Shown here: piece by piece, positions 1 through 64,000 of the stretch
Layout: the number at the start of each line of letters is the position of its first letter
Numbering within the stretch: the first letter of the stretch is position 1
DNA from: Escherichia coli
GTDB lineage: Bacteria > Pseudomonadota > Gammaproteobacteria > Enterobacterales > Enterobacteriaceae
Direction: 5' to 3' (one strand)
Length of the DNA stretch: 64,000 bases
NCBI RefSeq assembly: GCF_045037415.1
Contig: NZ_CP173438.1
The notes under the pieces: generated by a model
Told to the model about the DNA's origin: nothing
Seen by the model: the letters and a program-made list of their open reading frames with translations, nothing else
Database searches by the model: none
Translations under genes and position numbers: made by a program

Positions 1-193
1 TACCGACACAAAACAGCAAAGGAAGGTTGGCGAAAATCAGGCCGCCGCAATTCGCCAGCAGCTCAATGTTAAATGAAATCCCGATGGCTAAAATCAAACC
101 CGCCGCCGGAAGAATGGCGATTGGTAACATCAGAGCAGAAGAAAATTTCTGCAACTTCTTGAAGTTAAACAAGGATGTTATTTTTTTGCTCAT
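1..193 (-). CDS. PTS glucose-family EIIC(B) permease, N-terminal 64 codons only (gene runs off the window start)
   Basis: Manual reverse-strand translation from ATG at 193-191 gives MSKKITSLFNFKKLQKFSSALMLPIAILPAAGLILAIGISF...GGLIFANLPLLFCVG, the pattern of glucose/NagE/MalX-type EIIC N-termini. GGAGA lies 7 nt upstream. Not in the ORF track because no stop falls in the window. Confidence 0.55.
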   Translation of the reverse strand, partial: MSKKITSLFNFKKLQKFSSALMLPIAILPAAGLILAIGISFNIELLANCGGLIFANLPLLFCVG

Positions 194-234
194 TTTTATT
201 CTCCTGTAGGGTATCGAGCAAATAACGGCGACGA

Positions 235-792
235 CTATTCCAGATTGGCGTGGCGCTTAAACAGTTCACTTTCCGGCGCACCACTTTCAGCAGCCATCTT
301 CATCACTAATGCATCGGCAATCACCAGCAAAGCTTGCTCATACAACGACGCCATCGGCTGTGCCGAGCGGAAAACAGAATCTTTTTGATTTTTGGAAGGG
401 GCATTGATTTGCACGATGACGTCGACAAACTCGGTGATAGTGGCGTGTCGATTCGTGGTTAACACCGCCACAGCGCCGCCGAGCTGACGTGCTTTTTTCG
501 CCAGCGCCACCAGTTGTGCTGTCTCACCGGAAGCAGAAGAAACGATAAACAGATCGCCAGGCCCAAAGTTCGGCGTAATGGTTTCCGTCAGGAAGTAAAC
601 CTCTTTTCCCATATGCATCAGGCGCATGGTGAAGGCTTTCATAGAAAAACCGGCGCGTCCCAGGCCATAGCAGAAAACGCGCTGGCTTTGCTGAATAGTG
701 TCGATCAATTTGGTGCAGTCATCCTCACGGATAGAGTCCTTAACGAAGGTTAATTCATTGATGATCTCAGTGATGTACAGCTTTGCGTCCAT
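235..792 (-). CDS. SIS-domain sugar-phosphate isomerase (HxlB/Phi-like, about 185 aa)
   Basis: ORF 235..804 on the track. I prefer the ATG at 792 because GAGGTG sits 5 nt upstream. Size and the SSASGET/LTTN-type motifs fit single-SIS isomerases. Lies 41 bp upstream of the PTS EIIC start, same strand. Confidence 0.6.
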   Translation of the reverse strand: MDAKLYITEIINELTFVKDSIREDDCTKLIDTIQQSQRVFCYGLGRAGFSMKAFTMRLMHMGKEVYFLTETITPNFGPGDLFIVSSASGETAQLVALAKKARQLGGAVAVLTTNRHATITEFVDVIVQINAPSKNQKDSVFRSAQPMASLYEQALLVIADALVMKMAAESGAPESELFKRHANLE

Positions 793-1087
793 TTCACACC
801 TCATGAAATAATTTTCTCAAACACAAAATCTCATGAAATTTTATTTCATTCCAATGCATCAGTATGAAATGTGAAGCTAGTCACAAGAAAGATCATAGGT
901 TGATATGTTTTTCATTAAAAAACATAGAGATATCAAGTAATTTTTAATATGTGATGGAGAGGCAGATAGAAAAAATGGCGGAAATGACGAAATTTATTTC
1001 ATGAGAAGGGAATAAAGAAGATTTTCTTAAACAGGGTATGAACTGATATCTGGAATGGTTTACGCAGTATGCTGGGAAGACGTCGCT

Positions 1088-1123
1088 GTAATGAGAAAAG
1101 ACCGGGTGGTATTACCACCCGGT
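1088..1123 (-). terminator. Rho-independent terminator downstream of metE
   Basis: Hairpin ACCGGGTGG-TATTA-CCACCCGGT at 1101-1123, followed on the minus strand by CTTTTCTCATT. Confidence 0.6.
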
Positions 1124-1130
1124 TTGGATT

Positions 1131-3392
1131 TTACCCCCGACGCAAATTCTGCGCCGCCTGCACCATGTTCGCCAGTGCCGCGCGGGTTTCTGGCCAGCCG
1201 CGCGTTTTCAGGCCACAGTCCGGGTTGACCCACAGACGCTCTGCCGGAATGCGTTTTGCCGCTTTCTTCAGCAAGGCTTCAATCCATTCCACGCTCGGTA
1301 CGTTTGGCGAGTGAATGTCATAGACGCCAGGACCGATTTCATTTGGATAATCAAACTCTTCAAACGACTCCAGCAACTCCATGTCGGAACGCGAGGTTTC
1401 GATGGTGATGACGTCTGCGTCCAACGCCGCAATCGAATCCATAATGTCGTTGAACTCGCAGTAACACATGTGAGTGTGGATTTGTGTGTCATCTTTCGCC
1501 ACGGCGGCGTTGATACGGAAAGCCTCCACGCCCCACTGGAGATAGGCATCCCAGTCGCTGCGACGCAGTGGTAAACCTTCGCGCAATGCCGGTTCGTCAA
1601 TCTGAATGATGCCAATTCCAGCGGCTTCCAGATCGGCCACTTCATCACGCAGTGCCAGCGCAATCTGTTTGGCGATGGTTTCACGGCTGACATCTTCACG
1701 CGGGAACGACCAGCAGAGAATAGTCACCGGGCCAGTCAACATCCCTTTCACCGGTTTATCAGTCAGGGATTGCGCATATTTTGCCCACTCCACGGTAATC
1801 GGTGCCGGGCGGCTAACGTCACCAATAACAATCGGTGGCTTCACGCAGCGGGAACCGTAGCTCTGTACCCAACCGTTTTGCGTAAAGACAAAGCCATCCA
1901 GATGCTCGCCAAAGTATTCCACCATGTCATTACGCTCGGCCTCGCCATGTACCAGCACATCCAGTCCCAAACGTTCCTGCTCAACAATGGCCTGCTTGAT
2001 ATGTTCCGCAATGCCCGTGCGGTAGTTATTGGCGTCGATATTACCCTTTTTAAAATCCAGACGCAGGGTACGAATCTCCGTGGTTTGCGGGAAGGAACCA
2101 ATCGTGGTGGTCGGCCACGCGGGCAGTTTAAAACGCGCACGCTGGGCTTCAGCACGCACTTCATAGACATTCGCACGCTGACTGTCCTGGGCGGTGATCG
2201 CCGCCAGACGCTTTTCTACTGCCGGATTATGTACACGAGTAGAGTGACGACGCGCCTGAATCGGAGCGCTCCACTCTGCCAGAGCTGCCGTATCACCACT
2301 GTTCAGCGCATCGCGCAGCAATGCCAGTTCATGACATTTTTGCAAGGCGAAGGCAAACCAGCTTTTCACTTCTGCATCAAGACGCGTTTCCACGCTCAGG
2401 TCGATGGGGCTGTGCAGCAGTGAGCAGGAAGATGCCACCCACAAATCACGTTTGCCGACAATGTCCTTAATTTGCGCATATTTCTCGGTAAGATCGGCGC
2501 GCCAGACGTTACGACCATTGATAAGACCCGCAGACAGCAGCCAGTCAGAAGGCAGGCGCTTGTGCAGTTCAGCAACGTCATCTTTACCATGTACAAGATC
2601 GACATGCAGACCCTGAACAGGCAGCGCAGTAATCGTGTCGAGGTTTGGCGTTACGCCTTCAAAATAGGTGGTCAGCAGCAGTTTCACCTGGCCCTGGAGC
2701 GCGTCGTAAGCGGGTTTGTATGCATCCAGCCACGCCTGCGGCAGTTCCAGCACTAGCGCGGGTTCGTCGATCTGTACCCACTCAATGCCGCGTTTCGCTA
2801 GTTCTGCCAGCACTTGCTGATAAACCGGCAGAATGTCGTTCAGCAGGCTCAGGCGATCAAACTGTTCACCTTTCACTTTACCCAGCCACAGGTAGGTAAC
2901 CGGCCCCAGCAGCACAGGTTTCACCTTGTGGCCCAGCGCCAGCGCCTCGTCCACTTCCTCCAGCAGCTGCGTCCAGGTCAGTTTGAACTGTTGGCCTTTA
3001 ACGAACTCCGGCACCATGTAGTGATAGTTGGTGTTAAACCATTTGGTCATTTCCGCTGCCGCCGCAGGTTCGCCAGTCGGTGCACGTCCACGACCAATAC
3101 GGAACAGGGTATCGATATCTACCGAACCATCGTTGTTCTGATGACGTTGCGGAACATTACCCAGCAGCAGACTGGTTGTCAGTACATGATCGTACCAGGC
3201 AAAATCGCCCACCGGCAGCAGGTCGATACCCGCTTGCTTTTGTTGATCCCAGTGACGAGCACGCAATTCACGCCCTACCGCCAGCAGTTCTTCACGCGTG
3301 GAGTTCCCCGCCCAATAACTCTCTTGCGCTTTTTTCAGCTCGCGACGCAGGCCAACGCGAGGGAAACCGAGGGTGTGATTAAGAATTGTCAT
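1131..3392 (-). CDS. metE: Cobalamin-independent methionine synthase
   Basis: 753-aa ORF; N-terminus [29 protein letters not shown] and overall length match E. coli MetE. Confidence 0.97.
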
Positions 3393-3509
3393 TATATGCC
3401 CCTTATGGAATTTTTAGTATTTAGCCGTCCAGATGTTTACACATCCATAATTGGCGGTTACTGTATATTCCTCAAGCGCAAATTATTCATGCCGAAGTGA
3501 AGGACTTTC
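3393..3509. promoter_or_regulatory. Divergent metE/metR control region with MetJ/MetR sites expected
   Basis: 117-bp divergent intergenic region; contains AGATGTTTACACATCC, which resembles tandem met-box-like octamers. Site positions not mapped. Confidence 0.4.
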
Positions 3510-4463
3510 ATGATCGAAGTAAAACACCTGAAAACGCTACAAGCGTTGCGGAACTGCGGCTCACTCGCAGCCGCTGCGGCGACGTTGCATCAAACGCAAT
3601 CCGCCCTGTCTCACCAGTTTAGCGATCTGGAACAACGCCTTGGCTTCCGGCTATTTGTGCGTAAAAGCCAGCCGCTTCGCTTTACACCGCAGGGAGAAAT
3701 CCTGTTGCAACTGGCAAATCAGGTGCTGCCGCAAATTAGCCAGGCACTGCAAGCCTGCAATGAACCGCAGCAGACGCGCCTGCGCATTGCCATAGAGTGC
3801 CATAGCTGTATTCAGTGGCTGACGCCCGCATTAGAAAATTTCCATAAGAACTGGCCGCAGGTGGAGATGGATTTTAAATCGGGCGTAACGTTTGATCCGC
3901 AGCCTGCGTTGCAACAGGGCGAGCTGGATCTGGTGATGACGTCCGATATTCTGCCGCGCAGTGGCCTGCATTATTCGCCGATGTTCGACTATGAAGTACG
4001 TCTGGTGTTAGCACCTGACCATCCACTGGCGGCAAAAACGCGTATTACACCGGAAGATCTCGCCAGCGAAACGCTGTTGATTTATCCGGTGCAGCGTAGC
4101 CGACTGGATGTCTGGCGGCATTTTCTTCAGCCAGCAGGCGTCAGCCCGTCACTGAAAAGCGTCGATAACACCTTATTGTTGATTCAGATGGTTGCCGCAC
4201 GGATGGGTATTGCCGCACTACCTCATTGGGTGGTGGAGAGTTTTGAACGCCAGGGTCTGGTGGTCACCAAAACCCTGGGCGAAGGCTTGTGGAGCCGACT
4301 GTACGCCGCCGTGCGCGATGGCGAGCAGCGTCAGCCGATTACAGAAGCGTTTATTCGTTCAGCGCGCAATCACGCCTGCGATCATCTGCCGTTTGTGAAG
4401 AGCGCGGAGCGACCCACTTACGATGCACCCACAGTGAGGCCAGGATCACCAGCGCGCCTGTAA
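3510..4463 (+). CDS. metR: LysR-family regulator of methionine biosynthesis
   Basis: 317-aa ORF; N-terminal HTH ([41 protein letters not shown]); divergent from metE. Confidence 0.95.
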
Positions 4464-5250
4464 TAAACGTTGGCCAGTGCGGCTGTTGGTGCCAGATAGC
4501 CAGGTTTACCAGCAGCCCTGCCGGAACGTGCATATTATTCATAATGCCCAGCGTTCCGGCGTCCACCTGCGTCGCGCCGTAGTTCCACATAAAGTAGCCA
4601 ATCCCGGAAGCCACCACGCCAAGAAACACCAGAATGCCCCATTGCAACGTGGTTTGCGGCATTTTCTGCGCATTTCCCAGCAAGAACCATGCAATCACTG
4701 CCACCAGGAACGCGCCAAGATAGAACCACGCAAAGGCGTTATGCTGCGGCATCGGGCGAGTTTCCATCAGACGTTTGTAACCCACCATGCCGATGGCAAA
4801 AGTGATATTGGAGAGTTGCACCAGCAACAAGCCAGTCCAGAAATGGTCGGTGACCTGATCATAGCGAATAATCCCGGCACCAATCACCGCCAACAAGGCG
4901 CTAAAAGCATAGCCCCAGCGCAGACGGCGCTTACTCATGATGTCATAAATCAGCGTGATGTAGAGCGGCGTCAGTACGGTGAACAACAGCAGTTCAGAAA
5001 CCGTCAGGTAGAGATAGGCGCGGAAACTCAGCATATACATCACACCGAGCTGCATCGCGCCCACCAGCATATACAGGCCGACCGTTTTCAGGCTATTGCC
5101 ACGGGTACGCAGAAACGGCAGAAAAACAAGTGCCGCCAGACCAACGCGCACCAGCACCGCAAAATAGCTATCGACGTGCCCCGCAAGGTACTCGCCATAA
5201 AAGCTAAAGGAGAAGGCCCACAGAATCGTGGTGATGATAAGTAGCGCCAC
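4351..5250 (-). CDS. yigM: EamA/DMT-family inner membrane transporter (biotin transporter YigM/BioP)
   Basis: 299-aa polytopic membrane ORF; position between metR and yigL as in E. coli; 3' end overlaps the metR 3' end by 113 bp. Confidence 0.85.
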
Positions 5251-5325
5251 AATGGAAAACTCTTTGATTAACGAGTATCCATTGTAGCGAAGTATCAGGT
5301 TGACAACTGACCAAATAAAGAACGA

Positions 5326-6126
5326 TTACGATAAATAGAGCTTACGCAGATAATGCGGCACTGCGTCTTCGGCGTTAGTACCAATCACTTCCAGCTCTGG
5401 ATGCAGATCTTTCAGCCGTTGATGCGCGCTGCCCATAATGCAGCCTTTCCCCGCCATCGACAGCATTTCGGCATCGTTCATTCCATCGCCAAAGGCAATA
5501 CAATCTTGCAGGCTGTAACCCAGTTTCTTCGCTACCGCTTCCAGGGCATGGCCTTTTGAAACGCCGCCAGCCATGACTTCCAGGCAGGTTAAGGTAGAGA
5601 AACTGACATTGACGCGATCGCCCCAGCGAGCGTTAATCGCTTGCTCCAGTGGCAGAAGTTTTTCATGGGAATCGCAGGTGAAGAACACTTTGCTGACGCC
5701 TTCCGGCTCCAGCAATCCCGGCTCATACAGCGCATAATTGAACACCGCTTCTTTGAAAAAGCGCATCTCTTCCGGGCGATGGCGATTCATAAACCATTCG
5801 TCGTCGCGATAAACGTTAGTAATGATGTCCGGATTGTCGTTGACTACGCCAAACAGATCGCTGGCAATGTCGCGATCCAGGTTATGAGCAAAAATCAGGT
5901 TGCCATCCAGATCGTGAACGCGCGCGCCATTGGAGGTAATCATGTAAGACTTAATCTCCAGATTATCGCGAATTTGCCCCACATCAACGTGGTGACGACC
6001 GGTCGCAAACACAAAGTTGATGCCGCGCGCGGTGAGCAGCTTCAGAGTTTCTTTGGCGTAAGGGGATAACGTATGGTCGGGAGAAAGTAACGTGCCATCT
6101 AAATCAGACGCAACAACCTGGTACAT
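5326..6126 (-). CDS. yigL: Cof-type HAD sugar phosphatase
   Basis: ORF 5326..6252; conserved start taken at MYQVVASDLDGTLL (HAD motif I DxDGT), giving 266 aa. Confidence 0.9.
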   Translation of the reverse strand: MYQVVASDLDGTLLSPDHTLSPYAKETLKLLTARGINFVFATGRHHVDVGQIRDNLEIKSYMITSNGARVHDLDGNLIFAHNLDRDIASDLFGVVNDNPDIITNVYRDDEWFMNRHRPEEMRFFKEAVFNYALYEPGLLEPEGVSKVFFTCDSHEKLLPLEQAINARWGDRVNVSFSTLTCLEVMAGGVSKGHALEAVAKKLGYSLQDCIAFGDGMNDAEMLSMAGKGCIMGSAHQRLKDLHPELEVIGTNAEDAVPHYLRKLYLS

Positions 6127-6133
6127 AAGAAAT

Positions 6134-7156
6134 TTAAACCTCTGTAGAGCGGTTTCCGCTGGGTGAGTTATGCCTGTTGAAAAAATCAACGATAGCGTGG
6201 AGCGCGACTGAGCGCATTGCGTCCTTTTCAAAAAGGATCTCATGGTACGCACCTTTAATTACCAACGGCCGTCCTCCTTCGACAGGATGGCCCGCAGCGG
6301 TGCGTAGTTCACAAAAACGGTCGTGCATGCGGTTATCCACCACGCGTTCCTCTTCAGCTTGTAAGAGAAGCGTTGGCGTGGCGTCATCACCCGCACCGGC
6401 TAACACCTGTTCGCCAGCCAGAATACTTTCGCGTACCCAATGGTAGGTCGGCCCACCGACGCGAATCGTTGGGTCATCAGCATAGAAACGTAAGTTACGT
6501 CGATATCGCTGTCTGCTGTGGGTCAGTACGTTGATAGCAAACGGCAACGCGCGCCAGCGCCCGGTGCCTATTGCATAGCCATCACGGAAACGTGGATGCG
6601 CTTCGGCCCAATTGAGGATCTGCCGTGCCATAAATGACGGCATACGAATCACGATCCCAAACATTGGCGCAGTTAGCGCAATGGCGTCACATACACCTGG
6701 ATGGCGTTGCAGAAATAATGTGGAGATCGCACCGCCCATCGAATGTGCCAGTATATAGCGTTTACGCCACGGACCGGGCTGAACCTCCTGTTGCCAGAAT
6801 GCCGCCAGATCATCAACATAATCATTAAAGCGATTAACATGCCCGAGATGTGGATCGGCTAACAGGCGACCGGAACGTCCCTGCCCGCGATGGTCGATGA
6901 TTAAAACATCAAACCCCGAATGGAACAGGTCGTAGGCCAGTTCCGCATATTTTACGTAGCTCTCAATACGCCCCGGGCAGATAACTACCACCCGGTCATG
7001 GTGCTGTGCGCGAAAACGGACAAAGCGAACCGGAATGTCATCCACACCAGTAAACTCTGCTTCATCACGCTGACGCCAGAAATCAGTCAGCGGTCCCATG
7101 GTAAAAGCAGCAAACGCGTTTTCTCTTGTTTCCCAGTCTTTTTGCTGCTGAAACAT
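6134..7156 (-). CDS. pldB: Lysophospholipase L2
   Basis: 340-aa ORF with alpha/beta-hydrolase GHSMGG motif; immediately upstream of yigL. Confidence 0.9.
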   Translation of the reverse strand: MFQQQKDWETRENAFAAFTMGPLTDFWRQRDEAEFTGVDDIPVRFVRFRAQHHDRVVVICPGRIESYVKYAELAYDLFHSGFDVLIIDHRGQGRSGRLLADPHLGHVNRFNDYVDDLAAFWQQEVQPGPWRKRYILAHSMGGAISTLFLQRHPGVCDAIALTAPMFGIVIRMPSFMARQILNWAEAHPRFRDGYAIGTGRWRALPFAINVLTHSRQRYRRNLRFYADDPTIRVGGPTYHWVRESILAGEQVLAGAGDDATPTLLLQAEEERVVDNRMHDRFCELRTAAGHPVEGGRPLVIKGAYHEILFEKDAMRSVALHAIVDFFNRHNSPSGNRSTEV

Positions 7157-7266
7157 CGGGTAATCTGCCTCTTAAACCACGTAAAATCGTTTTTTTAAGC
7201 GTGCCTGACACAACGCTGCGACAGTAGCGTATTGTGGCACAAAAATAGACACACCGGGAGTTCATC

Positions 7267-7887
7267 ATGACCTTAGAATGGTGGTTTGCCTACCTGCTGA
7301 CATCGATCATTTTAAGCCTGTCGCCAGGCTCTGGCGCAATCAACACCATGACCACCTCGCTCAACCACGGTTATCGCGGCGCGGTGGCGTCTATTGCTGG
7401 GCTTCAGACCGGACTGGCGATTCATATTGTGCTGGTTGGCGTGGGGTTGGGGACGCTATTTTCCCGCTCAGTGATTGCGTTTGAAGTGTTGAAGTGGGCA
7501 GGCGCAGCTTACTTGATTTGGCTTGGGATCCAGCAGTGGCGCGCCGCTGGCGCAATTGATCTTAAATCGCTGGCCTCTACTCAATCGCGTCGACATTTGT
7601 TCCAGCGCGCAGTTTTTGTCAATCTCACCAATCCCAAAAGTATTGTGTTTCTGGCGGCGCTATTTCCGCAATTCATCATGCCGCAACAGCCGCAGCTGAT
7701 GCAGTATATCGTGCTCGGCGTCACCACTATTGTGGTCGATATTATTGTGATGATCGGTTACGCCACCCTTGCTCAACGGATTGCTCTATGGATTAAAGGA
7801 CCAAAGCAGATGAAGGCGCTGAATAAGATTTTCGGCTCGTTATTTATGCTGGTGGGAGCGCTGTTAGCATCGGCGAGGCATGCTTAA
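7267..7887 (+). CDS. rhtB: LysE/RhtB-family homoserine/homoserine-lactone exporter
   Basis: 206-aa membrane ORF; N-terminus [27 protein letters not shown] typical of the RhtB family; next to pldB. Confidence 0.9.
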
Positions 7888-7917
7888 AACTGGAATAAAG
7901 CTCACGTAAATTAATGT

Positions 7918-7950
7918 GCCTCGAGAGATTGTTACATCCGCGCTCGAGGC
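7918..7950. other. Stem-loop (8-bp stem GCCTCGAG/CTCGAGGC, 17-nt loop) between rhtB and the Rpn-like gene
   Basis: Inverted repeat read directly from the sequence; function unknown. Confidence 0.35.
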
Positions 7951-8045
7951 ATCTCGTAATAAGCGTAATCTGTTAATTTATTTACTATTTACTTCTCTTT
8001 GTTAGTGCCAGAATGCCGCCATATTTCACCCACGGATGATGAAAA

Positions 8046-8906
8046 ATGACGGAAGCAACGACACCACATGACGCAATCTTTAAGGCTTTTTTATCCCGAC
8101 CAGAAACGGCCCGTGACTTTATTGAAATTCATCTGCCGCCTTCTTTAGTTAAACTCTGCAATCTTGATACGCTCCATCTCGAGTCCAGCAGTTTTGTAGA
8201 GGAAAACCTACGCCAGTATTACAACGACGTACTTTATTCAGTAGAGACGACGAAAGGGTGCGGATATATCTATGTGTTGATTGAGCATCAAAGTTCACCT
8301 GATGAAAATATGGCGTTCCGTATGCTTCGCTATGCTATTGCCACCATGCAGCGGCATCTTGAAGCGGGACATGATTATCTGCCTCTGGTGATCCCCATTC
8401 TTTTTTACCAGGGAAAGCGTAGCCCATATCCATGGTCAACAAACTGGCTCGATGGTTTTCCGGATCCGGACATTGCACGCGATCTCTATTTTCATGCTTT
8501 TCCGCTGGTTGATATTACGCTAATTCCTGATGACGAAATCATGCAACACCGCAGCATGGCCGCCTTTACGCTGGTACAGAAGCATATCCGTCAACGGGAT
8601 ATGACAACGCTGTTAGATAAGTTATCCCGCTTAATGATTCTGGGGCAGATGAGCGGACAGCAAATACGCATGTTGATAAACTACATGGCGCTGGTAGGTG
8701 AAGCACAGGATGTACGAACATTAGTACATGGTCTGGCACAACGAGTGCCTCAACAAGGAGAGGAACTGATGACTTTAGCGGAAGAACTTCGGCGCGATGC
8801 CCTTCTCAATGTCGCAAAAGCCATGCTACAGCGTGGCTTTGATTTGCAGTTGATTATGGAAATGACCGGGCTTTCTCAGGAAGACCTTTATCAATTGCAA
8901 TCCTGA
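8046..8906 (+). CDS. Rpn/YhgA-like PD-(D/E)XK recombination-promoting nuclease family protein
   Basis: 286-aa ORF; N-terminal pattern TPHDAIFKAFL..ETARDFIEIHLP...LHLESSSFVEE...YNDVLYSV...YVLIEHQSS is what I recognise from E. coli RpnA-E (Transposase_31 family). Recalled, not searched. Confidence 0.75.
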   Translation: MTEATTPHDAIFKAFLSRPETARDFIEIHLPPSLVKLCNLDTLHLESSSFVEENLRQYYNDVLYSVETTKGCGYIYVLIEHQSSPDENMAFRMLRYAIATMQRHLEAGHDYLPLVIPILFYQGKRSPYPWSTNWLDGFPDPDIARDLYFHAFPLVDITLIPDDEIMQHRSMAAFTLVQKHIRQRDMTTLLDKLSRLMILGQMSGQQIRMLINYMALVGEAQDVRTLVHGLAQRVPQQGEELMTLAEELRRDALLNVAKAMLQRGFDLQLIMEMTGLSQEDLYQLQS

Positions 8907-8913
8907 TGTTATT

Positions 8914-8936
8914 CCCCCTGATAGCGTATCAGGGGG
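8914..8936. other. G/C-rich stem-loop (CCCCCTGATA-GCG-TATCAGGGGG) at the convergent junction of the Rpn-like gene and rhtC
   Basis: Perfect 10-bp inverted repeat; no flanking T-run on either strand, so terminator function is uncertain. Confidence 0.4.
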
Positions 8937-8943
8937 GAAGCGC

Positions 8944-9564
8944 TTAACGCGAAATAATCAAATGAATGCCAAATCCGGCAAATAACGCCCCGGCAAAACC
9001 ATCAATCCACTTCGCCAGACGTTGATAACCACAGCGCATTTGCGGCAGAGCAAACAGGCTGGCAACGACGGTAAACCACGCCAGTGTTTCGACAATAATC
9101 AACGCGAAAATGCCCCAGCGTTCGGTGGTGCCGACATTATCACCGACAAACAGCGAGAACACCGAACCAAAGTAGATAATCGCTTTAGGATTCGCGAGAT
9201 TGGTCAGTAAGCCCTTAAGAAAACTGCGCCCGCTTTTCGCCAGTTCGACTTGTGGCGCAGGGGCAGAAACAACCTCTTTTTTCAGTGCACCACGTAGCAT
9301 CTGGTAACCCATCCAGCAGAGATACAGGCCACCGCCCACCATAATCAGCGTATGCAGCCAGGCCATTTTTTCGATAATCAAATGTAGGCCAAGCAACGCA
9401 ATCCCAGCCCAAACCATTACGCCGCAGGTAATGCCCAGCACGCCCATCATCGCTTCTTTACGGGAACGACTAACAGCGGTCTGAGATACAAAAAAGAAAT
9501 CGGGACCGGGGCTCATAAGCGCCACAATGTGCACCATGGCGACGGTGAGGAATAACATCAACAT
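8944..9564 (-). CDS. rhtC: LysE/RhtB-family threonine exporter
   Basis: 206-aa membrane ORF, paralogous to rhtB; adjacent to recQ as in E. coli. Confidence 0.9.
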   Translation of the reverse strand: MLMLFLTVAMVHIVALMSPGPDFFFVSQTAVSRSRKEAMMGVLGITCGVMVWAGIALLGLHLIIEKMAWLHTLIMVGGGLYLCWMGYQMLRGALKKEVVSAPAPQVELAKSGRSFLKGLLTNLANPKAIIYFGSVFSLFVGDNVGTTERWGIFALIIVETLAWFTVVASLFALPQMRCGYQRLAKWIDGFAGALFAGFGIHLIISR

Positions 9565-9628
9565 ACATTAGACTCGCGGGGGGAAACGTTTACGGAGTCT
9601 TCATCCTGGCACTTTTTTATGCTGCTGA

Positions 9629-11458
9629 CTACTCTTCGTCGTCACCATCGACATGCGCACGAATCAGCGCCATAAACGGTTTGCCAAAGCGTTCCAGCTT
9701 GCGCATACCAACGCCGTTAACGCTGAGCATTTCGCTGGCGGTGATCGGCATCTGTTCAGCCATCTCAATCAAGGTAGCGTCGTTAAACACCACGTACGGC
9801 GGGACATTGCTTTCATCGGCAATCGATTTACGCAGTTTGCGTAATTTGGCGAACAGTTTGCGATCATAGTTGCCGCCGAACGATTTCTGCATCGCTTTCG
9901 GTTTGAGCGCCACGATACGCGGCACGGCAAGTTGCAAAGAGGATTCGCCGCGCAGCACCGGACGCGCAGCCTCTGTCAGTTGTAGGGCAGAATGCTGGGC
10001 AATATTTTGCGTCACCAGGCCGAGGTGAATCAGCTGGCGGATCACGCTCACCCAATGTTCATGGCTTTTATCACGGCCCATGCCATAGACTTTCAGTTTG
10101 TCATGACCATAGTCGCGGATACGCTGATTATTAGCACCGCGAATCACTTCCACCACATAACCCATCCCAAACCGCTGATTCACACGACCAATGGTGGAAA
10201 GGGCAATCTGCGCATCGGTTGAACCATCGTACTGTTTTGGCGGATCGAGGCAGATATCGCAGTTCCCGCACGGCTCCTGACGCCCTTCGCCAAAATAGTT
10301 CAGCAATACCAAACGACGGCAAGTTTGCGCTTCAGCAAACGCGCCCATCGCATTGAGTTTATGACGTTCGATATCCTGCAACTGCCCCTGCGGCTTCTCT
10401 TCCAGACAACGGCGCAGCCACGCCATATCAGCCGGATCGTAAAACAGCATCGCTTCCGCGGGCAGGCCATCACGCCCGGCGCGTCCAGTTTCCTGATAAT
10501 AGGATTCGATATTGCGCGGAATATCAAAATGCACCACGAAGCGAACGTTAGGCTTGTTGATGCCCATGCCGAACGCCACCGTCGCCACCACAATTTGCAG
10601 GTCATCGCGCTGGAATTTTTCCTGCACATCAGCGCGAACATTATTTTCCAGCCCGGCATGATAGGCCGCCGCGCTAATTCCCTTGCTTTGCAGGCGCGCA
10701 GCGGTGTCTTCTACTTTCGCACGACTATTACAGTAAATAATCCCCGACTTACCGCGTTGTTCCTGTACATAACGCATCAACTGATCGAGCGGTTTGAATT
10801 TCTCCATCAGCATGTAGCGAATATTCGGACGGTCAAAACTGCTGATTTGAATCAGCGGATCGTTCAGCCCCAGCAGGCGCACGATATCCTGGCGCGTGGT
10901 GTCATCGGCTGTGGCAGTCAGCGCCATAAACGGCAGCGTCGGAAAACGCTGACGCAGCTGACCGAGGGCAGCGTATTCCGGGCGGAAATCGTGACCCCAT
11001 TGGGAGATACAGTGCGCCTCATCAACGGCTAATAACACCGGATTCCAGTGCGCCAGATGCTCAAGAAAGTTATCCAGCATCAGGCGTTCCGGCGCGATAT
11101 AAAGCAGGCTGATTTGCCCGGTGCGACAGCCTGTCATCACTTCAAGTTGCTGCTCGCGGGTTTGCGTCGAGTTAAGGCACGCCGCCGCCACGCCGTTGGC
11201 TTGCAGTTGATCTACCTGATCTTTCATCAACGAAATCAGCGGTGAGACAACCACGGTAAGGCCGTTTAGCAATAAGGCAGGGATTTGATAGCAAAGGGAT
11301 TTTCCGCCACCAGTGGGCATGACGACCAGGCAATCGCGACCGGAAAGTACGGTGTCGATAATCTCTTCCTGGCCGGGGCGAAACTGTTGGTAGCCAAAGG
11401 TTTCTTGTAAAACCTGTTTAGCTCCGGACTCCAGATTCAACACTTCCGCCTGCGCCAC
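9629..11458 (-). CDS. recQ: ATP-dependent DNA helicase RecQ
   Basis: ORF 9629..11464; conserved start is the GTG two codons in ([17 protein letters not shown]), giving 609 aa. DEAH box (LLAVDEAH), RQC and HRDC regions present. Confidence 0.95.
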
Positions 11459-11476
11459 ATTCACCCCGATTGCCTG

Positions 11477-11507
11477 AAATAAAAACAGGCGCTATTTTCA
11501 GCGCCTG
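11477..11507 (-). terminator. Rho-independent terminator downstream of pldA
   Basis: Hairpin CAGGCGCT-ATTTTC-AGCGCCTG at 11486-11507, followed on the minus strand by TTTTTATTT. Confidence 0.55.
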
Positions 11508-11582
11508 CGCGAGAAACTGCAATGCTTTTAGTCTCTGAGAGGGTAATCCTGGATGCTGGATTCCAGATTTGCCAACCATTCA

Positions 11583-12452
11583 TCAAAACAGGTCGTTTAG
11601 CATAACTCCCACACCAACGCGGGTCTGGTTGAAGTTATAGTCGATGAGCGATTCGCCGTAACCGCTGTAAACCTGAGTATAAAGGCGCACATGTTTGGTG
11701 ATCGGGTAGCTTAAGCCTAACTCCGCGCCGCCGTAACCGGTGTTCCAGTTGTACTGCCCTTTCGCGCTCAGTACCGCATCACCGAGGTGATAGCCGATTT
11801 TAAGCTGGTAGTAACCCATATATTTGGTGATGTCCGGGTTATCGTCCGTATTCCCCACCACATACCACGGCTTCACCTCTACCAACCAGTTACCGTTTTC
11901 TGCCATCAGGCGGGTATAAAGGCGGTTCCAGCTGCGGGAAGTCGGGTCTGAACGCCCGTTTGAGTCGTGGTTGTAGCCCATTTCCACATCGCGCAGCGTC
12001 CAGCCAGCAAAGTTGTAATCCGTGGCAAAACCGAGGAACAATTGCGGTTCGTAGTTAGTTTCACGAAACGGTGATGACTCATCGCTATTAGAAAGCTGCC
12101 ACCAGGATTTCTGTGTGTAGGAGGCGCCCAGTACAGAGTTTGGCCCCAAAATCCCACGCCACAGCGGAAACGCCAGGCTCAACTGGAACTTTACTTCATC
12201 CTTACGCGCGTTTTCCGCCCAGTCGTAACTGGCAATCGCTTCTTTATTCAGATCGCTGGTTTGGGTGTAGATGATGTAGTTGGTGTCATAAGGATAAAGG
12301 GTGAACGGATTGTCATGCTCCTGCAGCATATTGGCGATAATACTGCCACGCACCGCTGGCGCGTCATGCACCTCTTTCACCGTTGCCTCTTGTGCATATA
12401 CTGCCATAGGCAACATAAACACCGGCAACAACCAGCCCTGCAGAGTCCGCAT
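11583..12452 (-). CDS. pldA: Outer-membrane phospholipase A
   Basis: 289-aa ORF with signal peptide and C-terminal beta-barrel ending ...VGVGVMLNDLF. Confidence 0.95.
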   Translation of the reverse strand: MRTLQGWLLPVFMLPMAVYAQEATVKEVHDAPAVRGSIIANMLQEHDNPFTLYPYDTNYIIYTQTSDLNKEAIASYDWAENARKDEVKFQLSLAFPLWRGILGPNSVLGASYTQKSWWQLSNSDESSPFRETNYEPQLFLGFATDYNFAGWTLRDVEMGYNHDSNGRSDPTSRSWNRLYTRLMAENGNWLVEVKPWYVVGNTDDNPDITKYMGYYQLKIGYHLGDAVLSAKGQYNWNTGYGGAELGLSYPITKHVRLYTQVYSGYGESLIDYNFNQTRVGVGVMLNDLF

Positions 12453-12616
12453 CGCTCGTGTTCTCCGTAACGAATTATTGATAAGGTGAATATTTTTCTG
12501 CGGGCTATTTTACATACTTAACTCCATAGCCGTTAGTTATCCCTTCCTAAAGTAGAAACCAACAATAAATAAGCATAAAATCAACATTTCATTAACTAAT
12601 GAAGTGTAAGGATGTT

Positions 12617-13084
12617 ATGTCTGCCGTACTGACCGCTGAACAAGCCCTCAAATTAGTGGGTGAGATGTTTGTTTATCACATGCCATTTAACCGCGCATTG
12701 GGGATGGAACTGGAGCGTTACGAAAAAGAGTTCGCACAGCTGGCCTTTAAAAATCAGCCGATGATGGTGGGCAACTGGGCGCAAAGCATTTTACACGGCG
12801 GGGTCATTGCGTCGGCGCTGGATGTCGCCGCAGGTCTGGTGTGCGTGGGAAGTACCTTAACCCGCCACGAAACCATCAGTGAAGATGAACTACGCCAGCG
12901 GCTATCGCGGATGGGGACCATTGATCTTCGCGTCGATTATCTGCGCCCAGGCAGAGGAGAGCGTTTTACTGCTACCAGTAGCCTGTTGCGTGCAGGCAAT
13001 AAAGTCGCCGTCGCCCGCGTTGAATTACACAATGAAGAACAGCTTTATATTGCCAGTGCCACCGCCACCTATATGGTAGGTTGA
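12617..13084 (+). CDS. yigI: PaaI/YigI-family hotdog-fold thioesterase
   Basis: ORF 12599..13084; start taken at [12 protein letters not shown], giving 155 aa. Confidence 0.8.
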
Positions 13085-13135
13085 AGACATAAAAGCAGGT
13101 AAACTGCTGTTACCAATTAAAAATGAGTATTCCCG

Positions 13136-14026
13136 ATGGATGCAAAACAAACGCGGCAGGGCGTATTACTCGCTCTTGCCGCTTATTTTATTTGGGGTAT
13201 TGCGCCAGCGTACTTCAAACTGATTTACTACGTGCCCGCCGATGAGATCCTGACGCATCGCGTGATCTGGTCGTTTTTCTTTATGGTGGTGCTGATGAGC
13301 ATTTGCCGCCAGTGGTCCTATTTAAAAACGCTGATTCAGACGCCACAGAAAATTTTTATGCTGGCAGTCTCTGCCGTGCTGATTGGTGGCAACTGGCTAC
13401 TGTTTATCTGGGCGGTGAACAATCACCATATGCTGGAAGCGAGCCTTGGTTACTTTATTAACCCACTGGTGAACATTGTGCTGGGGATGATTTTCCTCGG
13501 CGAGCGATTCCGCCGGATGCAATGGCTGGCGGTGATTCTGGCGATTTGTGGCGTGTTGGTTCAGTTGTGGACTTTTGGTTCACTGCCGATCATCGCGCTG
13601 GGGCTGGCGTTTAGTTTTGCTTTCTACGGCCTGGTGCGCAAGAAGATTGCTGTTGAAGCGCAAACCGGCATGTTAATCGAAACTATGTGGTTGCTGCCCG
13701 TGGCGGCGATTTACCTGTTTGCTATTGCCGACAGCTCAACCAGTCATATGGGGCAAAACCCGATGTCGCTGAATTTACTGCTGATCGCCGCCGGTATTGT
13801 CACCACCGTGCCACTGTTGTGTTTTACTGCAGCTGCGACACGCCTGCGTCTCTCAACGTTAGGCTTTTTCCAGTACATTGGTCCGACGCTGATGTTCCTG
13901 CTGGCTGTGACGTTTTATGGTGAAAAACCGGGTGCCGATAAGATGGTGACTTTCGCCTTTATTTGGGTGGCGCTGGCAATTTTTGTGATGGATGCGATTT
14001 ATACGCAGCGTAGAATTTCCAAATAA
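13136..14026 (+). CDS. rarD: EamA/RarD-family permease
   Basis: 296-aa polytopic membrane ORF; N-terminus MDAKQTRQGVLLALAAYFIWGIAP. Confidence 0.9.
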   Translation: MDAKQTRQGVLLALAAYFIWGIAPAYFKLIYYVPADEILTHRVIWSFFFMVVLMSICRQWSYLKTLIQTPQKIFMLAVSAVLIGGNWLLFIWAVNNHHMLEASLGYFINPLVNIVLGMIFLGERFRRMQWLAVILAICGVLVQLWTFGSLPIIALGLAFSFAFYGLVRKKIAVEAQTGMLIETMWLLPVAAIYLFAIADSSTSHMGQNPMSLNLLLIAAGIVTTVPLLCFTAAATRLRLSTLGFFQYIGPTLMFLLAVTFYGEKPGADKMVTFAFIWVALAIFVMDAIYTQRRISK

Positions 14027-14120
14027 AAAATAAATATATTCTGAAAAAATATGCCTGCTCTTGCATAAGAGCGGGAATATTGCCATGCTAACGAAATTCT
14101 TACACAAGGATGTAAAATTA

Positions 14121-14501
14121 ATGTTGCGTATATTTATTCCAACATCTAAAGGCAGAATTTCCAGACGCCGCTATATATTTTCATTTATTTTTACAAATCT
14201 AATTTGTATCTTACTTATTTCTTTTTTTTCCAATGCCGGGGCTGGTTTCTTTGTTATAACATCTACCATTCTTTTACATTATCTCGTTATCAACATGAAT
14301 TGCCAACGACTCCGGGATAGTGGTTTTACTTATATAAAAACTTATATTTTTAGTACATTAGTAGTCTATATCATTTCTTTCATCATCATGGTTGCTGAGC
14401 ATTTTGACTGTTCTGGCAATGGTTCGATGATTTTTTTGATTTGTTATTTTTCCACCTTTGGCATGTTAGTTCTTGCCCCCACTGATTCCCCCCGTAAATA
14501 A
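14121..14501 (+). CDS. yigG: DUF805-family inner membrane protein
   Basis: ORF 14061..14501; RISRRRY motif near the N-terminus is typical of DUF805. Start chosen at MLRIF to give 126 aa. Sits in a low-GC block. Confidence 0.65.
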
Positions 14502-14515
14502 TTAATGGAGATTTT

Positions 14516-14896
14516 ATGAGTAAGGATTATATGGCAGATGGCTCATTAACTGAAAAGTGGAAGTACCGCTTTTCGTTTTATGATGAACATGGCTTCCCTG
14601 GATTTTGGGGTGCAAGCCCAGAATATAAACAAGCATTAAAAGGATTAAACACAAGGCAAAAGATAATAATTAGAACAAATGTTATTGCTTTTTTCTTCTC
14701 GTGGGTCTATTTATTTGTATTGGGTTTATGGAAGAAGGCTATTGTTGTTCTATTCCTGGCGATATTTTCTTTAATTTTTGGTTACATGATTGGCTATAAT
14801 GTATTTGGATTCATTATCGCCGCTTATGTTTCATACAATACCAACAGATGGTTCTATGAAAAAGAAGTAAAAGGTATTCATACCTGGAGCCTTTAA
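14516..14896 (+). CDS. yigF: DUF2628-like inner membrane protein
   Basis: 126-aa ORF with two TM segments; 14 bp after yigG; low GC. Confidence 0.65.
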   Translation: MSKDYMADGSLTEKWKYRFSFYDEHGFPGFWGASPEYKQALKGLNTRQKIIIRTNVIAFFFSWVYLFVLGLWKKAIVVLFLAIFSLIFGYMIGYNVFGFIIAAYVSYNTNRWFYEKEVKGIHTWSL

Positions 14897-14902
14897 ATAA
14901 TC

Positions 14903-14940
14903 GGTGGCTTAGCCAGGCTAAGCCACCGTTCTCGTTTTTT
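14903..14940 (+). terminator. Rho-independent terminator after yigF (T-run overlaps the corA stop codon)
   Basis: Inverted repeat GGTGGCTTAGCC/GGCTAAGCCACC at 14903-14927, followed by GTTCTCGTTTTTT. Confidence 0.6.
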
Positions 14941-15904
14941 ACAGCCAGTTCTTCCGCTTAAAGTACAGATACGGTGCCAGGCCCGCGAGGATCATAAAGA
15001 TAATCGCGCCTGGGTAGCCGAAGCTCCACTTCAGTTCCGGCATAAACTCAAAGTTCATCCCGTAGCTGGAAGCGACCAGCGTCGGTGGCAGGAACACCAC
15101 GGATACCACCGAGAAGATTTTGATGATGCGGTTCTGCTCGATATTGATAAAGCCCATCGCCGCCTGCATCAGGAAGTTCACCTTCTGGAACAGGGATTCG
15201 TTATGCGGCAGCAGGGATTCGATATCTCGCAGGATTTCACGCGCCTGCTCCAGTTGCCCACCCGGTAAGCGTGCTTTACGTACCAGGAAGTTGAGCGCGC
15301 GCTGGGTATCCATCAGACACAGGCGAACTTTCCAGCCGATATCTTCCAGTTCCGCCAGCGTGGAGAGCGCCTCGTCGTACTCATCGCCCTGATGCCCTTC
15401 CATAATTACCCGGCTCAACTGCTCCAGGTCGCTGTAGATATTTTCAATTTCATCTGCCAACTGTTCGATTTTGGTTTCGAACAGATCCAGCAGCAGCTCG
15501 TAGGCGTTACCGTCCACCATTGACTGGCTACGGGCACGCATACGATACAGACGAAAAGCGGGCAGTTCACGCTCACGCAGAGTAAACAGACGACCATCAC
15601 GGATGGTAAATGCCACAGTGGAGTTACCGGCGTGATCTTCCGCATCTTCAAAGAAGAAGAAGGAGTGAATATGCAGGCCGTCATCGTCTTCAAAGAAACG
15701 TGCCGATGCTTCGATGTCTTCCAGTTCCGGGCGGGTTGCCAGGCTCTGGCCAAGTTCAGATTGTACGCGCAGTCGCTCGTCGTCGTCCGGTTCGACAAGA
15801 TCAATCCATACTGCATTTACAAGGGGTTGTGACTCTTCGACTTCCAGCCGGGTCAGTCGGTTATTTTCCAGTTGAAATGCGCTCAGCATGACCGGGACTC
15901 CCAA
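14939..15904 (-). CDS. corA: Mg2+/Co2+ transporter CorA
   Basis: 321-aa ORF ending in two TM helices with the GMN signature ([11 protein letters not shown]). Confidence 0.95.
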
Positions 15905-16258
15905 TGCTTAAAATATCGGACAGTTCGGTGGGCACACAGAAACAAATTGGGTTTCAGACCATTAAACAGCCTGACTCAGCGCGACGGGAAAAATTGAGGT
16001 CGCTGACAACCGCTAAGGCTATCAGCAAAAAGGGATAGCCTTAGGAGTTGATCCTGGATGACAGGATAGTGAGCCAGTATCTACTGGGTGTGTCCAAGGC
16101 GAATGTCCTCTTAGAGTGATCGTGCGCGCATGTTACGCCAGCAAAATTTTGCCGTCAACACGCAACAGAACACCACAGAACAATAGTTGAACTTCGCGCT
16201 TTTTGGTACTCGTCAAGGTCGCTAACAGGATAAAAAAATCCCACATTCAGGGCCTATA
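15905..16258 (-). promoter_or_regulatory. corA promoter and long 5' leader region
   Basis: 354-bp untranslated region upstream of corA. In enterobacteria corA carries a long regulatory leader; elements not mapped here. Confidence 0.4.
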
Positions 16259-17023
16259 ATGGCGCATCGGCTATTCATTGGTAAAGGAATGATCACCTTG
16301 AATCTCAAACGGATTTTTCTCACCCTCACCTTACTTCCCTTGTTTGCTGTTGCCGCTGATGATTGCGCACCCTCAGATCCGACGCTGACCGTACAGGCGT
16401 ATACCGTTAATCCTCAAACAGAGCGGGTGAAAATGTACTGGCAAAAAGCCAATGGCGAAGCGTGGGGAACGTTACATGCGCTGCTGGCGGATATTAATAG
16501 TCAGGGTCAGGTGCAGATGGCGATGAACGGCGGCATCTATGATGAAAGCTATGCGCCGCTCGGTTTGTACATCGAAAACGGTCAGCAGAAGGTGGCGTTA
16601 AATCTCGCTTCAGGTGAAGGGAATTTCTTTATTCGCCCTGGCGGCGTGTTTTATGTCGCGGGAGATAAAGTCGGCATCGTTCGTCTGGATGCCTTTAAAA
16701 CCAGTAAAGAGATTCAGTTTGCGGTGCAGTCAGGGCCATTGTTGATGGAAAACGGTGTAATTAATCCGCGTATTCATCCCAACGTCGCCTCACGTAAAAT
16801 TCGTAACGGTGTTGGGATTAATAAACATGGGAACGCCGTGTTTTTGCTGAGCCAGCAGGCGACAAATTTTTATGATTTTGCCTGTTATGCCAAAGCGAAA
16901 CTGAACGTTGAGCAGCTGCTTTATCTTGATGGCACAATTTCACATATGTATATGAAAGGCGAGGCAATCCCGTGGCAACGCTATCCTTTTGTCACCATGA
17001 TTTCCGTCGAGCAGAAAGGTTAA
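16259..17023 (+). CDS. yigE: DUF2233-family exported protein
   Basis: 254-aa ORF. The first ATG overlaps a TATAAT-like hexamer; a second ATG at 16289 has an AAAGGA RBS and begins a signal peptide (MITLNLKRIFLTLTLLPLFAVAA), so the true start may be 16289. Confidence 0.75.
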   Translation: MAHRLFIGKGMITLNLKRIFLTLTLLPLFAVAADDCAPSDPTLTVQAYTVNPQTERVKMYWQKANGEAWGTLHALLADINSQGQVQMAMNGGIYDESYAPLGLYIENGQQKVALNLASGEGNFFIRPGGVFYVAGDKVGIVRLDAFKTSKEIQFAVQSGPLLMENGVINPRIHPNVASRKIRNGVGINKHGNAVFLLSQQATNFYDFACYAKAKLNVEQLLYLDGTISHMYMKGEAIPWQRYPFVTMISVEQKG

Positions 17024-17105
17024 ACATTGTACACTCGAGGAGGCCAGACAAACTGGGGCTGGCTACACAGCTGGAAAATCATCAGATAAATGAAGGGAAA
17101 CAAAA

Positions 17106-18008
17106 ATGAAAAAAACGCTCGCAACATTATTTTTATTAACCTGTCTGGGGTCATCATCCGCTTATGCGGATAACGCTTTGATTTTACAAACGGATTTTAG
17201 CCTGAAAGATGGTGCCGTCTCGGCGATGAAAGGGGTCGCATTCGGTGTTGACCATAATCTTAAAATCTTTGATTTAACACACGAAATTCCACCGTATAAC
17301 ATCTGGGAAGGCGCTTATCGCCTGTATCAGACTGCCAGTTACTGGCCGCAAGGTTCGGTGTTTGTTAGCGTGGTCGATCCAGGTGTTGGTACAGACCGTA
17401 AATCGGTAGTGCTGAAAACCAAAAACGGTCAGTACTTCGTTTCACCAGATAACGGTACGCTCACGTTGGTGGCGGAATCGCTGGGTATTGAGAGCGTCCG
17501 GCAAATCGATGAAAAAACCAACCGTCTGAAAGGTTCCGAAAAGTCATATACCTTCCATGGTCGTGATGTATATGCCTACACCGGTGCGCGTCTGGCTTCC
17601 GGGGCGATCACGTTCGAGCAGGTGGGGCCAGAGCTTCCTGCAAAAGTTGTCGAACTTTCTTATCAGAAAGCCAAAGCAACAAAAGGTGAAGTGAAGGGCA
17701 ATATCCCGATTCTCGATATTCAGTACGGCAACGTCTGGAGCAATATCAGCGACGAGTTGCTGAATCAGGCAGGAATCAAACTCAACGACACGTTGTGTGT
17801 GACCATTTCCGAAGGTTCCCAGCAAAAATACGCAGGGAAAATGCCGTATGTCGCAAGCTTCGGCGATGTGCCGGAAGGCCAGCCGATGGTGTATCTGAAC
17901 AGCTTATTGAATGTTTCCGTGGCGCTGAATATGGATAATTTCGCGCAGAAACATCAGGTTGCGTCTGGTGCTGACTGGAATATTGATGTGAAGAAGTGCG
18001 CTAAGTAA
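17106..18008 (+). CDS. DUF62 / SAM hydroxide adenosyltransferase-like protein with N-terminal signal peptide
   Basis: 300-aa ORF; MKKTLATLFLLTCLGSSSAYA signal peptide (AXA site); then LQTDFSLKDGAVSAMKGV...DLTHEIPPY...VVDPGVGT...VSPDNGTLTL, the conserved N-domain pattern of DUF62. Starts 82 bp after yigE with a GAAGGGAAA RBS. Confidence 0.7.
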   Translation: MKKTLATLFLLTCLGSSSAYADNALILQTDFSLKDGAVSAMKGVAFGVDHNLKIFDLTHEIPPYNIWEGAYRLYQTASYWPQGSVFVSVVDPGVGTDRKSVVLKTKNGQYFVSPDNGTLTLVAESLGIESVRQIDEKTNRLKGSEKSYTFHGRDVYAYTGARLASGAITFEQVGPELPAKVVELSYQKAKATKGEVKGNIPILDIQYGNVWSNISDELLNQAGIKLNDTLCVTISEGSQQKYAGKMPYVASFGDVPEGQPMVYLNSLLNVSVALNMDNFAQKHQVASGADWNIDVKKCAK

Positions 18009-18017
18009 GGTGCTGAT

Positions 18018-18048
18018 GCCGGATGCGGTGTAGCGCACCGCATCCGGC
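18018..18048. repeat. REP-type palindromic element (GCCGGATGCGGTG-TAGCG-CACCGCATCCGGC) between the convergent DUF62 gene and uvrD
   Basis: Perfect 13-bp inverted repeat with GCCGGATG core typical of E. coli REP sequences. Confidence 0.7.
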
Positions 18049-18062
18049 AACGGAATCGTAAA

Positions 18063-20225
18063 TTACACCGTCTCCAGTCGGGCGTAAGCCGCCACCAGCC
18101 ATTTAATACCCTGGCCCTGGAATGCCACCTGCAAACGGCTATGCTCGCCGCTGCCTTCCATATTGACGATGGTGCCTTCACCAAACTTAGCGTGGCGTAC
18201 GCGCTGGCCGAGCTTGTAGCCGCTGTCGTTCTCGACCATCGGCGTCCCCATACGCTGATGGCTGACCGGGCGGCTTACCGTGGCGCGCAGGCGCACCTCT
18301 TCCACACACTCTTCCGGCAACTCACCGATAAAGCGCGACGGGCGATGGTAAACCTCTTTGCCATATAGACGGCGGGTTTCCGCGTAGGTCAGCGTCAGTT
18401 TCTGCATCGCGCGGGTTACGCCAACGTAGGCCAGACGGCGTTCTTCTTCCAGACGCCCGCCTTCATCTAGCGACATCTGGCTTGGGAACATGCCCTCTTC
18501 CATACCAACGATAAACACCTGCGGGAATTCCAGACCTTTCGCCGAGTGTAGCGTCATCAACTGCACCGCGTCCTGCCAGGTATCCGCCTGCCCCTCGCCC
18601 GCTTCCAGCGCCGCATGGGAGAGGAATGCCTGCAGCGGCATTAAATCTTCGTCTTCTTCGTTGTAGCTGAACTGGCGCGTTGCCGTCACCAGTTCCTCTA
18701 AGTTTTCGATACGCGTCTGACCTTTTTCGCCCTTCTCCTGCTCGTACATGGTGCGCAGGCCGGAGTCTTTAATTACCCGGTCAGTCTGTACATGCAGCGG
18801 CATATCGGCAGTTTCCTGCGCTAAGGCGTCGATCAGCTCCATAAACCGCTGTAAGGCGCTGGCAGCACGTCCGGCGAGGGCTTTTTCCTGCAACAGTTCA
18901 CGACATGCCTGCCAGAGTGTTAACTGGCGATCTCGCGATGTCTGACGTACCACGTCCAGCGTCCGGTCACCAATACCCCGCGTTGGCGTATTCACCACAC
19001 GCTCAAAGGCCGCGTCGTCGTTGCGGTTGGCAATCAGGCGCAGATACGAGAGCGCATCTTTGATTTCCTGGCGTTCGAAGAAGCGCATCCCGCCGTAAAT
19101 ACGATACGGCATACTCGCCTGCAATAACGCCTCTTCCAGCACACGCGACTGGGCGTTGCTGCGGTAGAGAATGGCGCACTCAGCGAGCGCCCCGCCGTTG
19201 TCCTGCCAGGTTTTGATGCGATTAACCACAAAACGCGCTTCGTCGAGTTCGTTAAAAGCGCAATAAAGGGAAATCGGCTCACCGTCCGCGCCATCGGTCC
19301 ACAGTTTTTTACCCAAACGCCCGTTGTTGTTTTCAATCAGGGCGTTCGCGGCGCTCAGAATATTGCTGGTAGAGCGGTAGTTCTGCTCCAGACGGATAGT
19401 TTCAGCACCGGGGAAATCATTGAGGAAACGCTGAATATTCTCCACCTGCGCTCCGCGCCAGCCGTAGATTGACTGATCGTCATCGCCAACGATCATCACT
19501 TTGCCGGTATCGCCCGCCAGCAGGCGGATCCACGCATACTGAATGTTGTTGGTATCCTGGAATTCGTCCACCAGGATATTGGTAAACCGTTCGCGATAGT
19601 GCTGAAGGATATGCGGCTTGTTAAGCCACAACTCGTGAGCACGTAGCAGCAGCTCGGCGAAGTCCACCAGGCCCGCGCGGTCACACGCTTCCTGATACGC
19701 CTGATACACCTTCTGCCAGGTCTGCTCCACCGGATTACCGTAGCTCTGAATATGATGCGGACGCAGCCCCTCATCTTTCTGGCTGTTGATGTACCACATT
19801 GCCTGACGCGGCGGCCACTGCTTCTCGTCGAGATTCATCGCCTTGATCAAACGCTTAAGCAGACGTAGCTGGTCTTCACTGTCGAGGATCTGGAAATCCT
19901 GCGGCAGGTTGGCGTCCATATGGTGCGCACGCAGCAGGCGGTGCGCCAGCCCGTGGAAGGTGCCGACCCACATACCGCCCTGGCTAGTGCCCATCAGTTG
20001 CCCGATACGATGACGCATCTCCGCCGCCGCTTTGTTGGTAAACGTCACCGCCATAATCGAATACGGCGAGCAGTTTTCCACGCTCATCAACCAGGCGATA
20101 CGATGCACCAGTACGCGCGTCTTACCACTGCCCGCGCCCGCCAGCACCAGAAGGTTGCTGCGTGGCGCGGCCACCGCTTCGCGCTGTTTGTCATTAAGGC
20201 TGTCGAGCAGGTAAGAAACGTCCAT
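18063..20225 (-). CDS. uvrD: DNA helicase II (UvrD)
   Basis: ORF 18063..20411; conserved start at MDVSYLLDSLNDKQREAV gives 720 aa; Walker [12 protein letters not shown]. Confidence 0.97.
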   Translation of the reverse strand: MDVSYLLDSLNDKQREAVAAPRSNLLVLAGAGSGKTRVLVHRIAWLMSVENCSPYSIMAVTFTNKAAAEMRHRIGQLMGTSQGGMWVGTFHGLAHRLLRAHHMDANLPQDFQILDSEDQLRLLKRLIKAMNLDEKQWPPRQAMWYINSQKDEGLRPHHIQSYGNPVEQTWQKVYQAYQEACDRAGLVDFAELLLRAHELWLNKPHILQHYRERFTNILVDEFQDTNNIQYAWIRLLAGDTGKVMIVGDDDQSIYGWRGAQVENIQRFLNDFPGAETIRLEQNYRSTSNILSAANALIENNNGRLGKKLWTDGADGEPISLYCAFNELDEARFVVNRIKTWQDNGGALAECAILYRSNAQSRVLEEALLQASMPYRIYGGMRFFERQEIKDALSYLRLIANRNDDAAFERVVNTPTRGIGDRTLDVVRQTSRDRQLTLWQACRELLQEKALAGRAASALQRFMELIDALAQETADMPLHVQTDRVIKDSGLRTMYEQEKGEKGQTRIENLEELVTATRQFSYNEEDEDLMPLQAFLSHAALEAGEGQADTWQDAVQLMTLHSAKGLEFPQVFIVGMEEGMFPSQMSLDEGGRLEEERRLAYVGVTRAMQKLTLTYAETRRLYGKEVYHRPSRFIGELPEECVEEVRLRATVSRPVSHQRMGTPMVENDSGYKLGQRVRHAKFGEGTIVNMEGSGEHSRLQVAFQGQGIKWLVAAYARLETV

Positions 20226-20283
20226 TGGCACCGCCGCGTAAAAATAGGTTGGGCGGAGAAGCGCAACGCCCTCCGCCAAAAAG

Positions 20284-20299
20284 CTGGGTATATATACAG
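20284..20299 (-). promoter_or_regulatory. LexA (SOS) box upstream of uvrD
   Basis: Minus-strand reading CTGTATATATACCCAG fits the CTGT-N8-ACAG consensus (half-site variant CCAG), about 60 bp upstream of the uvrD start. Confidence 0.75.
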
Positions 20300-20308
20300 A
20301 TTTGCTGA

Positions 20309-21025
20309 TTATATCAGCGAGGTCAGAGATGCCAACCGGGAAATTTCCAGATGCGGCAGTAAACGGCTGTCCCAGGTTTGCATCAGATCGCCATTTTCCG
20401 GTCTGATCCAACAGGCCTGCATTCCGCTGCGAATTGCCCCACCCACGTCAGTGGTGAGATCGTCCCCGACATGTAAGATCTCGCCGATCGGCACGTTGAG
20501 TTTTTCCGCCGCCAGGAAGTACATATCGCTGAACGGTTTTGAGCGCCCGTGCGGGCCAGCGCGCAGCACAAACTCAAAATAATCCCCCAAACCAAACAGT
20601 TCCGGCTGGGCGTTACCGTTGGTGATCGCCACCAGCGGCCATTTCTTCGCCAGCTGTTTTAAGGTGTCGTGGGTTTGCTGCGGGACGTCGATCCGGCTGC
20701 GCCATTTGGCAAAGTTGATCATTGCTGCATGTGCGCCTGCACTGGCTTCTTCGGCACTCAGCCCGGCGTCGAGCATCGCTTGTTCAATCGAACGAAAACG
20801 CCAGCGCGTCACGTCGTGATAAATCTCAGGTTCCGCTTCCCGTACCGCCTGGCGCAGGCGTTGCAGATCTTCATTCTGGAAGCTGCGCAGCGCCGGATGA
20901 TAATTTTGCACAAAGGTAAGCGCCTCTCGCTCGGTGCGCAAAATCACCGGACGGTTATCGTAAAGGGTATCATCCAGGTCAAAGGTGAGCGCCGAGATGC
21001 GCCCCAAAGGCCGGTAAAAACGCAT
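20309..21025 (-). CDS. yigB: HAD-family FMN/5-amino-6-ribitylaminouracil phosphate phosphatase
   Basis: 238-aa ORF with HAD motif I ([11 protein letters not shown]); stop/start overlap with xerC. Confidence 0.9.
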
Positions 21026-21921
21026 TATTTCCCCCGTTTGGCGCGTGGATGCGCCGCATCGTACACCGAGGCAAGGTGTTGAAAATCAAGATGAGTATAG
21101 ATTTGCGTGGTGGAGAGGTTGGCATGACCCAGCAGCTCCTGCACACCACGAAGATCGCCGCTCGACTCCAGCATATGGGTAGCGAACGAGTGACGTAATT
21201 TATGCGGGTGAACGTGATTATTCAGCCCTTGTTTTATGCCCCATTCGGCAAAGCGTTTCTGCACATTACGCGCGGAGATGCGTTTGCCCAGTTTCGACAG
21301 AAAAAGCGCGTCGTCTTCGCTACCAAACAGGTCGCGCAAATCAAGCCAGTGCTCAATCCACGCCACGGCGTTGCGACCAATCGGCAGGCGGCGCTCTTTG
21401 CTGCCTTTTCCCATCACCCACACTTCGCCAGACTCCAGGTCGAGGTGTTTGATATCGAGCCCCACCAGCTCGGAAAGACGCAGACCCGCGCCGTACATCA
21501 CTTCCAGCATTGCCCGATCGCGCACGGCGAGGGGATCGTTGATATCAATATCCAGCAGCCGATTCATATCATCGACGTCGATGTTTTTCGGCAGATGACG
21601 CGGCGCTTTCGGTGCCGAAACACCTTTCGCCGGGTTAGCTTTGAGTTCATTCTGGCTGACCAGCCAGTCAAAAAAGCTACGTAGCGCAGAAAGCCGTAAC
21701 GCCAGACTTGCAGCTCCCAGCCCTTTACGGCGACTGCGTACAGCAAAATTACGCACCATCGTCACATCACATTGCTGCCAGCTTTGCAGGCCGTTTTCGC
21801 TGGCAAAATGGATGATCGCCTCAAGCTGTCGCTGGTAGTTAAGCAGGGTTATCGGGCTAAGCTGGCGCTCCACGCTCAGATAACGTAGGTAGCGTTCTAC
21901 ATCGGTGTGTAAATCGGTCAT
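21025..21921 (-). CDS. xerC: Tyrosine site-specific recombinase XerC (chromosome dimer resolution)
   Basis: 298-aa ORF with C-terminal HxLRHSFAT...Y tyrosine-recombinase motifs; embedded in the dapF-yigA-xerC-yigB overlapping operon. Confidence 0.95.
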
Positions 21922-22625
21922 ACGCGTTCAATCCAACGCGCCAGAAGCTCCGGCAACATCAGCGCAATTTCATGAAGTAACTGCGTTCCCTGCCCTTGTT
22001 GATAGTGACTGGCATCGCGACTGGTAAACAGCACAACCCCCAAATCAGCATCGCTTCCCAGCATCGACATCGCCACCGATCCCACCGCTTTCGCTTCCGG
22101 TAGCACCACCAGCAGCTCCGGTCCGTTAAGCGGTCCCAGATAGTGCTGTTCCTGCCCCAGACGCTGAATACGCAGCGGTTCGAAAGACTGACGGCTTAAT
22201 GCCAGATGAGTGTGGTTCGACGGCGCACCTAAGCGCCAGCGATCTGGAAACAGGCGCAGACTCGCACCTGCCAGGCCGAGATCGCGCGCCCAGCGGTGAA
22301 AGCGCATCAGCATATCATCGAGACTGCTGGCGGCGGTGAGACTGCGCTGCAGGTAGAGTAGACGATAAAACAGGCCTTCGTTGGCGATAGCCTGTTCCAT
22401 CAACAACGCCATGTTCTCTTCCAGAACATGAATATGATTACGTGCGCGGGCCATGTGCCACTCGACCAACGAAACGGTGCCGCGTACCGGATGCGGCACA
22501 CGTATCGCTTCTACTGCGCGCGCATTGCGGATAAAAAACTCAGGATTTTTAATCAGATAATCGACAACCGCCCGGTCATCAAGCTCCGTGAGTGTTTCCT
22601 GCAGTTCTTCCCCTGGTTGCTTCAT
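21918..22625 (-). CDS. yigA: DUF484-family protein
   Basis: 235-aa ORF; 4-bp overlaps with dapF upstream and xerC downstream. Confidence 0.85.
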
Positions 22626-23446
22626 AGATGAATAAATCCGTCGTAGACATGTACCGCCGGGCCAGTCATATATAACGGGTGACCCGGACCTTTCCAGGCG
22701 ATATCAAGACGACCGCCAGGGAGTTCCACGCGTACTTCTTCGGCCAGCAAACCTTGCTGAATCCCTACCGCCACCGCCGCACACGCGCCGCTGCCGCAGG
22801 CCTGGGTTTCTCCTGCCCCACGCTCATAAACGCGTAAACGAATATGCTCGCGCTTAACCACTTGCATAAAACCGATATTGGCGCGCTCCGGAAAACGTTC
22901 GTGGCTTTCCAGAACAGGACCAAGCGTTTCTACCGCCGCAGTATCAACATCATCAACCTGAATCACGCAGTGCGGATTTCCCATCGACACCACGCCGCAT
23001 AAGATTGTCTGCTCGGCGGCGCGCATAATATAGGTCTTTTCCGCTTTGTTAGCGCGAAATGGCACGGCAGAAGGTTCGAAGTTGGGTTCGCCCATATTGA
23101 CGCGGACCAGATCATCATCGGTGACGGTCAACACCATCCGTCCGTTGGCGGTGCTGACGCGGATATCGCGCTTATTGGTCAGCCCTTTCAGGCGCACAAA
23201 ACGGGCAAAGCAGCGCGCACCGTTGCCGCACTGCGCTACTTCACTGCCATCAGCATTGAAAATGCGATAGTGAAAATCCAGTTCCGGATCATACGGTGGC
23301 TCAACCACCAGCAGCTGGTCAAACCCTATCCCCAGGTGCCGATCCGCCAGGCGACGAATCAGCTCCGGTGAAAAAAAGACATTCTGCGTTACCGCGTCGA
23401 CGACCATAAAATCGTTGCCAAGGCCATGCATTTTCGAGAACTGCAT
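22622..23446 (-). CDS. dapF: Diaminopimelate epimerase
   Basis: ORF 22622..23449; start at [17 protein letters not shown] gives 274 aa; two active-site Cys regions present. Confidence 0.95.
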
Positions 23447-23482
23447 CATTTACTCCAATCACGCGGGTACAGAAACTGACTT

Positions 23483-23686
23483 TTAGTAATTCACCTGGGA
23501 TGGACCATCGCCAGTGGCGCGGTCGTTTTTGTCCGGCACCGTGGATTGCGTTTGCGTCTCTACCGGTTTGGTCGGCGGCGGTGCGTTTTTATCTGCAGGC
23601 GGGAAATAGAGCGGACCTTTCAGACCGCAGCCCGTCAGGCTGAAGAGAGTAAGTAATACAGTGAGTGCCTTAAACACGTTTTTCAT
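23483..23686 (-). CDS. yifL: Small lipoprotein
   Basis: 67-aa ORF with lipobox LTGC and a Pro-rich tail; directly upstream of dapF. Confidence 0.8.
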   Translation of the reverse strand: MKNVFKALTVLLTLFSLTGCGLKGPLYFPPADKNAPPPTKPVETQTQSTVPDKNDRATGDGPSQVNY

Positions 23687-24155
23687 TATGGATTGCCTGT
23701 AAAGTTCATCGCTTTCTGCTTTCTATCATCGCAGGAGAAGGCGTAAAAGCAAGCGTTTAGCGACTCTTTATGAAGTCTGAAAAGTGAGGAAATGCTGCGA
23801 GTATAACGCTTACTCGTGGCGATTTATGTTTTGCTGGTAGTTTCGTGATCGGCACCTCGCGCCAGGATGGCTTTATGCACTATCGCAATGTGGTTTGTTT
23901 ATTGTCTTGTTCGTTGTTCTTATCATCGGCATGGGGATGTCGGCTTGATGAGCCGGAACATAATATTTACCAGAAACAGGGAAAAGGCGTGGTGTATTTG
24001 CGCCCTTATGAAAAGACCAATCTTTCGCTATATAGAGATATTATTATTCCGGTGACGGATGAATCATGCCGGAACGCAGCAGCAGACGGGCAAACTTTGA
24101 AGCCCTGACCCCATGCCGCTATACTGCCGCCATCACTTAAAAACAGGATACAACA

Positions 24156-24476
24156 ATGAACGACAGTGAATTTCATCGCCTGGCTGATCAACTGTGGCTG
24201 ACCATTGAAGAACGTCTGGACGACTGGGATGGCGACAGCGATATCGACTGTGAAATCAACGGCGGTGTACTAACCATTACCTTTGAGAACGGCAGCAAAA
24301 TCATTATCAACCGCCAGGAACCACTGCACCAGGTATGGCTGGCAACCAAACAGGGCGGCTACCATTTTGATCTGAAAGGCGATGAGTGGATTTGCGATCG
24401 CAGCGGCGAAACCTTCTGGGATTTGCTGGAACAGGCGGCGACGCAGCAGGCGGGAGAAACCGTCAGTTTTCGTTAA
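24156..24476 (+). CDS. cyaY: Frataxin homologue CyaY (iron-sulfur cluster assembly)
   Basis: 106-aa [36 protein letters not shown]... Confidence 0.95.
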
Positions 24477-24478
24477 GA

Positions 24479-24514
24479 GCTAATGCCGGATAAGCCTCGC
24501 TTTCCGGCATTAGC
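24479..24514. terminator. Bidirectional hairpin between convergent cyaY and cyaA
   Basis: 12-bp inverted repeat GCTAATGCCGGA/TCCGGCATTAGC with 12-nt loop, placed between the two stop codons. Confidence 0.5.
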
Positions 24515-24515
24515 A

Positions 24516-27062
24516 TCAAGAAAAATACTGCTGCAACAGCGGCGCGTCATGCTCCTGATTGGCAGGTGGCATGTTACCGATAGATTTGGTGCGAAACGGA
24601 ATCACCTGTTCACGACCATCAACCTTCACAATCTGATAGAACTGCGGCAGGTTGAAGTTGATGAAGCTTGAGCCGTAGGTGAAACGGTCGTGCGAAGACG
24701 AGTAGAAGCGACTGACGTCACGCACCAGTTCCTCTTTGCTGCCTTCGCAGTGGTGATACACCTCAACCCGGTTGCTTTCGTCGAGAATGTAGATATTAAA
24801 GCCATTCTCGTCTTGCGTTTCTTCGAAGAAGAACTGGATGATCCCTTCGCTGGCAAAGCCGTCCACCACCGCCGGTAATTTGACGTGATTGGTTTCAACC
24901 TGCACTGACAGGCCGTGCAGTTTGTTATGCGAAATAGCGCCATAAAACTCGATGGCGTTTTCCAGTTTCTGTACCGATACATTCAGCCGTTCGAAGAACA
25001 AGCCCCAGGTTTGACCGGAGACGCGCAGCGCCTTGAAGCGCCCGGTTTCCTGGCGGGTGCTGGAAAGACGCAGTTCAATACACTCAGAAACCAGTTGCTG
25101 CACGCGAGTACGGATTAACCCGCGCAGATGCTGGCTATAACAGAAGACTTCCACGCTATCTGGCGGTGCGGCGTCCTGATGCATTTTGCCGAGAATAGTT
25201 TTCAGGGCTTCGATCATCGATTGCTCGCCGTTGAAGTGCAGCGTACGCACTTCGTTCCACGAGTTGCGATACAGCAGGTCAACGCTACCCACCAGGCAAT
25301 TTTGATTCTCGCCAAAGCTGAAGACATCCAGCTTACGGAAATCAAAATGCACCACCTGATTGCGGAAGGCTGCCGTCGGGTCATATTCCAGGTTAACGAT
25401 AATCGCCAGATGGCGGATCTCACACGGGCTGTAGAGCGCCTTCGGTGTCGGTGCAGGTAAGCGCAGCGGGAAATGGTGCGACACGTCTGCGACCATCTCC
25501 TGCAACTTAGGCAAATCGACAATGCCGTTACCTTTAATATACAAACGGGTGCGAGAGGTCAGCAGGCCGTTAAACCATGCCCACGCCACCAGTTTATTCA
25601 GGTAGCGATTATATTCCAGCGGCTGATGGCTGATGATTGACTCAATATTTGGCGCGCGGTTATACAGATACCAACCTGAACGGTTGGCGCGGCCCGGCGG
25701 TACATAAATAAAGGTCAGATTCGGTTCCGAGAGATCGGGCGAAATCTGCGGGTTTACCAGCGTCACTTTACCCGGTAATGCTTCAAACGCGGCGTACAGT
25801 TTACGTGTCAGCACGCCGATATCCTGCGGGCTGGCGGAGACGCTAAGGTTATTGCGGCGCGCAAAGCGGATCAGATTACGGTAGCTCTGCATCATTGCGT
25901 CGAGCAGCTCGTTGTGCGCCTCACGCACCTGATCTATCTTCCAGTTAGCGCGGTTATCGAGCATTGCCAGACGAGCTTCGTCCCAACCCCACTCGCTCAC
26001 TAACTGGCTCAACACTGCGCGACGCCAGCCTACACAGGCGCGTTCACGGCTGAGCTTTTCGCACACTTTTAAATAGAAGCAGCGACGCACTAAATCCAGA
26101 CGGGTGAAATCTTCAATCGCCGTCAGGTATTCAGTAACACGCTCCAGCATCATGCAGTACGGGTCGAGGCCAAACGATACAATCTCGCCGTCGTGCAAAC
26201 GCTGTTTGATATCTTTCGCCAGCAGACGTGGGTTCGGGTATTCCCAGGAATAGGCTTCCAGCAGCAGTGTTTTCAGCACCGCTTTGTATGGGGAATCGAT
26301 ACTCTTGTAGAGCTGCCAAAGGCTGGCACCAAAGTACTCTTCAGCAGAAAGCGAGCTTAAGCCACCAAGATCCAGCCATTCATTTGGCGTCAGCACGCCC
26401 TGCGCGTAAAGCGTCATCACATAGTCGTCGTAATGCTCTTCTTCGTCGCACGGCACCATATTCCACAGAATACGCTTACCGGCGAGACGCACGGCGGTAC
26501 GATAAAATTCGTCAAGCAGCAGTATATGCTGGGTGGAGCCACAATCTTCGCCCCCCAGGCTGCCGCTTTCATTATGACGGAAGCGGTTTTCATCAATCAG
26601 GAAGAAGCTGACTTCCACACCCAGCGAGGCGGCCCAGCTTTCCAGCAGACTACATTTACGTTGTAGCAACTGGCGCTCTTCGCTATCGAGCCAGGATTGA
26701 TGACAGACCCAGATATCCAGGTCAGAGGAACAACTTTGCCCTACGGACGAGGTGCTGCCCATGGTGTATACACCAGTAATTGGAAGCTCACCTTTCGGTG
26801 GGTCCTGTACTGACATTCCACGATACAGTTCAAGCTCGTTCAGGTAGTGGCGTTGAGTTTCATCAGGCGTGTAAAGGCAAATGCCTTTGGGAACGTTACC
26901 ATCAAGGTAACCCGGCATTAGCGGATGGTGATAGTGCAACAATGTCGGCAGTAGACTGTAGACCTGTTGGAATGCAGGCCCCATAGCAGCAAGCGCGCGA
27001 TCCACACGCAATTGATTTATGGCATCCAGTCTCTGTTTCAGAGTCTCAATATAGAGGTACAA
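24516..27062 (-). CDS. cyaA: Adenylate cyclase (class I)
   Basis: 848-aa [30 protein letters not shown]...; the start codon at 27062-27060 reads TTG on the coding strand, as known for E. coli cyaA. Confidence 0.95.
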
Positions 27063-27448
27063 GACGTATCGCCTGATTTGCTACCCGTCATGACTGTGAT
27101 TCCGCCAACATCAACGGTAACACGCGGCATTCGGGATATTTCGTATGTCAAAGGTAACCGTTACCACTTTTCGCGCCTGGTTTTTTTAGTTTCACGACGA
27201 AAAAATGGTCTAAAACGTGATCAATTTAACACCTTGCTGATTGACCGTAAAGAAAGATGCGCTACATACAAGTGTAGCACCGTTTATTCTCTGTAAATTC
27301 CTTATTACGAAGGCTCAAAGCGCCTGTCAGGATCCACTGCCCGACCTCATTTTACGGTTTGCGCAGGCGTCTACGTTTCACCACAACACTGACATCGCTC
27401 TGGCAAGGATGTTAGGATGGACCACGGATGATAATGACGGTAACAAGC

Positions 27449-28390
27449 ATGTTAGACAATGTTTTAAGAATTGCCACACGCCAAAGCCCACTTGCACTCT
27501 GGCAGGCACACTATGTCAAAGACAAGTTGATGGCGAGCCATCCGGGCCTGGTCGTTGAACTGGTACCGATGGTGACGCGCGGCGATGTGATTCTTGATAC
27601 GCCGCTGGCGAAAGTAGGCGGAAAAGGCTTATTTGTTAAAGAGCTGGAAGTCGCGCTCCTCGAAAATCGCGCCGATATCGCCGTACATTCGATGAAAGAT
27701 GTGCCGGTTGAATTCCCGCAAGGTCTGGGGCTGGTCACTATTTGCGAGCGTGAAGATCCTCGCGATGCATTTGTGTCCAATAACTATGACAGTCTGGATG
27801 CGTTACCGGCAGGCAGTATCGTCGGGACGTCCAGTTTACGTCGCCAGTGCCAACTGGCTGAACGCCGCCCGGATCTGATTATCCGCTCCCTGCGCGGCAA
27901 CGTCGGCACTCGCCTGAGCAAACTGGATAACGGTGAATACGATGCCATCATTCTTGCCGTAGCCGGACTAAAACGTTTAGGTCTGGAGTCCCGCATTCGC
28001 GCCGCGTTGCCACCCGAGATTTCTCTTCCGGCGGTAGGGCAAGGTGCGGTGGGCATTGAATGCCGCCTTGATGATGCACGCACTCGCGAGCTGCTCGCCG
28101 CGCTGAATCACCACGAAACTGCACTGCGTGTTACCGCCGAACGCGCCATGAATACCCGTCTCGAAGGCGGATGTCAGGTGCCAATTGGTAGCTACGCCGA
28201 GCTTATTGATGGCGAAATCTGGCTGCGTGCGTTGGTCGGCGCGCCGGACGGTTCGCTGATTATTCGCGGTGAACGCCGCGGTGCGCCGCAAGATGCCGAA
28301 CAAATGGGGATTTCGCTGGCAGAAGAGCTACTGAATAACGGCGCGCGCGAGATCCTCGCTGAAGTCTATAACGGAGACGCCCCGGCATGA
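27449..28390 (+). CDS. hemC: Porphobilinogen deaminase
   Basis: ORF 27428..28390; conserved start [20 protein letters not shown] gives 313 aa. Confidence 0.95.
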
Positions 28391-29127
28391 GTATCCTGGT
28401 CACCCGCCCGTCTCCCGCAGGAGAAGAGTTAGTGAGCCGTCTGCGCACACTGGGGCAGGTGGCCTGGCATTTTCCGCTGATTGAGTTTTCTCCGGGTCGA
28501 CAATTACCGCAACTTGCTGATCAACTGGCAGCGCTGGGAGAGAGCGATCTGTTGTTTGCCCTCTCGCAACACGCGGTTGCTTTTGCCCAATCACAGCTGC
28601 ATCAGCAAGATCGTAAATGGCCCCGACTACCTACTTATTTCGCCATTGGACGCACCACCGCGCTGGCACTACATACCGTAAGCGGACAGAAGATTCTCTA
28701 CCCACAGGATCGGGAAATCAGCGAAGTCTTGCTACAATTACCTGAATTACAAAATATTGCGGGCAAATGTGCGCTGATATTACGTGGCAATGGCGGTCGT
28801 GAGCTAATTGGGGATTCCCTGACGGCGCGCGGTGCTGAGGTCACTTTTTGTGAATGTTATCAACGATGCGCAATCCATTACGATGGTGCAGAAGAAGCGA
28901 TGCGCTGGCAATCCCGCGAGGTGACGACGGTCGTTGTTACCAGCGGTGAAATGTTGCAGCAACTCTGGTCGCTGATCCCACAATGGTATCGTGAGCACTG
29001 GTTACTACGCTGTCGACTATTGGTCGTCAGTGAGCGTTTGGCGAAACTCGCCCGGGAACTGGGCTGGCAAGACATTAAGGTCGCCGATAACGCTGACAAC
29101 GATGCGCTTTTACGGGCATTACAATAA
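28387..29127 (+). CDS. hemD: Uroporphyrinogen-III synthase
   Basis: 246-aa ORF; 4-bp overlap with hemC. Confidence 0.93.
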
Positions 29128-29148
29128 CTCTCATAACAGGAAGCCATA

Positions 29149-30354
29149 ATGACGGAACAAGAAAAAACCTCCGCCGTGGTTGAAGAGACCAGGGAGGCCG
29201 TGGACACCACGTCACAACCTGTCGCAACAGAAAAAAAGAGTAAGAACAATACCGCATTGATTCTCAGCGCGGTGGCTATCGCTATTGCTCTGGCGGCGGG
29301 CGTCGGTTTGTATGGCTGGGGTAAACAACAGGCCGTCAATCAGACTGCCACCAGCGATGCCCTGGCTAACCAACTTACGGCACTGCAAAAAGCCCAGGAG
29401 AGCCAAAAAGCCGAGCTGGAAGGCATTATCAAGCAACAAGCTGTACAGCTTGAGCAGGCGAATCGTCAGCAAGAAACGCTGGCAAAACAGCTGGATGAAG
29501 TCCAACAAAAGGTCGCCACCATTTCCGGCAGCGATGCTAAAACCTGGCTGCTGGCCCAGGCCGATTTTCTGGTGAAACTCGCCGGACGGAAGCTGTGGAG
29601 CGATCAGGACGTCACGACCGCTGCAGCGTTGCTGAAAAGTGCAGACGCCAGCCTGGCGGATATGAATGACCCGAGTCTGATTACCGTTCGCCGGGCAATT
29701 ACCGATGATATCGCCAGCCTTTCTGCGGTATCGCAGGTGGATTATGACGGTATCATCCTTAAGCTTAATCAGCTTTCAAATCAGGTAGATAATCTGCGTC
29801 TGGCCGATAATGACAGCGATGGTTCGCCGATGGATTCCGACGGTGAAGAGCTTTCCAGTTCCATCAGCGAATGGCGTATCAATCTGCAAAAAAGCTGGCA
29901 GAATTTTATGGACAACTTCATTACGATTCGCCGTCGTGATGACACTGCCGTACCGCTGTTAGCGCCAAATCAGGATATCTATCTGCGCGAAAATATCCGC
30001 TCTCGCCTGCTGGTCGCAGCACAAGCTGTACCGCGTCACCAGGAAGAGACTTATCGCCAGGCGCTGGAGAACGTCTCCACCTGGGTACGTGCTTACTACG
30101 ATACTGATGATGCCACCACCAAAGCGTTCCTCGACGAGGTGGACCAGTTAAGCCAGCAAAATATCTCGATGGATCTTCCGGAAACCCTGCAAAGCCAGGC
30201 GATGCTGGAAAAATTGATGCAGACCCGCGTGCGTAACCTGCTGGCACAACCGGCAGCAGGGACAACGGAAGCTAAACCTGCACCTGCACCTGCACCTGCA
30301 CCTGCACCTGCACCGCAAGCTGATGCTCCGGCAGCCGCGCCGCAAGGAGAATAA
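29149..30354 (+). CDS. hemX: HemX (membrane protein of the hem operon)
   Basis: 401-aa ORF with one TM segment, coiled-coil Q/A-rich region and a C-terminal (PA)n repeat. Confidence 0.9.
30283..30312 (+). repeat. Hexanucleotide tandem repeat (CCTGCA)n, about 5 copies, encoding [12 protein letters not shown] in hemX
   Basis: Read directly: gcacctgcacctgcacctgcacctgcacctgcaccg. Confidence 0.9.
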
Positions 30355-30356
30355 CC

Positions 30357-31553
30357 ATGCTAAAAGTGTTATTGCTCTTTGTGTTGCTGATTGCGGGGAT
30401 CGTGGTTGGCCCGATGATTGCCGGCCATCAGGGTTACGTGCTGATCCAGACCGACAACTACAATATTGAAACTAGCGTCACGGGCCTCGCGATTATTTTG
30501 ATTCTGGCGATGGTAGTGCTGTTTGCCATTGAGTGGCTACTGCGGCGAATCTTCCGCACAGGCGCGCACACCCGTGGGTGGTTTGTCGGACGTAAGCGTC
30601 GCCGTGCACGTAAGCAGACCGAACAGGCGCTGCTGAAACTGGCGGAAGGCGATTATCAGCAAGTTGAAAAGCTGATGGCGAAAAATGCCGATCACGCTGA
30701 ACAACCGGTGGTGAACTATCTACTGGCAGCCGAAGCCGCGCAACAACGTGGTGATGAAGCACGCGCCAACCAACATCTGGAACGCGCAGCGGAGCTGGCC
30801 GGCAATGACACCATTCCGGTAGAAATCACCCGTGTACGTCTGCAACTGGCCCGTAATGAAAACCATGCAGCACGTCACGGCGTTGATAAGCTGCTGGAAG
30901 TTACGCCACGCCATCCGGAAGTATTACGTCTGGCGGAACAGGCGTATATCCGCACAGGGGCATGGAGTTCGCTGCTGGATATCATCCCATCAATGGCGAA
31001 AGCCCATGTTGGTGATGAAGAACATCGTGCAATGCTGGAACAACAGGCATGGATTGGCCTGATGGATCAGGCGCGTGCCGATAACGGTAGCGAAGGTTTG
31101 CGTAACTGGTGGAAAAACCAAAGCCGGAAAACGCGTCATCAGGTGGCCTTGCAGGTGGCAATGGCGGAACATCTTATTGAGTGTGACGATCATGATACTG
31201 CCCAGCAAATTATCATCGACGGCCTGAAACGCCAGTATGACGATCGCCTGCTGCTGCCGATCCCGCGTCTGAAAACCAATAATCCGGAACAGCTGGAAAA
31301 AGTGCTGCGCCAACAGATCAAAAACGTGGGCGATCGCCCGCTGTTGTGGAGCACACTGGGTCAGTCGCTGATGAAACACGGAGAATGGCAGGAAGCATCG
31401 CTCGCCTTCCGCGCAGCGCTGAAACAACGTCCGGACGCCTACGATTACGCATGGCTTGCCGACGCGCTGGACAGACTGCACAAGCCGGAAGAAGCCGCAG
31501 CGATGCGTCGCGACGGTTTGATGCTAACGTTGCAAAACAACCCACCGCAGTAA
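30357..31553 (+). CDS. hemY: HemY (TPR-containing membrane protein of the hem operon)
   Basis: 398-aa ORF with two N-terminal TM helices; starts 3 bp after hemX. Confidence 0.9.
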   Translation: MLKVLLLFVLLIAGIVVGPMIAGHQGYVLIQTDNYNIETSVTGLAIILILAMVVLFAIEWLLRRIFRTGAHTRGWFVGRKRRRARKQTEQALLKLAEGDYQQVEKLMAKNADHAEQPVVNYLLAAEAAQQRGDEARANQHLERAAELAGNDTIPVEITRVRLQLARNENHAARHGVDKLLEVTPRHPEVLRLAEQAYIRTGAWSSLLDIIPSMAKAHVGDEEHRAMLEQQAWIGLMDQARADNGSEGLRNWWKNQSRKTRHQVALQVAMAEHLIECDDHDTAQQIIIDGLKRQYDDRLLLPIPRLKTNNPEQLEKVLRQQIKNVGDRPLLWSTLGQSLMKHGEWQEASLAFRAALKQRPDAYDYAWLADALDRLHKPEEAAAMRRDGLMLTLQNNPPQ

Positions 31554-31556
31554 TCT

Positions 31557-31588
31557 ATATCGCCTCGTTCAGGGGCGATATTTTTTTA
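31557..31588 (+). terminator. Rho-independent terminator of the hemCDXY operon
   Basis: ATATCGCC-TCGTTCAGG-GGCGATAT hairpin followed by TTTTTTT. Confidence 0.7.
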
Positions 31589-31593
31589 CAAGG

Positions 31594-32193
31594 ATGTCAA
31601 ACATGCGCACACCGTCCCGCTATATTTTCCGCTTACCATCACATGAAATTAATCCTTTTCGGGCAACGCTCTTGCTGATTTTGTTGATATGTGCCGTTCT
31701 GGCTGGCGTAAGTTGGCTGATTCTGTCCTTCGTACGTACAGGCAATACATTCATCTTCTGGTTAACACTTTTTATTGGGTATCTGATAGCCATTGCGAAG
31801 CAGGAAAAAATCAAGCTCATCGAGAAGCGCCAGATTATGGCTGATAAACGTCAGGGACTTTCCATTTGTCAGTTCGCACGCCAATTTTCCCCCCACACCG
31901 TAGATACATGGGTGATTCGGGCTGTGTGGAATACCTTACAAGGAAACGGCTATATCGATTATCCATTACCACTGAAAGCCAGTGATAAACTGGACGATGA
32001 TCTGGATTTAGTAAACGATGCAGACGAGTTAGAAGAGCTGGTCGAAGATATTGCCGCTCGTTGTGGGCGCGATCTACGCGGAATAGAAGATAATCCGTTT
32101 CTTCCCATCACCACGGTAGGTTCTCTTGTAAGTGTATTAAACGCACAACCGATGACCCAAGAGCGACGTAGCCTGTTGTTTACTCGGTCATAA
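31594..32193 (+). CDS. Hypothetical two-TM membrane protein with acidic C-terminal domain
   Basis: 199-aa ORF in a 640-bp region between hemY and the GlmZ 3' end; AAGGA 9 nt upstream of the second ATG (31603); two hydrophobic helices then DDDLDLVNDADELEELVED. No family recognised. Confidence 0.45.
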   Translation: MSNMRTPSRYIFRLPSHEINPFRATLLLILLICAVLAGVSWLILSFVRTGNTFIFWLTLFIGYLIAIAKQEKIKLIEKRQIMADKRQGLSICQFARQFSPHTVDTWVIRAVWNTLQGNGYIDYPLPLKASDKLDDDLDLVNDADELEELVEDIAARCGRDLRGIEDNPFLPITTVGSLVSVLNAQPMTQERRSLLFTRS

Positions 32194-32398
32194 AAAAACG
32201 CCTGCTCTTATTACGGAGCAGGCGTTAAAACAGGTCTGTATGACAACAAGTGGGTGCTTCACTCAACGTTGTGTCCATGGTGTCTGATGAGGCAGAAGCG
32301 ACATCTGTCAGTGGACGATAAGCACCGTAAACGGCTCTGCGTCATTCCGGAGTTTATGAGGCACTAAGGCGAACATAAGAGATGGAATGAGCATCTAC
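32193..32398 (-). ncRNA. glmZ: GlmZ small regulatory RNA (activator of glmS translation)
   Basis: Minus-strand sequence from 32398 reads GTAGATGCTCATTCCATCTCTTATGTTCGCCTTAGTGCCTCATAAACTCCGGAATGAC and ends with hairpin AACGCCTGCTC-CGTAATAAGA-GCAGGCGTT plus TTTTTTT; matches my memory of E. coli GlmZ, located between hemY and aslA. Confidence 0.85.
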
Positions 32399-32822
32399 TC
32401 GTTTATTATGCCACAGAGAACCGGGAAATAACATCCCTTAACACTTGTTATGAGATAATTCTGTAATCCTCTTTGCTTCCTGAGTAATAACTTCCTGAGT
32501 GAATATTTCTCCTGCGCACAATTCTACACATATATATAATGAATAATAAAAGTCATTCAATTAATAACATATATATTAATTGCAGATAAAACTAAAAACA
32601 GCATCAATAATCAACGCGATATAACATCACCGCCTTACATATCACCTGCGCCAGAGGTAGGATTGAAAACGCTCTCCTGATTTTCCAATTCATTTTCTGG
32701 ATAAATAAATAATTTATTTTTATCACCATTATTTATGCAATCATCCTGTCAGGGAGAGGGATCTCAATTATCAATGCTTAATTACGTCATCATTTTGACG
32801 ACATGAAACCGGAGCATTTTGC

Positions 32823-34478
32823 ATGGAATTTTCGTTTTCACCCAAACTTCTTGTTGTTGCTGTCGCCGCAGCTCTTCCTCTCATAGCCAGCGCAGCAGAT
32901 ACCCCGTCAACCGCCACCGCACGCAAAGGCTTTGCCGGATACGATCACCCAAACCAGTATCTGGTTAAACCGGCGACCACTATTGCCGACAACATGATGC
33001 CGGTGATGCAGCATCCTGCACAAGACAAAGAAACCCAGCAGAAACTGGCGGAACTTGAGAAAAAAACCGGTAAGAAACCGAACGTGGTTGTTTTCTTGCT
33101 GGATGATGTGGGCTGGATGGACGTTGGCTTTAACGGCGGCGGCGTGGCGGTGGGTAACCCTACACCAGATATCGACGCCGTTGCCAGCCAGGGGCTGATT
33201 TTAACTTCGGCGTATTCTCAACCGAGTTCTTCCCCAACCCGCGCCACGATTCTCACCGGACAATACTCCATCCACCACGGCATTCTGATGCCGCCAATGT
33301 ACGGGCAACCGGGCGGTCTGCAAGGGTTAACCACGCTGCCACAGTTGCTGCACGATCAGGGCTACGTCACCCAGGCTATCGGGAAATGGCATATGGGGGA
33401 AAACAAAGAGTCGCAGCCGCAGAACGTTGGCTTTGATGATTTCCGCGGCTTTAACTCGGTATCTGATATGTATACCGAATGGCGTGATGTTCATGTCAAC
33501 CCGGAAGTCGCCCTGAGCCCGGATCGTTCTGAATACATCCAAAAACTGCCGTTTAGCAAAGATGACGTTCATGCCGTGCGCGGCGGTGAACAGGAAGCCA
33601 TTGCCGACATTACGCCGAAATATATGGAAGATCTGGATCAACGCTGGATGGAATATGGCGTTAAGTTCCTCGACAAGATGGCGAAGAGTGATAAGCCTTT
33701 CTTCCTCTATTACGGCACTCGCGGCTGTCACTTCGATAACTACCCGAACGCCAAATATGCGGGTAGCTCTCCGGCGCGCACCTCTTACGGCGACTGCATG
33801 GTGGAGATGAACGATATCTTCGCCAATCTGTATAAAGCACTGGAGAAAAACGGTCAGCTTGATAACACGCTGATTGTGTTCACCTCTGATAACGGTCCGG
33901 AAGCCGAAGTTCCGCCGCACGGTCGCACGCCGTTCCGCGGTGCGAAAGGTTCTACATGGGAAGGCGGCGTTCGTGTGCCAACCTTCGTTTACTGGAAAGG
34001 CATGATCCAACCGCGTAAATCTGACGGCATTGTCGATCTGGCGGATCTCTTCCCTACGGCGCTGGATCTGGCGGGGCATCCTGGGGCGAAAGTAGCGAAT
34101 TTAGTACCGAAAACCACCTTTATCGATGGTGTGGACCAGACATCTTTCTTCCTGGGAACAAATGGTCAGTCTAACCGTAAGGCCGAGCATTACTTCCTCA
34201 ACGGTAAACTTTCTGCTGTGCGTATGGATGAGTTCAAGTATCACGTCCTGATTCAGCAACCTTACGCTTATACCCAGAGCGGATATCAGGGTGGATTCAC
34301 CGGCACAGTAATGCAAACGGCGGGATCGTCGGTGTTTAACCTGTACACCGATCCGCAGGAAAGCGACTCTATCGGCGTGCGCCATATCCCAATGGGTGTA
34401 CCGCTACAGACCGAAATGCATGCGTATATGGAGATCCTGAAAAAATATCCACCACGCGCGCAGATTAAATCTGATTAA
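32823..34478 (+). CDS. aslA: Arylsulfatase-family protein
   Basis: 551-aa ORF with signal peptide and sulfatase signature region ([20 protein letters not shown]). Confidence 0.9.
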
Positions 34479-34506
34479 GCCGGCGCTATCGCTGAGATCT
34501 ACCTTT

Positions 34507-34533
34507 GCCGGATGCGATGCTGACGCATCCGAC
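34507..34533. repeat. REP-type element between convergent aslA and aslB
   Basis: GCCGGATGCGATGCTGACGCATCCGAC imperfect palindrome with GCCGGATG core. Confidence 0.6.
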
Positions 34534-34568
34534 AATCAACCGCAGGCGGCCACAAAATGGCTGCTTTT

Positions 34569-35804
34569 TTACTTATTCACCACCAGCAAATGCGCCTGCA
34601 TAATGTCGCTGGCCGGACGACCGTGCGCCAGCAAATCAACCATTGCTTTAAGATATGGCGGTAGATGGCGGAAATAACGCTGATACCCGGCACACAAATA
34701 ATTCAGCTCGGGTTTGCCGCTGGCATCGAGCATAAAGCGGTGTTTCGGGCAGCCTCCCCAGCACGCTTTTAACACGTTGCAACTGCGACACTGTGCCGGT
34801 AACTGCTTGAATTTATCTTCACCAAATGCCTGCTGTTGCGGGGAATCAATCATTTCTGCAATCATCTGCTGAAGCATATTCCCTAGTCGATACTGCGGAT
34901 AAACATAGTGATCGCAGGCATAAACGTCACCGTTGTGCTCAACAATCACCGAGCGCCCACAGGTTGGCTGATGATGGCAAACCGCGCCCGGTGCGCCGAC
35001 AAAATTGGCGAACGCCCATTCGATATTCATTACGAAAATCTTGCCGACGTCGCGCTTAATCCAGTGGTCGAAAATCGCCACCAGAAACTCACCGAACTCT
35101 TGCGGGCACACCGACCATTCCGTCAGTTCGCCCTGAATATCGCCGGGAGCATGTAGCTTAAGTCCAGCATGAGCAGCCGTTTCATTAGCCAGGCGCTCGA
35201 CCACCGGAATAAACTGGATGAACTCAACACCTGCATCACACAGAAAATCATAGACTTGCAAAGGTTGTAACGCACTGGTGCGATTGACGCAGACCAGCAC
35301 GTTATAGTCGACATGATGTTTTTGCAGGAGCGTCAGGGCACGCATCACCAGCTTATGCGTGGGTCTGCCACCTTTGGTCACGCGATATTGATTGTGGATC
35401 TCAGCCGGACCATCCAGCGATAACCCTACAAGAAAATGATTTTCTGCCAGAAATCCACACCATTCGTCATCGAGCAGCACGCCGTTAGTCTGGAAGCTAT
35501 TACTTATCTTCCTGCCAGCACCATATTTCGCCTGTAGCGCCACGGCACGGCGGTAAAACTCCAGCCCGAGTAACGTTGGTTCGCCGCCCTGCCAGGTAAA
35601 AGCCACTTCGTTTTGGGTTTCGCTGGCAGCGATATAGTGACGGACATACGCTTCCAGCGTGTCATCGTCCATATGCGTGACTGGCTTTTCGTGGTAAAGG
35701 GATTGTTTTTCGAGATAAAAACAGTAGTCACAGTTCAGATTACAATCAGAACCGCTCGGTTTCGCCATCACATGAAAAGCACGCGTTGGAACCTGTTGCT
35801 GCAT
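34569..35804 (-). CDS. aslB: Anaerobic sulfatase-maturating enzyme homologue (radical SAM)
   Basis: ORF 34569..35834; start at MLQQ-equivalent internal Met (MQQQVPTRAFHVMAKPSGSDCNLNCDYCFY) gives 411 aa; CxxxCxxC radical-SAM motif. Confidence 0.9.
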   Translation of the reverse strand: MQQQVPTRAFHVMAKPSGSDCNLNCDYCFYLEKQSLYHEKPVTHMDDDTLEAYVRHYIAASETQNEVAFTWQGGEPTLLGLEFYRRAVALQAKYGAGRKISNSFQTNGVLLDDEWCGFLAENHFLVGLSLDGPAEIHNQYRVTKGGRPTHKLVMRALTLLQKHHVDYNVLVCVNRTSALQPLQVYDFLCDAGVEFIQFIPVVERLANETAAHAGLKLHAPGDIQGELTEWSVCPQEFGEFLVAIFDHWIKRDVGKIFVMNIEWAFANFVGAPGAVCHHQPTCGRSVIVEHNGDVYACDHYVYPQYRLGNMLQQMIAEMIDSPQQQAFGEDKFKQLPAQCRSCNVLKACWGGCPKHRFMLDASGKPELNYLCAGYQRYFRHLPPYLKAMVDLLAHGRPASDIMQAHLLVVNK

Positions 35805-35918
35805 GGTCGCTCCTTGCCTGAAGTCATCCTTCAATAAGTTAAGGGCGAAATCATACCGTGGCGCAATGCGTTATTACGGGCGTTTATTGCGAAGGGAAAG
35901 TGACGAAATGCACAGAAA

Positions 35919-35944
35919 ACAAAAAACCCCGCCGAAGCGGGGTT
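35919..35944 (-). terminator. Rho-independent terminator of the argX-hisR-leuT-proM tRNA operon
   Basis: Minus-strand AACCCCGCTTCGGCGGGGTTTTTT immediately 3' of tRNA-Pro. Confidence 0.75.
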
Positions 35945-35950
35945 CAAAAT

Positions 35951-36027
35951 TGGTCGGCGAGAGAGGATTCGAACCTCCGACCCACTGGTCCCAAACCAGT
36001 TGCGCTACCAAGCTGCGCTACTCGCCG
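35951..36027 (-). tRNA. proM: tRNA-Pro (CGG)
   Basis: Reverse complement reads CGGCGAGTAGCGCAGCTTGGTAGCGCAACTGGTTTGGGACCAGTGGGTCGGAGGTTCGAATCCTCTCTCGCCGACCA. Confidence 0.95.
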
Positions 36028-36069
36028 AAATACTGCTTTTTGAATTTTTAGTTCAATTCTTTAAAGTCG

Positions 36070-36155
36070 TGGTGCGAGGGGGGGACTTGAACCCCCACGT
36101 CCGTAAGGACACTAACACCTGAAGCTAGCGCGTCTACCAATTCCGCCACCTTCGC
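36070..36155 (-). tRNA. leuT: tRNA-Leu (CAG)
   Basis: Reverse complement reads GCGAAGGTGGCGGAATTGGTAGACGCGCTAGCTTCAGGTGTTAGTGTCCTTACGGACGTGGGGGTTCAAGTCCCCCCCTCGCACCA (long variable arm). Confidence 0.93.
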
Positions 36156-36175
36156 ATTGTCACAACTTCTAATAA

Positions 36176-36252
36176 TGGGGTGGCTAATGGGATTCGAACC
36201 CACGACAACTGGAATCACAATCCAGGGCTCTACCAACTGAGCTATAGCCACC
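36176..36252 (-). tRNA. hisR: tRNA-His (GUG)
   Basis: Reverse complement reads GGTGGCTATAGCTCAGTTGGTAGAGCCCTGGATTGTGATTCCAGTTGTCGTGGGTTCGAATCCCATTAGCCACCCCA, including the extra 5' G. Confidence 0.95.
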
Positions 36253-36309
36253 ACTACAAATCTTGTTACGCGGTATTACTACCACCGCAGCTCAAGCGCC
36301 GGGACTAAA

Positions 36310-36386
<77 letters not shown>

Positions 36387-36488
36387 TTAGCGCCGTTGCG
36401 GGGGTGGATAATACGGACTTCCCACCCCTCTGTCTAGTCCCTTTTTAAATAAATTGCGCGTTTGGTTACGGTTTGTGCGTTTTGCTGC

Positions 36489-37874
36489 TTATTCCTCCAG
36501 TTTATGCGCTTTACCGTGGCGATTAAGCCCAAAAACTTTATAAATCGCCGTCACCGTCAGCATAAAGATGATGCCGACAAACAGCGACATACGCGTATCT
36601 TCATTAAAGTACATGCCGATCAAAACGCAAATCAGGAATGCCATTGTTACGTAGTTGGCCCAAGGGAACAGGATTGAGCGGAACGGATGGCTGGCAATTG
36701 CCGCTTTATGCGCACGACGAAAACGCAGCTGGCTAATCAATATCACAAACCATGGCACCATCCCCGGAAGCACGCTGGCACTGTAGACATAGACAAACAC
36801 ACGCTGCGGATTGGGAATGATGTAGTTCAGGCATGAGCCAATTAGCAGAATAGCAATAGATACCGCCACACCCGCAACCGGTACGCCGTGACGGGAAACT
36901 TTCGCCATCGCCGCCGGTAACTGACGGTTTTTCGCCAGTGCATAGAGCATACGTCCGCAACTGTACATGCCACTGTTACAGCCAGAAAGCGCTGCCGTCA
37001 GCACCACAAAGTTAATAATGCCCGCCGCAGCGGTAATGCCGATTTTGGCGAAAGTCAGTACGAACGGGCTGCCGTTGCTGCCTATTTCATTCCACGGGAA
37101 GATGGTAACGATAACGAAAATCGCGCCTACGTAGAAAATCAGGATTCGCCACAGCACCTTGCCTACAGCGCTACGCAGCGTCACCTGCGGATTCTTCGCT
37201 TCACCGGCAGTAATGCCAATCAGCTCCACGCCCTGGTAGGACGCCACCACAATACACAATGCGGTCAGGAACCCTTTCCAGCCACCCGCAAAGAAACCGC
37301 CATGCTCTGTGAGATTGCTAAAACCAATCGACTGCCCGCCATTGCCAAAGCCAAAGAAAATCACGCCCAGGCCAATGACAATCATCACGATAATCGTGGT
37401 GACTTTGATCATCGCGAACCAGAACTCGATTTCGCCGTACAACCTCACCGCAGCCAGATTCGCCAACGCCACCAGCGCCACCGCGATCAATGCGGGTATC
37501 CACTGCGCCATCTCCGGGAACCAGAACTGGACATAAACGCCAATGGCGGTGATTTCTGAGATCCCCACCGCCATCCACATAAACCAGTAAGACCAGGCGG
37601 TGAGATAGCCAAAGAACGGGCTCATATAACGATGCGCGTAAACGGCGAACGAACCGGTAACCGGTTCGAGGAACAACATTTCGCCCATTGAACGCATGAT
37701 GAAAAAGACGAACAGCCCGGCGATGATATAGGCCAACAATACGGATGGCCCGGCCCATTTCAGGGTACTGGCGGCCCCCATAAACAGGCCGACGCCAATG
37801 GTGCCCCCCAGGGCGATGAGTTCGATATGTCGAGCTTCCAGCCCACGCTGTAGCTCTGGTTTGTTATCTGCCAT
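36489..37874 (-). CDS. yifK: APC-family amino acid permease
   Basis: 461-aa 12-[41 protein letters not shown]... Confidence 0.9.
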
Positions 37875-38008
37875 AAATCCTCGTGTTGTGTTTGCATGCT
37901 TTCCGGTGTTACCGGTTATCGTTATGGGTACATCGAGTGTTGCGAATGTTTTCGTAATTCAGGAGAAATGGCAAATAAAGCATTAAAAATTTGAATGCTT
38001 TGTGTAAT

Positions 38009-38046
38009 AAAAAAGCAGACAGGCGACGGAGTGACCACTTCGTCGC
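38009..38046 (-). terminator. Probable terminator at the end of the wec/rff operon
   Basis: Imperfect hairpin GCGACGAAGTGG...TCCGTCGC, followed on the minus strand by CTGTCTGCTTTTTT. Confidence 0.45.
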
Positions 38047-38064
38047 TTTACAAAGAGAGGAAAA

Positions 38065-38805
38065 TCAGAGGTTGCCGGTATAGTGCCAGCGTAAATAACG
38101 CAGCAAACGAAGCTGACGCTTAATGCGGCTCGGCTGCGAAAGCAGGCGGTAGAGCCACTCCAGCCCCAGCGTTTGCCAGATTTTCGGTGCGCGTTTTACG
38201 TGACCGGTGAAAACATCGTAGGTCCCGCCAACGCCCATATACAGCGCATCTGGATGCACCAGACGGCAGTCGCGCATGAAGATCTCCTGCTTTGGCGATC
38301 CCATCGCAACGGTGACGATTTGCGCTCCGCTGGCATGAATGCGTTCAAACAGCGCCTGACGCTGCTCGGGTTTAAAATAACCATCCTGGCTGCCAACGAT
38401 ATTCACATTCCACTGGTTGCGCAGTTTAGCTTCAGTTTGCGCCAGCACTTCAGGTTTACCGCCCACAAGAAATACCGGTGTCCCTTCTTTGCCTGCGCGC
38501 GCCATCAGCTCTTCCCAGAGATCGGCCCCAGCAACGCGGGAAACCTGCGCCTGCGGGTACTTTTTACGTACTGAACGTACAACGCTTATGCCATCCGCAT
38601 ATTTAAATTCGGCAGCGTTAATTAGCTCCCGGACCTCGGCGTTATCTTCAATGGTCAGCATTTTTTCGGCATTAATGGCAACCAGCGTTCCTTGCTTAAG
38701 CTGCCCGTCAGCGAACAGATAATCGAGGGCGTGCTGCATATCACGCCAACCAATCAACTGTAAGCCACGCAGCGTATAGGTCGGTGCCGTGGTGTTGTTA
38801 TTCAT
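38065..38805 (-). CDS. wecG: UDP-N-acetyl-D-mannosaminuronic acid transferase (ECA biosynthesis)
   Basis: 246-aa ORF; last gene of the ECA cluster; WecB/TagA/CpsF-type transferase. Confidence 0.9.
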
Positions 38806-38807
38806 TA

Positions 38808-40160
38808 TTATCCTTCAACCTGCGTCCGGAGCGATGATTTTGTTCGTTTATGAATGAGTCCGGCGCTTTCAAAAAGCCAGTACAACAGTTTTGCGATCAT
38901 CAGACATGCGCCGAAGACCACGATAAAAAAGACCACGCGTGAGACAAACGAATCCAGCCCTTCACGCGCCAGCACGATCATATTGAAGATCGCCCCGAAG
39001 CAGAAACTGTGCAATATCGCAGCCTTATAGCGATTAGTCTCGCGGTTGCCCAGCTCATACAGCCAGTCGAACCATTTGATGATCAGTCCAACAACAATCG
39101 CCCCGAGCGGGATGAACAACGCGCCGCCCATCACCACCAGTGAGCCTATAAGCGTAGGCGAGATCGCCAGTCCGGAGTGGTTATTCAGCACTTCCCAGGT
39201 AAAGTAGTTGGCGGAGTTCAGCACCATACTCGGGCGACCCGGCCACAGCCAGGAAGGGATAAAGACATAGAAATCGCGGACAATTGGAGCCAGGCCCTGG
39301 AAGTCGATGTTGTCGTAGTTCTGCAACAGCAACGCCAGATTCTCCCACGGTGAAAAGGTGTCGCGAGTGAGATAGAGAAACGTATAGAACGCTTCATCGC
39401 CGCTCACATTCATTCCATAGCGTTTTAACGCCAGCCAGAACATGCCCACAATCCCCAGCACGCCCGCCGCCGCCAGCATCCACAACGAAATCCAGCCGCG
39501 AATAATGCCAATAAACAGGAAGATAGCGAATGCGATGATGATATTGGCGCGAGTGCCGCCGACAATCATATAAGTCAGCAAGCCAAAAGCGACCGTGCTG
39601 ACGAGGAAAAACAGCCACGCTTTGCTGTCCTGGCGCAGAAAGTAGACCACCAGCATCGCCGGGATGAAAAAGTAAAAGAAGCGTTTTAACGCCACGCCGG
39701 AGACTTCACTGGAGAAGATCTGACTGTAGGAGTTAAGCCGGAACAGCAAAAAGCCGTTGTGCATGAAGAAGATGCCGACGCTTACCAGCGCGATGCCCAT
39801 CAGGATCACCCACGTGAGATTGGTTTCCACGCGGTTCATGGTAAACAGCGGACGGCGCGGTACATCAGCAACGCGTTTGCGTAGGCGGGTTTTGTAGGTG
39901 ACGTAGTAAACCGCGTAGAAGCAGCCCGCAGAAAGCAACGCCTGCAACAAGATTTCTGGCGGCGCGGCACCAACATCAAAGCGAAAAACCAGCACGCTGG
40001 TCAGCGGGAAGCCGAAGAAAAAGGTGAGCAAAAACAGCAATGAAAAGAAGACATTGAAGTTAAAGCGCACACGGCGAAACTCAAACCAGGTCAGCGTGGC
40101 AATAAACAGCGTGCAGAGCAGCCAGACAACAAACAGGCCACTGAATTGCAGCAGACTCAT
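38808..40160 (-). CDS. wzyE: ECA polysaccharide polymerase
   Basis: 450-aa polytopic membrane ORF in ECA cluster position. Confidence 0.9.
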
Positions 40161-41236
40161 GCGACCTCCCCGGCGGCAATCGCCAACGCCCGCTGCCAGC
40201 CTTGCAGATAGTTCGGGCTAAAGAAGGCAATGGTGTTTTTATCCACCGACACCAACTGGCGCTGCGCTTCACGCACAATATCCTCGTTGAGATCGTCGGT
40301 AGTAAACAGCACCGGCAAATGCTGTTCCGTCATATCCTGCCAGAACGGATTTTCCCGGTTAAGCACACAAGGAATGCCCGCCTGAATCAGTAAGCACAGC
40401 GTACCAATGCCCTGCTGGCGGGCAAAAATAAAGTAACCAAGATCGCACTGACGAAGTAGCGCCAGATAGGCGTCAAATTCCAGTTTTTCGCTCAGAGTTT
40501 GTAGATTTTCTTCGCTGAATAACTCCAGCCCCGCCTGACGAACTTCCTCGATGTACGCTTCGTTATTAGGCGGATATCCCATCGGCACCACCACTTTTAC
40601 CGTATCGCCAAATTGCTGATAAACGGCGCGCAAGGCAGCAATATGTTCATTGCTGCGGTCACCGGAGTTCCCCACCAGAATGGTCATTTTCCCTTCACGT
40701 TGCCGATCATTCGCCATCATATTGAGTGAAGGGTCCATCCGCGTCGGGAAGTACAGCAGTTCTCCCCGCACCTTTGGATGCGTTTTGGCAAAAAAGCTCA
40801 AATCACCGCGGGTGGCAAATACACAGCCGACTCTCTTTTGCGCCAGGCGACGTAGCGGGTAAAAAAGCTTATATCTCAAGCCACTGGAAAGCTCGTACAG
40901 GTCTGCCCCCCAGATATGCCAGTAAAACTGGCTGGGCTTAATGCCACCACTCAGCAGAGCCAGCCACAGTGTGGGATTGAACTGACCGTGGAAGAAAAAA
41001 CGCTGCTGACGGTTAGCTTTTGCTTTCGCGATGACCGCTTCCGCCAGCGATTTTTTCCCAGGGAAAAATTGCACAGAAAGCGCCGGACAGCTATCACTTA
41101 AGCCGTCGTCCTTGCCAACAACCATAAACTCGCGCGCGTGCTCGCTCGTCGCGGCCAGCGCGTCATTGAAAAACCGCAAAACGGTTCGGTTATGGTGAGG
41201 GATATCCGATCCCAGTACGTGAATCAGTACAGTCAT
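40157..41236 (-). CDS. wecF: TDP-Fuc4NAc:lipid II Fuc4NAc transferase
   Basis: 359-aa ORF; 4-bp overlaps with neighbours. Confidence 0.9.
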
Positions 41237-42483
41237 GCCCGCCTACGCCAGAGTAAAAACACGCCACAACAAAGAGAAAAATAGACGATATAGGTTGCCA
41301 TATAGGCCTGCGCCGCGCCCAGTGCACCATGCGCAGGGATTAGCCAGTGGGCAAATACCATCAATAAAGTGAACTGGCTGACTTCCGCCAGAATATAAAA
41401 CCGCAGTGACGCTTTGGCGATCACCAGATAACCAAAGACATAAGCGCCCACTTTTAACACATCACCCACCAACTGCCAGGCAAAGAGATCGCGCATAGCG
41501 GTAAATTTATTCGACAACAGCAGCCAGATAGCAAAATCACGCAGCAACCAGACGGTAAAACTCGCCGCCGCCACTGCCGGCAAGACGAATTTAAGCGATT
41601 TAACCACTTCCCGGGTGATATCGCGCTTTTCCGTTAGCCGCGACAACGTGGGCAGCAAATATACGCTGAACGATGCCGTAATAAATTGCAGGTAGGCATC
41701 GGAAATACTGCTCACCCCTTGCCAGATCCCCACCTCATCCCAGCTATACTGCGCCGCCAGCAGTTTACGCATCATGATGTAAGCAACAGGCAAGGTCACC
41801 GACGTAATCAACGCCATGAGCGTAAATTTGCTCAACTGCCCTGCCAGACCGTTATCCCAGCTGGGTTTCAGATAGCTTAACGGGATGACACCACGTTTGA
41901 TCAACATGATGGCGGCAGGAATTACCACCAGCGCGGGAATCAGCGCCAGACCCAGCAACGCCCCTTCATAACCGCCCAAACGGTAACTGACGTAGTACGC
42001 GAGAACGCCAATCAAGCTGCCAACAATCAGAGATAACGCATTACCTGCGGCATCGCGAAAGCCTTTCATCAGCGCCAGTAACAGGTTGCCCCAGGCGATC
42101 CCCATTTGCACCAGCGCCACTAAACGCACCAGCCCCTGATAGTCGGTATTACCAAACAATCCCTGGCTGATTGGCGCAGCTGCCAGCACAAAAACCAGCG
42201 CCATCAGCGTAGAGAAACCAAGTACCATCGCTGATGAAGTGCCGACCACGCGGCGCAGCTGTTGCGGATTATCATGGTACTGGGCAACGTATTTGGTTAC
42301 ACCGTTAAAGATGCCAGCCCCGGCAAGCACGCCGAGCACGGTAATCAACTGGCGGAAATTTGCCGCCAGCCCAAGCCCCGCCGGACCAAATGACACCGCC
42401 AGCAACTTACCGACTAGTAACCCGGCACCAATCTTGACCAGTGTACTGGCCGCCGTCCACAAGGACGCTTTTGCCAACGACAT
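41233..42483 (-). CDS. wzxE: ECA lipid III flippase
   Basis: 416-aa polytopic membrane ORF (Wzx/MOP family). Confidence 0.9.
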
Positions 42484-42484
42484 A

Positions 42485-43615
42485 TCAGGAGAAGTAGTTC
42501 AACAAAGTCGCAATTACCGTACGCTGATTGACGGGCGACAGGTTGTAGAACAGCGGCAGGCGCAGCAGGCGCTCGCTCTCTTTGGTGGTGTAGCGATCTT
42601 CACCGTGGAACTCACCAAAGTGTTCCCCCGCAGGGCAACCGTGCAGCGGAATGTAATGAAACACCGCCATGATTTCCGCTTCTTTCAGAAAGTTAATCAA
42701 CGCGCTCCGGTCATCAATATCCCGCAGTTTAATGTAGAACATATGCGCGTTCTGCACGCAGCCATCGGGAATCGACGGCAGCTCGATACGCCCATTTTTT
42801 GCCAGAGGCGCCAGTGCATCGTAGTAGTTTTGCCACAGCGCCAGACGCTGCTGATTGATACGATCCGCTGCTTCCAGTTGCGCCCACAGGTACGCTGCTT
42901 GCAGATCGGACATCAAATAGCTGGAGCCAATATCGCGCCAGGTATATTTATCGACCTGACCACGGAAGAACTGGCTGCGGTTTGTGCCTTTTTCACGGAT
43001 GATCTCGGCTCGTTCGATCAACGCTTTATCGTTAATCAGCGTCGCGCCGCCTTCACCACCCGCCGTGTAGTTTTTGGTTTCATGGAAGCTAAAGCAGCCA
43101 ATATGACCAATGGTTCCCAGCGCACGCCCTTTGTAAGTGGACATCACGCCCTGAGCGGCATCTTCCACCACAAATAGATTATGCTTCTTCGCCAACGCCA
43201 TAATAGTGTCCATTTCGCAGGCCACACCCGCGTAATGGACCGGCACGATAACGCGCGTTTTGTCGGTGATCGCCGCTTCAATCAGCGTTTCGTTGATGTT
43301 CATGGTGTCCGGGCGAACATCCACAAAGACGATTTTCGCGCCACGCAGCACAAAGGCATTGGCGGTGGAGACAAAGGTGTAGCTCGGCATGATCACTTCA
43401 TCGCCAGGCTGGATATCGAGCAGCAGCGCCGCCATCTCCAGCGAAGCGGTGCAGGACGGCGTCAGTAACACTTTGGCGCTGCCAAAACGTTGCTCCAGCC
43501 ACTGCTGGCAGCGACGGGTAAAACCACCATCGCCGCACAGTTTGCCGCTACCCATTGCCGACTGCATATAGTCGAGTTCGGTTCCCACCACCGGCGGTGC
43601 GTTAAATGGAATCAT
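42485..43615 (-). CDS. wecE: dTDP-4-amino-4,6-dideoxygalactose transaminase
   Basis: 376-aa DegT/ArnB-family PLP aminotransferase. Confidence 0.9.
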   Translation of the reverse strand: MIPFNAPPVVGTELDYMQSAMGSGKLCGDGGFTRRCQQWLEQRFGSAKVLLTPSCTASLEMAALLLDIQPGDEVIMPSYTFVSTANAFVLRGAKIVFVDVRPDTMNINETLIEAAITDKTRVIVPVHYAGVACEMDTIMALAKKHNLFVVEDAAQGVMSTYKGRALGTIGHIGCFSFHETKNYTAGGEGGATLINDKALIERAEIIREKGTNRSQFFRGQVDKYTWRDIGSSYLMSDLQAAYLWAQLEAADRINQQRLALWQNYYDALAPLAKNGRIELPSIPDGCVQNAHMFYIKLRDIDDRSALINFLKEAEIMAVFHYIPLHGCPAGEHFGEFHGEDRYTTKESERLLRLPLFYNLSPVNQRTVIATLLNYFS

Positions 43616-43619
43616 GTGA

Positions 43620-44294
43620 TCACCTGTATAACCAGTACGCGGTGCTTTCTACATTCGCACCACTTTGTATGTATCGTTTAAGCGCGGCGGTGTTGCCCAT
43701 CTGGGTCGCCACCCGCAAAGTTGTTTTACCGCGAGCATACGCCCAGTTTAGCGCCGTTTGCATTAGCTCAGCACCTGCACCGCGTCCAGCCAGCAGGCCA
43801 ATTCGCGCATCTGTCGCATTGAGTTCCCGTAAAGAGACATAACCGCGAATATCGCCGGACGCCGCACGTAAAATCAGACATTGATGATCAAAGGTGCCGC
43901 GCACGGCATTTTCAATCCACTGTGCATAAAAGCGACCGCTGGCGTCAGGCGCATACCACGGCGCACGAAAACGGCTTTGCGCAAATGCGGCGCTGGCTAA
44001 CTGACGTAATGCGGGAATATCGGTCTCTTGTGCCACTACTGCACCGCTATCACTGACATTGTTCACGGGTAGTGCCAAATCAACTTCACCTTCTATCAGG
44101 GAGAATCCCAGCTGTTGCAGAGCATCCAGTTCACCCGTATTTGATGCCGCAATTTTGGCCTGCACCCGTGACCACGGCGCTAAGGCGTCTGGCGTCAGGA
44201 GTGCCGCGTCAGGGCTAATACGCACAATGGCGCTGTTAACACCAAAGAAGGCGTTTTCCCAGGTTAGTGGCTCAATACTGGCGCGGACGGGCAC
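43620..44294 (-). CDS. wecD: dTDP-fucosamine acetyltransferase
   Basis: 224-aa GNAT-type ORF; its 5' end overlaps the rffH 3' end by 23 bp. Confidence 0.85.
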
Positions 44295-45153
44295 GAAGTA
44301 ACTCCAGCAGATATTGGCCGTAGCCAGTTTTCGCTAATGAACTGGCAGCACGCTTCACACCCTCGTCATCGAGCCAGCCGTTACGCCAGGCAATCTCTTC
44401 CAGGCAGGCAATCTTAAAGCCCTGGCGTTTTTCTACTGTCTGCACAAAAGTGCTGGCCTCAATCAGGCTGTCGTGAGTGCCGGTATCCAGCCAGGCAAAT
44501 CCGCGCCCGAGCAGTTCAACGGTCAGGTTGCCCGCCTCGAGGTACATCTGGTTGATGGAGGTAATCTCCAGTTCACCACGCTCCGACGGCTTCACCTGCT
44601 TTGCGTACTCCACGACTTTACTGTCGTAGAAATAAAGCCCGGTCACCGCCCAGTTTGATTTCGGCTGTTTTGGTTTTTCTTCCAGCGAGATAGCGCGGAA
44701 ATTGTCGTCAAACTCCACCACGCCAAAGCGTTCCGGGTCCATCACCTGATAGCCAAATACCGTCGCCCCTTCCGTGCGCGCCGCAACATGACGCAGTTTC
44801 GGACTGAAGCCCTGTCCGAAGAAGATGTTATCGCCCAGCACCAGACAAGAAGGTTCACCGTTGAGGAAGGTTTCACCGATGATAAAGGCCTGCGCCAGGC
44901 CGTCCGGACTGGGCTGTTCGGCATATTCCAGCTGGATACCGAACTCACTGCCGTCACCCAGCAGGCGCTGGAAATAACCTTTATCTTCCGGCGTAGTGAT
45001 GATGAGAATTTCGCGGATACCGGCCAGCATCAGCACCGACAGCGGATAGTAAATCATTGGCTTATCGTAAATCGGCAACAGTTGCTTAGATACGCCGCGC
45101 GTAATCGGATGCAATCGGGTGCCGGAACCGCCCGCCAGGATAATACCTTTCAT
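44272..45153 (-). CDS. rffH: Glucose-1-phosphate thymidylyltransferase 2
   Basis: 293-aa [42 protein letters not shown]... Confidence 0.92.
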
Positions 45154-45171
45154 GTTTGCCTCCGCTGAAAA

Positions 45172-46239
45172 TTAGCCTTTCAGACCTAAACGCTCGCCCT
45201 GATAGCTGCCGTCCTGCACCTGCTTCCACCAGCTTTCATTAGCCAGATACCACTGCACCGTTTTACGCATTCCACTTTCAAAGGTTTCCTGCGGCAGCCA
45301 GCCAAGTTCACGGGCAATTTTCGAAGCATCAATGGCATAACGCAGATCATGCCCCGGACGGTCAGCGACAAAGGTGATCAGGTCACGATAGTGCGCCACG
45401 CCGTGCGGCTTATTCGGAGCCAGTTCTTCCAGCAGCTCGCAAATGGTTTCCACAACATCGAGATTCTTACGCTCGTTGTGACCACCAATATTATAGGTTT
45501 CACCGACTTTCCCGGTGGTCGCCACGCAATACAGCGCGCGGGCGTGATCTTCAACATACAGCCAGTCACGGATTTGCTGCCCGTTGCCATATACCGGCAG
45601 CGGTTTACCCGCCAGCGCGTTGAGGATCATCAGCGGGATCAGTTTTTCCGGAAAGTGGTAAGGACCGTAGTTATTCGAGCAGTTGGTGATAAGCGTCGGC
45701 AGACCATAGGTCCGCAGCCAGGCGCGCACCAGATGGTCGCTGCTGGCTTTTGACGCGGAATAAGGGCTGCTCGGCGCATACGGCGTGGTTTCGGTGAAGA
45801 AATCATCCGTCGAGTGCAGGTCACCATATACTTCGTCGGTGGAGATATGATGAAAACGGAACGCTGATTTTTTATCTTCCGTCAGCGCAGTCCAGTAAGC
45901 CCGCGCCGCTTCAAGCAGTGTATAAGTCCCGACAATGTTGGTTTCAATAAACGCTGCCGGGCCGTCAATAGAACGGTCAACATGGCTTTCGGCTGCCAGA
46001 TGCATGACACAGTCTGGCTGATACTCAGTGAATACGCGCGCCAGTTCTGCCCGATCGCAGATATCAACTTTCTCAAAGGCAAAGCGCTCGCTTTGCGCGA
46101 CCGGTGCCAGCGACATCAGGTTTCCGGCGTAGGTCAGCGTATCGACCACCACCACCGCGTCGCTCGTTTCGTTGATGATATAACGCACCAGCGCCGAGCC
46201 AATAAACCCGGCACCACCTGTTATCAGAATCTTTCTCAT
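45172..46239 (-). CDS. rffG: dTDP-glucose 4,6-dehydratase 2
   Basis: 355-aa [28 protein letters not shown]... Confidence 0.92.
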
Positions 46240-47501
46240 CAGCGCCAGACTCCTTTGGCATCGACGACATACTGCTGATGGACGTTGTCGCCATTGATAA
46301 CTTTGAACTGACTATGATCGACCAGCATCACCAGCACATCTGCCGTTGCCAGCGCCTCGTCAAGCTGCGCCAGAGTACAAAGCCCGGTCAGTTTCTTCGG
46401 CAACTGGTGGATGTTAGGCTCAACAACCAGCGTTTCGCCGCTGTGCCACTGGGCGATCAGTTCAGCGATTTCCATTGCCGGACTTTCGCGCAGGTCATCA
46501 ATATTCGGTTTAAACGCCAGACCAAAGCAGGCGATTTTCAGTTCATTGGCGCGTTTATCGGTAGCAGCCAGACAATCAGCCACCGCCGCTTTCACCTGAT
46601 CGATAACCCAGAACGGTTTGTGATCGTTCACTTCGCGCGCGGTACGGATAAGCCGCGCCTGCTGGGGGTTCTGTGCCACGATAAACCACGGATCAACAGC
46701 GATGCAGTGACCGCCCACGCCAGGGCCTGGCTGAAGAATATTGACGCGAGGGTGACGATTCGCCAGGCGAATCAGTTCCCAGACGTTAATCCCCTGATCG
46801 GCACAAATCAGCGACAATTCATTAGCAAAAGCGATATTCACATCGCGGAAGCTGTTTTCGGTGAGCTTACACATTTCCGCCGTCCGCGAGTTAGTGACGA
46901 CACACTCACCTTCGAGGAAAATTTTGTACAGTTCGCTGGCGCGGGCCGAACAAACCGGCGTCATACCACCAATCACGCGATCGTTTTTAATCAGCTCGAC
47001 CATAACCTGGCCCGGTAATACGCGTTCCGGGCAGTAAGCAATGTTGACGTCCGCCAACTCGCCCACCTGCTGTGGGAAAGTGAGATCTGGACGCATCTCT
47101 GCTAACCATTCTGCCATCTTCTCGGTTGACCCCACCGGCGAGGTGGATTCAAGGATCACTAACGCGCCTTTTTTCAGCACTGGCGCAATGGAGCGAGCAG
47201 CCGATTCAACGTAGGTCATATCTGGCTCATGATCGCCTTTAAACGGTGTGGGTACAGCAATCAACCAGGCATCCGCTTCAACTGGCGTCGTGCTCGCTCG
47301 TAAAAAACCGCCTTCTACGGCAGTTTTTACTACGCTCGCCAAATCAGGCTCGACGATATGGATTTCGCCACGATTGATGGTATCAACCGCGTGTTGGTTG
47401 ATATCGACACCAATCACCTGTTTTTGCCTTGAGGCAAACGCAGCTGCTGTAGGCAGCCCGATGTAACCCAGTCCGATAACAGAAATGGTCGCAAAACTCA
47501 T
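46239..47501 (-). CDS. wecC: UDP-N-acetyl-D-mannosamine dehydrogenase
   Basis: 420-aa [26 protein letters not shown] (NAD-binding). Confidence 0.92.
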
Positions 47502-48628
47502 AGTGATATCCGATTATTTTTTAACGCTTCCAGAATGCGAGAGCATGCCTGACCATCACCATACGGGTTATGGGCGCGGCTCATAGCTTGATATTCGTTT
47601 TCGTCTTTTAAAAGACGCGTCACTTCCTCGACAATTCGCTGCTTATCCGTGCCGACCAGACGCACCGTACCCGCCGTCACCGCTTCCGGACGCTCAGTGG
47701 TATCGCGCATCACCAGCACCGGTTTCCCCAGCGAAGGCGCTTCTTCCTGAATGCCGCCTGAGTCGGTCAAAATCAGCCAGGCGTGGTTCATCAGCCAGAC
47801 AAACGGTAAATACTCCTGGGGATCGATCAGAATGACATTTTTCACATGCCCCAGAATGCGATTGACCGGCTCTCTGACGTTCGGGTTGAGATGCACCGGA
47901 TAGACAATCTGGATGTCCTGGTGCGTGGTGGCGATGTCTGCCAGCGCATGGCAGATTTCTTCAAAGCCACGACCGAAGCTCTCACGCCTGTGACCGGTCA
48001 CCAGAATCATCTTTTTATCGGGGTCGATAAACGGGTAATTTGCCGCCAGTTCTGAACGCAGCGTATCGCTGCTCATCACCTGGTCACGCACCCATAACAG
48101 TGCATCAATGACTGTATTACCAGTAATGAAGATTCGGCTATCCGCAACGTTTTCACGCAGCAAGTTTTGCCGGGAAGTTTCGGTTGGAGAAAAATGATAC
48201 ATCGCCAGATGCCCGGTCAATGTACGGTTAGCCTCTTCCGGCCACGGCGAATAGAGATCGCCCGTGCGCAGACCAGCCTCAACGTGACCAACAGGAATAC
48301 GCTGATAAAACGCCGCCAGGCTGGTTGCCAGCGTCGTCGTAGTATCGCCGTGAACCAGCACGACATCTGGTTTGAACTCGGCAAGAATAGGTTTTAGCCC
48401 TTCCAGAATCCGACAGGTTATCTCTGTAAGGCCTTGTCCTGGCTGCATTATGTTGAGATCGTAGTCAGGTACAATGGAAAAGAGTTTCAGCACCTGATCG
48501 AGCATCTCCCGATGCTGCGCAGTGACGCAAACTTTAGCCTCAAAAAAAGGATCTTTTGCCAACGCATGCACCAACGGTGCCATCTTGATGGCTTCCGGGC
48601 GCGTACCAAATACAGTCAGTACTTTCAC
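47498..48628 (-). CDS. wecB: UDP-N-acetylglucosamine 2-epimerase
   Basis: ORF 47498..48670; conserved start corresponds to a GTG at 48628-48626 ([20 protein letters not shown]), giving 376 aa. Confidence 0.9.
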
Positions 48629-48683
48629 ATCGATTCTCTTCGAATAAGCGGCGAGCGCCTTTGCGCTCACCGCAGCAGTGTTG

Positions 48684-49730
48684 CTATTTCGAGCAACGGC
48701 GGGTTAATGCGACACCAGCCCCGATCAGTCCCCCGACAATGCCCCACATAATCATCAGGAAGGCACGACGTGGGCTATCGCGTTTTACCGGTTCTTCCGG
48801 CGTACGCAAATAGCGATAGGTCTGAAAACGCGGATCCAGGGTTGGACCAACATTCAGGGTGTTTAACATGGCCCGATTTTGATCATAGTCGAGATCAAAG
48901 GCCGGACCGACGGCCTGTAAATTTTCCAGTCGAGCCTGGAGCATTGGACGCCCAAGCAGGAACATTTCTGAATCAGGTAATTCCTCGGCAGGCACATCTG
49001 TCGCACTGCGCGAAATATTATGCTGCTCAGCAATTTTCAGCGCCTGTTCAATACTGTTCATCCGGCGGTCATAGATGGCTTTCGCCACCTCTTCCTGACG
49101 CTTCACCTGAGCTTTCATCTGGATAGTGCGTGCCGCCCATGCGCCTTTCAGCTCATCATTCAGATGGCTGGCTGCACGCTGGCTGGCAAAAGCAACATAC
49201 TGACGTAACAGGTTATTAGCGTCAGGCGCGGTTTCGGCAATAAGCTTCACGCTGTCATTGACCGCGCGGGTAAAGTCACCGGGAATAAACACGATGTTGT
49301 TAATCATTTCATCCAGCAACGCCGCATCGGCTTTGCTGTTGCCCACCATCCGCTGTTTGTAATAGTCGGTTTGCAGCCAGAACTCTCTGCGGGTATCCCA
49401 CGAGGCCAGTTGCATAACAAACTCTTTATAAGCTTCGTCCATGACCGATGGTTGGTCGGCAGAAGCCATGTTTGAACGGACATCCAGGTTACGCAAAAAT
49501 TGCTGCTGTGAGTAGTACCCGCCCAGCATATTCACCGTTGGACGATCGGTAATCGCCGTCGCGCTCCACTCCTGACGAGCAAAAAAAGTATACGCCAGCG
49601 CGATTAACGCAAACGCCAGCCCCATGCCAATAATCCATAGCTTCCCAGCCCACAAGGTACGAAACAACCCACGAATATCCAGTTCATTTTCAGCGTCTTC
49701 GGCCGGTTTCCCAGGCATTGGTTGTGTCAT
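48684..49730 (-). CDS. wzzE: ECA chain-length regulator
   Basis: About 348-aa Wzz-family ORF with N- and C-terminal TM helices; start Met taken as the second Met of the track ORF. Confidence 0.88.
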
Positions 49731-49741
49731 CACATCCTCAT

Positions 49742-50845
49742 TTATTTGGTTAAATTGGGGCTGCCACCACGATTTCTACGCAGTCTGCGTTTTACGCGCT
49801 TAATAAAGCGAGCAACTTTCCAGGCACGCTTGATGCAATATCCATAGAGGAAGAATGCTAGCAAAAAGAGCACCAGCATGACCCACTCCGGGACAAAATG
49901 AGAATATTCTGCCAGCACGCCAATGGAAGCGAGCAATGCTGCGGCAAGGGTAATCAGCACAAACGCCTGGCGGGAAGTAAACCCGGCACGCATGATCAAA
50001 TGGTGAATATGCTGACGGTCTGGAGAGAATGGGCTCATGCCTTTACGCAGGCGACGGTACATAATCGCCACCATATCCATTAGCGGAATGGCGATAATCC
50101 ACAAAGCGGTAACCGGGCTGATGGGATGAGTTTTGCCCTGGGTCGTTTCGAGCAGGATCCAGATAACGGTAAAACCAATCAGCGTACTGCCCGCATCCCC
50201 CATAAAGACTTTGTAGCGGCGACCCAGGATACCAAGGTTAAGCATGATGTATGGCAGGATGGCGGCGATCATCGCAAAGCACCAGATTGCGAGACTGGTT
50301 TGCCCGTCGAACCACAAAATCATACCGATTGCTGCAAACGAGACGCAGGACAACCCGCCCAGCAAGCCATCAATGCCATCAACCATGTTGAACGCATTAA
50401 TGGCCGCCCAGACGGCAAATAGCGTCAGGAAGTAACCAAACGGTCCGAGCACCATCTCCCAGGAGCCAAAGATATAACCCAGGCTACTGAGATAAAGTTT
50501 GCCGAACACCATCATAACAATGCCAACAGCGGCCTGTATGGTGGCTCGGATTTTTACGCTGATATCAAAACGGTCATCCAGCGCGCCAATGAAAACAAGC
50601 ACACCAGCACAAGCGAGATAGAGAGATGCATGCGGAATATAGTAGTCGACAATTCCGAACGTGAAGCAAATCCCTGCGTAAACCGAAATCCCCCCAACGA
50701 GAGGTATCAATCCCTGGTGACGTTTGCGGAAGTTTGGTTTATCCACTAAACCGACTTTTTTTGCCACCTTACGGGCAAAAAACAGAAACAGTGTCGTGAA
50801 TAAAAAAATACTGATGAGATCAGTACTCACTGTCAGTAAATTCAC
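49742..50845 (-). CDS. wecA: UDP-GlcNAc:undecaprenyl-phosphate GlcNAc-1-phosphate transferase
   Basis: 367-aa polytopic membrane ORF (MraY/WecA family); first gene of the ECA cluster after rho. Confidence 0.92.
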   Translation of the reverse strand: MNLLTVSTDLISIFLFTTLFLFFARKVAKKVGLVDKPNFRKRHQGLIPLVGGISVYAGICFTFGIVDYYIPHASLYLACAGVLVFIGALDDRFDISVKIRATIQAAVGIVMMVFGKLYLSSLGYIFGSWEMVLGPFGYFLTLFAVWAAINAFNMVDGIDGLLGGLSCVSFAAIGMILWFDGQTSLAIWCFAMIAAILPYIMLNLGILGRRYKVFMGDAGSTLIGFTVIWILLETTQGKTHPISPVTALWIIAIPLMDMVAIMYRRLRKGMSPFSPDRQHIHHLIMRAGFTSRQAFVLITLAAALLASIGVLAEYSHFVPEWVMLVLFLLAFFLYGYCIKRAWKVARFIKRVKRRLRRNRGGSPNLTK

Positions 50846-51035
50846 AATGCATGCTCTCAGAGAAAATTATTAGCAGAAGTATAACCACGAAGACCTTTAT
50901 TCAGAAAGGAAAGTCCGTTCCGAACCTACCAGCACTATGCGAAAATTAACCACTTGATATGCAAATTGCATAACACACCAGCAAATTCCAGGAATTTTCC
51001 TAACATCGCCAGCGCGGCATTAAGATTACAGATAT

Positions 51036-51069
51036 AAAAGCAAAACGCCACGTAAACACGTGGCGTTTT
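51036..51069 (-). terminator. Rho-independent terminator downstream of rho
   Basis: Hairpin CGCCACGT-GTTTA-CGTGGCG, followed on the minus strand by TTTTGCTTTT. Confidence 0.65.
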
Positions 51070-51084
51070 TGGCATAAGACAAAT

Positions 51085-52344
51085 TTATGAGCGTTTCATC
51101 ATTTCGAAGAAATCGTCATTGGTCTTGGTCATTGCCAGTTTATTAATGAGGAATTCCATTGCATCGATTTCGCCCATCGGGTGAATGATTTTGCGCAGGA
51201 TCCACATTTTCTGCAGTTCTTCCTGAGTCGTGAGCAGCTCTTCTTTACGGGTACCGGAACGGTTGTAGTCGATAGCCGGGAAGACGCGTTTTTCAGCGAT
51301 CTTACGAGAGAGGTGCAGTTCCATGTTGCCTGTACCTTTAAACTCTTCGTAGATAACTTCGTCCATTTTAGAACCGGTATCGATAAGCGCCGTCGCGATA
51401 ATGGTCAGGCTGCCGCCCTCTTCCACGTTACGCGCCGCACCGAAGAAGCGTTTCGGACGATGCAGGGCGTTGGCGTCCACACCACCGGTCAACACTTTAC
51501 CTGACGCCGGAACAACGGTGTTGTAAGCGCGCGCCAGACGAGTGATGGAGTCGAGCAGAATGATAACGTCTTTCTTGTGCTCAACCAGGCGTTTCGCCTT
51601 CTCGATCACCATTTCCGCAACCTGAACGTGGCGAGATGCGGGTTCGTCAAAGGTAGAAGCAACAACTTCACCTTTTACCAGTCGCTGCATCTCGGTTACT
51701 TCTTCCGGACGTTCGTCGATCAGCAGAACCATCAGCACACAATCCGGGTGGTTGTAAGCAATGCTCTGAGCAATGTTCTGCAGCAGCATGGTTTTACCGG
51801 CTTTCGGCGGTGCCACAATCAGACCACGCTGACCACGACCGATAGGTGATGCCAGATCCAGTACGCGAGCGGTTAAATCTTCCGTAGAACCGTTACCACG
51901 TTCCATACGCAGACGAGAGTTTGCGTGCAGCGGGGTTAAGTTCTCAAAGAGGATTTTGTTGCGGGCGTTTTCAGGTTTGTCGAAGTTAACTTCGTTAACT
52001 TTCAGCAGCGCAAAATAGCGTTCACCTTCTTTCGGCGGGCGAATCTTACCAGAGATGGTATCACCAGTGCGGAGGTTGAAACGGCGGATTTGGCTAGGGG
52101 AAACGTAGATGTCATCAGGACCGGCGAGGTAGGAGCTGTCTGCGGAACGGAGGAAACCAAATCCATCCTGCAATATCTCCAGTACGCCATCACCAAAGAT
52201 ATCTTCGCCACTCTTTGCGTGCTGCTTCAGGATGGCAAAAATAATGTCCTGCTTACGCATACGAGCCAGGTTTTCCAGCCCCATATTTTCGCCGAGAGTG
52301 ATCAGCTCAGAAACCGGCGTATTCTTTAATTCGGTAAGATTCAT
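51085..52344 (-). CDS. rho: Transcription termination factor Rho
   Basis: ORF 51085..52416; conserved start [33 protein letters not shown] gives 419 aa. Confidence 0.97.
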
Positions 52345-52428
52345 AGTGGTGTGAGTTCTTAAACTTGGGGTAAATCTCGAACTTAATGTTGTGAATGGTA
52401 TGGCAGGATCATCCATGCCTGTTTACGG

Positions 52429-52530
52429 TCATCGACTCATGTCTTTTCGCTGCCTGGTCACAGGAGAGTACGCAGAACTGAAACGACAAGACGGATTGAG
52501 TGACGAGCCAGAAATCTGTTCACTTCGCAT
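52429..52530 (-). CDS. rhoL: rho operon leader peptide
   Basis: Manual minus-strand translation from ATG at 52530 gives MRSEQISGSSLNPSCRFSSAYSPVTRQRKDMSR (33 aa), the known rho leader peptide. Confidence 0.8.
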   Translation of the reverse strand: MRSEQISGSSLNPSCRFSSAYSPVTRQRKDMSR

Positions 52531-52670
52531 TTAAGATAAAACGGGAAGCGTTGGAAATTACAAGATTCAAACTTAATAAGGTATGTTTAATACGAAGTCA
52601 ACACTAAGTTAGCATGACTCACGCCGGGCGTCCAGTTTTTAGCGACGGGGCACCCGAACATGAAATTCCC

Positions 52671-53000
52671 TTACGCCAGGTTAGCGTCGAGGAACTCTTT
52701 CAACTGACCTTTAGACAGTGCGCCCACTTTGGTTGCCGCCACTTCACCGTTTTTGAACAGCAGCAGAGTCGGGATACCACGGATGCCATATTTCGGCGCA
52801 GTGCCAGGGTTTTGATCGATGTTCAGTTTTGCAACGGTCAGTTTGCCCTGATATTCGTCAGCGATTTCATCCAGAATCGGGGCGATCATTTTGCACGGAC
52901 CGCACCACTCTGCCCAGAAATCGACGAGGATCGCCCCGTCCGCTTTGAGTACATCCGTGTCAAAACTGTCGTCAGTCAGGTGAATAATTTTATCGCTCAT
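52671..53000 (-). CDS. trxA: Thioredoxin 1
   Basis: ORF 52671..53105; conserved start [18 protein letters not shown] gives 109 aa; WCGPC active site. Confidence 0.97.
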
Positions 53001-53130
53001 ATATAACTCCACAGGAATAAGCCTGGCGTGTTGGTTTCGTTGTTGGTGTAACATTAACCAACTAAAGGTTGACTTTATTTCACCGGATACGCTTTCGTAA
53101 AGCAATAGTAAGCTGATATTCTACCACACT

Positions 53131-54396
53131 ATGAGCAAAACACATTTAACAGAACAGAAGTTTTCCGACTTCGCCCTGCATCCGAAGGTTGTAGAAGCCC
53201 TTGAAAAAAAAGGGTTTCATAACTGTACGCCCATTCAGGCACTGGCCCTTCCGCTGACGCTGGCGGGTCGTGACGTAGCCGGGCAGGCGCAAACCGGTAC
53301 CGGGAAAACGATGGCGTTTCTTACGTCAACGTTTCATTATCTTCTCTCTCATCCCGCGATTGCTGATCGCAAGGTGAATCAGCCGCGTGCCTTAATTATG
53401 GCACCGACGCGTGAACTTGCCGTGCAGATCCACGCCGACGCGGAACCGCTGGCGGAAGCTACCGGCCTGAAGCTGGGTCTGGCTTACGGTGGTGATGGCT
53501 ACGACAAACAGCTGAAAGTGCTGGAAAGCGGCGTTGACATTCTGATTGGCACCACGGGTCGTTTAATTGACTACGCCAAGCAGAACCACATTAACCTCGG
53601 TGCCATTCAGGTGGTGGTGCTGGACGAAGCCGATCGCATGTACGATCTGGGCTTTATTAAAGATATCCGCTGGCTGTTCCGCCGTATGCCGCCTGCAAAC
53701 CAGCGCCTCAACATGCTGTTCTCCGCCACGCTTTCGTACCGGGTACGTGAACTGGCGTTCGAGCAGATGAACAATGCCGAATATATTGAAGTGGAACCGG
53801 AACAGAAAACGGGCCACCGTATTAAAGAAGAGCTTTTCTACCCTTCTAACGAAGAAAAAATGCGTTTGCTGCAAACGCTGATCGAAGAAGAGTGGCCAGA
53901 CAGAGCGATTATTTTCGCCAACACCAAACACCGTTGTGAAGAGATCTGGGGCCACCTGGCGGCAGATGGTCATCGTGTCGGTTTATTGACAGGCGATGTC
54001 GCGCAGAAAAAACGTCTGCGTATTCTTGATGAATTTACCCGTGGCGATCTGGATATTCTGGTTGCCACCGACGTTGCCGCGCGTGGTTTGCATATTCCTG
54101 CTGTGACACACGTCTTTAACTACGATTTACCCGATGACTGTGAAGATTACGTTCACCGTATTGGTCGTACAGGTCGCGCTGGCGCAAGCGGTCATTCCAT
54201 CAGCCTGGCGTGTGAAGAGTATGCATTGAATTTGCCTGCTATTGAGACCTATATTGGTCACTCAATTCCGGTAAGTAAATACAATCCGGACGCATTGATG
54301 ACCGATCTGCCAAAACCGCTGCGCCTCACGCGCCCGCGCACAGGCAATGGTCCGCGTCGTACTGGCGCTCCGCGTAATCGTCGTCGTTCAGGTTAA
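53131..54396 (+). CDS. rhlB: ATP-dependent RNA helicase RhlB (degradosome DEAD-box helicase)
   Basis: 421-aa ORF with DEAD box (VLDEAD) and Arg-rich C-terminal tail. Confidence 0.95.
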
Positions 54397-54531
54397 AGAA
54401 AAAATGTCATACTCCAAATCATTCAAGCTGTATCAAGATGGCAAGAGAATGAATCCCGATGAGTTTACTGTCGTAAGTGATTCAGGTGAAAGAATGCAGC
54501 CAACACAGAGACAGATTGAAGGATGAAGAGT

Positions 54532-56016
54532 ATGGGTTCCACCTCGTCGCTGTATGCAGCCATTGATCTCGGTTCGAATAGTTTTCATATGCTGGTTGTG
54601 CGCGAGGTGGCTGGAAGCATCCAGACGCTGACGCGAATAAAACGCAAAGTGCGTCTGGCTGCTGGCCTGAATAGCGAAAATGCCCTGTCTAATGAAGCAA
54701 TGGAGCGCGGTTGGCAATGTCTGCGCCTGTTTGCTGAACGTCTGCAAGATATCCCTCCCCCGCAAATTCGCGTTGTCGCTACGGCGACATTACGCCTTGC
54801 CGTCAATGCGGGTGATTTTATTGCCAAAGCGCAGGAAATCCTCGGTTGTCCGGTACAGGTGATCAGCGGTGAAGAGGAAGCGCGTCTGATTTATCAGGGC
54901 GTTGCTCACACCACTGGCGGTGCCGATCAGCGCCTGGTGGTGGATATCGGCGGAGCCAGTACTGAACTGGTAACCGGCACGGGTGCACAAACCACCTCTT
55001 TGTTCAGCCTGTCGATGGGCTGCGTTACCTGGCTGGAACGCTATTTTGCCGATCGTAATCTGGGGCAGGAAAATTTTGATGCTGCAGAAAAAGCGGCACG
55101 CGAAGTGTTACGTCCGGTTGCCGATGAATTACGGTATCACGGCTGGAAAGTGTGCGTTGGCGCTTCCGGCACCGTGCAGGCGTTACAGGAAATCATGATG
55201 GCACAGGGGATGGATGAACGCATTACCCTGGAAAAGTTGCAGCAACTGAAACAACGCGCCATTCATTGCGGTCGGCTGGAAGAGCTAGAGATTGACGGGC
55301 TGACGCTGGAACGTGCGTTAGTGTTCCCGAGTGGTCTGGCGATCCTGATAGCCATTTTTACCGAACTGAATATTCAGTGTATGACCCTGGCGGGCGGTGC
55401 GCTGCGTGAAGGCCTGGTCTACGGTATGTTGCATCTTACCGTCGAGCAGGATATTCGCAGCCGTACGCTGCGTAATATTCAGCGCCGCTTTATGATCGAT
55501 ATTGATCAGGCACAGCGCGTAGCCAAAGTTGCGGCTAACTTCTTCGAACAGGTGGAAAATGAATGGCATCTTGAAGCAATAAGCCGCGATTTGCTCATCA
55601 GCGCCTGTCAGCTTCATGAAATCGGCCTGAGCGTTGACTTCAAACAAGCGCCGCAACACGCTGCTTATCTGGTGCGTAACCTGGATCTTCCCGGTTTTAC
55701 CCCCGCACAGAAAAAACTGCTGGCGACGCTACTGCTCAACCAGACTAATCCGGTCGATCTCTCATCGCTGCATCAGCAAAATGCCGTACCACCGCGCGTC
55801 GCAGAACAACTCTGCCGTTTACTCCGCCTGGCTATCATTTTTGCCAACCGTCGCCGTGACGATCTCGTGCCAGAGATGACATTACAGGCTAACCATGAAC
55901 TGTTGACCTTGACGCTTCCGCAAGGTTGGCTAACCCAACATCCGCTGGGTAAAGAGATTATTGATCAGGAAAGCCAGTGGCAGAGCTATGTCCACTGGCC
56001 GCTGGAAGTGCATTAA
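54532..56016 (+). CDS. gppA: Guanosine-5'-triphosphate,3'-diphosphate pyrophosphatase
   Basis: ORF 54523..56016; start at [22 protein letters not shown] gives 494 aa (Ppx/GppA family). Confidence 0.93.
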
Positions 56017-56037
56017 TGAGTAAGTGCCGGATGCGAT
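56016..56037. repeat. Partial REP-type element between convergent gppA and rep
   Basis: GCCGGATGCGATGCTGACACAT shares the GCCGGATGCGATGCTGAC core with the aslA/aslB REP. Confidence 0.5.
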
Positions 56038-56062
56038 GCTGACACATTTTTTCCGGCCTTGA

Positions 56063-58084
56063 TTATTTCCCTCGTTTTGCCGCCATCATCGCTTTCAGAT
56101 TCGCCAGATGGCTTTGCCCTTTCTGCATCCGTTCTTCGGCGCTGACCACTTTGCGCTCCTGTTCCCAAATCAAATCATCCTGCGGCAGCTCCAGCAGGAA
56201 GCGGCTCGGCTCCGGGCGCACCAGTTCGCCGTACTGACGGCGTTCTTTACACAGCGTAAAGGTCAATTCCTTCTGGGCGCGGGTAATGCCGACATAGGCC
56301 AGCCGCCGCTCCTCATCAATATTGTCTTCATCGATGCTGCTCTGGTGGGGCAAAAACCCTTCTTCCATACCAACCATGTAGACATAGGGAAACTCCAGCC
56401 CTTTCGACGCGTGCAGAGTCATCAGTTGCACCTGATCCAGTTCTTCCTCGCTCTCGCCGCGCTCCATCATGTCGCGCAGAGTAAAGCGCGTCACCACCTG
56501 GGTGAGCGTCATCGGCTCATCCAGTTCGCTGCCTTCCAGCATCTCCGTCATCCAGCTAAACAGTTGGTTGACGTTCTTCATGCGCATTTCGGCAGCTTTC
56601 GGGCTGGGCGATGTTTCGTACAGCCAGGATTCATAATCCATGCCGTGGATCAGATCGCGCACCGCGGCAATCGGCTCCCGCTCCGCCAGACGCTGGATTT
56701 CTGCCAGCCAGTGAGTGAAGCGGGTCAATGCTTCATAACCACGTCCGCTAAGCGTCTGACTCAGGCCCATATCAAAGCTGGCGGTAAACATGCTTTTATT
56801 GCGCGTCATCGCCCATTCACCTAGCTTTTTCAGCGTCGCCGGGCCAATCTCTCGCTTCGGCGTGTTAACGATACGCAGAAATGCGCTGTCATCGTCCGGG
56901 TTAGTCAGCACGCGCAGATAAGCCAGCAAGTCCTTGATTTCAGGACGAGAGAAAAACGACGTACCGCCAGATATTTTGTACGGGATGCGGTTTTGCATCA
57001 GGAATTTTTCAAATACCCGCGACTGATGGTTGCCGCGATAAAGAATGGCGTAATCTTTGTACTGCGTTTTATTGACGAAGTGATGGGCGATCAGCTCGCC
57101 GGTGACGCGCTCGGCTTCATGTTCCTCGTTATTCGCGCTTAAAACTTTTAGCTCTGTGCCGTAACCCAGTTCGGAGAACAGACGCTTTTCAAAGACGTGC
57201 GGGTTATTGGCGATCAGGATGTTCGCCGCTTTCAAAATACGTCCGGAAGAGCGGTAGTTCTGCTCAAGCTTAATCACCTTCAGCGCCGGAAAATCCTGGC
57301 TCAGCAGCACCAGATTCTGCGGACGTGCGCCGCGCCAGGAGTAGATCGACTGGTCATCGTCACCCACCACGGTAAAGCGCGCGCGGCTGCCCACCAGCAG
57401 TTTCACCAGTTCATACTGGCTGGTGTTGGTGTCCTGATACTCATCCACCAGCAGGTAGCGAATTTTGTTCTGCCAGCGCTCGCGGACTTCTTCATTGCGT
57501 TGCAGCAGCAACGTCGGCAATAAAATCAGATCATCGAAGTCGAGAACGTTACAGGCTTTCAGGTGTGCATCATACAGCCCATAACAATGGGCAAAAATAC
57601 GGTCCCGCTCGCCCTTTGCCTCTGCCGCCGCCTGCGCCGGTGTTTTGAGATCGTTCTTCCAGTTGGAGATGGTCGAAATTAGCTGTTGCAGGAGAACTTT
57701 GTCATCTTCAATCAGCCCCTCGGTCAACTCTTTAAGCAAAGCAAGCTGATCGGTATCGTCAAACAGCGAAAAGTTAGCCTTCATCCCCAGCGCCGCATAC
57801 TCGCGTTTGATGATATCCAGCCCCAGCGTGTGGAAGGTGGAAATCATCAGCCCACGCGCCTCTTTGCGCCCCAGCGTCTGCCCGACACGCTCTTTCATCT
57901 CGCGTGCCGCCTTATTGGTAAAGGTCACAGCCGCGATATGTCGCGCCTGATAACCGCAACCGCGGATCAGATGGGCGATTTTATTGGTGATAACACGAGT
58001 TTTACCGGAACCCGCGCCCGCCAGCACCAGGCAGGGGCCGGTAACGAATTCGACAGCTTGTTGTTGGCCGGGGTTTAGACGCAT
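56063..58084 (-). CDS. rep: ATP-dependent DNA helicase Rep
   Basis: ORF 56063..58099; start at [31 protein letters not shown] gives 673 aa. Confidence 0.95.
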
Positions 58085-58122
58085 AGGAAAATCGCTCAAT
58101 GAAAGTCGGGAGGGGAAAATAA

Positions 58123-58452
<330 letters not shown>

Positions 58453-58456
58453 CAGC

Positions 58457-58481
58457 AAGGCCTTCTCCGGGAGAAGGCCTT
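58457..58481. terminator. Bidirectional hairpin between convergent ppiC and ilvC
   Basis: AAGGCCTTCTCC-G-GGAGAAGGCCTT perfect 12-bp inverted repeat; T-runs weak. Confidence 0.4.
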
Positions 58482-58497
58482 GAACTCTGAATCGCTA

Positions 58498-59973
58498 TTA
58501 ACCCGCAACAGCAATGCGTTTCATATCTGTCATATAGCCGCGCAGTTTCTTACCTACCTGCTCAATCGCATGGCTGCGAATCGCTTCATTTACATCACGC
58601 AGCTGCGCGTTATCTACCGCACCTTCCGGAATAGCTTTACCCAGGTCGCCCGGTTGCAGCTCTGCCATAAACGGTTTCAGCAGTGGCACACAAGCGTAAG
58701 AGAACAGATAGTTACCGTACTCGGCAGTATCGGAGATAACCACGTTCATTTCGTACAGACGCTTACGGGCGATGGTGTTGGCAATCAGCGGCAGTTCGTG
58801 CAGTGATTCATAGTAAGCAGATTCTTCGATGATGCCAGAATCAACCATGGTTTCAAACGCCAGTTCAACGCCTGCTTTTACCATCGCGATCATCAGTACG
58901 CCTTTATCGAAGTACTCCTGTTCGCCGATTTTGCCTTCATACTGCGGCGCGGTTTCGAATGCGGTTTTGCCAGTCTCTTCACGCCAGGTCAGCAGTTTCT
59001 TATCGTCGTTGGCCCAGTCAGCCATCATGCCGGAGGAGAATTCGCCGGAGATGATGTCGTCCATATGTTTCTGGAACAGCGGCGCCATGATCTCTTTCAG
59101 TTGCTCAGAGAGCGCGTAAGCACGCAGTTTCGCCGGGTTAGAAAGACGGTCCATCATCAGGGTGATGCCGCCCTGTTTCAGCGCTTCGGTGATGGTTTCC
59201 CAACCGAACTGAATCAGTTTTTCTGCGTATGCCGGATCGGTGCCTTCTTCCACCAGCTTGTCGAAGCACAGCAGAGAGCCAGCCTGCAACATACCGCACA
59301 GGATGGTTTGCTCGCCCATCAGGTCAGATTTCACTTCCGCAACGAAAGAGGATTCCAGAACGCCCGCACGGTGACCGCCGGTTGCAGCCGCCCAGGCTTT
59401 AGCGATCGCCATGCCTTCGCCTTTCGGATCGTTTTCCGGGTGAACGGCAATCAGCGTCGGTACGCCGAATCCACGTTTGTACTCTTCACGTACTTCGGTG
59501 CCAGGGCATTTCGGCGCAACCATTACGACGGTGATGTCTTTACGGATCTGCTCACCCACTTCTACGATATTGAAACCATGAGAGTAGCCCAGCGCCGCGC
59601 CGTCTTTCATCAGCGGCTGAACGGAACGCACTACGTCAGAGTGCTGCTTGTCTGGCGTCAGGTTAACCACCAGATCCGCCTGCGGGATCAGTTCTTCGTA
59701 AGTGCCAACTTTGAAGCCGTTTTCGGTTGCTTTACGCCAGGATGCGCGCTTCTCGGCAATCGCTTCTTTACGCAGAGCGTAGGAGATATCGAGACCAGAA
59801 TCACGCATGTTCAGGCCCTGGTTCAGACCCTGTGCACCACAGCCGACGATGACTACTTTTTTACCCTGAAGATAGCTCGCGCCATCGGCGAATTCATCGC
59901 GCCCCATAAAGCGACATTTGCCCAGCTGTGCCAGCTGCTGGCGCAGATTCAGTGTATTGAAGTAGTTAGCCAT
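58498..59973 (-). CDS. ilvC: Ketol-acid reductoisomerase
   Basis: ORF 58498..60195; conserved start [23 protein letters not shown] gives 491 aa. Confidence 0.97.
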
Positions 59974-60122
59974 GGTGATTCCTCGTGATGTTGTGCTTCT
60001 TATTGTTCGGTTCGCGTTTGCGAGATTGAATTCACTATATGACAGGAAATTTATTGCGGAAATTGATATATTCACAACGTCACATTGCAATTTCTGCAAC
60101 GTCAACATTAAGGGCTGCGCCA
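59974..60122. promoter_or_regulatory. Divergent ilvC/ilvY promoter-operator region (IlvY binding expected)
   Basis: 149-bp divergent intergenic region between ilvC and its LysR-type activator; individual operators not mapped. Confidence 0.5.
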
Positions 60123-61013
60123 TTGGATTTACGCGATCTGAAAACCTTCCTGCATCTGGCGGAAAGCCGCCATTTTGGCCGCAGCGCGCGGGCAATGCAC
60201 GTTAGCCCGTCCACGCTCTCTCGGCAGATTCAGCGCCTGGAAGACGATCTCGGTCAGCCGCTGTTTGTGCGCGATAACCGCACGGTAACGCTAACCGAAG
60301 CAGGCGAAGAACTGCGCGTTTTCGCCCAGCAAACGCTGTTGCAGTATCAACAGCTGCGCCACACCATCGATCAGCAAGGACCGTCGCTCTCTGGCGAATT
60401 ACATATCTTCTGCTCGGTGACCGCTGCCTACAGCCATCTGCCGCCGATTCTCGATCGCTTCCGCGCGGAACACCCGTCGGTGGAGATTAAACTCACGACT
60501 GGTGATGCGGCAGATGCGATGGAAAAGGTCGTCACTGGCGAAGCGGATCTGGCGATTGCCGGGAAACCGGAGACTCTGCCCGGCGCAGTGGCGTTTTCGA
60601 TGCTGGAGAATCTGGCAGTAGTGCTGATTGCCCCCGCGCTACCCTGCCCGGTGCGTAACCAAGTTTCGGCAGATAAGCCGGACTGGTCTACAGTGCCGTT
60701 TATCATGGCCGATCAGGGACCAGTACGCCGGCGCATTGAGTTGTGGTTTCGACGCAACAAAATCAGCAACCCGATGATTTACGCCACGGTCGGCGGGCAT
60801 GAAGCGATGGTGTCGATGGTGGCGCTCGGCTGTGGCGTAGCCTTGTTGCCGGAAGTGGTGCTGGAAAACAGCCCGGAACCGGTGCGTAACCGCGTGATGA
60901 TTTTAGAGCGCAGTGATGAGAAAACGCCGTTTGAACTGGGCGTGTGTGTGCAGAAAAAGCGGCTACATGAGCCGCTGATTGAGGCATTCTGGAAGATTTT
61001 GCCGAACCATTAA
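60123..61013 (+). CDS. ilvY: LysR-family activator of ilvC
   Basis: ORF 60039..61013; conserved N-terminus (M)[39 protein letters not shown] begins at a TTG codon at 60123, about 296 aa. Confidence 0.88.
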
Positions 61014-62554
61014 CCCGCCAAAAAGAACCTGAACGCCGGGTTATTGGTTTCGTCGTGGCAATCGTAACCCAACTCATTCAACCGGGTTTCGAAATCCGGT
61101 TCATGGTCGCCAAGTTCGAACGCCGCCAGTACGCGCCCGTAGTCGGTGCCATGGCTGCGATAGTGGAACAAAGAAATGTTCCAGTGCGTACCCAGCGTGT
61201 TGAGGAAGCGCAACAGCGCGCCCGGCGATTCCGGGAATTCGAAGCTGTAGAGGCGTTCCTGCAACGGATGCGACGGACGCCCGCCGACCATATAGCGCAC
61301 ATGCAGCTTCGCCATTTCGTCGTCGGAGAGATCCACTACGCTGTAGCCGCCATCGTTGAGCATCTGCAAAATTTCTTTGCGCTCTTCGAGGCCACGGCTC
61401 AGGCGCACACCGACAAAGATGCAGGCGTTTTTGGCATCGGCAAAACGGTAGTTGAACTCGGTGACCGAGCGCCCGCCAAGCAGCTGGCAGAACTTCAGGA
61501 AGCTGCCCTTCTCTTCCGGGATGGTTACCGCCAGCAACGCTTCACGCTGTTCGCCCAGTTCGCAACGTTCCGAGACGTAGCGCAGGCCGTGAAAGTTCAC
61601 GTTAGCACCAGAAAGAATATGCGCCAGCCGCTCACCGCGAATGTTGTGCTGGGCGATATATTTTTTCATTCCCGCCAGTGCCAGCGCGCCAGAGGGTTCC
61701 GCTACCGCGCGCACATCTTCGAACAGGTCTTTCATCGCCGCACATATGGCATCGCTATCGACGGTGATGATGTCGTCGAGATACTCCTGGCATAAACGGA
61801 AGGTTTCGTCGCCGATGCGTTTCACCGCAACACCTTCGGCAAACAGCCCCACGCGTGGCAGATCAACCGGATGACCTGCATCCAGCGCCGCTTTCAGGCA
61901 GGCGGAGTCTTCCGCTTCCACGGCAATCACTTTGATTTGCGGCATCAGTTGTTTGATCAGTACCGCCACGCCCGCCGCCAGACCGCCGCCGCCGACTGGC
62001 ACAAATACGCGGTCGAGATGGGCGTCCTGCTGGAGCAGTTCCAGCGCCAGCGTGCCTTGCCCGGCGATCACCATCGGATGGTCGAACGGCGGCACCCAGG
62101 TGAAGCCCTGCTGCTGTGACAGTTCGATCGCTTTCGCTTTTGCTTCATCAAAGTTCGCGCCGTGAAGAAGCACTTCGCCGCCGAAGCCGCGCACCGCGTC
62201 GACTTTGATATCGGCGGTGGCGGTTGGCATGACGATCAGTGCCTTCACGCCTAACCGTGCGGAAGAAAACGCGACGCCCTGCGCGTGGTTACCCGCAGAA
62301 GCGGTGATCACGCCGTGCGCTTTCTGTTCTTCCGTCAGGCCCGCCATCATGGCGTATGCGCCGCGCAGCTTAAAGCTATGAACTGGCTGACGGTCTTCGC
62401 GTTTCACCAGAATCACGTTATCGAGACGCGACGAGAGTTTTTCCATTTTTTGTAGCGGCGTGACCTGCGCCGCTTCGTAGACCGGCGCGCGCAGCACCGC
62501 TCTTAAATATTCGGCGCCTTCCGGGGCGCCGGAGAGAGGTTGTGAGTCTGCCAT
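61010..62554 (-). CDS. ilvA: Biosynthetic threonine dehydratase
   Basis: ORF 61010..62557; start at second Met (MADSQPLSGAPEGAEYLRAVL) gives 514 aa; 3' end overlaps the ilvY stop by 4 bp. Confidence 0.95.
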   Translation of the reverse strand: MADSQPLSGAPEGAEYLRAVLRAPVYEAAQVTPLQKMEKLSSRLDNVILVKREDRQPVHSFKLRGAYAMMAGLTEEQKAHGVITASAGNHAQGVAFSSARLGVKALIVMPTATADIKVDAVRGFGGEVLLHGANFDEAKAKAIELSQQQGFTWVPPFDHPMVIAGQGTLALELLQQDAHLDRVFVPVGGGGLAAGVAVLIKQLMPQIKVIAVEAEDSACLKAALDAGHPVDLPRVGLFAEGVAVKRIGDETFRLCQEYLDDIITVDSDAICAAMKDLFEDVRAVAEPSGALALAGMKKYIAQHNIRGERLAHILSGANVNFHGLRYVSERCELGEQREALLAVTIPEEKGSFLKFCQLLGGRSVTEFNYRFADAKNACIFVGVRLSRGLEERKEILQMLNDGGYSVVDLSDDEMAKLHVRYMVGGRPSHPLQERLYSFEFPESPGALLRFLNTLGTHWNISLFHYRSHGTDYGRVLAAFELGDHEPDFETRLNELGYDCHDETNNPAFRFFLAG

Positions 62555-62556
62555 CA

Positions 62557-64000
62557 TTAACCCCCCAGTTTCGATTTATCACGCACCGCGCCTTTGTCGG
62601 CGCTGGTTGCCAGGCTGGCGTAGGCACGCAGCGCAAAGGAAACCTGACGTTCACGATTTTTCGGTGTCCAGGCTTTGTTGCCACGAGCTTCCTGCGCTTC
62701 ACGACGCGCCGCCAGTTCGGCATCGCTTACCTGTAACTGAATGCCACGGTTCGGAATGTCGATAGCGATCAAGTCACCATCTTCAATCAGGCCAATGCTG
62801 CCGCCACTTGCCGCTTCCGGTGAGACGTGGCCGATGGAAAGACCAGAGGTGCCGCCAGAGAAACGACCGTCGGTGATCAGCGCACAGGCTTTACCGAGAC
62901 CCATTGATTTCAGGAAACTGGTTGGGTAGAGCATTTCCTGCATCCCCGGACCGCCTTTCGGGCCTTCATAGCGAATTACTACCACATCTCCGGCGACAAC
63001 TTTACCGCCGAGAATCGCTTCTACCGCGTCGTCCTGGCTTTCGTAGACTTTCGCCGGGCCAGTGAATTTGAGGATGCTGTCATCGACGCCTGCGGTTTTA
63101 ACGATGCAGCCGTTTTCTGCGAAATTACCGTAGAGTACCGCCAGGCCGCCGTCTTTGCTGTAAGCGTGTTCCAGCGAGCGGATACAGCCATTGGAGCGAT
63201 CGTCGTCCAGCGTATCCCAGCGGCAATCCTGCGAGAATGCCTGTGTAGTACGAATGCCCGCCGGGCCAGCGCGGAACATATTTTTTACCGCATCATCCTG
63301 GGTCACAATGATGTCGTATTGTTCCAGCGTTTGCGGCAACGTCAGGCCAAGTACATTTTTCACATCACGGTTCAGTAACCCCGCACGATCCAGCTCGCCG
63401 AGAATACCGATAACACCACCAGCACGGTGAACATCTTCCATATGGTATTTTTGGGTGCTCGGCGCGACTTTACACAGCTGCGGTACTTTGCGGGAGAGCT
63501 TATCGATATCACTCATGGTGAAGTCGATTTCCGCTTCCTGCGCCGCCGCCAGCAGGTGAAGAACGGTGTTGGTAGAGCCGCCCATCGCGATATCCAGCGT
63601 CATGGCGTTTTCAAACGCCGCCTTACTGGCGATGTTACGCGGCAGTGCGCTTTCATCATCCTGTTCGTAGTAACGTTTGGTCAATTCAACAATGCGTTTA
63701 CCAGCATTGAGGAACAGTTGCTTGCGATCAGCGTGGGTTGCCAGCAGCGAGCCGTTGCCCGGCTGCGACAGGCCCAGCGCTTCGGTCAGGCAGTTCATTG
63801 AGTTAGCAGTAAACATCCCGGAGCAGGAACCGCAGGTTGGGCAGGCGGATCGTTCAACCTGATCGCTCTGGGAGTCAGAAACTTTCGGGTCTGCGCCCTG
63901 GATCATCGCATCAACCAGATCGAGCTTAATGATCTGATCGGACAGTTTGGTTTTCCCGGCCTCCATCGGGCCGCCGGAAACAAAGATCACCGGAATATTC
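62557..64000 (-). CDS. ilvD: Dihydroxy-acid dehydratase, C-terminal 481 codons (5' end beyond window)
   Basis: Partial ORF ending ...[20 protein letters not shown] with conserved CPTCGSC and GGPMEAGK-type motifs upstream; stop adjacent to the ilvA start. Confidence 0.92.

Follow-up and report, generated by a model that had tools for sequence, protein, structure and literature searches.

A 16-kb region with metE on one side and ysgA on the other, the tkt1 genomic island is characteristic of phylogroup B2 ExPEC (Li et al. 2012, BMC Microbiol 12:51, PMC3349570); Table 2 of that report lists a 'putative sugar isomerase', a 'PTS glucose-specific IIBC', tkt1 and a regulator. In strain BEN2908 this island carries the designation GR29 (PLoS One 2026, PMC12928451). 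Its association with phylogroup B2 ExPEC was drawn both by Li et al. 2012 (PMC3349570) and by Ward et al. 2016, in whose study hxlB is a top gene for NEC-risk UPEC clades. A literature search on the function of these genes returned nothing besides these three papers, and the BEN2908 genome paper places the ORFs under 'Uncharacterized features', in agreement with an earlier note on the DNA studied here, which had spoken of an uncharacterised pathway.

Other described systems are related to the locus through its gene products, the hxlAB genes of Bacillus subtilis and methylotrophs through the isomerase and Escherichia coli PtsG through the permease. Accessory transketolase-containing PTS clusters include the pentitol clusters of Listeria and Lactobacillus, and transketolase also serves a branch of D-apiose catabolism. 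Compared by description only, these clusters likewise combine a dedicated transporter with a transketolase for an unusual ketose phosphate, but they rely on ABC transporters or on PTSs of other families, and have dehydrogenases or epimerases where a PHI-type isomerase stands here.

The locus described here occupies the start of the window, a 64-kb stretch of E. coli DNA. We consider, with a probability of about 0.8, that positions 1..~1049 are the metE-proximal end of the tkt1 genomic island, a mainly phylogroup-B2 ExPEC accessory region, and that they carry the first two genes of a CRP-activated three-gene catabolic operon in which a PTS permease, an isomerase and Tkt1 act on a hexose-like sugar.

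Identity and boundaries of the island

The earlier note had described, downstream of metE on the minus strand, a single-SIS-domain isomerase gene forming an operon with that of a glucose-family PTS IIC(B). The observation is correct to the base, every coordinate having been checked, and is confirmed by the RefSeq annotation of the identical locus and by family models. Over 1-1130 the DNA is 100% identical to the SK1144 and O25:H4 genomes, whose annotation gives the operon as hxlB-ptsG-tkt alongside a MurR/RpiR gene; close matches include ATCC 25922 and APEC O18. Only the first two island genes lie inside the window, and we infer the rest from the genomes that are 100% identical over 1-1130. 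In these the full operon consists of the hxlB-like gene, the IICB gene and tkt1, with a convergent RpiR-family regulator gene just past tkt1.

The isomerase/PTS pair at metE is thus already known, as the right-hand end of the published tkt1 island, with which it agrees in chromosomal site (metE..ysgA), gene order and proteins. The SK1144 island spans ysgA to metE, and its RefSeq gene order is that of Table 2 of Li et al.: sugar isomerase, PTS IIBC, tkt1, two regulators, permease, carbamate kinase, yahG/F/E-like genes and an isochorismatase-like hydrolase. The corresponding APEC O1 tags are APECO1_2643 (sugar isomerase), _2642 (PTS IIBC), _2641 (tkt1) and _2640 (regulator). No EIIA gene is encoded in the island. 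The island is ~14 kb in the window's strain type as against 16 kb in APEC O1; compared with the APEC O1 and ATCC 25922 islands, the window form lacks a ~2-kb segment with a tssD(Hcp) pseudogene between the isomerase gene and metE.

To the right of the island lie metE (1131..3392, minus strand, a 753-aa ORF) and metR (3510..4463, plus strand). K-12 has ysgA-udp at this site, with ysgA directly beside metE, so the earlier note's reading of a gene order unlike that of K-12 holds. The possibility that the pair are K-12 core genes was rejected: both are absent from K-12, whose match within 1-1130 is confined to 1047..1130.

The right junction is marked by a remnant copy of the last ~13 ysgA codons (1050..1092, plus strand), and 1050-1130 aligns with the 3' end of K-12 ysgA and the intergenic region that follows. 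Positions 1051-1083 match the 3' end of SK1144 ysgA (L009 13269-13301) at 27 of 33 positions, such that the remnant and the 3' end of the genuine ysgA gene, at the left junction, make up an imperfect direct repeat of 33 nt. No flanking repeats were reported by Li et al. 2012 (PMC3349570); the imperfect duplication of the ysgA 3' end seen here differs in that respect. The metE terminator hairpin (ACCGGGTGGTAATACCACCCGGT, followed by a T-run; 1101..1123, minus strand) falls in the stretch common with K-12 and belongs to the core genome outside the island.

Distribution and constraint

The operon is intact and full length (at >=98% coverage, i.e. at least 98%) in 1134 of 5426 complete E. coli genomes, about a fifth, with 98.8-100% identity among the island-bearing genomes; the junction form of the window is found in 693 genomes, out of the 1134. 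The earlier note's description of strain-variable accessory content is borne out by these numbers. Strain R11 has an IS1 insertion within the operon. Between E. coli and Klebsiella, all four genes have pN values of 0.06-0.14 against pS values of 0.74-0.91, and since pN is far below pS, all four appear to be under functional constraint.

The island also contains a nitrogen module composed of an NCS1 permease, a carbamate kinase, FdrA/YahF-, YahG- and YahE-like proteins and the isochorismatase-like hydrolase. The similarity to Photobacterium discussed in the BEN2908 genome paper (PMC12928451) concerns this module and not the sugar operon.

The regulatory region

The spacer between the isomerase gene and metE is AT-rich, as the earlier note had stated, although its length is 338 bp (793..1130) when counted from the start codon at 792; the 326 bp given there is obtained by counting from an ATG at 804. 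GC content is 34% over the whole spacer and 29% in its island-specific part (793..1049, minus strand), compared with 52% for the whole window. This island-specific segment is the regulatory region upstream of the operon and contains a Shine-Dalgarno sequence, two conserved GAAA-N4-5-TTTC(ATGA) palindromes and a predicted CRP site.

The CRP site (TGTGAAGCTAGTCACA, 870..885) is a perfect CRP-cAMP consensus whose centre is ~85 nt upstream of the isomerase start codon. It is the sole exact TGTGA-N6-TCACA in the 64-kb window, where 0.05 would be expected by chance, and its TTGTGA half-site does not vary among E. coli, Klebsiella and Serratia. From this perfect and conserved site we predict that transcription needs cAMP-CRP. 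A sigma-70 promoter scan of the spacer found nothing above threshold and no strong consensus, a point against the proposed mechanism, though consistent with a promoter that depends on an activator. At 838-843 (gene sense) there is a possible element, the hexamer TAAAAT, whose spacing to the CRP site is non-canonical.

The distal palindrome (833..849) is perfect, ATGAAAT-TTT-ATTTCAT, with a core, GAAA..TTTCATGA, that is conserved in Klebsiella and Serratia; it is a candidate operator, probably for the RpiR-family regulator, the putative binding protein. The proximal GAAA-N-TTTC(ATGA) palindrome (803..816) abuts the ribosome-binding site and reads, on the sense strand, GAAAATTATTTCATGAGG in E. 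coli, GAAATTAATTTCATGAGG in Klebsiella and GAAATATTATTTCTTGGAGG in Serratia. In the mechanism we propose, a sugar-phosphate-sensing RpiR repressor would shut the operon off at these two conserved palindromes.

The isomerase and its clade

The first gene (235..792, minus strand; RefSeq 'hxlB' WP_000339043.1; APECO1_2643 'putative sugar isomerase') encodes a 185-aa single-SIS-domain sugar-phosphate isomerase of the 6-phospho-3-hexuloisomerase (PHI) family. A mechanical ORF list begins it at the ATG at 804 (189 aa, stop ending at 235 on the minus strand), but the start at 792, and with it the ~185 aa of the earlier note, is backed by the SK1144 RefSeq annotation and by alignment with the Klebsiella and Serratia orthologues; a GAGGTG Shine-Dalgarno lies ahead of it at 797-802. 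The PHI/HxlB model TIGR03127 scores 205.1 bits against a cutoff of 160 over residues 8-185 of 185, and the closest solved relative is B. subtilis YckF/HxlB (1m3s, E 3e-39), with 39% identity (PMC12928451). Fifteen residues (E13, G45, R46, G48, R57, S88, G89, T91, K134, Q145, P146, E152, Q153, D160 and H181) are kept in the isomerase and invariant over 83 homologues drawn from both PHI clades. A GmhA-like sedoheptulose-7-P isomerase was considered and discarded, the GmhA model scoring 25.7 bits against a cutoff of 320, which places the protein outside the GmhA family. A heptulose substrate for the isomerase is only a speculation.

The protein is thus like HxlB/YckF in its full-length homology and in keeping the residues invariant in HPS-linked PHIs, but it is unlike the hxlAB system in its surroundings: it has no HPS partner, and the genes around it encode a PTS permease, a transketolase and an RpiR regulator. 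Within the PHI family it falls in a separate clade, mean identity being 41% between clades versus 53-58% within them. HPS genes, sought with a probe that TIGR03128 confirmed (296.8 bits, cutoff 200), are beside none of the 12 clade members and beside all 72 PHIs outside the clade, at a distance of ~600 bp; none is present in the island. Strictly clade-specific residues number two, L44 and A47, too few to predict a change in specificity.

Members of the clade lie beside PTS genes and/or transketolase and RpiR genes in Klebsiella, Serratia, Enterococcus, Enterocloster, Glutamicibacter, Olsenella, Bifidobacterium, Secundilactobacillus and a Lachnospiraceae MAG, spanning three phyla. The earlier suggestion that the isomerase acts on the phosphorylated PTS product is supported, as a putative role, by the conserved linkage of the clade with PTS genes in Enterobacterales, Enterococcus, Olsenella, Bifidobacterium and Glutamicibacter. 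The PTS partners of the Gram-positive members are of a beta-glucoside-like subfamily and not the Glc subfamily, and what is transported may therefore vary from one lineage to another. In Klebsiella, Serratia and Glutamicibacter the modules are extended by a Gfo/Idh/MocA oxidoreductase, an AP_endonuc_2 enzyme and an alpha/beta-hydrolase. A Bifidobacterium regulon paper (PMC4746261) contains nothing on the isomerase/PTS/Tkt module.

These relationships bear on whether the operon serves RuMP-type fixation or detoxification of formaldehyde. The isomerase would then be a true HxlB, converting D-arabino-3-hexulose-6-P to fructose-6-P, with Tkt1 regenerating ribulose-5-P, and with formaldehyde and ribulose-5-P joined to give the hexulose-6-P by a synthase from another locus, such as the promiscuous UlaD/SgbH decarboxylases. 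That the protein passes the NCBIfam HxlB equivalog model and keeps every residue invariant across HPS-linked PHIs agrees with such a role, as do the place of transketolase in the RuMP cycle and the weak HPS side activity of UlaD-type enzymes. Nevertheless we regard it as very unlikely, given the missing HPS in the island and around the clade, where each of the 72 PHIs outside the clade has one. Moreover, PTS permeases, CRP sites and RpiR regulators typify sugar catabolism and not a formaldehyde response, for which the canonical hxlAB regulator is HxlR, and the clade is found in gut fermenters without known C1 metabolism. Because the clade is never HPS-adjacent and stands beside transketolase and/or PTS genes in three phyla, the name 'hxlB' may mislabel the physiological role; the label probably describes the chemistry of the enzyme and not its function in the cell, which is probably not formaldehyde assimilation.

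The EIICB permease

The second gene begins 41 bp beyond the isomerase stop codon, the intergenic gap (194..234, same minus strand) having exactly the length given in the earlier note and containing no terminator-like site. Positions 1..193 (minus strand) encode the 5' end, codons 1-64, of a 502-aa glucose-family PTS EIICB (RefSeq 'ptsG' WP_000037971.1; APECO1_2642), the remainder of which lies to the left of the window. The translation of 193..1 is stop-free and begins MSKKITSLFNFKK, the N-terminus of IICB. Beyond the window edge the frame continues intact to 502 aa in the 100%-identical genomes. A pseudogene or truncated EIIC is ruled out by full length in all 1134 operon-bearing genomes, by intact motifs and by pN values far below pS.

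IICB has a GITE motif at residue 305 and a CATRLR phospho-cysteine motif with Cys434. Family models identify EIIC and EIIB domains (TIGR00852 and TIGR00826) and no EIIA domain in the protein. It shares with E. coli PtsG, its best solved relative (387 bits), the C-then-B domain order, GITE, the CxTRLR phospho-cysteine motif and the lack of an EIIA of its own. It differs from PtsG in that the two proteins are only 44% identical (PMC12928451), that it scores below the PtsG equivalog cutoff, and that its gene shares an operon, and a CRP site, with an isomerase gene. Since the island is without EIIA, EIICB would use the chromosomal EIIA-Glc (Crr), through which, judging from its family and intact motifs, it would be phosphorylated by the general PTS.

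The automatic name raises the question of whether IICB is simply another PtsG, the operon adding only glucose-uptake and pentose-phosphate capacity. TIGR02002 matches just above its cutoff (606.9 bits against 591.8), the identity to PtsG is the 44% given above, and Tkt1 resembles a canonical transketolase; all of this, along with the RefSeq name ptsG, is in keeping with a second glucose PTS. The E. coli-PtsG equivalog model NF008301, however, fails (443.8 against 647), glucose-6-P requires no PHI-type isomerase, and a glucose transporter driven from a strong CRP site would repress its own expression. Taken with the tight cross-phylum linkage to the PHI-clade isomerase, which argues for a dedicated substrate, these points make a second PtsG most improbable. 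The location of the gene in an operon with the isomerase under a CRP site indicates that the substrate of IICB is probably other than glucose. By family and motifs, EIICB would import and phosphorylate a glucose-like hexose or a hexulose, not glucose itself.

Tkt1 and the island phenotypes

Tkt1, encoded outside the window, matches the transketolase model TIGR00232 over its full length (1008 bits against a cutoff of 682), has E. coli TktA/TktB as its solved relatives in the PDB, and is 68.7% identical to K-12 TktA. All 19 active-site positions checked (ThDP, metal and substrate-binding) are identical, the list following the E. coli TktA structures. Tkt1 would accordingly be expected, from this identity and these residues, to be a working transketolase that passes the product to the pentose-phosphate network. 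The adjacent regulator gene product is assigned to the RpiR family by family models.

Genetic data come from Li et al. 2012 (PMC3349570), in which a tkt1 transposon mutant was out-competed in chickens. Over-expression of Tkt1 did not rescue the K-12 tktA mutant BJ502 on arabinose (PMC3349570), protein level and activity being unmeasured there; this negative result, read by the authors as 'very little transketolase activity', is the only published test of Tkt1 transketolase activity in vivo. The tkt1 mutant did not differ from wild type in carbon-source use on Biolog plates, which is weak evidence, as TktA/TktB could have covered for the missing Tkt1 and no mutations had been made in the isomerase and PTS genes. 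It did have a reproducible, complementable defect in utilising Pro-Ala and Phe-Ala as nitrogen sources.

Li et al. concluded that tkt1 acts in peptide or nitrogen metabolism, and the operon could on that account work jointly with the nitrogen module, with the dipeptide defect, the lack of a carbon-source phenotype and the adjacency of the sugar and nitrogen modules in every island-bearing E. coli examined as evidence. We think this highly improbable. The three proteins of the operon are all members of carbohydrate families and have their catalytic motifs intact. In Klebsiella, Serratia, Enterococcus and other taxa the isomerase/PTS/Tkt/RpiR module is not accompanied by the nitrogen module, showing that the two are separable; there is no evident mechanism for a dipeptide phenotype of a transketolase, and the effect may be indirect.

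A possible sugar pathway

We prefer the reading of the operon as a sugar catabolic unit. Its isomerase would shift the carbonyl of a sugar phosphate through a 2,3-enediol, converting a 3-ketose phosphate or close analogue to a 2-ketose phosphate such as fructose-6-P, as predicted from its PHI-family membership and the retention of all family-invariant residues. Were fructose-6-P the product, a dedicated transketolase would be unnecessary, and hence part of the pathway logic is missing.

More broadly, and only tentatively, as we put the chances somewhat short of even, the isomerase may not be a RuMP enzyme at all: an HPS-independent PHI clade, a PTS of the Glc/Bgl superfamily (or, in its place, an ABC transporter with a kinase) and a transketolase of their own may jointly constitute an undescribed pathway of rare-sugar catabolism. 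Candidate substrates are a 3-ketose or 3-keto-sugar derivative whose phosphate ester would be isomerised to a transketolase substrate, for example a 3-hexulose or 3-heptulose phosphate to fructose-6-P or sedoheptulose-7-P. The Gfo/Idh/MocA, AP_endonuc_2 and alpha/beta-hydrolase additions to the related modules would fit 3-keto-sugar chemistry.

Implications

As a genomic feature the locus adds nothing new, the island having been described in 2012, annotated in RefSeq and put to use as a B2/UPEC marker. The linkage of the clade with transketolase and PTS genes across phyla, with HPS wholly absent, nonetheless suggests that the automatic names 'hxlB / 6-phospho-3-hexuloisomerase' and 'ptsG / glucose-specific' may mislead metabolic models, and that a defined, testable pathway may await discovery. 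If the rare-sugar reading is true, the pathway would be common to gut and urinary-tract bacteria of three phyla and would provide B2 ExPEC with a private nutrient.

Identity and distribution of the island

The locus at the left end of the window is the published tkt1 genomic island, a feature already known and annotated that is typical of B2 ExPEC. It was described in APEC O1 as a 16-kb island between metE and ysgA, prevalent among B2 ExPEC (Li et al. 2012, PMC3349570), and is the same as GR29 of a 2026 comparative paper, in which the SIS_PHI, PTS-II-BC-glcB and RpiR ORFs are placed under 'Uncharacterized features' (PMC12928451). hxlB is also among the genes most associated with UPEC clades carrying NEC risk (Ward et al. 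2016, PMC4819403).

The window opens inside a minus-strand gene for a PTS glucose-family EIICB (IICB; 193..1, stop-free translation MSKKITSLFNFKKLQKFSSALMLPIAILPAAGL...), separated by 41 bp from an isomerase ORF on the same strand (235..792, 185 aa); metE (1131..3392, minus strand) and metR (3510..4463, plus strand) follow in the ORF list. The isomerase start at 792, preceded by GAGGTG, is taken from the RefSeq annotation of an identical genome and from alignment of the Klebsiella and Serratia orthologues, whereas the ORF list begins at an ATG at 804 (189 aa). The earlier note gave the same gene coordinates and gap and was correct in its observation, including the AT-richness of the spacer before metE (GC 34%, and 29% in the part without a K-12 counterpart, versus 52% in the window). 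The spacer length differs: measured from the ATG at 804 it is the note's 326 bp, whereas from the start at 792 it is 338 bp (793..1130).

When window 1-1130 was compared by megablast with 5426 complete E. coli genomes, the matches were of three kinds. Full-length matches (99-100% identity) occur in 693 genomes, and among those listed the two genes are annotated hxlB (6-phospho-3-hexuloisomerase, PHI) and ptsG (glucose-specific PTS IIBC). In some strains, ATCC 25922 and APEC O18 among them, the match is confined to window 1-892; in K-12 and most other strains it is confined to 1047-1130, which covers the ysgA 3' end and the intergenic stretch between ysgA and metE. The K-12 order is metE-ysgA-udp with no genes between, so that the pair does lie outside it, and its proposed status as accessory content is borne out by the three-gene operon (hxlB, ptsG and tkt1), which is full length in 1134 of the 5426 genomes (21%; 98.8-100% identity). 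Strain R11 has an IS1 inserted within the operon, and one of the operon copies among these genomes is on a 294-kb plasmid-typed record, NZ_CP170379.1, that may be a chromosome fragment.

Reading leftward in SK1144, which is 100% identical, recovers the EIIC(B) and regulator that the earlier note proposed to seek beyond the window: the remainder of a 502-aa IICB, a 665-aa transketolase, and a convergent MurR/RpiR regulator. Farther on are a LysR regulator, an NCS1 permease, an allophanate-hydrolase-related protein, carbamate kinase, DUF1116, FdrA, DUF2877 and a cysteine hydrolase, followed by ysgA and udp.

Junctions, size forms and nearby variable segments

Window 1050-1130 aligns with the last K-12 ysgA codons and the K-12 intergenic region, including the metE terminator hairpin (1101-1123). 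A ysgA remnant of 13 codons lies at 1050-1092, and the intact ysgA at the opposite island end terminates ...LEWFTQYGVKK*. Because the remnant and the second 3'-end copy (SK1144 locus 13269-13301) are identical at 27/33 nt, the ysgA 3' end forms an imperfect 33-nt direct repeat on either side of the island; no flanking direct repeats were reported by Li et al. 2012 (PMC3349570).

The window strain has a short island form of about 14 kb. ATCC 25922 and APEC O1 have ~2 kb more between the isomerase gene and metE, which in ATCC 25922 (locus coordinates 12893-15150) comprises a tssD (Hcp) pseudogene, interrupted by an internal stop, together with two small hypothetical ORFs. This segment, carried by ST95-type and other B2 strains and missing from the window, accounts both for the 16-kb and ~14-kb sizes and for the many genomes matching only window 1-892.

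An Rpn-family recombination-promoting nuclease/putative transposase gene (window ~8046-8906, plus strand; SK1144 locus L001 20046-20906) lies between rhtB and rhtC, where ATCC 25922 has nothing, and is thus another small strain-variable insertion. A second islet, outside the window in the rmuC-udp interval of SK1144 (L009 5994-11433), encodes an IclR regulator, 2-dehydro-3-deoxygalactonokinase, KDPGal aldolase and a tripartite tricarboxylate transporter, and matches the '5-kb islet of 6 ORFs' of Li et al. (PMC3349570).

Proposed operon regulation

The single exact match to TGTGA-N6-TCACA in the 64-kb window (chance expectation 0.05) is at 870-885, a candidate CRP site ~85 nt before the start of the isomerase gene, and its TTGTGA half-site is unchanged in the sequence preceding the Klebsiella and Serratia orthologues. 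Between this site and the start codon are two GAAA-N4-5-TTTC(ATGA) palindromes (833-849 and 803-816), both kept in E. coli, Klebsiella and Serratia, which are most economically viewed as candidate operators with the RpiR protein as likeliest binder. A promoter scan of the spacer found no strong sigma-70 consensus upstream of the isomerase. The pattern of sites fits a cAMP-CRP-dependent, repressor-controlled catabolic promoter.

Operon proteins

The family calls of the earlier note hold for both proteins. With the HxlB model TIGR03127 the isomerase scores above threshold (205 bits, cutoff 160), and among solved structures it is closest to B. subtilis YckF/HxlB (E 3e-39). The IICB is narrowly above threshold for the general glucose IIBC model TIGR02002 (606.9, cutoff 591.8) and fails the E. 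coli PtsG model (443.8, cutoff 647); its identity to PtsG is 44% (PMC12928451). It carries the GITE motif as well as the phospho-cysteine motif CATRLR, and its sequence contains no EIIA domain. By analogy with other members of the glucose IICB family that lack EIIA, for which Crr dependence is established, it should be Crr-dependent.

Tkt1 (L001 8637-10634, outside the window) scores 1008 bits against the transketolase model, is 68.7% identical to K-12 TktA, and is identical at 19/19 checked active-site positions, and on these sequence grounds is a normal transketolase. This conservation sits uneasily with the 'very little transketolase activity' that Li et al. (PMC3349570) concluded from one failed complementation. 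Tkt1 is as similar to K-12 TktA as to V. cholerae TktA, the likeness stressed in the literature. Between E. coli and Klebsiella, purifying selection is strong on all four genes (the operon and RpiR), with pN 0.06-0.14 versus pS 0.74-0.91.

Comparative context and proposed function

Homologue neighbourhoods were inspected, and a PHI-alignment scan of one genome per species then yielded 80 loci, whose neighbours were classed by BLASTP against probes, including one for 3-hexulose-6-phosphate synthase (HPS) validated by TIGR03128 (296.8 bits, cutoff 200). The homologues divide sharply into two groups. The 72 PHI homologues with HPS about 600 bp away, each ≤43% identical to the E. coli isomerase, are canonical hxlAB pairs. 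Separate from these, a neighbour-joining tree groups 12 homologues in a single clade that contains none of the HPS-adjacent proteins (E. coli, two Klebsiella-type loci, Serratia, a proteobacterial conjugative-element contig, Enterococcus, Enterocloster, Glutamicibacter, Secundilactobacillus, a Lachnospiraceae MAG, Olsenella and Bifidobacterium samirii); the 12 have instead a full or split transketolase (8/12) and/or a Glc/Bgl-superfamily PTS (8/12) as neighbours. An RpiR gene is usually present; in Klebsiella, Serratia and Glutamicibacter the linkage extends to a Gfo/Idh/MocA oxidoreductase, an AP_endonuc_2 protein and an alpha/beta-hydrolase, and the Klebsiella and Serratia clusters additionally have a MOFRL-type kinase and an SgrR-like regulator. 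PHI-invariant residues are retained by both clades, and only L44 and A47 are strictly clade-specific. Given these retained residues and the HPS-free, Tkt/PTS-linked neighbourhoods, the isomerase probably has PHI-like chemistry and a physiological role other than formaldehyde fixation. A true ribulose-monophosphate role with HPS encoded elsewhere is less consistent with this context, as are a role in peptide/nitrogen metabolism, proposed for tkt1, and a redundant glucose PTS.

Two loci merit separate mention. Contig CACSKA010000003.1, titled Chryseobacterium sp. 18061, has a PHI-IICB-Tkt-RpiR-MOFRL cluster resembling that of Klebsiella, whose proteins share 76-89% identity with the E. coli/Klebsiella versions, and is probably an Enterobacterales contaminant or mislabelled assembly. 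Candidatus Olsenella pullistercoris has both PHI types at one locus, the Tkt/PTS/RpiR-linked clade member and, 4.5-5 kb off beside another PTS, an HPS and PHI-like pair, and might serve usefully as a natural comparison of both types.

The best reading is of a CRP-activated, RpiR-controlled catabolic operon, in which a glucose-like sugar would be phosphorylated by the Crr-dependent EIICB, the phosphate ester converted to a 2-ketose phosphate by the PHI-clade isomerase, and this product routed to the pentose-phosphate network by Tkt1. The earlier interpretation, of a PTS-dependent sugar-phosphate pathway in which the isomerase would act on the PTS product, was essentially right. One weak point is that fructose-6-P as product leaves a dedicated transketolase unexplained, a hint that some other transketolase substrate may be what the isomerase actually yields; a 3-ketose, 3-keto-sugar or heptulose as substrate is speculation.

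Follow-up and report, generated by a model that had tools for sequence, protein, structure and literature searches.

Which regulator controls the horizontally acquired PTS operon in the tkt1 genomic island of extraintestinal pathogenic Escherichia coli (ExPEC), and through which sites? The island lies between metE and ysgA and is enriched in B2-group extraintestinal pathogenic strains (PMC3349570). In chickens a tkt1 mutant is out-competed (PMC3349570). Regulation of the island is not addressed in its description (PMC3349570). The DNA analysed here, referred to as the window, is a stretch of 64,000 nucleotides (64 kb) of E. coli contig NZ_CP173438.1, and its sequence is 100% identical to that of ST131-like strains such as SK1144. 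The operon is read from the minus strand in the order hxlB, a ptsG-like gene for a glucose-family PTS IIBC, and tkt1; the latter two genes fall outside the window, to its left. The product of the first gene scores 205 bits against NCBIfam model TIGR03127, for which the cutoff is 160. K-12 homology resumes at 1047, so positions 793-1046 are island DNA and constitute the upstream region of the operon. The right edge of the island falls at approximately 1046-1050.

The borders carry possible traces of the insertion. The approximately 14-kb tkt1 island is flanked by a 21-nt direct repeat of the ysgA 3' end (TGGAATGGTTTACRCAGTATG, 95% identical), found at 1051-1071 of the window and at 7269-7289 of locus L019. 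At the far edge ysgA is intact with a 3' end supplied by the island, and the original 3' end has been left beside metE. Integration or recombination may have left this repeat as a scar. Elsewhere in the window, between rhtB and rhtC, lies a gene for an Rpn-family recombination-promoting nuclease or putative transposase (approximately 8046-8906; 17046-17906 of locus L001).

Table 1. Features in and around the upstream region of the operon. Positions are those of the window unless another locus is named.
Feature	Position	Strand	Basis or remark
hxlB-like SIS gene (6-phospho-3-hexuloisomerase), operon gene 1	235..792	-	ORF; RefSeq annotation of the identical SK1144 sequence
Shine-Dalgarno GAGG, 6 nt ahead of ATG 792-790, within copy 1 of the initial annotation	799..802	-	read from sequence
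Candidate operator P (proximal), 14-bp dyad AGAAA-ATTA-TTTCA (gene strand), then TGAGG; abuts Shine-Dalgarno GAGG	804..817	-	matrix; conservation
Candidate operator D (distal), perfect 15-bp palindrome TGAAAT-TTT-ATTTCA	834..848	.	zero mismatches to palindrome; conserved position
CRP (cAMP receptor protein) box TGTGA-agctag-TCACA, perfect core	870..885	.	10/10 core positions, read from sequence
AT-only palindrome TATGTTTTT-CATTA-AAAAACATA, probably not functional	904..926	.	inverted-repeat arms
Candidate operator U (upstream, inverted), 14-bp dyad CGAAA-TTTA-TTTCA, then TGAGA	988..1001	+	matrix; conservation in L010
E. coli backbone: ysgA 3'-end relic, then metE terminator hairpin (1101-1123)	1047..1130	.	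K-12 homology from 1047
metE	1131-3392	-	upstream of hxlB, same strand
Alternative island right end	L002 6115-8377, replaces window 893-1134		without U, ysgA relic and metE terminator region
MurR/RpiR-family regulator WP_001060029.1	~3.4 kb beyond the window's left end	convergent with operon 3' end	RefSeq name

Dyads P, D and U and the CRP box

The initial annotation described three copies of a short AT-rich motif upstream of the SIS and PTS genes, and these are real. With at most two mismatches, TCTCATGAAATWWWTT matches at 799-814 (+), 829-844 (+) and 991-1006 (-), the last being the inverted copy that had been placed at 985-1003. One more match occurs in the 64-kb window, where 0.17 matches are expected in total. 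The exact 9-mer TCATGAAAT starts at 801, 831 and 996 (reverse complement): three occurrences in 254 nt, set against two in the other 63.7 kb. In dinucleotide shuffles of 793-1046 (29.5% GC), however, some 9-mer reaches at least three copies in 90 of 5000 cases (1.8%), so the repetition alone is moderately significant and the argument is carried by comparative data.

Closer inspection resolves the repeats into three dyads with the half-site TGAAAT/ATTTCA, here named P, D and U (table 1). The first of the copies originally described corresponds to P, the second to the right arm and flank of D, and the third to U. On the gene strand the region reads cTTGTGActagctTCACA-tttcatactgatgcattggaa-TGAAATAAAATTTCA-TGAGATTTTGTGTTT-GAGAAAATTATTTCA-TGAGGtgtgaaATG. 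Scoring matrices were made from non-E. coli sites only and scanned over the 64-kb window. The 15-bp matrix ranks D first (20.4; next best 12.9), and the 14-bp matrix ranks U first (19.0) and P second (15.7; next 12.5). The three E. coli sites thus head the lists, a result in favour of the rarity elsewhere that the initial annotation had set as a check. The half-sites of D are separated by N3, and the spacers of P and U are 1 bp shorter. Sites of 15 and 14 bp are unusual for one dimeric protein, though HexR gives a precedent: its sites have the form TTGT-N7-8-ACAA (PMC5489143), so that a 1-bp difference in spacer is tolerated.

Matches outside promoters were also recorded. A near-perfect dyad, TGAAATAATATTTCT, with a score of 23.5, lies at 8576-8590 of locus L007 within an unrelated MCP-signal gene. 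It was the one chance strong match in a scan covering the 64-kb window plus some 148 kb of loci, which implies that single strong matches arise by chance roughly once per 150-200 kb. Dyad-like sequences also occur within tkt of two Klebsiella-like loci, GGAAATTATATTTCC at 9873-9887 of L012 and GGTAATTATATTTCC at 10374-10388 of L004. These share the same codon position, 1203 nt into the gene, are not found in E. coli, and probably reflect coding conservation rather than an operator.

Two further elements had been listed alongside the repeats. What had been taken for a weaker copy, at 861-870, flanks a perfect CRP box and is not an operator of this type; a CRP box belongs to the region as well. 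The separate palindrome does exist, with perfect 9-nt arms, but is not of the P/D/U type, and it is not conserved: L010, the closest orthologue, keeps a single arm, and the tssD-type E. coli variant described below lacks the palindrome altogether.

The predicted CRP box sits between U and D, its centre 36.5 bp from that of D. U and D are 153.5 bp apart, a spacing that does not obviously correspond to an integral number of helical turns. A strict scan for a sigma-70 consensus over 700-1200 returned no promoter. Candidate -10 and -35 elements were instead placed by hexamer score averaged across orthologous promoters. The best conserved -10-like hexamer falls inside D (TAAAAT, 843-838 on the gene strand; TAATAT, TATTAT and similar in orthologues), and a weak -35, TTCAxx, directly follows the CRP box. 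The distance from the CRP centre to this hexamer, 34.5 bp, would put CRP near -46.5, which is neither canonical class I nor class II. The distance from the CRP centre to the start of D is 29.5 bp, and a class II fit is obtained only if the weak hexamer xGAAAT serves as the -10.

RefSeq sets the hxlB start codon at 792-790, not at the ATG of a longer ORF at 804. Shine-Dalgarno spacing fits a start at 792, and a purine-rich AGG or GGAGG occupies the Shine-Dalgarno position in all orthologues. Some gene callers choose the in-frame ATG at 802-804, 12 nt upstream of the RefSeq start, which yields a 189-aa ORF (P0001, P0003). The ATG at 804 is out of frame in L004 and hence is probably not the real start of hxlB.

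Orthologous promoters

A contig scan supplied two relatives, and further orthologues were found by protein search and contig look-up. Seven promoters were compared with that of the window: an APEC-O1-type E. coli variant, L010, L004, L012 (Klebsiella pneumoniae), L008/L015, L011 and L006/L014 (Serratia ficaria). The hxlB products of these seven are 71-98% identical to the window protein. All eight promoters share one layout. A CRP-like box is followed by 20-21 nt usually ending in TGGAA, then by WGAAAT-N3-ATTTCA at the position of D, 15 nt, a second dyad and the ribosome-binding site. The intervening spacers are divergent. The half-site motif wTTATTTCATGAg stands at -50/-51 and again at -20/-21 from the ATG in each of the eight, and at the latter position, that of P, the site is of the ATTTCATGAGG type throughout. 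The CRP-like box is 21 nt upstream of D in seven promoters and 20 nt in Serratia L006, and each of the seven other promoters retains at least 8 of the 10 core positions. This nearly fixed distance between CRP box and D argues for a promoter at D, in which case U, upstream of the box, would not be transcribed. The initial annotation had named conservation in orthologous loci as a check on its motif; the outcome is favourable, with dyads at fixed positions in all eight promoters. At L007 and L009 tkt-hxlB occurs in another context, and no motif was found at hxlB.

Conservation of U is more variable. It lies within a 24-nt block that is 100% identical in L010, where the flanking DNA is heavily diverged. 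Weaker inverted counterparts, mutually alignable, are present at -182 to -187 in L004, L012 and L011. L006, L008 and the tssD-type E. coli variant lack U. Since it is missing from the former two and from approximately 460 E. coli genomes, U is dispensable.

One of these records is peculiar. L004 (CACSKA010000003.1) is labelled 'Chryseobacterium sp. 18061' and carries hxlB-ptsG-tkt-rpiR in the same gene order as K. pneumoniae L012 and with similar sequence; its products are about 80% identical to those of E. coli. Mislabelling or contamination of this record is possible.

The co-inherited regulator and competing explanations

A gene for a MurR/RpiR-family regulator travels with the operon. Orthologues occur in all five loci that have enough flanking sequence, and this is the only regulator common to the five. 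In E. coli, L004 and L012 the gene lies after tkt in convergent orientation, and it follows tkt in L015 despite an inserted second PTS cluster. In Serratia it is approximately 6.5 kb away, after a MOFRL gene, where gene order in Klebsiella had led us to expect it and where it was then found. The L012, L014 and L015 orthologues have the family architecture of an N-terminal HTH_6 domain (PF01418) and a C-terminal SIS domain (PF01380). Identity to the E. coli protein is 79, 78 and 67% in L004, L012 and L014, and tracks the identity of HxlB. The helix-turn-helix segment SEATIVR(T/A)CKK is invariant among the orthologues compared. Against NCBIfam, the best matches are RpiR-family models, all below cutoff (for HexR, 107 bits against 296). 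The protein falls under the HexR, MurR and AlsR cutoffs and is thus assigned to an uncharacterised subfamily. Outside E. coli (L014, L012, L015) rpiR stands last in, or beside, a conserved cluster encoding a GFO_IDH oxidoreductase, an AP_endonuc_2 isomerase, an alpha/beta hydrolase and a DUF4147/MOFRL glycerate-kinase-like protein. This setting hints that the ancestral catabolic locus was larger and that the E. coli island has kept no more than a portion of it.

We infer from this co-inheritance that the RpiR-family protein is the likely binder. It is possible, though unlikely, that the sites are operators of some other factor, such as an SgrR-like regulator or a chromosomal regulator shared by Enterobacterales (ROK-family or another sugar regulator). 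Serratia (L006/L014) and L011 do have an SgrR-like gene immediately ahead of hxlB, and the same motif is found there, whereas the upstream region of rpiR lacks the motif. The SgrR-like gene is absent from the E. coli island, however, and no such dyad was found in the sgrR-sgrS region of K-12. The Serratia intergenic region that separates the SgrR-like gene from the GFO_IDH-family operon carries a different repeat, a long-range inverted GCGGAAA...TTTCCGC (L014 7950-8000), which may be the SgrR-like regulator's own site. RpiR is the sole regulator shared by the well-covered loci, and the 6-N3-6 geometry agrees with its family.

A more doubtful account dispenses with a dedicated regulator. The conserved blocks would be signals of the core promoter and of translation (a -10 within D, a spacer rich in A and T, the Shine-Dalgarno context ATTTCATGAGG), and duplication would have made them alike. 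The best -10-like hexamer is indeed within D, P abuts the Shine-Dalgarno sequence, and the region is AT-rich (GC content as given above). Against this, the left half-sites (xGAAAT), without a role as promoter elements, are kept as dyad partners in 8/8 promoters. The inverted copy U lies upstream of the CRP box and is perfectly conserved in L010. In addition, one 19-mer, ACGAAATTTATTTCATGAG, serves as U in E. coli and as P in L004.

Control at the RNA level is the least probable alternative. A long leader starting upstream of U would let U (UCUCAUGAAAU...) pair with P or D and hide the ribosome-binding site. The arms 793-816 and 989-1012 show 83% complementarity across 24 nt, U is base-paired to P in the minimum-free-energy fold of 780-1015 (z = -1.95), and the U:D duplex of L004 reaches -29 kcal/mol with two pairing-preserving changes relative to E. 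coli. Any inverted DNA repeat is, however, complementary as RNA by construction. Folding and duplex energies are marginal and the partners inconsistent, the preferred partner of U switching between D and P among orthologues; D and P moreover persist in promoters without U. The CRP box, downstream of U and 20-21 nt from D in 8/8 promoters, points to a promoter at D, and in L010 U begins 5 nt past the metE terminator, leaving no room for a promoter. A permissive Rfam scan of 600-1300 gave nothing below E = 0.27, the weak matches being to spurious miRNA families, and the short 5' UTR of a transcript from approximately 835 is not significantly structured (z = -0.75).

The proposal of the initial annotation, an array of operators under a dedicated regulator, accords with the fixed positions in eight promoters, the rarity of the sites in the window and the co-travelling RpiR-family gene; what has changed is the unit, a TGAAAT/ATTTCA dyad in place of a 17-mer.

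A proposed switch and its alleles

The arrangement is read here, with moderate confidence and on sequence evidence, as a switch in which an RpiR-family regulator released by a phosphosugar represses from P, D and U, CRP activates, and U is an auxiliary operator. The proposed mechanism has four parts. (i) When inducer is absent, the regulator would occupy D, at the predicted -10 and start region, and P, between the transcription start and the ribosome-binding site, so that RNA polymerase is blocked. Because D would cover the -10 and start and P the early transcribed region, the arrangement is that of a repressor, and repression rather than activation is the expected mode. (ii) U, approximately 153 bp upstream, would add cooperative binding. 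A DNA loop between U and D, enclosing the CRP site, is conjectured. (iii) A sugar phosphate, whether a product of the PTS transporter or a substrate of HxlB, would bind the SIS domain of the regulator and cause its release. (iv) Transcription would also require cAMP-CRP at its box, which would place the operon under catabolite control. The operator set is previously undescribed for this operon and is of a conventional type.

Close parallels are found among RpiR-family regulators. RccR recognizes 15-bp TGTAGT-N3-ACTACA sites, sometimes two per promoter, and both RccR and HexR are released from DNA by a phosphosugar (PMC5489143). Like these Pseudomonas proteins, the candidate described here has HTH_6 and SIS domains, with several putative sites in one promoter. 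RccR sites and D are each 15-bp 6-N3-6 pseudo-palindromes with an A/T linker (TGTAGT-TTT-ACTACT for RccR, TGAAAT-TTT-ATTTCA for D). The half-site differs, being TGAAAT here rather than TGTAGT or TTGT, and the proposed target is a PTS operon gained by horizontal transfer rather than central metabolism.

MurR represses murQP, which encodes a SIS enzyme and a PTS-IIBC, via adjacent repeats; a sugar phosphate releases it, and it is autoregulated (PMC9177960). The resemblance lies in an RpiR-family repressor and an operon in which a SIS-domain enzyme precedes a glucose-family PTS IIBC. The gene murR is, however, divergent from its target and autoregulated, whereas the regulator gene here is convergent and distant, with no upstream site. 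In no locus was a dyad found ahead of rpiR, isolated ATGAAAT half-sites being all that occurs there, so autoregulation of the MurR type is not seen here. A site in front of the regulator gene, reported for MurR and RccR, is not obligatory. MurR was considered as a direct homologue and rejected: identity is 24%, and the murR-murQ intergenic region is without a GAAAT/ATTTC dyad. On comparison, the PTS protein was likewise ruled out as MurP-like. Jaeger and Mayer are said to have described murQP as CRP-dependent in 2008.

For the wider geometry, NagC (nagE-nagB) and GalR (gal) provide the models. Each represses through a DNA loop between a promoter operator and a second operator approximately 100-150 bp away, with a CRP site between the two. 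The order of D, CRP box and U is similar. The regulators belong to other families, looping is conjecture in the present case, and U is dispensable in several orthologues.

Variation within the species offers a natural set of alleles. The promoter is present in 1134 of 5426 complete E. coli genomes, and 672 of these have the U form. In approximately 460 genomes (NU14, APEC O1-like) the DNA beyond 892 is replaced by a tssD (Hcp) pseudogene segment and two small hypothetical genes. U is shared by L010, which makes the U-less E. coli form the derived one. Only three changes are found in the approximately 110-bp promoter of the U-less lineage, and these, small in number, are nested and all fall in P or D. 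(i) An A is added to the spacer of P (NU14). (ii) G is changed to T in the CATG of P (HS13-1). (iii) At the same motif position in D, G is changed to A (APEC E16002). The pattern suggests relaxed constraint or selected weakening of repression.

A bolder extension, which we consider rather improbable, is that a repression loop is built from P, D, U and the CRP box and that U-less ExPEC (ST95/APEC-O1-like) have weakened P and D stepwise, derepressing the virulence-associated tkt1 operon. If true, the lineage would provide a natural operator-decay series linking regulatory evolution of the island to pathotype.

The proposed system is a standard catabolic switch of repressor plus CRP, and its value is accordingly local rather than general. 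Now that the operator motif is defined and a candidate repressor and CRP box are located, the timing of operon expression is reducible to simple experiments, for which the natural promoter alleles, those with U and those without it that carry the nested changes in P and D, are ready-made operator mutants. The candidate repressor is also a handle on the inducer: it may reveal which sugar phosphate effects its release.

Follow-up and report, generated by a model that had tools for sequence, protein, structure and literature searches.

Conserved tail-to-tail overlap of metR and yigM (bioP) in the Enterobacteriaceae, with protein tails that are probably dictated in large part by the partner gene

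In a survey of 338 genomes, the convergent orientation was the only one that gave plausible real gene overlaps of more than 60 bp, 54 out of 178, and the conservation of most real long overlaps did not reach beyond very close species (Pallejà et al. 2008 BMC Genomics, PMC2478687). The shared end of metR and yigM in Escherichia coli resembles the conserved long convergent overlaps of this survey and of Rogozin et al. 2002, which it cites (PMC2478687), in being arranged tail to tail, in exceeding 60 bp and in arising by 3' extension into the neighbouring gene. Unlike most of the real cases in the survey, it is kept at a fixed length throughout a family, and overlaps of other lengths occur in at least two more families. 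Convergent pairs that share a bidirectional intrinsic terminator provide another point of reference, since in both situations the transcripts must end near or within each other; metR and yigM, however, have no intergenic space, no hairpin with a U-tract was found between or just beyond their stops (scan of 3300-5500), and published bicyclomycin data point to Rho-dependent termination on the yigM strand (PMC7815308). Antisense 'shadow' genes likewise occupy two frames on opposite strands, but the Pseudomonas cases (PMC8850804) are whole novel ORFs nested within a gene, whereas metR and yigM share only their tails, with about 12 nt under dual selection.

The overlap has already been noted in E. 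coli by Côté et al. 2016 mBio (PMC5120140), who also identified yigM as the biotin transporter BioP. In their study deletion of metR was synthetically lethal with bioA and conferred the same sensitivity to a BioA inhibitor as seen in the yigM mutant, which the authors attributed to disruption of yigM by the metR deletion owing to the overlap (PMC5120140). Their K-12 metR/bioP pair is the same locus with the same gene-relative coordinates, and the feature itself does not differ. The arrangement is thus an ordinary one, annotated and reported before, and its comparative dissection supplies new detail rather than a new kind of overlap: what is added to the earlier description is the switch of the selected frame, the 12-nt junction, the logic of the stop codons, the distribution of the overlap among lineages and the occurrence of separate genes in Mixta. 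Unless regulatory coupling is demonstrated, the metR/yigM overlap raises no new biological question; it is also a clean textbook case of how a long convergent overlap gets tolerated, with selection acting on a single frame at a time and each gene giving up no more than a probably disordered tail.

The locus was analysed within a window of 64,000 nucleotides of E. coli DNA (contig NZ_CP173438.1), to which all positions refer unless K-12 is named; its features are collected in Table 1. The initial annotation had described the two genes as sharing 113 bp at their 3' ends in different frames, and this proves exact to the base in the ORF list, in RefSeq and in K-12. RefSeq/PGAP places metR and 'bioP: biotin transporter' with identical boundaries in an E. 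coli genome that matches the sequence at 100%, and in K-12 MG1655 (NC_000913.3) bioP at 4011076-4011975 (+) and metR at 4011863-4012816 (-) form the same overlap. Of 5426 complete E. coli genomes, 5422 carry the 2 kb around the overlap at ≥95% identity, and several match it at 100%. Reading through the sequence reveals no earlier in-frame stop in either gene. The two frames are registered such that position 1 of both genes coincides (coordinate mod 3 = 0), position 2 of metR lies opposite position 3 of yigM, and position 3 of metR opposite position 2 of yigM. By virtue of this phase, a substitution at position 3 of a codon in either gene always alters position 2 of a codon in the other.

Table 1. 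Features of the metR/yigM locus, in window positions
Feature	Position	Strand	Description and basis
metR CDS	3510..4463	+	317 aa, ATG start, TAA stop 4461-4463; ORF, RefSeq CDS
yigM (= bioP) CDS	4351..5250	-	299 aa, GTG start, TAA stop read 4353 to 4351; ORF, RefSeq CDS
Convergent overlap, 113 bp	4351..4463	both	MetR 281-317 and stop, YigM 263-299 and stop; common to both gene tails by ORF listing and sequence reading of the window
Left part, metR frame selected	4351..4403	+	MetR C-terminal helix region 281-298, ending (K/R)(S/N); YigM tail 284-299 is the antisense passenger
Dual-constrained junction	4404..4415	both	MetR A299-E300-R301-P302; YigM V280-A281-P282 and first base of R283
Right part, yigM frame selected	4416..4463	-	YigM 263-279, end of TM10 and HR(K/R)W motif; passenger on the antisense strand: MetR tail 303-317
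yigM stop	4351..4353	-	TTA on +; fixed by MetR Phe281-Ile282 (TTY followed by A.. reads TAA/TGA on -)
metR stop TAA and in-frame back-up TAA	4461..4466	+	set by YigM codons
YigM Val268 codon	4447..4449	-	main site where a synonymous yigM change truncates MetR: GTT/GTC gives TAA/TGA at codon 313
Obligatory yigM 3' untranslated region	4215..4350	-	antisense inside metR; stable hairpins at ~4295-4338 and 4250-4278, without U-tract

Both metR and yigM are real functional genes, as is evident from the curated cut-offs that their products pass, from domain structures of MetR and from the biotin-transport phenotypes of yigM (PMC5120140, PMC10038027). MetR, a LysR-type activator of metE/metH, scores 741 bits against the NCBIfam equivalog PRK15421 (cut-off 382) over residues 1-317 and contains the Pfam domains HTH_1 (5-63) and LysR_substrate (86-288). 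Its structure matches are PDB 5fo5, the MetR DNA-binding domain, to residues 1-92, and 4ab5, a homologous Neisseria regulatory-domain structure, to residues 87-296, where the alignment stops. [quoted passage not shown] All of these family models (LysR_substrate, EamA and TIGR00950) stop before the tails.

Structure predictions point in a similar direction. The AlphaFold2 model of YigM, based on 79 diverse sequences (pLDDT 89.4, pTM 0.87), comprises ten long helices, with a kink in one at 239-241; the last helix, TM10, extends over 259-280, and residues 281-299 are modelled as coil with pLDDT of 57 and then 44. A close-homologue search for YigM returned near-identical proteins only, and a representative search was used for the distant tails: among the approximately 70 representatives of the family, the segment following the W279 position comprises 0-23 residues of unrelated sequence. 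The AlphaFold2 model of MetR is poor (pLDDT 61.7, shallow alignment), and its low confidence at 298-317 weakly suggests that this segment is unstructured. The tails MetR 303-317 and YigM ~284-299 are probably disordered. In their total length the two proteins show none of the anomaly relative to orthologues by which Pallejà et al. recognise misannotation; they stay within the range, which is 307-324 aa for MetR across Enterobacterales and 276-302 aa for the YigM family, while exceeding the non-overlapping pair of Mixta by 10 aa (MetR, 317 aa) and 18 aa (YigM, 299 aa).

A species scan with MetR, taking one genome per species, yielded 80 Enterobacteriaceae loci, and in 76 of them MetR has 317 aa, YigM 299 aa and the overlap measures exactly 113 bp. 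Such recurrence of an identical geometry implies that the arrangement did not arise by chance in a single sequence. The exceptions are one locus with a MetR of 312 aa and an overlap of 98 bp (L029), two loci in which metR reads on to a second stop, giving 318 aa and 116 bp (L031, L079), and one with a YigM of 284 aa and an overlap of 68 bp (L061). Truncated YigM proteins of 284-285 aa thus occur in nature, in L061 as well as in P0076 and P0077. Outside the family the same phase is retained at other lengths: the overlap is 98 bp in Dickeya dadantii (MetR 312, YigM 299 aa), 95 bp in Rahnella (MetR 311, YigM 299 aa) and 56 bp in Serratia odorifera (MetR 324, YigM 286 aa). It is absent in the Erwiniaceae examined, Pantoea and Mixta; in Pantoea yigM does not lie downstream of metR, and MetR has 312 aa. 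YigM homologues of no more than 51% identity (L083, L084, L090, L091) sit elsewhere in their genomes, and we rejected them as evidence on the origin of the overlap because none of them adjoins metR.

Which of the two proteins does selection read in the shared DNA? We addressed this by aligning, without gaps, the 71 species that have the canonical geometry and enough sequence, calculating the entropy of each column in bits and averaging by coordinate phase, where mod 3 = 0 is position 1 of both genes, mod 3 = 1 is position 2 of metR and 3 of yigM, and mod 3 = 2 is position 3 of metR and 2 of yigM. In the part that is metR only (3510-4350) the entropies of phases 0, 1 and 2 are 0.178, 0.074 and 0.922, and the first portion of the overlap (4351-4407) follows with 0.096, 0.081 and 0.589. 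The second portion (4408-4463) gives 0.248, 0.805 and 0.221, and the part that is yigM only (4464-5250) gives 0.292, 1.017 and 0.116. The pattern switches from metR-like to yigM-like at about 4413-4416.

The protein sequences reflect this division. Mean pairwise identity of MetR is 93.5% over residues 1-280, 96.0% over 281-302 and 57.5% over 303-317; for YigM it is 87.5% over 1-262, 82.9% over 263-282 and 70.8% over 283-299. The least conserved part of each protein is therefore its own tail, which lies opposite a conserved segment of the partner, and each tail mirrors the synonymous variation of the partner gene. The initial annotation had proposed an alignment of both proteins across Enterobacteriaceae as a means to see which C-terminus is conserved; the alignment was informative in that both stops are kept, but it did not favour one end over the other, as neither extreme tail is well conserved at the protein level.

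Between the two singly selected parts lies a short junction in which the three codon positions are near-invariant, with per-codon entropies in the 71 species of 0/0/0, 0/0/0.46, 0/0/0 and 0/0/0. Synonymous-codon entropy is 0 at MetR A299, R301 and P302 and at YigM V280, A281 and P282, where amino-acid-matched means are 1.0-1.4 bits. To control for amino-acid composition when assessing synonymous variation over the whole overlap, conserved codons for the same amino acid were drawn from the non-overlapping parts for each overlap codon. Summed synonymous entropy amounts to 57% of the expectation for MetR 282-302 (P<1e-4) and to 68% for YigM 264-284 (P=0.001). This deficit resides mostly at the junction, plus a few sites: with the junction left out, the ratio is ~0.73 for the metR codons facing the YigM tail and ~0.94 for the yigM codons facing the MetR tail (YigM 265-277). 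Third-position entropy in the overlap is also lower than in every 19-codon window of non-overlapping metR and lower than in 98.8% of the yigM windows. The shared DNA is thus constrained from both frames, and only about 12 nt of it is dual-coding.

The stop codons offer an explanation for the constancy of the overlap. MetR F281-I282, which fix the yigM stop, are invariant, and the stop of YigM is found at the same position in all 71 canonical species. In the opposite direction, the metR stop is produced by YigM Ile263 (ATY) followed by a codon beginning with A, and the back-up stop by Phe262-Ile263; MetR position 318 is a stop in 71/71 species and position 319 in 58/71. Conserved residues of the partner fix both stops, hence the constant length of 113 bp. 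The length of the tails is unremarkable as well, given that (61/64)^15 is ~0.5, so tails of 15-17 codons approximate the distance to a first chance stop once the cores abut.

We further drew synonymous codons at random, keeping the protein sequence of the partner unchanged. Under this scheme the YigM tail stays open in 91% of the resamplings, and its constant length accordingly needs no selection of its own; we rejected an ORF open beyond chance as a sign of a functional YigM tail, because the MetR protein alone already accounts for this degree of openness. The MetR tail stays open in 58% of the resamplings versus full length in 79 of the 80 species, which are related, so that the counts are not independent; the difference hints at weak selection against truncation of MetR. 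Two isolated sites stand out. YigM Val268 is GTG in 78 of the 80 loci, although GTG accounts for only 60% of Val codons in the two genes and the average synonymous entropy at conserved Val sites is 1.31 bits. The single GTT at this site belongs to L029, the species with the 312-aa MetR. YigM His276 is CAT in 71/71 species, preserving MetR Asp305, and position 305 is Gly in other families. To this extent the tails are not entirely free to vary.

Mixta shows what the two proteins look like when the genes are separated. Here 471 bp separate metR from yigM and contain an 82-aa ORF, for which no Pfam match was found; the two genes encode a MetR of 307 and a YigM of 281 aa. Homology of MetR is kept through R301 and then gives way to HPLPVS*, and that of YigM is kept through V280 and then ends in R* (WVR*). 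Both breaks fall at 4411-4412 in E. coli coordinates, inside the doubly constrained junction. Their coincidence at a single DNA point indicates that both proteins can work with their tails replaced or lost, though not shortened below their cores, and the tails of MetR and YigM consequently look replaceable. MetR nevertheless retains a Pro-rich tail of 5-10 residues even where there is no overlap, in Pantoea and Mixta, so some form of tail may be useful to it.

The Erwiniaceae are the accepted sister group of the Enterobacteriaceae. Given this relationship and the occurrence of the overlap in Pectobacteriaceae and Yersiniaceae, the separation in Mixta is most simply regarded as derived. On the strength of the accepted Enterobacterales phylogeny, we infer that the separated state arose by insertion at the only point where one would be tolerated.

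Where might the transcripts of the two genes end? A scan of 3300-5500, which covers a hairpin and the following U-tract (for a genuinely bidirectional site an A-tract upstream would be required in addition), returned a single site, at 4064-4076 inside metR, where 2.7 would be expected by chance. Neither strand of 3300-5500 matches an Rfam 15 family at E-values up to 1. RNA 3' of the stops forms more stable folds than shuffled controls (z = -2.19 on the metR side and -3.53 on the yigM side), and hairpins lacking U-tracts occur 3' of each stop. A conserved hairpin on the metR side was not found, the helices being broken by synonymous variation in many species; on the yigM side, marginal covariation was seen in the first hairpin alone (~4295-4338), where three pairs show double changes, a number reached by 61 of 500 shuffles.

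Published termination data bear on the yigM strand. A Rho termination region is listed at K-12 4011704 (+), internal to yigM (Adams et al. 2021 eLife, PMC7815308, Supplementary file 2), with a Rho score of 5.07 and p = 1.3e-12 in 800-nt windows; the read counts behind it are very low, 98 and 21 untreated versus 300 and 326 with bicyclomycin (PMC7815308). This position corresponds to ~4622 on the minus strand of our window, and the downstream window used for the score covers the overlap and the metR antisense region. The published tables list no Term-seq 3' ends at K-12 4011600-4012199, and the supplements of the E. coli p19 dsRNA capture study have no entry for metR or yigM, which low expression could explain. 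If both full ORFs are transcribed, the metR and yigM mRNAs must share at least 113 nt. The picture fits weakly expressed genes whose transcripts end heterogeneously inside the partner, by Rho at least on the yigM strand.

The metR/yigM overlap is a genuine, old and conserved 3'-to-3' overlap, in which the tails are likely to be largely passengers dictated by the partner. The functional cores, MetR up to about Pro302 and YigM up to about Pro282, just after TM10, would be placed end to end with hardly any DNA in common. Past the end of the core, the reading frame would continue into the antisense of the partner core until the first stop is met, and the sequence of the tail would be set largely by partner codons and drift with the partner's synonymous changes. 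Tails of this origin would be largely dispensable, and the overlap may persist because the genes could be separated only by inserting DNA precisely into the junction. Since a terminator would find no space between them, each mRNA would end inside the other gene, in a Rho-dependent manner for yigM; both genes being weakly expressed, polymerase collision or antisense pairing would presumably be of little consequence.

Several other accounts of the overlap have to be weighed against this one. Large surveys contain many mispredicted overlaps of more than 60 bp, including 124 of the 178 convergent ones (PMC2478687), and the family models fall short of both tails. Both points would fit the suggestion of the initial annotation that one of the C-termini is over-called, for which a sequencing error, a frameshift or a spurious ORF could be responsible. 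This suggestion finds no support at this locus, because the first in-frame stop sets a 3' end and both stops are conserved: stops cannot be mis-called as starts can, the same ones appear in K-12, in RefSeq and in 76 of the 80 species, the locus recurs in 5422 E. coli genomes, both proteins score above curated cut-offs and have an experimental literature, and deletion of metR mimics the loss of yigM (PMC5120140). The conservation of both stops refutes an artefact, for which we see practically no chance left. The opposite extreme, in which both tails are functional and the whole 113 bp is selected at the protein level in both frames, gains something from the reduced synonymous variation (ratios of 0.57 and 0.68), from the low third-position entropy relative to 19-codon windows of both genes, from the Val268 (78/80) and His276 (71/71) codons that preserve MetR Ser313 and Asp305, and from the MetR ORF being open more often than the expected 58%. 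The deficit is, however, concentrated in the 12-nt junction, and YigM 265-277 varies at ~94% of expectation; identity of the tails is low, their length and sequence differ between families, Asp305 being Gly outside Enterobacteriaceae, and natural truncations, a separated arrangement without the tails and the predicted disorder of the YigM tail all speak against a general function. We regard such full dual coding as unlikely.

The overlap might also be kept for the sake of regulation, if convergent transcription, by way of collision, antisense pairing with RNase III, or Rho, links the expression of bioP and metR; the initial annotation, too, had named transcriptional interference and antisense coupling. 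Both mRNAs must span the 113 bp, a terminator between the genes was not found in the scanned region, convergent overlap is conserved in three Enterobacterales families, the 3' regions are stably folded (z of -2.2 and -3.5) and Rho-dependent termination has been mapped on the strand of yigM. Biotin synthesis consumes S-adenosylmethionine, which makes a physiological link conceivable. Yet the dsRNA capture supplements are devoid of a metR/yigM entry, the Term-seq tables place no 3' end close to the overlap, and the untreated 800-nt windows of the Rho data contain as few as 98 and 21 reads; hairpins 3' of metR show no conservation, and covariation in the yigM-3' hairpin is weak. A search of papers on the two genes turned up no case in which altered transcription of one affected expression of the other. 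Mixta and Pantoea manage without the overlap, and the two protein frames fully account for the conservation of its sequence. Regulatory coupling as the reason for its maintenance appears quite improbable to us. A still more specific form, in which convergent transcription couples methionine/SAM regulation to biotin uptake, with transcription of MetJ/SAM-repressed metR reaching bioP from its 3' side, or vice versa, and import being tuned to SAM supply, would be a very long shot.

The chief value of the analysis is a practical one: the shared 113 bp must be allowed for whenever metR or yigM/bioP is edited or deleted. The Keio deletion of metR mimics loss of the biotin transporter (PMC5120140), and by the same geometry a full deletion of yigM would remove approximately the last 30 residues of MetR. 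The overlap also places changes at hand that are silent in one gene and truncate the other: YigM Val268 GTG to GTT truncates MetR at residue 312, and MetR Val296 GTG to GTT (position 4397) creates TAA at YigM codon 285 and so truncates YigM at residue 284.

Natural variation of the YigM C-terminus suggests that its last 15 residues are dispensable. Naturally truncated variants of 284-285 aa, seen at the Enterobacteriaceae locus L061 and in the proteins P0076 and P0077 (the latter carrying the name Salmonella enterica serovar Gaminara), terminate directly past WVAP(H/R)S and comprise dozens of member sequences.

In the RNA immediately following the yigM stop, two stable stem-loops occur (z-score -3.53). 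Pairing is 94-96% conserved in both, and the few compensatory changes are confined to the first stem-loop past the stop. These elements could be protective structures of the transcript 3' end or, alternatively, a by-product of conserved MetR codons. Upstream, a Rho-dependent termination region at K-12 position 4011704 (+), corresponding to window position ~4622 (-), is classed as 'internal' to yigM (Adams et al. 2021, PMC7815308). It lies ~270 nt before the yigM stop, its true position being imprecise because the windows span 800 nt. If Rho truly acts within the ORF, some yigM transcripts would end short of the overlap.

In Mixta (locus L088), an 82-aa ORF occupies the exact site of the metR/yigM overlap of other genera, with a strong hairpin 3' of the metR stop and a hairpin with a T-tract ahead of the yigM stop. 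Its N-terminus, MKELSVTEVQAISGAG, is reminiscent of the double-glycine leaders found on class II microcins or bacteriocins; a Pfam search of the ORF returned no match.

Features in and around the metR-yigM region
Feature	Coordinates	Strand	Remarks
Mechanical ORF, 255 aa	4477-5244	+	antisense within yigM
Mechanical ORF, 228 aa	2814-3500	+	antisense within metE
Stem-loop	4250-4278	-	inside metR
Stem-loop	4295-4338	-	inside metR
yigL, longest ORF	5326-6252	-	308 aa, GTG start at 6252
pldB	6134-7156	-	compared with longest yigL ORF
82-aa ORF	L088:3602-3850		Mixta gaviniae-type contig

The two long antisense ORFs, whose frame differs from that of metR, probably represent the usual shadow ORFs that accompany codon-biased genes. 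The longest yigL ORF would run into the pldB 3' end; RefSeq places the yigL start at 6126 (266 aa), and the yigL/pldB overlap therefore reflects only an ambiguous choice of start codon in the mechanically compiled ORF list.

Follow-up and report, generated by a model that had tools for sequence, protein, structure and literature searches.

The gene between rhtB and rhtC in the window (a 64,000-nucleotide stretch of Escherichia coli DNA from contig NZ_CP173438.1) probably is a two-in-one module of the Rpn family: a full-length nuclease, RpnL, and, nested in the same frame at 8769-8906, a small protein, RpnS, whose expression and antitoxin activity are expected from homology. The start of the nested rpnS gene is very probably ATG 8769 (45 aa) and not ATG 8649 (85 aa). 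This start is favoured by homology to a validated start and by conservation at synonymous sites. The module is a predicted RpnL/RpnS toxin-antitoxin system of known type, and it involves no new principle beyond those of Zhong et al. 2023. It is unannotated: in the RefSeq record examined, the only product given for this gene is the 286-aa "Rpn family nuclease/putative transposase", and the nested 45-aa gene is missing. The features of the region are given in Table 1.

Table 1. The rpn locus and its neighbours (coordinates are positions in the window)
Feature	Position	Strand	Comment
pldB	6134-7156	-	
rhtB	7267-7887	+	
rpnL, full-length Rpn-family PD-(D/E)XK nuclease (putative toxin)	8046-8906	+	intact ORF, 286 aa and stop codon
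Region encoding the conserved Transposase_31 domain, residues 6-206	8061-8663	+	Pfam envelope; contains M186, M197 and M202
ATG of M202, the start preferred in the earlier note	8649-8651	+	unlikely as the main internal start
Candidate -35 element CGGACA of an internal sigma-70 promoter	8654-8659	+	candidate by a simple -35/-10 score
Candidate -10 element TAAACT of the same promoter	8677-8682	+	candidate by the same score; predicted transcription start near 8687-8690
Shine-Dalgarno sequence AAGGAGAGG of predicted rpnS	8755-8763	+	best anti-SD pairing within the ORF; 5-8 nt upstream of the ATG
Predicted rpnS, nested in-frame gene of a 45-aa putative antitoxin (MTLAEELRRDALLNVAKAMLQRGFDLQLIMEMTGLSQEDLYQLQS), with stop codon	8769-8906	+	M242 corresponds to Met1 of 7TH0_A
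Codons R249/R250 in helix 1	8790-8795	+	point of repeat insertion in homologs; E. coli allele without repeats
Perfect 10-bp GC-rich inverted repeat (CCCCCTGATA gcg TATCAGGGGG)	8914-8936	.	in the spacer of the convergent rpn and rhtC genes; transcripts may end here
rhtC	8944-9564	-	
recQ	9629-11464	-	

The product of the whole ORF contains the Pfam domain Transposase_31 (PF04754; E 4.3e-82) and scores 180.5 bits with the Rpn family model TIGR01784, above the cutoff of 52.1. The corresponding RefSeq entry, WP_000133649.1, is assigned to the Rpn family. The residues needed for the activity of RpnA, D11, D63, E82, Q84 and R94 (Kingston et al., PMC5350276), are aligned with D9, D61, E80, Q82 and R92 of the window protein, and the PDDE motif is aligned with P161-D-D-E. 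The residues D9, D61, E80, Q82, R92, P161 and D162 are invariant among 28 homologs. With each of the RpnA-E proteins of E. coli K-12 the window protein shares 51-55% identity, and its score with the RpnA equivalog model NF007361 is 345.8 bits, which does not reach the cutoff of 583. Thus, judged by score and identity, the Rpn protein encoded between rhtB and rhtC is a distinct paralog, and not RpnA. No significant fold match to the full-length protein was found in PDB, where no full-length Rpn structure is available.

In K-12, rhtB and rhtC are separated by just a 61-bp REP-like spacer without an rpn gene, and the homology between the window and K-12 breaks exactly at the stop codons of rhtB and rhtC, with no duplication. 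As judged from these alignments, the gene is a separate, sixth chromosomal rpn paralog absent from K-12, the strain used for ribosome profiling of start sites. It is carried by 645 of the 5426 complete E. coli genomes, O25:H4 isolates among them, always in a single copy, which is chromosomal in 644 of the carriers. None of these copies is truncated, their identity is at least 99%, and rpn adjoins rhtC in every RefSeq-annotated row among the matches listed. ST131 isolates such as SK1144 and MNCRE44 are among the carriers and match the window exactly. The same rhtB-rhtC slot holds rpn in Pseudescherichia, Klebsiella, Citrobacter and Enterobacter. Between genera, the flanking proteins are 80-93% identical and the Rpn proteins 66-70% identical, whereas the identity in the RpnS part is only 51-60%, which fits the reported rapid evolution of the Rpn C-terminus.

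The genomic context is not that of a defence island, as the neighbours pldB, rhtB, rhtC and recQ are housekeeping genes. Comparison with PADLOC-DB 2.0 (2023), a database that predates or omits Rpn, produced no relevant match and one weak, unrelated CARF match. The inverted repeat between rpn and rhtC possibly serves as the transcript end. It is not followed by a T-run and was not flagged by the terminator scan, which reported only two weak terminator-like sites, one of them within the ORF.

Candidate internal starts were compared by scoring the anti-SD pairing upstream of every in-frame start codon of the ORF. ATG 8769 (M242) has a duplex energy of -8.5 kcal/mol, the lowest value in the entire ORF. 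Values of -8 kcal/mol or below are found at just 1.4% of positions, and a single site, the one at 8755-8763, accounts for the 12 strongest. The annotated start at 8046 (M1) has a duplex of -3.3 kcal/mol. The earlier note had listed ATG codons at 8601-8603, 8634-8636 and 8649-8651 within the interval 8601-8906; they are indeed present and in frame with the ORF, as M186, M197 and M202. The same interval holds further in-frame ATG codons that were not in that list, at 8670, 8685, 8769, 8823, 8856 and 8862, and among all of these 8769 is the sole one with a strong and well-spaced Shine-Dalgarno sequence. Thus the interval proposed earlier does include the better-supported start, the predicted product of which has 45 aa.

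The same codon is indicated by homology. According to Zhong et al. 2023 (PMC10400941), an internal start is used in all five K-12 rpn genes and in a homolog from C. difficile to produce a small protein from the C-terminal part. In RpnA this start is M244, with the ribosome-binding site at K240/E241, and mutating them abolishes RpnA-S (PMC10400941). M242 of the window protein is aligned with M244 of RpnA. In a PDB sequence search with the whole window protein, where the E-value of 0.003 is modest, it is also aligned with the first residue of 7TH0_A, the crystal chain of RpnA-S, and it sits in the invariant (L/M/I)MT(I/L)A column of K-12 RpnA-E. In all six genes, that is, the window gene and K-12 rpnA-E, the sequence (A/G)GGAG is followed after 6-7 nt by ATGAC.

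The 45-aa segment modelled alone with AF2 (pLDDT 89) forms helices at residues 3-21, 26-33 and 37-44. When the model was compared with 350,542 PDB chains by Foldseek, the best match was again 7TH0 (probability 1.00, TM 0.69, 47% identity), with a modest E-value of 0.059. Modest E-values in both the sequence and the structure comparison are expected at a length of 45 residues. The 45-aa sequence by itself is matched by the Pfam family HTH_Rpn_C (PF27070). Thus the C-terminal unit is predicted, from this model, to be a three-helix bundle similar to RpnA-S.

Helix 1 of this unit is the place where the homologs vary in length. Repeat units of the type (E/Q/K)G(I/M/L/R)(Q/K) are inserted 8-9 residues after M242, within the range of 8-20 residues after the RpnS methionine at which repeat variation is reported to begin (Zhong et al. 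2023, PMC10400941). The homologs have lengths of 286-350 aa, and in most of them the difference in length to the window protein is divisible by four. The E. coli allele is the shortest in the set and has no four-residue unit. It is without even the G(K/R) unit that is present in all 23 other aligned RpnS segments, each of which has at least 49 aa; helix 1 is therefore expected to be shorter than in any characterised RpnS. The rhtB-rhtC locus is monomorphic within E. coli, with no variation of the repeat number among the 645 copies, and no 12-nt tandem repeat was found in the window.

The closest characterised system is K-12 RpnA (YhgA), the small protein of which, RpnA-S, is the one in PDB 7TH0 (PMC10400941). 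Both proteins have the PF04754 N-terminal nuclease domain and the catalytic residues, and both have an in-frame internal methionine (M244 in RpnA, M242 here) preceded at equal distance by AAGGAG. In both, MT(I/L)AE... opens a three-helix unit of about 45-50 aa. The identity is 48% over the RpnS part, for which RpnA-S is the best fold match, and 53% overall. The differences are in the locus, which is feoC-bioH for rpnA and rhtB-rhtC here, and in the length of helix 1, where the window RpnS is four residues shorter than RpnA-S. The other K-12 proteins, RpnB (YfcI), RpnC (YadD), RpnD (YjiP) and RpnE (YfaD), have the same architecture with an aligned internal methionine and GGAG. RpnB is the closest paralog (55% identity). 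RpnB, RpnC and RpnE have extra four-residue units that are absent from the window allele.

Two further systems may be compared. RpnP2 of ECOR13, likened here by description and not by sequence, belongs to the same family and presumably follows the same logic of a toxin with a nested antitoxin. However, it is plasmid-borne and has an anti-phage phenotype against T-even phages (PMC10400941), whereas the window gene is chromosomal and stands among housekeeping genes. Free-standing RpnS genes (DUF4351, PF14261), such as ypaA downstream of rpnE, encode a short helical protein that corresponds to the C-terminus of Rpn. They are separate downstream genes, whereas the small ORF of the window is nested in frame and has no match to DUF4351 of Pfam-A.

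The earlier note proposed a nested RpnS-like C-terminal antitoxin in the 3' third of the gene, starting at ATG 8649. The idea as such is well supported by homology: it agrees with the domain architecture, the intact catalytic set, the conserved internal methionine with its Shine-Dalgarno sequence, the three-helix unit matching RpnA-S, and the four-residue repeat variation. On the other hand, the proposed start and the resulting 85-aa product are not the best supported ones, as considered below.

By analogy with RpnA, the following mechanism may be proposed. Translation of the whole ORF would produce RpnL, a 286-aa PD-(D/E)XK DNA endonuclease that would be toxic if unopposed. In-frame initiation at ATG 8769, directed by AAGGAGAGG, would produce the 45-aa RpnS, identical to the C-terminal end of RpnL. 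RpnS would then bind the identical helix-1 surface of RpnL to form an L2S2 complex in which DNA cleavage is blocked, and a trigger, possibly phage infection or alkaline conditions, would release the nuclease. Since RpnS has a much stronger ribosome-binding site than RpnL (-8.5 vs -3.3 kcal/mol), RpnS is probably in excess over RpnL. In addition, RpnS may be driven by its own promoter within the gene, the candidate elements of which are at 8654-8659 and 8677-8682. In all, we infer from the analogy that the small protein is made and neutralises RpnL, that the role of RpnL is a toxic or defensive one, and that the promoter has the position given here.

The region of the internal start is conserved both at the protein and at the nucleotide level. 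In the set of 119 homologs with at least 57% identity, the column of M242 contains methionine in all 119 sequences. The residues M89 and M166 are likewise invariant, and thus the invariance of a methionine alone proves little. At the nucleotide level, ten orthologs were compared: the window and nine related DNA sequences, seven of which are in the rhtB-rhtC slot, including those of Pseudescherichia vulneris, Klebsiella pneumoniae, Citrobacter and Enterobacter. Two sequences on short contigs whose flanks are not identifiable (L001 and L017) were counted as orthologs. GGAG precedes the M242-equivalent methionine in all ten, always by means of a GGA codon (G238). GGAG occupies this position also in K-12 rpnA-E and in L007, the single mog-talB paralog that was compared. 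Furthermore, among the columns with invariant amino acids, codons are identical in the ten orthologs in 5 of 13 columns within codons 201-241, compared to 3 of 104 columns elsewhere (Fisher p 3.6e-4).

One possibility is that there is no internal initiation at all. In that case the C-terminal unit would be only a dimerisation or regulatory domain of the nuclease, and the methionine and GGAG would be conserved for protein-level or other reasons. This would agree with the invariance of M89 and M166, which equals that of M242, and with the state of the E. coli allele, which lacks both the repeats and the strain variation that are taken as signs of selection on RpnS. However, GGAG persists in the paralogs while different residues are encoded there (G-E, K-E, G-G, R-E), and in the ten orthologs it is always formed by GGA, which accounts for only 29% of the glycine codons (44 of 153) in these genes overall. 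Moreover, the small protein is made by the five K-12 paralogs and the C. difficile homolog (PMC10400941). Thus we consider the absence of internal initiation unlikely.

If RpnS is made from ATG 8769, as seems probable, it may have its own transcript. A -35/17 bp/-10 arrangement matching the sigma-70 consensus in 8-9 of 12 positions occurs in all ten orthologs, each time at the same place. The -10 element has the form TAAA(C/A/G)T in each of them, its T and A being supplied every time by GTA or ATA at codon 211. The codons S203 (AGC) and Q206 (CAA), which flank the -35 element, are identical in all ten orthologs; these are two of the five codon-identical columns in codons 201-241. In the window gene, just 8 of the 12 positions of the candidate promoter agree with the consensus, the promoter overlaps codons of conserved residues, and no sigma-70 site was reported for 7850-9000 by the standard, stricter promoter scan. 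We regard the presence of an rpnS promoter inside the gene (8654-8682) as a hypothesis.

There are parallels in K-12. According to dRNA-seq, every K-12 rpn gene has an internal transcription start (Zhong et al., PMC10400941). In rpnC, the internal start on the plus strand is at 147583, with a score of 60 compared to 1.8 for the start upstream of the gene (Cappable-seq; Ettwiller et al., PMC4782308). It lies 108 nt before the internal translation start of rpnC; the distance is about 80 nt for the candidate promoter of the window, which is comparable. The simple -35/-10 score used here recovers the mapped rpnC promoter (TGGTCA, 17 bp, TACACT), and in rpnD it gives a candidate at the same relative position as that of the window gene.

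Other readings of this region were considered and rejected. The mapped rpnC promoter itself is not conserved in the window gene, where the sequence aligned with TACACT is CAGATG. The segment TGGCACaacgaGTGC (8734-8748) resembles a sigma-54 site, but this pattern is found twice in the window against approximately one occurrence expected, and 28 of 100 shuffled sequences do likewise. A role of RNA structure in the leader was dismissed as well: the z-score for the folding of 8689-8810 was -0.07, and the minimum-free-energy structure does not include the GGCAC/GTGCC hairpin.

ATG 8649, the start preferred in the earlier note, would yield an 85-aa protein (MSGQQIRML...) with two upstream helices in addition to the three-helix unit. 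It would act as the antitoxin or be made beside the 45-aa form. This codon is in frame, and the run of G is immediately upstream (ctGGGGCAG). In the AF2 model M202 falls in the loop between the helices 186-198 and 204-216, and thus the fragment is structurally conceivable. Methionine is present at this position in 99 of the 119 homologs, and the codons ATG AGC GGA CAA CAA around M202 are unusually conserved at synonymous sites.

However, GGGG is only 3 nt from the ATG, which is too close, and its anti-SD duplex is weak (-4.7 kcal/mol, compared to -8.5 kcal/mol at 8769). In the other 20 homologs the M202 column contains leucine or isoleucine, and the codon is CTG in an ortholog from the same locus (L006). 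In all five K-12 paralogs, RpnA-E, for which RpnS was detected, the residue is alanine or threonine. The crystallised and validated RpnA-S begins at the residue equivalent to M242, and not to M202, which lies inside the Transposase_31 envelope. As regards the synonymous conservation near M202, it is explained equally well by the candidate -35 element at 8654-8659. ATG 8649 is upstream of the candidate promoter, and if the latter is real, the short transcript starting at about 8687-8690 would not contain this codon.

As to the two remaining codons of the earlier list, methionine is present in 97 of 119 homologs in the M186 column and in 18 of 119 in the M197 column; none of the columns of M186, M197 and M202 contains methionine in any of the K-12 proteins RpnA-E. 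Every comparative test favours M242, and the comparison suggests that M202 is unlikely as the main internal start and that its 85-aa product would be at most a minor species; as a whole, we find the reading based on ATG 8649 quite improbable. An internal ATG chosen by eye can miss the right codon.

Exact look-ups demonstrate that both the 45-aa and the 85-aa sequences occur in databases as automatic gene calls. The 45-aa calls come from contigs with a truncated rpnL; in such natural variants the 45-aa ORF is left as a separate gene call. These records are uninformative with respect to the choice of the start.

It is extremely improbable that the gene is an insertion-sequence transposase with a DNA-binding HTH domain at its C-terminus: some database entries do carry the name ISNCY or "putative transposase", the NCBIfam model NF007418 "ISNCY family transposase" gives 343 bits (below its cutoff of 583), and the C-terminal domain is HTH-like (Pfam HTH_Rpn_C, with TrpR or resolvase HTH folds among the weaker fold matches), but the rpn gene is flanked by neither terminal inverted repeats nor a target-site duplication, it is single-copy in each of the 645 E. 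coli genomes and occupies the same slot in the other four genera, as described above, and there is no evidence of autonomous transposition of rpn genes according to Zhong et al. (PMC10400941).

Assuming that the gene is indeed an rpnL/rpnS module, a sixth chromosomal toxin-antitoxin system of the Rpn family, as yet uncharacterised, would be present in approximately 12% of the complete E. coli genomes, O25:H4 isolates among them. A broader and rather doubtful reading is that this rpn gene is not a roving defence gene but an old resident of a single slot across Enterobacteriaceae that was lost from about 88% of E. coli, and that the RpnS fixed in E. coli is a repeat-free "minimal" form whose 45 aa make it the shortest among the characterised or homologous RpnS proteins; or else that the element CTGGCAC-N5-GTGCC upstream of the start regulates the synthesis of RpnS. 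This element is at 8733-8749, and its codons L230 and V234 are identical in all ten orthologs. If the repeat-free allele is a fixed resident, the state with zero repeats possibly is functionally distinct, for example, with a changed L:S affinity or a housekeeping role. The RpnS tails of the orthologs at the rhtB-rhtC slot vary from 45 to 109 aa. The locus would thus offer a convenient natural test of the model of repeat-length specificity, in which the repeat-free E. coli allele can be set against repeat-bearing orthologs from the same slot.

The slot between rhtB and rhtC, occupied by the rpn gene in the window, holds rpn also in Pseudescherichia, Klebsiella, Citrobacter and Enterobacter (window positions 7888-8943 compared with related DNA sequences L003-L006, L009, L018 and L019, and with L012 from K-12). 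In K-12, as in about 88% of E. coli genomes, the gap between rhtB and rhtC consists only of a 61-bp REP-like spacer. The rpn gene looks like either a long-standing resident of this slot, since lost by most E. coli, or a locus repeatedly replaced at a single site. A recent insertion looks less fitting. Rpn is diverging much faster than its neighbours: between genera, the Rpn proteins are 66-70% identical and the neighbouring proteins 80-93%.

An Rpn paralog with 60-61% identity was observed in the Kluyvera-like contigs L007 and L008 at a separate conserved site, between mog and talB. The mog-talB site in K-12 contains no rpn gene. The paralog, as checked in L007, has the same internal GGAG-ATG start as the rpn gene of the window.

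The full-length gene rpnL (8046-8906 in the window) is independently truncated in three assemblies (L020-L022), and each break lies shortly upstream of M242, the predicted start of the nested rpnS. One carries a nonsense mutation at codon 226, another has lost 1 nt of codon 233, and in the third G238 has become TGA. The 45-aa ORF is intact in all three variants, a sample biased by the way of its discovery, and once rpnL is truncated, a gene caller selects the M242 ATG unaided. Longer C-terminal fragments of 78-135 aa are also on record, the 121-aa fragment alone being present on 139 contigs. All of these could be genuine toxin-inactivated alleles or else assembly errors.

The rpnS start lies within cTGATGa (window positions 8766-8772), where the ATG shares bases with a TGA of the +1 frame. 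It is exactly at this TGA that the shortened upstream ORF of the frameshifted variant L021 terminates, which creates an overlap of stop and start codons such as serves translational coupling. The overlap at rpnS is probably incidental.

The region of the candidate motif upstream of rpnS (see the table) includes the codons L230 (CTG) and V234 (GTG), which are identical in all ten orthologs. The sigma-54-like pattern is not enriched in the window over chance (two occurrences, one expected), the predicted minimum-free-energy fold does not contain the hairpin of the palindrome, and the rpn paralogs of K-12 lack the motif. The inverted repeat downstream of rpn is not followed by a T-run on either strand. 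The features identified by Rfam are ordinary for this chromosomal region and unconnected with the rpn finding.

Coordinates of the features in the window
Feature	Position	Description
Second hairpin	7920-7950	between rhtB and rpn
CTGGCACaacgaGTGCC	8733-8749	5-bp palindrome and sigma-54-like TGGCAC-N6-TGC match, ~20 nt upstream of rpnS start
CCCCCTGATA / TATCAGGGGG	8914-8936	perfect 10-bp GC-rich inverted repeat, 3-nt loop, between convergent rpn and rhtC
GlmZ sRNA	32192-32398	Rfam
Four-tRNA-gene cluster	35954-36386	Rfam
trxA 5'-UTR thermometer	52971-53070	Rfam

In the search of E. coli genomes, one of the 645 rpn copies resides on a record with plasmid classification. The chromosomal copy of strain CUVET21-1780 (H45) has 859 nt instead of 861 nt, and this length implies a frameshifted allele.

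Follow-up and report, generated by a model that had tools for sequence, protein, structure and literature searches.

The AT-rich block between rarD and corA in the Escherichia coli window (the whole stretch of DNA analysed, 64 kb) is very probably a swappable cassette for a pair of membrane proteins, present here as a recombinant import of the E. albertii type. According to this explanation, an accessory cassette of approximately 0.9 kb would lie between the convergent 3' ends of the core genes rarD and corA, and would encode two small inner-membrane proteins, an obligate pair whose genes are transcribed together and probably coupled in translation. The cassette would move through homologous recombination within its two core-gene flanks and, in Escherichia, Salmonella and Enterobacter, would alternate at this slot with DUF3289/DUF943, a colicin-M-like effector-immunity pair. 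A tract of about 1 kb (13979-14974) would have carried the E. albertii-type allele into the lineage of E. coli to which the window belongs and which also contains strains labelled ST131, and the allele, like that of K-12, would be coated and silenced by H-NS owing to its AT content. The AT-rich composition, foreign look and H-NS binding of yigG-yigF were already known for K-12; the new findings are that a colicin-M-like effector-immunity pair makes the slot polymorphic, and that this copy is putatively a recent import from E. albertii.

Composition and layout of the rarD-corA block

The first-pass annotation had described positions 14030-14900 as a low-GC block of two genes, yigG and yigF, with long oligo-A and oligo-T runs, and the computed values bear out this description. 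The block has a GC content of 0.331 and the 64-kb window one of 0.5225; among all 871-bp windows of the 64 kb (mean 0.523, sd 0.037) the block is the minimum, at z -5.2, followed by one of 0.40. A profile with a step of 50 nt shows GC dropping at 14000, at the rarD stop, and recovering at 14900, at the corA stop. Homopolymers of A or T that are 6 nt or longer have a density of 4.6 per kb within the block and 0.97 per kb outside it, and tracts of 10 nt or more made up solely of A and T one of 11.5 per kb compared with 0.54 per kb, a 21-fold enrichment: 10 of the 44 such tracts of the window fall in the block.

Codon usage, which had been proposed together with sliding-window GC as a check, also sets the block clearly apart from its flanks. 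GC3 was 0.31 for yigG (z -5.1) and 0.34 for yigF (z -4.5), against 0.588±0.054 for the 50 other ORFs of the window. The codon adaptation index (CAI), calculated with the window's own genes as the reference set, was 0.51 (z -3.5) and 0.52 (z -3.2), respectively, against 0.674±0.048, both values lying below those of all 50 comparison ORFs. In composition and codon usage the block has the characteristics of a horizontally acquired AT-rich islet.

Both ORFs were found at the expected location between rarD and corA, each coding for 126 aa (Table 1). Alternative upstream starts of yigG are present at 14085 (ATG) and 14061 (TTG), and yigF starts 14 nt past the yigG stop codon. The hairpin at the convergent ends of yigF and corA is strong and has a perfect stem of 12-13 bp with 8 G-C pairs, and is followed by a T-rich tail on the + strand and by ATTATTT on the - strand; no terminator-like site was found by the terminator scan between rarD and yigG. 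The CorA protein is identical among K-12, ST131 and the strains with the DUF3289/DUF943 cassette.

Table 1. Features of the rarD-corA region, numbered from the first nucleotide of the window.
Feature	Position	Strand	Basis
rarD (EamA-family transporter), left core flank	13136..14026	+	ORF, Pfam EamA match; annotated rarD in identical ST131 DNA
Putative recombination tract in common with E. albertii: last 48 nt of rarD, whole slot, last 36 nt of corA	13979..14974	.	Mismatch pattern, dS
AT-rich region upstream of yigG	14027..14120	+	Sequence, terminator scan
yigG-like gene, 126 aa, inner-membrane protein, 4 predicted TM helices	14121..14501	+	ORF; PGAP annotation of identical DNA
Counterpart of the K-12 intragenic yigG promoter (activity here putative)	14329..14362	+	AT tract plus GTACATTAG conserved
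yigF-like gene, 126 aa, DUF2628 membrane protein	14516..14896	+	ORF; Pfam DUF2628
Predicted bidirectional terminator hairpin, common to convergent yigF and corA	14902..14928	.	Hairpin scan
corA (Mg2+/Co2+ channel), right core flank	14939..15889	-	ORF, annotation

A simple promoter consensus scan returned 3 sites against 4.5 expected, showing no enrichment, and no Rfam match was obtained for 12500-16500 at E≤0.1. The ORF and repeat searches yielded no convincing mobility genes, terminal inverted repeats, flanking direct repeats or att sites at the cassette; the repeats detected correspond to AT-rich chance matches and to the terminator hairpin. The block contains only the two ORFs; its identification as a prophage or IS remnant was considered and rejected.

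The rarD-corA slot and its occupants

Loci around RarD were compared for 80 species, in 77 of which rarD and corA were both readable and the slot could be measured. The two genes are separated by 37-174 bp only, leaving the slot empty, in 57 of the 77 Enterobacteriaceae species, among them members of Citrobacter, Enterobacter, Klebsiella, Kluyvera, Lelliottia and Buttiauxella. This synteny upholds the proposal that yigG-yigF is an insertion. In Salmonella arizonae and diarizonae the slot is occupied by the DUF3289/DUF943 cassette. The yigG-yigF genes themselves occupy the slot in Escherichia species, Superficieibacter, Intestinirhabdus and Pseudescherichia. Other cargo comprises a His-box desaturase-like gene (six loci), an EEP-like secreted protein (Raoultella and Enterobacter sp. 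JUb54), a BrnT/BrnA-like pair (Siccibacter) and a low-GC gene for a 432-aa membrane protein with a 132-aa ORF (Superficieibacter sp. 1612_C1). At the junction of rarD and corA there is a small replacement hot spot that spans several genera and has repeatedly picked up unrelated cargo; a literature search for a named rarD-corA hot spot found no relevant paper.

The yigG-yigF pair is located at this same slot in E. coli, E. albertii, E. marmotae, E. whittamii and a further Escherichia species, which indicates that the presence of the cassette in the genus is old. Salmonella serovars differ both in the presence and in the allele of yigG-yigF. Searches with DNA and protein found no genuine plasmid or phage copies of the cassette: the matches of this kind were to chromosomes wrongly labelled as plasmids or to very small records with no annotation.

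The state of the slot was surveyed in 5426 complete E. coli genomes. The allele of the window (≥99% identity) was found in 555 of them, some labelled O25b:H4-ST131, and the K-12-type allele, approximately 78% identical to the window, in about 2400; 2628 genomes carry the DUF3289/DUF943 cassette in the slot (≥80% coverage). DUF3289, which is also labelled "YPO3983 family", pairs with DUF943; the former has been demonstrated to be a colicin-M-like toxin and the latter to provide immunity against it, and they are proposed to act as a T6SS effector pair (PMC11148199).

In the strains with DUF3289/DUF943, the upstream region of yigG is retained after rarD; a 38-nt deletion takes the start codon and is followed by approximately 55 nt of yigG codons. 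This remnant beside the toxin cassette indicates that the latter replaced yigG-yigF in E. coli. Both cassettes occur in tandem in E. coli 1218KP and in Enterobacter sp. E76, with duplicated corA 3' ends between them and, in Enterobacter sp. E76, a duplicated rarD 3' end as well; such tandem duplications are the scars expected of exchange via flank homology. In E. whittamii, yigG-yigF is found together with an orphan DUF943 gene.

The two cassettes share the rarD-corA slot, the two-gene organization, a low GC content (0.39-0.40 for DUF3289/DUF943 in Salmonella) and the same exchange through flank homology. However, the DUF3289/DUF943 proteins, a periplasm-acting toxin of 282 aa and an immunity protein of 160 aa, are unrelated to YigG and YigF, and the toxin/immunity function has been demonstrated for the former pair and not for the latter. 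The window carries no DUF3289/DUF943 genes.

Divergence from K-12 and identity to E. albertii

Between 14022 and 14921, the identity of the window to K-12 drops with sharp edges to 64-86%, against 93-100% in the flanks, and overall 78% of the bases of the cassette are identical. yigG is 80% identical to its K-12 counterpart at the nucleotide and 76% at the amino-acid level (dS 0.70, dN/dS 0.20), and yigF 74% and 70% (dS 1.25, dN/dS 0.15); with such amino-acid identities, a K-12-identical locus was rejected. For rarD, corA and yigI, dS to K-12 is 0.08-0.17. To judge from their dN/dS values of 0.15-0.20, yigG and yigF are under purifying selection.

The K-12 locus (promoter island 4000528_663, also a small extended protein occupancy domain, EPOD) has the same slot, gene order, protein lengths of 126 aa and 14-nt spacing, and is likewise AT-rich, with a shared terminator and with an AT-tract intragenic promoter region that is conserved in the window allele. 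The window allele differs in being of the E. albertii type, which is found in about 10% of the complete E. coli genomes.

The tract of approximately 1 kb at 13979-14974 is 99.3% identical to E. albertii, compared with 87-94% for its flanks. Seven mismatches to E. albertii L095 fall within the tract, whereas mismatches are dense up to 13978 and dense again from 14975. When the individual genes were compared with E. albertii (GCA_027567535.1), identity was 99.5% for yigG, 99.0% for yigF and 98.9-100% for two small intergenic pieces of the slot; the values were 87.2% for pldA, 91.0% for yigI, 91.6% for rarD (96.2% to K-12), 94.0% for corA and 90.8% for yigE. For dS to E. albertii, the range was 0.024-0.027 within the cassette, compared with 0.29-0.79 for its flanks. 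In comparison with B2 E. coli carrying the other cassette, the flanks are nearly identical up to the edges of the tract. The simplest reading of these comparisons is that the window copy arose by a recent interspecies allelic replacement, through homologous recombination over a tract of about 1 kb. The cassette is discordant with the core-genome phylogeny by these comparisons and, by the slots empty in 57 of 77 species, is missing at the orthologous site of related genomes, as expected for a horizontal islet.

These results divide the earlier description of the block as an old horizontally acquired insertion: its foreign origin is sustained by the composition and by the empty slots of other species, but its age is not, since the identity of this copy to E. 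albertii so far exceeds that of the flanks. A single ancient insertion, inherited vertically ever since and with a low GC content that reflects un-ameliorated foreign DNA, would agree with the presence of the cassette at the same slot in several Escherichia species and with the K-12 allele being called foreign by composition (PMC3661553). We regard it as very unlikely in view of the 99.3% identity to E. albertii between flanks of 87-94%, and of a dS of 0.025 against 0.29-0.79. In addition, YigF of K-12 is more similar to its Superficieibacter counterpart (82%) than to the window protein (70%), the E. whittamii cassette is a mosaic, and half of E. coli has had the cassette replaced.

The two alleles might also have diverged in place, by fast mutation of an H-NS-silenced AT-rich region under relaxed constraint and with no exchange. 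The dS of 0.7-1.25 between the window and K-12 cassettes, 5-10 times that of the flanks, could be accounted for in this way, and YigG does diverge faster than YigF between genera. Rapid evolution cannot, however, produce near-identity with another species; the dN/dS values correspond to constraint and not to relaxation, and the edges of divergence match the recombination breakpoints in rarD and corA. Divergence in place is thus extremely improbable.

Allelic replacement from outside the species being the preferred reading, the transfer most likely proceeded from E. albertii to E. coli, as suggested by the cassette of the B2 relatives, the diversity of variants in E. albertii and the outlying position of the yigF allele. 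The B2 strains Nissle, 536 and 82.0311 carry DUF3289/DUF943 in the slot, between flanks almost identical to those of the window. E. albertii has several distinct variants of both proteins, whereas E. coli has one dominant sequence. The window yigF allele is 73-74% identical to other Escherichia alleles, which share 87-97% among themselves. It is carried by three independent E. albertii-type assemblies, the albertii-like flanks of which exclude contamination with E. coli.

A transfer in the opposite direction, from an ST131-like E. coli lineage to E. albertii, is unlikely. Sequence identity alone gives no direction, and the exact E. coli protein sequences are present on at least 1000 contigs, although this number reflects sampling. 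Such a transfer would nevertheless leave unaccounted for the DUF3289/DUF943 cassette of the B2 relatives of ST131, as well as the several variants and the three independent assemblies on the E. albertii side. Furthermore, the window yigF is an outgroup to the alleles of other Escherichia species, the same position that E. albertii holds within the genus.

Silencing, pairing and possible function of YigG and YigF

The first-pass annotation had suggested consulting published H-NS ChIP data. These show binding to the K-12 allele: among the 78 "promoter islands" is the K-12 locus, to which H-NS was bound in every ChIP set considered and which two methods called foreign (PMC3661553; H-NS in its Table 1). 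It was also identified as a small silenced EPOD, silent in standard conditions (PMC8282354, Fig 7C), and an intragenic promoter of the K-12 yigG is AT-tract-dependent and repressed by H-NS (PMC7229825). The H-NS, EPOD and promoter data all derive from the K-12 allele, the window allele being known from its sequence. At 14329-14362, the window allele retains the AT tract and the -10-like sequence of the K-12 promoter, and it is as AT-rich as that of K-12, by analogy with which it is most probably silenced by H-NS. When the window was scanned for the 10-bp high-affinity H-NS motif, TCGATAAATT, allowing 2 mismatches at most, 63 matches were obtained where 57 were expected, 2 of the 63 lying in the block, a result that spoke neither for nor against binding.

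The cassette resembles H-NS-silenced AT-rich islets and "promoter islands" (PMC3661553; PMC7229825) in being AT-rich, having atypical codons and being absent from relatives. The dense A/T tracts of promoter islands, which create spurious promoters, and their silence in standard conditions were counted as features shared with the cassette. It differs from xenogeneic islets in its size of only 0.9 kb and its lack of mobility genes, and in being kept as an allelic series swapped by homologous recombination and not as a one-off acquisition.

YigF had been described as DUF2628-like, and the assignment was confirmed: residues 17-117 match Pfam DUF2628 (PF10947) with 41.0 bits (E 2.7e-10), well over the gathering threshold of 23. 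The description of YigG as DUF805-like with a RISRRRY motif was correct as regards the motif, located at residues 12-18, but membership of Pfam DUF805 (PF05656) did not hold, the score of 22.1 bits (E 2e-4) being below the gathering threshold of 25.7. When the DUF805 profile was compared with nine members of the YigG family, four reached E<0.01 and none reached the threshold. DUF805 proteins are characterized by a basic R-x-x-R-R-x-Y motif near the N-terminus and, following TM2, by a loop with the sequence R-L-(H/R)-D-x-G. YigG appears similar to DUF805 inner-membrane proteins of the E. coli YhaH/YhaI type in its N-terminal R-x-S-R-R-x-Y, its layout of four TM helices and its conserved R-L-R-D-S-G loop after TM2; the corresponding CQRLRDSG (residues 61-68) is invariant across the YigG family. 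One source names the exact YigG protein of the window "YhaH (DUF805 family)". At the level of sequence, the relation is a resemblance and not a certified membership: unlike generic DUF805 proteins, the YigG family is subthreshold, is restricted to 27 representatives (exhaustive profile search of 1.84 billion representatives) and always has a DUF2628 gene next to it. The 146-aa reading of the yigG ORF scored 224.3 bits with NCBIfam NF008474 / PRK11371, narrowly passing the cut-off of 217, as fits a divergent allele.

Wherever the context was readable, in five enterobacterial genera and three distant metagenomic lineages, the YigG-like gene was found immediately 5' of a DUF2628 gene. The DUF2628 partners of the distant YigG-like proteins scored 44-55 bits. 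One of the distant metagenomic pairs lies in another neighbourhood, next to LacI and then an enolase-superfamily gene, and its two genes overlap by 4 nt. Across genera and in such other contexts, the pair is maintained at 40-50% identity. DUF2628 homologs of Pseudomonas (36-45% identity) stand alone, with no YigG partner.

AlphaFold2 (AF2) models of the YigG and YigF folds had a pLDDT of 80-93; the helices of YigG were predicted at residues 15-38, 42-67, 72-92 and 100-118, with a pLDDT of about 90. Linker fusions of the two proteins, in both orders, gave a pTM of 0.65 (pLDDT 79-81), which exceeds the ceiling of approximately 0.45 that we calculated for two independently placed domains of 126 residues and suggests a heteromer, bearing in mind that linker-fused TM helices tend toward packing together. 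From these models and the conserved pairing, YigG and YigF most likely form one heteromeric membrane complex. No solved or viral structures resembling YigG or YigF were found, a BFVD fold search being negative, and PDB sequence profiles returned nothing for YigG. A marginal match of YigF to SemiSWEET among the PDB sequence profiles (E 0.03) was disregarded.

Papers on DUF805 and on DUF2628 offered no functional data. The only experimental phenotype found is that of Salmonella, in which yigG is regulated by chlorine stress and the ΔyigG mutant attaches less to polystyrene, spinach and tomato (PMC3579871). The obligate pairing, purifying selection, predicted co-folding and membrane location, with which these phenotypes are in line, lead us to suggest, with low confidence, that YigG and YigF may be a conditionally expressed heteromeric inner-membrane complex that modifies the envelope or surface.

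The two ORFs could instead be chance frames in a non-functional AT-rich spacer, a view to which we give practically no credence. It would agree with the silence of the K-12 locus in standard conditions (PMC8282354) and with the IS1 insertions and deletions at yigG-yigF that are tolerated in some strains. On the other hand, both frames are intact, at 126 aa, across alleles that are 74-80% identical and have a dN/dS of 0.15-0.20; the pair is kept across genera and contexts, the predicted folds are confident and the Salmonella deletion has phenotypes.

The company that the cassette keeps at this slot is the sole source of another reading, in which YigG-YigF would be a two-subunit module for interbacterial competition or self-protection, such as an orphan immunity pair or a toxin acting on membranes together with the protein that confers immunity to it, its divergent alleles being maintained by frequency-dependent selection and trading places at a dedicated "competition slot". 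The pair might, for example, confer immunity against a membrane-targeting effector, or be a conditional membrane-permeabilising pair. In support of such a role, DUF3289/DUF943, the other occupant, has been validated as toxin and immunity protein (PMC11148199), yigG-yigF co-occurs with an orphan DUF943 (E. whittamii) or with the full pair (Enterobacter sp. E76 and E. coli 1218KP), a BrnT/BrnA-like pair occupies the same slot in Siccibacter, and deep alleles are kept under purifying selection. Against it, neither YigG nor YigF matched a toxin, immunity or defence family: PADLOC-DB gave no defence match at E≤1 for the proteins of either allele, PHROGs gave no match, and Pfam and PADLOC revealed no toxin domain. 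No T6SS, VgrG or PAAR genes are adjacent in the neighbourhood, and the slot also holds metabolic-looking cargo (desaturase-like and EEP-like), so that co-location may just reflect a permissive site. A role in competition is therefore doubtful, and an envelope- or surface-modifying complex is our preferred, if tentative, suggestion.

The rarD-corA slot of this window provides a clean, datable case in which interspecies recombination would have swapped an accessory cassette within a syntenic core region. Gene names derived from K-12 may mask a protein divergence of 25-30%. The strict pairing of YigG-like and DUF2628 proteins offers a handle on the function of the two domains, which would best be treated as one complex, with the H-NS repression lifted.

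Slot-related genes in other genomes

In Escherichia whittamii (locus L008), an orphan DUF943 immunity-type gene, lacking the DUF3289 toxin gene, shares the rarD-corA junction (the yigGF slot) with an intact yigG-yigF pair and lies 3' of the pair. The Logan contig SRR26015881 (locus L105) encodes a borderline YigG/DUF805-like protein, P0146, in a plasmid-like context: the neighbouring genes code for Hha, an H-NS-family protein, Pmp3, topoisomerase III and ParA. The P0146 gene is not followed by a DUF2628 gene; the next ORF, of 90 aa, gave no family match.

Sequence features of the surrounding genes

The table lists the coordinates of these features.

Coordinates of the features described
Feature	Sequence	Coordinates	Strand	Location or annotation
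Rpn-family recombination-promoting nuclease / putative transposase gene	window	8046-8906	+	between rhtC and rhtB
Divergent segment of pldA (~300 nt)	window	11922-12221		within pldA
corA-yigE intergenic region	window	15890-16258		upstream of corA towards yigE; contains the 18-aa ysgD/corL leader ORF
SAM hydrolase/SAM-dependent halogenase family protein gene, 300 aa	window	17106-18008	+	between yigE and uvrD
Hypothetical ORF, 199 aa	window	31594-32193	+	between hemY and aslA; WP_001260226.1 in ST131
Low-GC 871-bp segment	window	31951-32821		overlaps the 199-aa ORF
Orphan DUF943 gene	L008	7867-8364		yigGF slot
P0146 region	L105	3773-5671		plasmid-like

The 199-aa ORF has a GC content of 0.457, and its GC3 and window-CAI (codon adaptation index referenced to the window's own genes) were the lowest among the 50 ORFs compared, yigG and yigF apart; the segment overlapping it has the second-lowest GC of all 871-bp segments (0.40). 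GC3 of the Rpn-family gene is also low (0.458).

The corA-yigE intergenic region showed 97.6-99.5% identity across Escherichia species, versus 88-98% in the adjoining coding genes, a degree of conservation that would fit a conserved regulatory leader. Within pldA, identity to K-12 drops locally to 88-90%, versus 94-100% around the segment, and this drop suggests a recombinant or mosaic patch.

The SAM hydrolase/halogenase-family gene is present in the window, in ST131 and in other strains; it is absent from K-12 EMG2 and from strain 1218KP, where uvrD directly follows yigE. It represents a second presence/absence polymorphism, approximately 2 kb from the yigGF slot.

IS1 and loss of the slot cassette

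Two E. coli genomes carry IS1 at the slot. For strain cM2a (locus L006), an IS1A element is present and the 3' end of rarD, yigG and most of yigF are deleted; for SCAID WND1-2022, a cassette of the type found in the window is interrupted by an inserted IS1. Loss of the slot cassette is evidently tolerated.
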